Counted from the stretch's first letter, positions 1-13,921 are shown. The stretch is DNA of 13,921 bases from Candidatus Omnitrophota bacterium (GCA_049517335.1 JBEKSD010000024.1:1-13921); one strand, 5' to 3'. The notes: generated by a model from the letters alone, not told the origin. Made by a program: numbers and translations.

Positions 1-517
1 AAAGATAGAGGCGGCTATTTTCTTGCCAGCGTTCGCTTTTAATATGGCCAATGCCGTTGTAGTAGGAAATTTACTGGGAAAGAAAAATAGAGAAGATGCC
101 TACTCCGCCGGTTTGGTAACTTCTTTCGTAGGGGTAATCATCGTTGTTGTCATGGCCTTAGCCATCCTGCTTAACGCAAGAACGATAGCAGCGTTTCTTT
201 CCGCTAATGAGGAAGTCATAAAGCAGAGCACTCTGTATATTTATATCAGCATGCTTTCAGAGCCTTTTATGGCCTGGGGGGTAATCCTTTCCGGCGCCCT
301 TCAGGGCGCGGGAGACACAAAAAGCGTTATGTTTATTGTGGGTTTAAGCATGTGGCTGGTGCGCATTCCGCTCTGCTATATACTGGGAATTTATTTCGGA
401 TTCGGCGCAATAGCAGTCTGGTGGTCAATGAACGCTTCAATATTGGTACAGTCGTTTTTTGTCACCAGAAGGTACTTTTCGCAAAAGTGGATTAAGAAAA
501 GTATTGAATTATCTTGA
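1..517 (+). CDS. MATE family efflux transporter, C-terminal part (5'-truncated by the window edge)
   Basis: Frame is open from nt 2 (KIEAAIFLPAFAFNMANAVVVGNLLG...). It carries MATE C-lobe motifs 'VGNLLG', 'LSGALQGAGDTK', 'LVRIPL' and 'GAIAVWW' and several hydrophobic helices. Stop TGA at 515-517. Confidence 0.92.
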   Translation, partial: KIEAAIFLPAFAFNMANAVVVGNLLGKKNREDAYSAGLVTSFVGVIIVVVMALAILLNARTIAAFLSANEEVIKQSTLYIYISMLSEPFMAWGVILSGALQGAGDTKSVMFIVGLSMWLVRIPLCYILGIYFGFGAIAVWWSMNASILVQSFFVTRRYFSQKWIKKSIELS

Positions 518-540
518 CAAGGTTCACCTTTGGAAGGATT

Positions 541-1461
541 ATGTTTAATATGCCAGTAAGGACTATTTTTTTAAGTATTTTATTTGTTCCTGTTTTCTTA
601 GCCGGATGTTTATTTACCGCCGGAGAAGCTGCTGCGGGAGCGGAGAAAGAAATCCGTATTGTTGCTTCATTCTATCCTATGTATATCATGGCTAAGAATG
701 TGGCTAGGGATGTTCCGGGAGTTTCGGTTGAGAACCTCACCTCCGCGTTAACCGGCTGTTTGCATGATTACACGGTTACAACCAGCGATATGAAGAAACT
801 CAGCCTTGCGCAGGTCTTTATCGCCAACGGCGCGGGCATGGAATCTTTTCTGGACAAGATTGCAGCGCAGCATCCGAATTTAAAAATAATACAATTGTCC
901 AAAGGGATACCTTTAATTAAGGACGAAAGAAGCAAAGAAGATAATCCTCACCTATGGGTTAGTATATCTAACGCTATAATTCAAGTAAAAAACCTCGGCA
1001 AGGCCATGGGAGAATTTGACCCTGACCACAAAGAGCTTTACGAAAAGAATACTGTTGACTACACAACAAAGCTTGAAAAATTGCGGCAGAAAATGCGTTC
1101 GGAATTAGCTGCGTATAAAGGCAGATACATCATTACCTTTCATGAGGCTTTTTCTTATTTTGCTCAGGAGTTTGGTTTTCAGGTTACAGGGGTAATAGAG
1201 AGAGAGCCGGGAAGTTCCCCCAGCGCAAAAGAAGTTGCGGAAATGATAGAGCTTATCAGGAAGAAGGGTACAGTGCCGCTGTTTAGCGAACCGCAGTATC
1301 CTAGCGCCGTTGCAGGCGCCATTGCTAGAGAAACAGGAGCTAAAGTATACGTGCTTGATCCCGCGGTAACTGGGCCGGATGATTATGATGCGTATATAAA
1401 TATTATGGAAAAAAACTTAAGTGTTTTGAAGAAAGCCTTTGCAGATAAGGGGGTGGATTAG
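541..1461 (+). CDS. znuA: Metal (Zn/Mn) ABC transporter substrate-binding protein, cluster A-I (ZnuA/AdcA/TroA family), probable lipoprotein
   Basis: Motifs 'IVASFYP', 'CLHDY', 'NGAGME', 'NPHLW', 'FHEAFSYFA', 'EPG..PS' and 'LDP'. Hydrophobic signal with lipobox LAGC. The start is uncertain (TTG 514, ATG 541 or ATG 550), and metal specificity is not determinable from sequence alone. Confidence 0.88.
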   Translation: MFNMPVRTIFLSILFVPVFLAGCLFTAGEAAAGAEKEIRIVASFYPMYIMAKNVARDVPGVSVENLTSALTGCLHDYTVTTSDMKKLSLAQVFIANGAGMESFLDKIAAQHPNLKIIQLSKGIPLIKDERSKEDNPHLWVSISNAIIQVKNLGKAMGEFDPDHKELYEKNTVDYTTKLEKLRQKMRSELAAYKGRYIITFHEAFSYFAQEFGFQVTGVIEREPGSSPSAKEVAEMIELIRKKGTVPLFSEPQYPSAVAGAIARETGAKVYVLDPAVTGPDDYDAYINIMEKNLSVLKKAFADKGVD

Positions 1462-1463
1462 TT

Positions 1464-2249
1464 TTGCGCAATACCTGCGAACATTGCTGCACGAAAATTA
1501 ATGATTTAAAAGTAAAATTAGGCGCAAGCGTTATACTTGATAATGTCAACTTGCATGTTAACTGCGGGGAAGTCTTAGGCGTAGTCGGCCCGAACGGCGC
1601 GGGCAAGACCACGTTATTGCGTACCATACTCGGAGAAATCCCTTATCAGGGCAGAATAGTTTTCCGGATAGAAGGCAGCGCCTCTGAAAAGCCGAAAATA
1701 GGTTATGTCCCGCAAAAGCTGCAATTTGACCTTGGTTCTCCTATGAGTGTTACAGACCTTACGGTTTCAGCAATAAGCAAACATCCTGTCTGGCTAGGAG
1801 TGCGTAAGGATTTACTGGAAAGAGTAAAAAGTGTTTTATCTTTATTTTCAGCAGAGCATCTGCTGAAAAGAAGGATCGGTGAGCTTTCAGGAGGGGAGTT
1901 GCAGCGCGTGCTGCTTGCGATTGCTATGACCCCTGAACCCGAACTGCTGCTTTTAGATGAACCGGCCAGCGGCGTGGACGTCAAAGGGCTGTCTCTTTTT
2001 TATCGGATTGTGGATGATTTGAGGAAAAAACACGATATCGCGGTTATACTCGTAACGCACGATTTAGCCGGCGTATCCTGTTATGCTGACCGGCTTATAC
2101 TTCTTAACCGCAGCGTAATCGCCGAAGGCGCACCAAAAGAAGTGCTGCAGGATGAGAAGTTAATCAAGATTTTCGGTGCAAGCCTCTGGAATATTTCTTC
2201 TCTTCCAGACTTAAAGCATTCAGGGGAAAGTAAGAATGGAAATAATTAA
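1464..2249 (+). CDS. znuC: Metal ABC transporter ATP-binding protein (ZnuC-like)
   Basis: Walker A GPNGAGKT, 'IGYVPQ', signature LSGGE, Walker B LLLLDEP and H-loop VTHD. TTG start preceded by a G-rich SD (1449-1457). Confidence 0.92.
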   Translation: MRNTCEHCCTKINDLKVKLGASVILDNVNLHVNCGEVLGVVGPNGAGKTTLLRTILGEIPYQGRIVFRIEGSASEKPKIGYVPQKLQFDLGSPMSVTDLTVSAISKHPVWLGVRKDLLERVKSVLSLFSAEHLLKRRIGELSGGELQRVLLAIAMTPEPELLLLDEPASGVDVKGLSLFYRIVDDLRKKHDIAVILVTHDLAGVSCYADRLILLNRSVIAEGAPKEVLQDEKLIKIFGASLWNISSLPDLKHSGESKNGNN

Positions 2250-3099
2250 CATCTGGTACAGGCTGCTGGATATGTTCCCCTTTAGCTGGACGCATTACGA
2301 GTTTATGAAAAATGCGCTTCTGGCAGTTTTGCTTATTGCGCCGTGTTTCGCGCTTTTGGGCACAATGGTAGTAAATAACCGCATGGCTTTTTTTACCGAT
2401 GTTTTGGGCCATTCTGCACTTACGGGAATTGCCATAGGTGTGCTTTTAGGGTTTTATGACCCGACACTCCCGATGATTGTCTTAGCAGTAGTTTTAGCTG
2501 TGAGCATAAACCTGTTAAAGAATGCCACCCAGGCTTCCATCGATACTCTTTTAGGGGTCTTTATGGCATTCATGGTTGCTCTGGGTATTGTTATTTTAAG
2601 CCGGCAGGGAGGATTTGTTAAATATACAAGTTATTTAATCGGCGACATCCTTGTAGTCAGCCCGCGACAAATTGCCTCATTTTTTATAATAGCAGCGGTT
2701 GTTTTGGTATATTGGTATGCCGCAGGTAACGCCCTGATGCTTACAAGCGTTAATCCGTCTTTGGCGCGCAGCCGCGCGGTTAATACCTTTTTTATAGAGA
2801 CAAGTTTCGCCATACTTTTGGCACTGGTGGTAATGGTATCAATAAGACTAGTGGGCATCCTAATCATAAATTCCCTTCTTGTCTTGCCGGCAGCCGGCAG
2901 CCGCAACCTTGCGCGAAACATACATTCATATACGGCATGGGCAATAGTGATAAGTATTCTTTCCGGCGTTACAGGATTAATCGCATCGTATTATTGGGGG
3001 ACATCAAGTGGCGCCACAATTGTCCTCTTCGCTTCCGTTTGCTACGGTGTTTCGGCATTATTTGCCAAAAAATACGCACAACAGGGGGAACAAATATAA
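2236..3099 (+). CDS. znuB: Metal ABC transporter permease (ZnuB-like, ABC-3 family)
   Basis: Motifs 'MAFFTDVLGHSALTGIAIG', 'YLIGDIL', 'VGILIINSLLVLPAA' and 'SGATIV'; multiple TM segments. Overlaps znuC by 14 nt. Confidence 0.92.
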   Translation: MEIINIWYRLLDMFPFSWTHYEFMKNALLAVLLIAPCFALLGTMVVNNRMAFFTDVLGHSALTGIAIGVLLGFYDPTLPMIVLAVVLAVSINLLKNATQASIDTLLGVFMAFMVALGIVILSRQGGFVKYTSYLIGDILVVSPRQIASFFIIAAVVLVYWYAAGNALMLTSVNPSLARSRAVNTFFIETSFAILLALVVMVSIRLVGILIINSLLVLPAAGSRNLARNIHSYTAWAIVISILSGVTGLIASYYWGTSSGATIVLFASVCYGVSALFAKKYAQQGEQI

Positions 3100-5123
3100 T
3101 GGAAGATAAATTGGTTTCGGAATTTCTTTCTCTGGTGCAGGTTGATGATTTTGAAGGTACCTATAGTAAAGATATCGCAGCTGGCAGGTATTTCGGGATG
3201 CCCTTGGAGGCGATAATTTCTGCCGAGAGAAGGCTACTTTCGCCAGAGCAAAATGGCATTGCCTATTTCTCCATGGAATACGGCCTTGCCACAAGTTTTT
3301 ATAATAAATTTGTAACCAGCCGCCCTATTGACCCAAGCAACAAACTCCCTGAAAACGAAGTCTTTTCAAACTTCCGGCTCGCCGATTATTTCTTTGACCT
3401 GCACATAGACAATATAATTGACCTGCCCATTTACAGTGGCGGCTTGGGGGTTTTGGCCGGCGACACGATGAAGACTATGGCTGATTATAAGCTTCCTGCT
3501 GCCGGGTTAGGCATGCTTTGGCACTCCGGTTATTTCAGGCAGAAATTCTGGTTTAAATACGGGCAGGCCCCGGAGAAGATGGAGTGGGACCCGCGCACCT
3601 ACCCCGGCCTCATACCGTTAAAAAACAAAGTAAAAATTTCTTTGAAATTTGGAGATATATGGCTTAAATTGTGGAAATATTACGTGTATAGCTATAAGCA
3701 TGATTATGCCGTTCCCCTGATATTGCTTGATACTGACACTGAGCCTAATGACGCTAAGGTAAGGGAGCTTACCGACCAGCTTTACAGGGCGGATGATAAA
3801 TGGTTTAAGATATTACAGAGGGTAATCCTTGGTTTCGGAGGCATTAACGCCTTGAAAGAGCTGGGTTATAATATTGATAAATTCCATCTTAATGAGGGGC
3901 ATGCCGTATTTGCTTTTATTGAAAAAGCGCGCGGACTTTCTGCACAAGCAAAGGATGCATTAAAAGACAGGTTCGTTTATACCTGCCATACTCCGGTAGC
4001 AGCAGGGCACGACAGGTTTTCTATTTATGATCTGGGAAAGGTTTTGAAGGATGAAGATATGGCTGTAATTGAAGAGTCCGGCAGGGAGAATGACGGAATA
4101 ATTAACCTCACCCTGCTGGCCATGAATATCTCTTCCTCAACTAACGCGGTCTCAAAAAACCATCAGAAAGTAATGCATTTGCAATTCCCCGGCTATAAAG
4201 AGCGCATAAAATACGTGACAAACGGGGTTCACCCGTATACCTGGATTTCACGTAGTTTTATGGAATTATTTGAGAAATATGCTTACCTGTTCAAAGACGT
4301 TAAATCTAATCCCATGATTTTGTCTAAGGTCGGTGAATTAAGGGAGAATGTTGATTTCCGCAAAGAACTCTGGAAGGCACATCAGGTTAACAAAGCGAAT
4401 CTTTGCGGCTTCTTAAAAGATTGGAAACTTGACAAGGATATCTTTACGGTATGCTGGGCAAGAAGGATAGCCGCTTATAAAAGGCCGAGCCTTATACTGC
4501 ACGATGTTAAAAGACTCCTTGGTATTGCCAAAAAAACAGGCCCGGTGCAGGTAATACTGGCGGGCAAGGCGCATCCAAATGACAATCTGGGCGGCACTTA
4601 TGTAAATGAAATACTGGATACCATTGACTCACTGTCGGAGTTTTACGATGCCTTAAAAATCATTGCGCTTGAAAATTACGATATCTCTATGGCCAAGGTG
4701 CTTACCTGCGGCGTGGACGTCTGGCTGAATAATCCTCTTCCTCCGTTTGAAGCCTCAGGCACAAGCGGAATGAAAGCAATATTAAACGGAGTCCTTCAGG
4801 TGAGCACTCTTGACGGTTGGGTTGCCGAGGCTGCGGATAGAAATATAGGCAGGATTTTTGGCTACAGGAATAAAGAAGGAGAAGTGGGGAGCGAGTCTGA
4901 ATTACATCTTGATGACGATGCTGATAAACTCTACGGTGTTTTAGAAGAAATAGTAGGATTGTATTACCAGACTAACCAACAGGGCAAGCTTGACCCCGCT
5001 TCCAGCTGGATAGATATGATGATAGATTGTGTCAATACCGGCTCTTACTTTAATACTTACAGGATGTTTGATGAATATAAACACAATATCTGGGCTATAA
5101 ACAAAACCAAGCTGCGAGTTTAA
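3099..5123 (+). CDS. glgP: Alpha-glucan (glycogen/maltodextrin) phosphorylase, GT35, 674 aa
   Basis: Motifs 'YFSMEYGL', 'LPIYSGGLGVLAGD', 'HLNEGH', 'YTCHTP..AGHDRF', 'TNGVH', 'ARR..YKR', 'AGKAHP' and 'DVWLNNP', plus the PLP-lysine motif EASGTSGMK (K at 4773-4775). True start is ATG 3099 (TAATG overlap with the znuB stop, SD AGGGGGA at 3083-3089), not 2937. Confidence 0.95.
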   Translation: MEDKLVSEFLSLVQVDDFEGTYSKDIAAGRYFGMPLEAIISAERRLLSPEQNGIAYFSMEYGLATSFYNKFVTSRPIDPSNKLPENEVFSNFRLADYFFDLHIDNIIDLPIYSGGLGVLAGDTMKTMADYKLPAAGLGMLWHSGYFRQKFWFKYGQAPEKMEWDPRTYPGLIPLKNKVKISLKFGDIWLKLWKYYVYSYKHDYAVPLILLDTDTEPNDAKVRELTDQLYRADDKWFKILQRVILGFGGINALKELGYNIDKFHLNEGHAVFAFIEKARGLSAQAKDALKDRFVYTCHTPVAAGHDRFSIYDLGKVLKDEDMAVIEESGRENDGIINLTLLAMNISSSTNAVSKNHQKVMHLQFPGYKERIKYVTNGVHPYTWISRSFMELFEKYAYLFKDVKSNPMILSKVGELRENVDFRKELWKAHQVNKANLCGFLKDWKLDKDIFTVCWARRIAAYKRPSLILHDVKRLLGIAKKTGPVQVILAGKAHPNDNLGGTYVNEILDTIDSLSEFYDALKIIALENYDISMAKVLTCGVDVWLNNPLPPFEASGTSGMKAILNGVLQVSTLDGWVAEAADRNIGRIFGYRNKEGEVGSESELHLDDDADKLYGVLEEIVGLYYQTNQQGKLDPASSWIDMMIDCVNTGSYFNTYRMFDEYKHNIWAINKTKLRV

Positions 5124-5128
5124 AGCGT

Positions 5129-5374
5129 ATGAGATTAAAATTGAACCTTTATCCGGTTGTCTCGGATATAGAAGAAAAAATTGCAGAAATCCTTCAGGAA
5201 GCAATAGAAAAACACGCCGATATTCTGGAGATTGCTTACGGTGAGGCCTCCGATAGCGTCAAGAAGCGTATCCTTAATTTTTTAAATAAAAAAGAAATCC
5301 GTCGGCTCTACTCTCGTTTAGAAAAAACAGAAAAAGGGTGGGGCAGGGTTTACCTGCATTTCAGATGGGAATGA
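5129..5374 (+). CDS. Stand-alone Smr/MutS2-C-terminal domain protein with degenerate catalytic motifs
   Basis: The 81-aa pattern 'LKLNLY...EA......LEIAYG..S..VKKRILNFL......Y.RLEK..KGWGR.YLHFRW' parallels small Smr proteins (LKLDLH...EIIPGKGSG.LKKRVL.FL...GR.FVHF). Confidence 0.75.
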   Translation: MRLKLNLYPVVSDIEEKIAEILQEAIEKHADILEIAYGEASDSVKKRILNFLNKKEIRRLYSRLEKTEKGWGRVYLHFRWE

Positions 5375-5383
5375 AGACCGCAT

Positions 5384-5935
5384 TTATTCGCTAAAAACTT
5401 CCGCCGTAAAGATATAAATTTCACACTTACCTTTTTTCCAGGTGTCATGGCTCATTCCGGCCTTAGAGCCGCAGAGGCTATTCAGGAATTCTTCCTTATT
5501 CCAGCCGGTTTCAACTGCTACCTGCGGAAGATAAACTCCACTCCTTAAGCCGTCTTTTACCAGCACGCCGTGTTTACCCATTACAATTTCATCTACGCTG
5601 GAAATTTTCTTTAAAGGAGACAAAACTGAAATCTCAATTTTTATATTTTTAAGCTCATCCGACTTAAGAGGGTAAAAACGCGGGTCTTCTGTTGCCGCGG
5701 CTATTGCCATATCGCGGATGGTTTCTGAAAGAGGGAGGGAGCTGGACATATTTCCGATACAGCCTCTTAATTCTCCATCCTTATGCAAAGAGACAAATGC
5801 GCCCATTTCTGCCTTAAGGTCGGGGTCATCTTCGGTGCATTTAAGGACGTTCCCGGTAGTTAGATATTGCGTAATTGCATCGCGGGCAAGTTTCAGGAGT
5901 TTATTTTTCTGCTCTTTGGTTAATAAATTATCCAT
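5384..5935 (-). CDS. amrA: AMMECR1-domain protein (AmmeMemoRadiSam system protein A)
   Basis: Motifs 'LL.LAR.AI', 'GAFVSL', 'LRGCIG', 'DPRF.P', 'EISVLS', 'GVYLPQVA' and 'FL..LC..KAG'. Start placed at ATG 5935 (MDNLL). Confidence 0.93.
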   Translation of the reverse strand: MDNLLTKEQKNKLLKLARDAITQYLTTGNVLKCTEDDPDLKAEMGAFVSLHKDGELRGCIGNMSSSLPLSETIRDMAIAAATEDPRFYPLKSDELKNIKIEISVLSPLKKISSVDEIVMGKHGVLVKDGLRSGVYLPQVAVETGWNKEEFLNSLCGSKAGMSHDTWKKGKCEIYIFTAEVFSE

Positions 5936-5942
5936 CAATAAT

Positions 5943-5951
5943 ATTATAACA
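5943..5951 (-). promoter_or_regulatory. Extended -10 promoter (TGtTATAAT) for amrA
   Basis: The minus strand reads TGT-TATAAT-ATTATTG-ATG, a perfect extended -10 element 7 nt before the start codon. Confidence 0.65.
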
Positions 5952-5970
5952 AATTCTTGCAATTATTCTG

Positions 5971-5990
5971 CTTTTATTTTAGAATAAAAG
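5971..5990. promoter_or_regulatory. Palindromic putative operator in the divergent promoter region
   Basis: CTTTTATT-TTAG-AATAAAAG has perfect 8-bp inverted arms and directly abuts the + strand extended -10. Confidence 0.4.
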
Positions 5991-6014
5991 TGGTATAGTT
6001 ATAGGAAAAAGGAG
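5991..6014 (+). promoter_or_regulatory. Extended -10 promoter (TGgTATAGT) and SD (AAGGAG) for the 6020 gene
   Basis: TGGTATAGT at 5991-5999 and AAGGAG at 6009-6014, 5 nt before ATG 6020. Confidence 0.55.
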
Positions 6015-6019
6015 CTCAT

Positions 6020-6586
6020 ATGAAAATAAAGCTATCGTTGGCCACTCTGATTTTTGCCTTCTTTTCATCTTTTGTTTTTATTCAAAGCGCGGTTTCGGAT
6101 GAAACCCTCACTATCACTACCTATTATCCTTCTCCTTACGGCAGCTACCATGAATTACGTTCCCAAAGGATGGCCATTGGAATCGACTACATTCAGGGCG
6201 CCACTTACTGTTGGCCCGGAGGCACCTGCACAACCACTATTCCTAATACCGCAAGTTTGGTGGTTGAGGGCAACGTCGGCATCGGGACGCCTACACCGGT
6301 GAACACATTAGACGTAGAAAGTAACTTAGCAGTAGGGGCGGATTATTCCGGGAAATTAGCTGCACCTTCGAATGGAGCGATTATAGAAGGCAACGTCGGT
6401 ATCGGGACGTCAAGTCCGGCGGCGGGGAGAGCTTTGGATGTTAATGGAACGATAAACGCTACGGGTTATCAGGCAGATGGAACACCGGGGAAGAGTACAA
6501 CATTTACTGTTGTAAAGACGGCTACTGGTACCCTAACAACGTGTACTATTACCGTAACAAACGGAATAGTTACTACAACTTGTTAG
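6020..6586 (+). CDS. Secreted hypothetical protein with a TITTYYPSPYGSY N-motif and two GNVGIGT repeats (fibre/adhesin-like)
   Basis: Sec-type signal peptide, strong SD and Thr/Gly-rich beta-type composition. 'EGNVGIGT' occurs twice 40 aa apart, each followed by 'LDV'. Two Cys pairs. The function is inferred only. Confidence 0.8.
   Translation: MKIKLSLATLIFAFFSSFVFIQSAVSDETLTITTYYPSPYGSYHELRSQRMAIGIDYIQGATYCWPGGTCTTTIPNTASLVVEGNVGIGTPTPVNTLDVESNLAVGADYSGKLAAPSNGAIIEGNVGIGTSSPAAGRALDVNGTINATGYQADGTPGKSTTFTVVKTATGTLTTCTITVTNGIVTTTC
6266..6409 (+). repeat. Intragenic direct repeat: 24-nt copies at 6266-6289 and 6386-6409
   Basis: GAGGGCAACGTCGGCATCGGGACG vs GAAGGCAACGTCGGTATCGGGACG: 22/24 identical, spaced exactly 120 nt. 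Confidence 0.9.
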
Positions 6587-6616
6587 AGCGCAGGTTTAAA
6601 GGTTTCGGAGTATAAA

Positions 6617-6952
6617 ATGATAAGAAATATTCTGATAATTTTATTAATTTGGGCGATTTGGCTCGGCTATCAATACCAAACCAAGTCGCAAACTGCATCC
6701 ATGCTTGTTCAGCAGAAGATAGAAGAATTTTATTCTGCCGACCCAAAGTTAATTTTGCAGGAAATAGGACAGGGATACGCATATAAAACCGTAGAAGTAG
6801 AGGGTAAGCAGTTTTGGATGAGATGGATGTTTAAGAAAAAAGACGGTAATGTAATAGAAATGGAAGGTCGTGTGGATTTTATTGAATTATTGCCGTTTAG
6901 CGAATTTAGGCTGGGTCATACTTTTAACTCCGTTCTTAAAAATATTAACTAA
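6617..6952 (+). CDS. Hypothetical protein with an N-terminal membrane anchor
   Basis: 111-aa ORF with GGAG SD at 6607-6610 and a hydrophobic stretch ILIILLIWAIWLGY. No family recognised. Confidence 0.7.
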   Translation: MIRNILIILLIWAIWLGYQYQTKSQTASMLVQQKIEEFYSADPKLILQEIGQGYAYKTVEVEGKQFWMRWMFKKKDGNVIEMEGRVDFIELLPFSEFRLGHTFNSVLKNIN

Positions 6953-6973
6953 GTTAAAAAAGGGAGAGGTATT

Positions 6974-7216
6974 ATGAGCGCAAAATGCCCGCAGTGTAAA
7001 GGCGAAGTATCCTTAGCAGGCAAAATTTACAATCAGGTTGATTATGTTAATCCTCCCGCCTATTTCAGGCCTAGTAATATGCCGTTTTATGCAATTTTTA
7101 AGTCAAATGTCCAGTTTCAAAATAATTTTTATGCCTGTTCTTTCTGTGGTTTAATCTGGACTATGGCTGATAATCAGGAATTGCAGCAGTTATGCGCTTC
7201 CACTGGAGCACTTTAA
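6974..7216 (+). CDS. Small zinc-ribbon-like hypothetical protein (CxxC...CxxCG)
   Basis: CPQC near the N-terminus and ACSFCG near the C-terminus. SD-like GGGAGAGG just upstream. Confidence 0.75.
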   Translation: MSAKCPQCKGEVSLAGKIYNQVDYVNPPAYFRPSNMPFYAIFKSNVQFQNNFYACSFCGLIWTMADNQELQQLCASTGAL

Positions 7217-7245
7217 TCACCCGCCAAAGCCGGAACCATTGCTAT

Positions 7246-7319
7246 GCGCCCATAGCTCAACTGGATAGAGCATCAGCCTACGGAGCTGGTTGTTGGAGGT
7301 TCGATTCCTCCTGGGCGCA
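7246..7319 (+). tRNA. tRNA-Arg(ACG), CCA not encoded
   Basis: Acceptor GCGCCCA/TGGGCGC, D-arm GCTC-AACTGGATA-GAGC, anticodon arm TCAGC-CTACGGA-GCTGG (ACG at 7280-7282), T-arm GGAGG-TTCGATT-CCTCC, discriminator A. Confidence 0.97.
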
Positions 7320-7339
7320 TATTTAGTTAACAGGTTAGG

Positions 7340-7807
7340 GTGAAAAAAATAAATAAAGCAGACGAATTTTTTATGCGTGAGGCCTTAAAGGAGGCGCGCA
7401 AGGCCTTTGAAGAAGATGAAGTCCCGGTAGGCGCGGTAGTTATCCATGAAGGAAAAATCATTGCCCGAGGCCACAACCAGATTGAGCGCCTTAAAGACCC
7501 TACCGCTCATGCGGAAATGCTCGTCCTCACCTCCGCGACGAATTACCTCGGGATAAAGTGGTTGAACGGCTCAACTCTTTATGTTACAATGGAACCGTGC
7601 AGTATGTGCGCCGGTGCGTTAGTCCTTTCGCGCATAAGGAGCCTTTTCTATGGCGCAGATGACCCCAAGACCGGAGCCTGTGGTTCAGTAGTTAATATCG
7701 TATACAATAAAAAATTAAACCACCGTATAAAAATTAAAAAGGGGATTTTAAAAAAAGAATGCAGCTCTTTATTAAAAGATTTTTTTAAGAAGAAAAGGAA
7801 GAAATAG
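7340..7807 (+). CDS. tadA: tRNA adenosine(34) deaminase TadA
   Basis: Motifs 'EVPVGAV', 'DPTAHAE', 'TMEPCSMCAGA', 'YGADDPKTGACGS', 'LNH' and the C-terminal 'LKDFF'. GTG start. Confidence 0.96.
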   Translation: MKKINKADEFFMREALKEARKAFEEDEVPVGAVVIHEGKIIARGHNQIERLKDPTAHAEMLVLTSATNYLGIKWLNGSTLYVTMEPCSMCAGALVLSRIRSLFYGADDPKTGACGSVVNIVYNKKLNHRIKIKKGILKKECSSLLKDFFKKKRKK

Positions 7808-7815
7808 GTTTTTCT

Positions 7816-7907
7816 GGAGAGGTGGCTGAGTGGTCGAAAGCAACTCACTGCTAATGAGTTGACCCGGGAAACTGGGTCCCTGGGTTCAAATCCCAGCCTC
7901 TCCGCCA
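7816..7907 (+). tRNA. tRNA-Ser(GCT), CCA encoded
   Basis: Acceptor GGAGAGG/CCTCTCC, anticodon arm ACTCA-CTGCTAA-TGAGT (GCT at 7850-7852), long variable arm GACCCGG-GAAA-CTGGGTC, T-arm CTGGG-TTCAAAT-CCCAG, then G73 and CCA at 7905-7907. Confidence 0.97.
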
Positions 7908-7999
7908 TTGCAACCAATTTGAACCATTGGTTTGTTCGCGGGTCCCAGGGTTCTATTGTACATGGGTCCGATGGAATTTTTCGACGAGCTAATTTAATT

Positions 8000-9574
8000 A
8001 TGTCCTACACAGTATTTGCCCTCAAGTGGCGGCCGAGGAATTTTGATGAAATAGTAGGCCAGGCCCACATCGTTAATAACTTAAAAAGCGCTATTACTAA
8101 TGACCGCCTTGCCCACGCGTATCTTTTTGCCGGGCCGCGGGGGGTGGGAAAAACTTCCACGGCAAGGATTTTAGCTAAGGCGCTTAATTGTAAAGAAGGC
8201 CCAACGCCTAACCCATGTGGTAAATGCGTAGCGTGTTTGGATATTACTCAGGGAAAAGCACTTGATGTGATTGAAATTGACGGCGCTTCCAACCGCGGCA
8301 TTGAAGAAATTCGCACTTTACGCGAAAGCGTGAAATTCGCGCCAACCTCCGGAAAATTCAAAGTTTATATAATTGATGAGGTGCACCAGATTACTGCTGA
8401 CGGTTTTAACGCCTTGCTTAAGACGCTGGAAGAGCCGCCTCCTTATGTAAAATTCATTTTTGCCACAACCCACCCCAACAAAGTCATGCCGACCATTCTT
8501 TCAAGGTGCCAGCGGCTTGATTTTCGCAGGATCTCGGTAATGGAGATGATAGGCCAGCTTGAGAAGATTGCGGAGGATGAAAAAATAAAAGTAGATAAAG
8601 AAGTTTTGTTTGCCATAGCCAAAAGCTCAGACGGGGCTTTAAGGGATGCAGAGTCTATTTTAGACCAGCTTTTTTCTTTTACTAAGGAAAAGGTTTCGCT
8701 AAAAGACGTCGTATCTATTTTGGGGTTGGTTGAACAGGAAGCCCTCTTTGAGTTGACTGATACAATAATCCGTAAAGATCCTAAAGCCGCATTGGAAATA
8801 TTGGATCGTATAATTGATGACGGAAAAGATATAGGTGTTTTCTTAAGTAGTTTAATTGAACATTTCCGTAACCTGATGATTGCGAAAGTTTCTAAAGGAG
8901 ACCCGAAACTGATAGACCTTCCCCTTGAGATATGCGAGCGCCTCCTTGAACAGGCCCACTCTATGGGGCTCAATGAGATTTTTAGCTCGTTTAATACTTT
9001 AGTCGCTACGCAAGAGATGACTAAACGGCTGGATTCTTTACGCATACCGCTTGAAATATGCTTAGTGAGGCTCGCGTATGATAAGAATAACGCAGGCTCC
9101 GGGGGGAGCGGCAAGCCGGATATTATGCATACCGCAGGGCGCCATGAAAAAGAAAAAAAGGCCGATGAACAGGTAAAACAACAGGAGGTTAGAACCGAGC
9201 CTTCAGCGCAGCAGTATAAACCACTATCAATTACATTGGATAATATTAAAGCTGCCTGGCAGAATCTAGTTGAGAATTTAGGCCGCGTAAAGATGTCGGT
9301 AGCGACTTATTTGAATGAAGGCGAACCTTTGAAATTAGACGGGAATACTTTGGTTATATCTTTTCCGAAAAACTATTCTCTCCATAAAGAATCGCTTGAG
9401 AAAAAAGAGATTAAAATGTTGATTGAAAAAACGATATCTGAAATATTCAATGAGAATATACTGGTAAATTTTATTCTGGCTGCTCAGACAAGGCAGACTG
9501 ATGACGCGAGGGAGCACCCGATAGTCAAATCAGCCATGAATATGTTCGGTGCGAGGTTAGTTAAAGAAGAATAA
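8000..9574 (+). CDS. dnaX: DNA polymerase III subunit gamma/tau, 524 aa
   Basis: Motifs 'ALKWRP..F.EIVGQ', Walker A GPRGVGKT, Zn cluster C..(PCGKC..C), 'EIDGASN', Walker B IIDEVH, 'LLKTLEEPP', SRC and 'G.LRDA'. True start is ATG 8000; the ORF-track start at 7859 lies inside tRNA-Ser. Confidence 0.97.
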   Translation: MSYTVFALKWRPRNFDEIVGQAHIVNNLKSAITNDRLAHAYLFAGPRGVGKTSTARILAKALNCKEGPTPNPCGKCVACLDITQGKALDVIEIDGASNRGIEEIRTLRESVKFAPTSGKFKVYIIDEVHQITADGFNALLKTLEEPPPYVKFIFATTHPNKVMPTILSRCQRLDFRRISVMEMIGQLEKIAEDEKIKVDKEVLFAIAKSSDGALRDAESILDQLFSFTKEKVSLKDVVSILGLVEQEALFELTDTIIRKDPKAALEILDRIIDDGKDIGVFLSSLIEHFRNLMIAKVSKGDPKLIDLPLEICERLLEQAHSMGLNEIFSSFNTLVATQEMTKRLDSLRIPLEICLVRLAYDKNNAGSGGSGKPDIMHTAGRHEKEKKADEQVKQQEVRTEPSAQQYKPLSITLDNIKAAWQNLVENLGRVKMSVATYLNEGEPLKLDGNTLVISFPKNYSLHKESLEKKEIKMLIEKTISEIFNENILVNFILAAQTRQTDDAREHPIVKSAMNMFGARLVKEE

Positions 9575-10173
9575 TGGCTTCTTATACCGATTCAATAGAA
9601 AAATTAATTGAAGGTTTGATAAAGCTTCCCGGCATAGGCCGCAGGAGCGCCGAGCGTATTGTAAATTACATTTTAAGTACTCCGGCAGATGAGATAAAAT
9701 CATTATCCTCGGCTATTCAAAAGGTAAAGGAGAGTGTGCGTTTCTGTAGATTGTGCAATAACTTAAGCGAAGAAGATTTATGCAAGATTTGTCAGGACGC
9801 GCGTAGGCAGAAGAATATGATTTGTATTGTGGAAAAGCCCGGTGACGTTACTGCAATTGAAAAATCTGGGACATTTAACGGCGTTTACCATGTTTTGCTC
9901 GGTTCTATATCGCCATTGGAAGGCAGGGGCCCGGCTGATTTAAAGATAGATGGGCTCATTAACAGGATAAAACAGGATAATATCAAGGAAGTGATTATCG
10001 CGACTGATGCCGATACCGAGGGAGAAACCACGGCAATGTACCTGGCTAAGGTGCTTAGGCCTCTAGGCGCGCATTTAAGCCGCATAGGTTTGGGTTTGCC
10101 TGTCGGCTCTAACCTTGAGTATGCCGACGCGACCACTCTTTCTAAAGCCTTAGAATCCCGCCGCGCAGTTTAA
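9574..10173 (+). CDS. recR: Recombination mediator RecR
   Basis: HhH 'LPGIGRRSA', C4 zinc finger (CRLC...CKIC), Toprim 'IVEKP', 'YHVL.G.ISPLEG', 'TEGETTA' and 'GLPVG..LEYAD'. TAATG overlap with the dnaX stop. Confidence 0.97.
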   Translation: MASYTDSIEKLIEGLIKLPGIGRRSAERIVNYILSTPADEIKSLSSAIQKVKESVRFCRLCNNLSEEDLCKICQDARRQKNMICIVEKPGDVTAIEKSGTFNGVYHVLLGSISPLEGRGPADLKIDGLINRIKQDNIKEVIIATDADTEGETTAMYLAKVLRPLGAHLSRIGLGLPVGSNLEYADATTLSKALESRRAV

Positions 10174-10177
10174 TTTT

Positions 10178-12148
10178 ATGATTACGATAACAAACCTCTC
10201 CAAGAATTACGGTCGGAAAATCCTTTTTGAGAATATTACTTTAAGCATTAATCGGGGGGAAAAAATCGGTCTGATCGGACCGAATGGTTCGGGTAAATCC
10301 ACGCTTTTTTCCCTGTTTCTCGGCGAAACCGAGCCTTCGTCGGGAGAGGTACGCGTCAATAAAAATGTCCACATCGGTTACCTTCCGCAGGAATCAAGCT
10401 TTAACTCGGAAAACACGGTCCTTTCGGAATTAACTGAAGGCGATGAGAGGATTTTGCGCCTTAAAAAAGAGAAGGCTGGGCTTGAAGACAATAATCAGGC
10501 AGGCTCTTATCGCTATGGAGAGGTTTTACATGAGCTTGAGTCATTAGGTTTTTTTGAGCTTGAACATAAGGCCAAAAAAATACTGATGGGCCTTGGTTTT
10601 AAGGAGAAAGACTTCAGCCGGTTGATTAGCCGTTTGAGCGGCGGCTGGCAGATGCGCGCGCTTTTGGCGAAACTGCTTACCTATCGTTATGACCTGCTTT
10701 TACTGGATGAGCCTACAAATTACCTGGATCTAAATGCCGCCTTATGGCTTAAAGATTATCTCGCCGGATTTAACGGCACGTTTATCATGATTTCACATGA
10801 TAGGGCGTTTTTAACAGATGTAACTAACTACACTCTAATTTTAGAAAACGGCTCAATTACAAAAGTGCGCGGCAACTACGAACATTACGAACAGATAAAG
10901 AGAGAGAAGCGCAAATTCCTGATTAAACAGTTAGTTGAGCAGGAAAAAAAGAAAAAACAGCTGCAGGAGTTTGTGGCGCGTTTCCATGCCCAACCGAATA
11001 AGGCCGCTTCAGTGCGCGCCAAGCGCAGGGTCTTGGAAAGGATGGAAGAAGAAGCGGTAACCGTCCCGCCTGAGCCAAGAGAAAGTATCGGCCAGATTCA
11101 TTTTCCCGTTCCCCGGCGCAGCGGCCACAGAGTGACTACTCTTAAAGGTATTTCAAAGTCATACGGCGATATTAAAGTTTATCAGGGGTTAGATTTTGAA
11201 ATTACACAAGGAGAGAAAGCTGTCTTGGCAGGAGAAAACGGCGCGGGGAAATCCACGCTCTTAAAAATGCTGGCCGGGGCAGTTGATATTGATTCAGGCA
11301 GCCGGATTATCGGCCATAATGTAGACATAGGTTATTTTTCCCAGACACGCACGGATGTCCTGAATGTTGAAAATACCGTCTTACAGGAAGCTTATCTGGC
11401 TGCACCCGGGTATATGCCGGAAGAAACAATAAGGGCGATATTGGGAGCATTTTTATTTACCGGGGATGATGCGGATAAGAAGGTAAAAGTTTTGTCAGGC
11501 GGGGAAAAGAGCCGTTTGATTTTAGCCAAACTTTTAATTAATCCCCCTAATTTCTTACTGCTTGATGAACCGACCACGCATTTGGACGTAGATGCCGTTG
11601 AGGCATTGGTGCGGGCGTTGAATGAATATACGGGGACCCTCATCTTTATAAGCCATGATATTTATTTTGTGCGTTCCGTAGCCAACGTTGTTTTTGAAGT
11701 AAAAGACGGATGGATACGTAAATTCGTAGGAGAGTTTAATTATTATTTAGAGAAAAAAGACCAAGAGGAAGTGATTATTAAAGCTGAACCGAAAGTCATA
11801 CCGCATAAAACTAAACACGAAGAAGAAAAGGAAAAGGCGAAATTGGAAGAAAAAAAGATTAAAGAGGAAGAAAAGGAACGCAAGGCGCATAACGCCGCTC
11901 TGCGCGCCGAAATAACAAAGTTAGAGAAGAAAAAAGAAAAGCTTCAGCTTGAGAGCTATGCCAAAGCCCGTTCGCTTTCCAATCCGCGTATTTTCCGCGA
12001 CGAAGAGACCGCTAAGGCGTACGGCCGCCGCATCAAAGAAATTGAAAAACTTACCTCCGGGATAGATTCGGAAATAAAAAATTGGAAGTGCAGATTTTAT
12101 AAGACTAATAAAGAAAGGTTTTATTTTTTCAAAAGTTTATTTATATAG
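10178..12148 (+). CDS. ABC-F family ATPase (YheS/YdiF/Uup-like translation factor); 3' end probably frameshifted, with alternative stop at 12100-12102
   Basis: Two NBDs (GPNGSGKS/LSGGW/LLLDEPTN/SHD and GENGAGKS/LSGGE/LLLDEPTT/SHD), a helical inter-ABC linker, no TM segments and a charged C-terminal coiled coil. Confidence 0.93.
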   Translation: MITITNLSKNYGRKILFENITLSINRGEKIGLIGPNGSGKSTLFSLFLGETEPSSGEVRVNKNVHIGYLPQESSFNSENTVLSELTEGDERILRLKKEKAGLEDNNQAGSYRYGEVLHELESLGFFELEHKAKKILMGLGFKEKDFSRLISRLSGGWQMRALLAKLLTYRYDLLLLDEPTNYLDLNAALWLKDYLAGFNGTFIMISHDRAFLTDVTNYTLILENGSITKVRGNYEHYEQIKREKRKFLIKQLVEQEKKKKQLQEFVARFHAQPNKAASVRAKRRVLERMEEEAVTVPPEPRESIGQIHFPVPRRSGHRVTTLKGISKSYGDIKVYQGLDFEITQGEKAVLAGENGAGKSTLLKMLAGAVDIDSGSRIIGHNVDIGYFSQTRTDVLNVENTVLQEAYLAAPGYMPEETIRAILGAFLFTGDDADKKVKVLSGGEKSRLILAKLLINPPNFLLLDEPTTHLDVDAVEALVRALNEYTGTLIFISHDIYFVRSVANVVFEVKDGWIRKFVGEFNYYLEKKDQEEVIIKAEPKVIPHKTKHEEEKEKAKLEEKKIKEEEKERKAHNAALRAEITKLEKKKEKLQLESYAKARSLSNPRIFRDEETAKAYGRRIKEIEKLTSGIDSEIKNWKCRFYKTNKERFYFFKSLFI

Positions 12149-12456
12149 TTTTGTATCAAAGATTTCTGCTCGTCATTTAAATCCAAAAATTCTATTCTCG
12201 TAATATGTGCCTGAGAACTAGATTCCGAACAATCTATTATCTTTCCGTAAAATTCCAGGCATTCTAATGGTTTAAGAGGAATTCTTACTCGAAGTTTTAA
12301 CTTATCTCCGGGAAAAAATTTCATTCTGGTAATAATCTTTGTGCCTGTTTCGCTAAAATCTTTTATCGGAGAAATATCCCAGATTATATTGTCTTTGCTG
12401 TATTGTATAAGTAAGGTTCCTTTTATCCGAATTGACCTTCTTCTTTCATTCTCCAT
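12121..12456 (-). CDS. Stand-alone PilZ domain protein (putative c-di-GMP receptor)
   Basis: N-terminal RxxxR (ERRRSIRI) and D/NxSxxG (DFSETG) motifs, and a C-terminal 'IEF..L.......I..YI' helix. Confidence 0.88.
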   Translation of the reverse strand: MENERRRSIRIKGTLLIQYSKDNIIWDISPIKDFSETGTKIITRMKFFPGDKLKLRVRIPLKPLECLEFYGKIIDCSESSSQAHITRIEFLDLNDEQKSLIQNYINKLLKK

Positions 12457-12584
12457 TAAAATATAGCTAATACTTATTTTTTCAGCCAGTTATTTTTTAA
12501 TCCCTTACGCTAAGCATAAAATAACTTATCTAGCAAAGAGGATGGCTGGAAGTATCAAGGAGTGTGTGTTTCTTAATGTAACTT

Positions 12585-12872
12585 TTAATATGCTTCATCG
12601 GCGAAAACTTCAATACGCTTTATATCCTTGAATACTTCGTCGTAATGAATCCCCTCGATATACTTCTCGAAGATTTTGGTCATTCCGGTAGGGAGGTTAT
12701 TTATAACTAAAACCGTATTTACCATAGGAATACCCTTGATGAATATAATTATGCGTGTAGTAACAGCGGTATAATTTTTACCGGACCTATTAGCAATTTC
12801 TCCTTTTACGACTATCTGTCCGGTATACTTTGCCTTTTCTAGAACGATATGGGAATATTCTAGATTCAGCAT
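12585..12872 (-). CDS. FxLYD/DUF3426-like Ig-fold hypothetical protein
   Basis: Pattern 'VKGEI.N.SGK.Y...' and 'INNL..G.TK.F'. SD AGGGGT 7 nt upstream and its own promoter. The family call is tentative. Confidence 0.6.
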   Translation of the reverse strand: MLNLEYSHIVLEKAKYTGQIVVKGEIANRSGKNYTAVTTRIIIFIKGIPMVNTVLVINNLPTGMTKIFEKYIEGIHYDEVFKDIKRIEVFADEAY

Positions 12873-12890
12873 CTTTCTTACCCCTATTTA

Positions 12891-12920
12891 ATTATATCAC
12901 TTGTATTTAAAAATTGTAAA
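12891..12920 (-). promoter_or_regulatory. Sigma70-type promoter for the 12872 gene (and possibly the PilZ gene)
   Basis: Minus strand TTTACA (12920-12915), an 18-nt spacer ending in TGA, then TATAAT (12896-12891); AT-rich upstream tract. Confidence 0.65.
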
Positions 12921-13191
12921 TAAAAACTAAATTCAAATTCTGAAGAATAAACTTTCTTATTCTTTATCTTAATCTTATTCTGATTTCTTATGCCTCAAAA
13001 GACAATTTTCCAGCACAGCAGAGGTACGCTTTTCCTGATTAACACGAAAAGCGCCCTGATTATCTCGAAGATCTCAAGGGTCACCGCTTAGAAATAAGGT
13101 AGTAAGCAACTCCATAGGTCATTTTGGTTTAAAAACTGTAGATTAGCGGGAAAGAAAGAAGGGGGAAAACTGTATTTAGAACTGGCTATGG

Positions 13192-13389
13192 TTATTTAAA
13201 TATGTGTGAAAAATGCAATCTAAAGAAATTCATGCTGTGTTCCAATTTTAATTCTAAAAGGCTGAGCTTGCTTATTTTGTTAAATTCACCGGCATTTAAC
13301 CAGATGCCTTTGTAGTTTTTACAATAATTAATTGTCACATTGTTATTCTTGGGATTCCATGTAACAATCTGTTTTAAACTAAATGCCAC
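13192..13389 (-). CDS. Small hypothetical protein, 65 aa
   Basis: GTG start with AAGGAG SD 8 nt upstream and a possible TGaTAAGAT extended -10 further upstream. No family recognised. Confidence 0.55.
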   Translation of the reverse strand: MAFSLKQIVTWNPKNNNVTINYCKNYKGIWLNAGEFNKISKLSLLELKLEHSMNFFRLHFSHIFK

Positions 13390-13474
13390 TTTAAAGTCTC
13401 CTTAATAAATATCTTATCATAAAAATAAAAACTCTCCGTAAGTATTTTACTTAAAAAAGAGCTAAAAATACAAA

Positions 13475-13489
13475 CTCCCCATCGTGGAC
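13475..13489 (-). mobile_element. Putative att core: displaced tRNA 3'-end fragment (tRNA-Asn-like)
   Basis: The minus strand GT-CCACG-ATGGGGA-G has the register of T-loop end, 5-nt T-stem strand, 7-nt acceptor strand and G73. There is no upstream tRNA body, and it is a GC-rich spot in AT-rich DNA. Confidence 0.45.
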
Positions 13490-13548
13490 GAATTTAGAAC
13501 TTTTCTTATCTTGTATAAAGAAGGAAAGTCCTTTAAGAAACCCGTGTT

Positions 13549-13562
13549 AATTTAGCTAAATT
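13549..13562. repeat. Perfect 14-bp palindrome AATTTAGCTAAATT
   Basis: Self-complementary sequence just downstream of the ankyrin gene stop. The function is unknown. Confidence 0.6.
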
Positions 13563-13577
13563 TATACTAATTTGTTA

Positions 13578-13921
13578 CTATTGAGTGTGTTTAGAACTTT
13601 TTTTATTTGGGCGAGACATACTACTCTTTACTGTGGAGGGTGGTTCATTTATAGCTCCAGCTTGCCTAAGTAATTCAACTATATCACTGTGGTTGCGTAA
13701 TTCGGCTTTCGATAAGGCTGTTTCGCCAATATCTGATTTTATATTTACATCTGCGCCCTTGGAAAGAAGCAGTTTAACTATTTCTTTTTTGTTAGTCTCT
13801 GCAGTAGACATCAAGGCTGTTTCACCGTTATTCGCTTTGGCGTTTACATCTGCGCCTTTAGAAAGAAGCAGTTCTACTATTTCTTTGTTGCCATTAGTTG
13901 CAGCAAATATCAAAGCTGTTT
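13578..13921 (-). CDS. Ankyrin-repeat protein, C-terminal part (5'-truncated by the window edge)
   Basis: 33-aa repeats 'TAL..A...N.KEIV.LLLSKGADVN.K...GETAL', a capping 'IVELLRQAGA' and a low-complexity tail. The frame stays open to the window end (TALIFAA...). Confidence 0.95.
   Translation of the reverse strand, partial: TALIFAATNGNKEIVELLLSKGADVNAKANNGETALMSTAETNKKEIVKLLLSKGADVNIKSDIGETALSKAELRNHSDIVELLRQAGAINEPPSTVKSSMSRPNKKSSKHTQ
13744..13890. repeat. 99-nt-period DNA repeat underlying the ankyrin repeats
   Basis: TTTACATCTGCGCCYTTRGAAAGAAGCAGTT..ACTATTTCTTT starts at 13744 and again at 13843. Confidence 0.85.

Follow-up and report, generated by a model that had tools for sequence, protein, structure and literature searches.

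Genes for large serine recombinases (LSRs) that cross their own attachment (att) site are already known in kind, and so is the accretion of CIMEs, the att-bounded segments that lack an integrase. In the consulted part of McMurdie et al. 2011 (PMC3146451), the ssrA islands of Dehalococcoides carry the DsiB gene at the island edge, and the 3' end of this gene always overlaps the att repeat. Genes of the dsiB type meet their stop codon only once they have run on into the adjacent island or into ssrA, the antisense small-RNA gene. The same part of that paper (PMC3146451) proposes that full function of the recombinase gene may need the circle, or a neighbouring island from which the gene obtains its 3' fragment; this version of the idea was floated in 2011 without evidence. 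Islands without integration modules, in tandem downstream of the target gene, are read there as cis-mobilizable elements (PMC3146451).

Parts of this design recur elsewhere. In mycobacteriophage BPs and its relatives, whose immunity depends on integration, attP lies inside the repressor gene. According to the consulted portion of PMC4557955, the viral form of the repressor has an ssrA-like degradation tag and the prophage form does not, and the integrase carries a C-terminal proteolysis signal too. CIMEs and tandem accretion at tRNA genes are reviewed in PMC5704250, where composite excision from a distal attL is described as possible. As that review has it, serine-recombinase IMEs insert within dispensable genes and disrupt them; the portion consulted has no account of an integrase ORF that crosses its site. 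The word "tRNA" has no occurrence in the consulted portion of Durrant et al. 2022 (PMC10083194). In a literature search with subscription journals outside its scope, we found no papers on serine recombinases that end in antisense tRNA.

SSV1-type archaeal integrases are tyrosine recombinases whose attP lies within the gene and whose target is a tRNA. Integrons hold mostly single-gene, co-oriented cassettes with a repeated site of ~100 nt and a fixed entry point, and their tyrosine recombinase IntI uses folded single-stranded attC/attI. Serine integrases are valued for the control of their direction by a separate factor only: canonical LSRs recombine attP with attB, and they need a directionality factor for attL x attR.

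We analysed a stretch of 13,921 bp (the window), which is the whole of contig C24 of a Candidatus Omnitrophota genome (G000; 1.45 Mb in 31 contigs). Positions 13419-13605 are very probably an attL-type double junction of an element family that LSRs insert at tRNA-Asn, and the start-less ORF within it is, with the same high probability, a spare integrase 3' end. We base this on the anatomy of the junction, the continuity of the reading frame, fused forms elsewhere, a constraint on 26 nt of DNA, and a coding signature in the remainder of the tail family. The likeness to Dehalococcoides lies in the edge LSR that overlaps att, the tandem islands, and the integrase-less units (PMC3146451). There, however, the target is the tmRNA (ssrA) rather than tRNA-Asn, and DsiB is CcrB-like and paired with a small recombinase, DsiA, unlike in the tRNA-Asn system (PMC3146451). 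Also, the Dehalococcoides islands are tens of kb long and carry rdhA genes, whereas our cassettes are often single genes; and the overlapping C-terminal part of DsiB is divergent, with no conserved tail in the consulted text (PMC3146451), whereas we find tail families with a coding signature. What is new here is the tRNA-Asn-targeting clade and its breadth, the conserved tail families, the natural fused forms, degron-like endings in phages, and arrays of single-gene cassettes with a terminator arm at every internal junction.

The start-less ORF, KYKLPIVDEFRTFLILYKEGKSFKKPVLI followed by a stop, spans 13466-13555 on the + strand. It is read in the frame AAA TAC AAA CTC CCC ATC GTG GAC, between a TAA at 13463-13465 and a TAG at 13553-13555, just as an earlier sequence-only reading of this DNA had reported. 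The ORF lacks ATG; GTG (13484, internal) and one TTG are the only codons of start type in it, and on reading the sequence we saw no Shine-Dalgarno motif upstream of either. Because the tail has no start codon, its translation would require fusion to an upstream ORF. Homologous tails are found on another contig of the same genome (C17), in 39 metagenome loci, and in the FR-type C-termini of some integrases.

The sequence-only reading took the minus strand of 13475-13489 (GTCCACGATGGGGAG) for the 3' end of a tRNA such as tRNA-Asn. The single tRNA-Asn of this genome, at C17 c[12845-12920], ends in GTCCTCGAGGGGGAG plus CCA, and the 15-mer is identical to it at 13 of 15 positions. But no tRNA of the genome carries the exact 15-mer, and ARAGORN finds no tRNA at 13475-13489 (the only tRNAs it reports in the window are Arg at 7245-7320 and Ser at 7816-7907). 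The identity to tRNA-Asn consists of the core CTCCCC and scattered bases only. The exact 15-mer does occur twice in the 1.45 Mb, at C24:13475 and C17:7467, where it is part of a longer, 31-nt twin at C17:7463-7493 (30/31 identical; blastn-short, E = 1.6e-8), so the likeness of the window site is real and above chance. The sole difference, GAA/GAG, is silent in the tail frame. With a repeat profile (nhmmer), strong copies were confined to C17 and C24. The proposed att-type junction at 13475 stands, with this twin, as part of an element family that targets tRNA-Asn.

What does not stand is the idea of a displaced tRNA 3' fragment. Beyond CTCCCC, 2 of 9 bases mismatch tRNA-Asn, and these mismatches are common to C17:7467, C24:13475, and a genome of the same family (G127). 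In an orthologous element, L004, 5 of the 9 bases after the core differ from the tRNA of its own host, which implies that the tRNA-like stretch belongs to the P' arm of the element instead of being displaced tRNA. By this comparison of sequences, the bases to the right of CTCCCC are element-derived mimicry of the tRNA.

The hybrid-site test for the attL of a serine integrase found the same three parts in the window copy as in the attL on C17. The first part is a left, B-type arm with a weak terminator-like hairpin and U-run (13419-13462, minus strand). In the fold of 13405-13480 (minus strand), a stem-loop is followed by UUUUUAUUUUU, with a z-score of -1.33, which is not significant; the homologous arms on C17 fold strongly (z = -3.4, -3.1, and -2.3). 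The arm ends in a spacer at 13463-13474 on the + strand (GCTAAAAATACAAA, versus GCTAAGAAGTCAAA on C17), which includes the in-frame TAA; counted from the aligned rows, 12 of the 16 bases left of the core are identical between the window and C17. This spacer type is also present in G127 and in further C17 copies. The second part is the shared core CTCCCC (13475-13480, + strand), which is antisense to positions 69-73 of tRNA-Asn (GGGGAG). The third is the element-derived P' half-site ATCGTGGACGAATTTAGAAC (13481-13500, + strand); together, core and half-site are identical to C17:7467-7492 at 25 of 26 positions.

A second, degenerate junction follows at 13546-13605 (+ strand). After ~45 nt, the tail meets the module GTTAATTTAGCTAAATTTATACTAATTTG, and a decayed core and half-site (TTACTATTGAGTGTGTTTAGAAC) come after it at 13575-13605. 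This second junction matches C17:3294-3266 (minus strand) at 28 of 29 positions, and the whole double junction aligns to the reverse complement of C17:3400-3185. An ankyrin-repeat gene, of which the window holds the 3' part (13578-13921, minus strand, cut at the contig end; Pfam Ank, E = 1.6e-22), ends over the decayed copy. Farther to the left is an older, degenerate tail copy at 13108-13200 on the + strand (LHRSFWFKNCRLAGKKEGGKLYLELAMVI, then a stop), with a weak nhmmer match at 13128-13200 (E = 0.46). It abuts the stop of a minus-strand ORF, as the C17 copies do. A cassette ORF of 65 aa lies at 13192-13389 (minus strand; its match to Zn_ribbon_TFIIB, E = 1.3e-4, is weak and below the Pfam cut-off), and a 95-aa ORF call at 12585-12872 (minus strand) has no family match in Pfam.

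The same genome encodes a candidate partner for the site. C17:11384-12886 (+ strand) encodes 500 aa with the domains of an LSR (Pfam Resolvase, 4.4e-26; Recombinase, 2.3e-18; Zn_ribbon_recom, 2.2e-10) and matches the PHROG 95 integrase at 6.8e-84. An AlphaFold2 model of a homologue, P0057, places long helices (336-440) between zinc-ribbon parts, in line with the coiled-coil insert of an LSR. The N-terminus of the C17 protein is MKSIIYARVSSKEQ, and Y6, A7, R8, V9, S10, and S11 are nearly invariant in a 60-sequence alignment; the catalytic nucleophile is presumably among these N-terminal serines. The C-terminus is WLPLEDSNLGPGG (in a longer view, ...SSKDWLPLEDSNLGPGG), then a stop. The last 13 codons are antisense to tRNA-Asn, from the CCA to the anticodon loop, and the gene reads TGG CTC CCC CTC GAG GAC across the tRNA end. 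A + strand recombinase that runs into a minus-strand tRNA-Asn in the CTC-CCC frame had been predicted, and this gene is one.

The far junction of this element is the 31-nt twin at C17:7463-7493, 5.4 kb to the left of the end of the recombinase gene. At C17:7467, a strong minus-strand terminator hairpin (z = -3.4) is followed by the spacer CTAAGAAGTCAAA, the core CTCCCC, ATCGTGGACGAGTTTAGAAC..., and a start-less frame (LPIVDEFRTTLLAIPQEFLYHELLESSI, then a stop). The right arm of this attL is homologous to the element end in L004, and the left arm resembles a terminator, which fits a position downstream of a tRNA. The two C17 junctions have only CTCCCC in common: directly to the left, one has AAA and the other TGG, and they diverge again from the seventh base. 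Because attL and attR share nothing else, the exchange must fall inside those six bases, and we infer that strand exchange takes place within CTCCCC. Recombination there would fuse the recombinase ORF in frame to the tail in the window or to the one at C17:7467, as the predicted in-frame gain of the tail requires. The layout recurs in the orthologous elements L004 and L003 from one MAG, which encode integrases 83% and 88% identical to the one on C17 and carry a homologous tail (WLPFVNEFRTALPEIPQEFLCHELLEMAI, then a stop) with homologous DNA beyond it.

The 5.4-kb element (C17 7467-12886) also holds a terminase-small-subunit-like HTH gene (9869-10249; PHROG 2538, E = 9.7e-13) and a SpoVG-like gene (8589-8909). 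Neither Pfam nor PHROGs recognised capsid or replication genes in it. Its gene content suggests a phage satellite or a minimal mobilizable element.

These observations suggest how the spare 3' end could be used. Large serine recombinases would place elements at the 3' end of tRNA-Asn, each leaving a junction in which the 6-bp core CTCCCC separates a B-type left arm (a hairpin like a tRNA terminator, then the spacer) from a P' right arm. The junction in the window sits close to the distal end of a composite island, and C17 carries the end of that island nearest the tRNA. On that contig, the gene of the resident recombinase runs through this core and has its last codons in antisense tRNA. For a gene of this kind, the start-less ORF would be an alternative 3' end, encoded by P'. 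It would become translatable only once attL x attR recombination, or a tandem arrangement, sets it behind the gene; fused to the tail in the window, the protein would have ~514 aa in place of 500, and with the tail at C17:7467 a predicted ~516 aa. In SSV1-type archaeal integrases, integration splits the gene into two large parts, whereas here only the last 25-30 codons would be exchanged.

Several observations count against a working site in the window. Its hairpin is weak (see above), and no contig joins its tail to an integrase. The tail leaves the family consensus after codon 12, because the second junction follows. The resident enzyme might still be able to use this copy, which we consider slightly doubtful, and the copy may be a relic. 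Separately, we aligned Logan contigs from four peat or wetland runs to C17:1-14000, and the joints found were between repeat copies only; in these contigs, which drop rare forms and so give no measure of absence, no joint of ~5.4 kb was present, either skipping or going back. By a joint from 6910 to 5476 with 34 extra letters (runs X1, X2, and X4), at least one further tail variant lies outside the assembly, so the population or the genome holds more array copies than the MAG does. Scored to place the central dinucleotide, the dyad symmetry of the in-silico attP and attB was at best 10-12/24, versus a shuffled mean of 11.75. By eye, we also considered an offset of a GGGCT motif between the P and B arms and rejected it as inconsistent across loci.

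We then compared related integrases. Of 80 integrase ORF ends in genome contigs, 52 are at an opposite-strand tRNA (28 at Asn, 11 at Gln, and the rest at others); five more ORFs run off a contig. Among the 120 nearest homologues of the C17 integrase, 55 have DSN-type tails that are antisense to a tRNA, 38 stop within ~4 residues of a conserved W, and 7 have FR-type tails in frame (such as P0050, which ends in ...DFIESFRNWCLSAEAQIMLQELPFLVA). In 6 others, the same DNA motif is read in another frame (PIGRVQNF, then a stop); there are also 9 other endings and 5 without an anchor. The endings "LP..DSN" and "LP..D.FRT", which the sequence-only reading had named for recombinases convergent on tRNAs, are both represented in this set. 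A chromosomal junction of integrase and tail is found at L067, which has a 273-nt, 90% identical repeat 9 kb away.

The six homologues that read another frame show that the FRT peptide is not kept universally, which counts against our reading of the frame. Because they keep the motif nonetheless, the first 26 nt (core plus half-site) are constrained as DNA. For the remainder of the tail, we examined 15 distinct 27-codon tails, in which the pattern used for selection fixes only codons 1-10 and the stop. Across codons 11-27, the diversity at the first, second, and third codon positions is 6.68, 5.50, and 8.90. The ratio of the third to the second position (1.62) was reached by 6 of 5000 column permutations, and the median dN/dS is 0.365 (78 of 105 pairs were usable). 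An earlier test with 10 tails was weak (dN/dS of 0.32, versus 0.40 for one antisense frame). The motif F-R-[NT]-[FW] is kept with differing arginine codons, AGA and CGC. This codon signal fits translation of the tail family in the + strand tail frame.

Could the conserved unit be an RNA element instead? On the minus strand, a cassette ORF is followed by the antisense tail, GGGGAG, the spacer, and the terminator-like hairpin with its U-run, so it could be a 3'-UTR/terminator module or a tRNA-like 3' end of the cassette genes, with an accidental + frame. The C17 copies do fold at z-scores of -2.3 to -3.4. But we saw no tRNA-like T-arm pairing when reading the sequence, ARAGORN was negative, the codon-phase signal sits in the + strand frame, and the tail family occurs in frame fused to integrases. 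We consider this explanation very unlikely. An independent small gene, which would make a peptide of ~23 aa from GTG 13484, is more improbable still. Many copies have GTG or ATG as codon 4 of the tail (LPIV.., LPVM..), but the pattern with which we searched allowed only T as the middle base there and so favours V, M, L, or I, and in other family members the codon is TAT, ATC, or a Leu codon. Also, there is no Shine-Dalgarno motif upstream, and conservation starts at the core, upstream of codon 4.

We return to the spare integrase 3' end and its island. In G127, DnaX, RecR, and ABC-F are 66-78% identical to those of window 7859-12148. Directly after ABC-F come tRNA-Asn, a two-ORF cassette, and an identical core and half-site with the tail LPIVDEFRTFIASGEIEKLRQELALAA and a stop. 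Beyond the tail, seven genes without homologues in G000 (one has a single weak match) lead into genes that are colinear with C17:13224-24000. In G000, the DNA after the ABC-F gene (12149-13921, where the island's distal end runs off the contig) begins with a PilZ-domain gene (12121-12456, minus strand; Pfam PilZ, E = 2.9e-11), and C17 holds the tRNA end. No k-mer or BLAST overlap continues C24 among the other contigs. Given the synteny with G127, the right end of the window and C17:1-12844 are two parts of one island, which extends from ABC-F to the gene at C17:13224 and has at least 1.8 + 12.8 kb (at least 14.6 kb). So, the tRNA and recombinase that had been expected to the right of the window are there, across a contig gap. 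The site had also been described as the left end of one element that extends to the right with the ankyrin gene as cargo. The island does extend to the right, but it is a composite of several cassettes and the 5.4-kb element, and the ankyrin gene is one cassette gene beside the second, degenerate junction.

The tRNA-Asn is at opposite ends of the island, and in opposite orientation, in G000 (window 12149-13921 plus C17 1-13300) and G127 (L128/L129). By this comparison, the segment with the tRNA and the island is inverted as a whole in one lineage.

Three sites in G000 match the resident core and half-site (C17:5409, C17:7467, and C24:13475), and there is only one close integrase. Integrase-less segments bounded by resident-type att sites are what a cis-mobilizable array consists of, and these putatively mobile segments fit that description. 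They resemble CIMEs in that att sites bound them, they have no integrase, and an integrase-bearing element belongs to the same tandem array at the target's 3' end (PMC5704250). The CIMEs in the consulted portion of PMC5704250, however, belong to ICEs and IMEs with tyrosine recombinases, while here the recombinase is a serine recombinase.

To see how widespread the tails are, we searched for the pattern CTCCCCNTNNTNNACGARTTTAGAAC. It has 41 matches, all start-less, at 39 loci in metagenome contigs, and 0 matches in IMG/VR. The motif is present in 3 of 400 other Omnitrophota genomes searched. All 41 matches lie behind an A-run and a terminator hairpin, often with TGG next. At three loci, tRNA-Asn follows on the right-hand side at a distance of 0.7-1.8 kb. 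Among the products of the cassettes, which are small, are membrane proteins, a HEPN/MNT pair, and an ATPase pair. No LSR was found in the flanks of any of the 39 loci (up to 8 kb, and many loci are short contigs), and two of the three Omnitrophota genomes, G127 and G350, have the site but encode nothing closer to the integrase than proteins of 33% and 31% identity; both observations count against the tail as an integrase 3' end.

These loci raise the alternative that the hairpin-core-tail unit of ~130-150 nt is a cassette recombination site, attC-like in its role, and that a serine recombinase working in trans captures single-gene cassettes in succession at tRNA-Asn. With every cassette, a new terminator, and hence a fresh attB-like site, would arrive at the tRNA, and the site in the window would be a cassette boundary, not the end of an integrase-bearing element. 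Five + strand tail copies on C17 (4975-7554) have one small minus-strand ORF between each, and at 14 of the 39 metagenome loci at least two copies share a strand, with 0.4-3.6 kb between them. At L120, the order is tail, HEPN/MNT pair, junction, ATPase pair, hairpin, and tRNA-Asn, and L087, L119, L104, and L085 are similar. Every internal junction carries a hairpin arm, and the cassette ORFs share the strand of the tRNA. Simple accretion of integrase-bearing elements leaves it unexplained that the internal junctions all carry this arm and not an integrase 3' end, which counts against our preferred reading. The lack of an LSR beside any of the 39 loci also favours capture in trans, but the integrase may lie just outside the many short contigs. 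Furthermore, no circular cassette or empty site was seen in the Logan contigs, and a coding signature in the tail is expected if the tail serves an integrase, not if the units are purely DNA sites. Under the canonical rules for LSRs, we know of no reaction partner for a circle that carries an attL-like site. On balance, we think that cassette capture of this kind is unlikely.

The likeness to integrons is in the arrays of co-oriented, mostly single-gene cassettes at a fixed point, spaced by a repeated site of ~100 nt and with toxin-antitoxin pairs among the cassettes. But IntI is absent from the locus, where the sole recombinase is a serine recombinase, and by eye we found no GTTRRRY/RYYYAAC pair in the repeats. 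The R''/R' consensus is not seen here, nor is a tRNA anchor of that kind. The array at L120 (5350-7233 of a metagenome contig) adjoins a tRNA-Asn that matches the one of G000 almost perfectly in its 3' part. Its HEPN/MNT-like pair, and its 193-aa P-loop ATPase with a 53-aa partner, look like toxin-antitoxin modules, as named from reading the translations.

If the tail is an alternative integrase 3' end, as we prefer, it might also alter the behaviour of the enzyme, which we consider doubtful. In the AlphaFold2 model of P0057, a natural fused form (60-sequence alignment; mean pLDDT of 86.3), the zinc-ribbon fold ends near residue 476 and the tail (481-513) is a helix with pLDDT of ~50. The model predicts that the tail is an appendage past the canonical fold, with no confident docking. 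The lack of confident docking and the homologues with another frame are hints against a putative switch; the coding signature and the phage endings are hints for one. In IMG/VR, 50 ORF ends of the integrase clade are readable: 12 at tRNAs (mostly at contig ends), 5 left open by the end of a contig, and 33 non-tRNA. The 33 represent 31 distinct tails, which come from related phages and of which a few at contig edges are probably undetected tRNA antisense. Among these, 19 of 31 end in [AVLCIW]A (such as ..LDLAA, ..KLVA, ..EKAA, and ..LVLA), as compared to 1 of 12 tRNA-state tails and 39 of 688 ORFs of at least 100 aa in the same loci. By analogy, the hydrophobic-Ala ends of integrases from unintegrated phages look like a degradation tag. 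Of 34 distinct metagenome tails in the family to which the tail in the window belongs, 6 have Ala as the last residue and 10 close with three hydrophobic residues; the tail in the window ends in PVLI. As in BPs, attP lies in coding sequence and integration would alter the C-terminus of a protein (PMC4557955). In BPs, the repressor is split, the integrase is a tyrosine integrase, and the effect was demonstrated by experiment (PMC4557955), whereas here the serine integrase itself would be split.

Tentatively, and with more doubt than confidence, we propose a broader picture. A clade of tRNA-targeting LSRs, spread over many phyla and phages, would keep attP in its own 3' end. The free (circular or viral) form would have a tail of 25-35 residues, often with a hydrophobic-Ala end, and the integrated form a tRNA-antisense tail, and the swap would set the stability or directionality of the integrase as a state sensor. 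In Omnitrophota and neighbours, the same sites would bound single-gene cassettes. The tRNA-Asn locus would be a serine-recombinase counterpart of the integron, in which alternative attL sites give alternative tails and cargo. If this is true, a clade that rewrites its own C-terminus at each state change would be controlled at a second level, built into the enzyme. Small genomes would also have a new way to capture genes, through the arrays of tiny cassettes next to tRNA-Asn in uncultivated bacteria. For annotation, such sites would account for ragged integrase gene ends and for start-less conserved frames beside tRNA islands.

A few other features of this genome are worth describing. The half-sites on C17 are of two types. 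Those with ..GTGGACGAGTTTAGAAC (IVDEFRTF) are at C17 5409 and 7467 and at window 13475, and those with ..TATGACGCATTTCGCAAC (LYDAFRNW) are at C17 4975, 6040, and 6880. Because only the IVDEFRTF type matches the resident junction, the LYDAFRNW type may belong to an integrase specificity that is missing from G000. Reverse-strand tails (3190-3145, 3386-3281, and 4898-4816) flank a + strand TPR gene (3394-4731) in an inverted segment at C17 3145-4950, which could be the product of recombination between inverted sites. A lone partial half-site at C21:16577-16605 adjoins a LemA-like gene. A second, distant serine recombinase (C7:21353-22450, 29% identical) lies ~0.3 kb from tRNA-Glu c[23260-23337] and may mark another tRNA-linked element. 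Finally, the longest dnaX ORF in the window (from TTG 7859) overlaps the same-strand tRNA-Ser (7816-7907) at 7859-7907. The G127 homologue aligns from window 8000, and the true start of dnaX is probably downstream of 7859.
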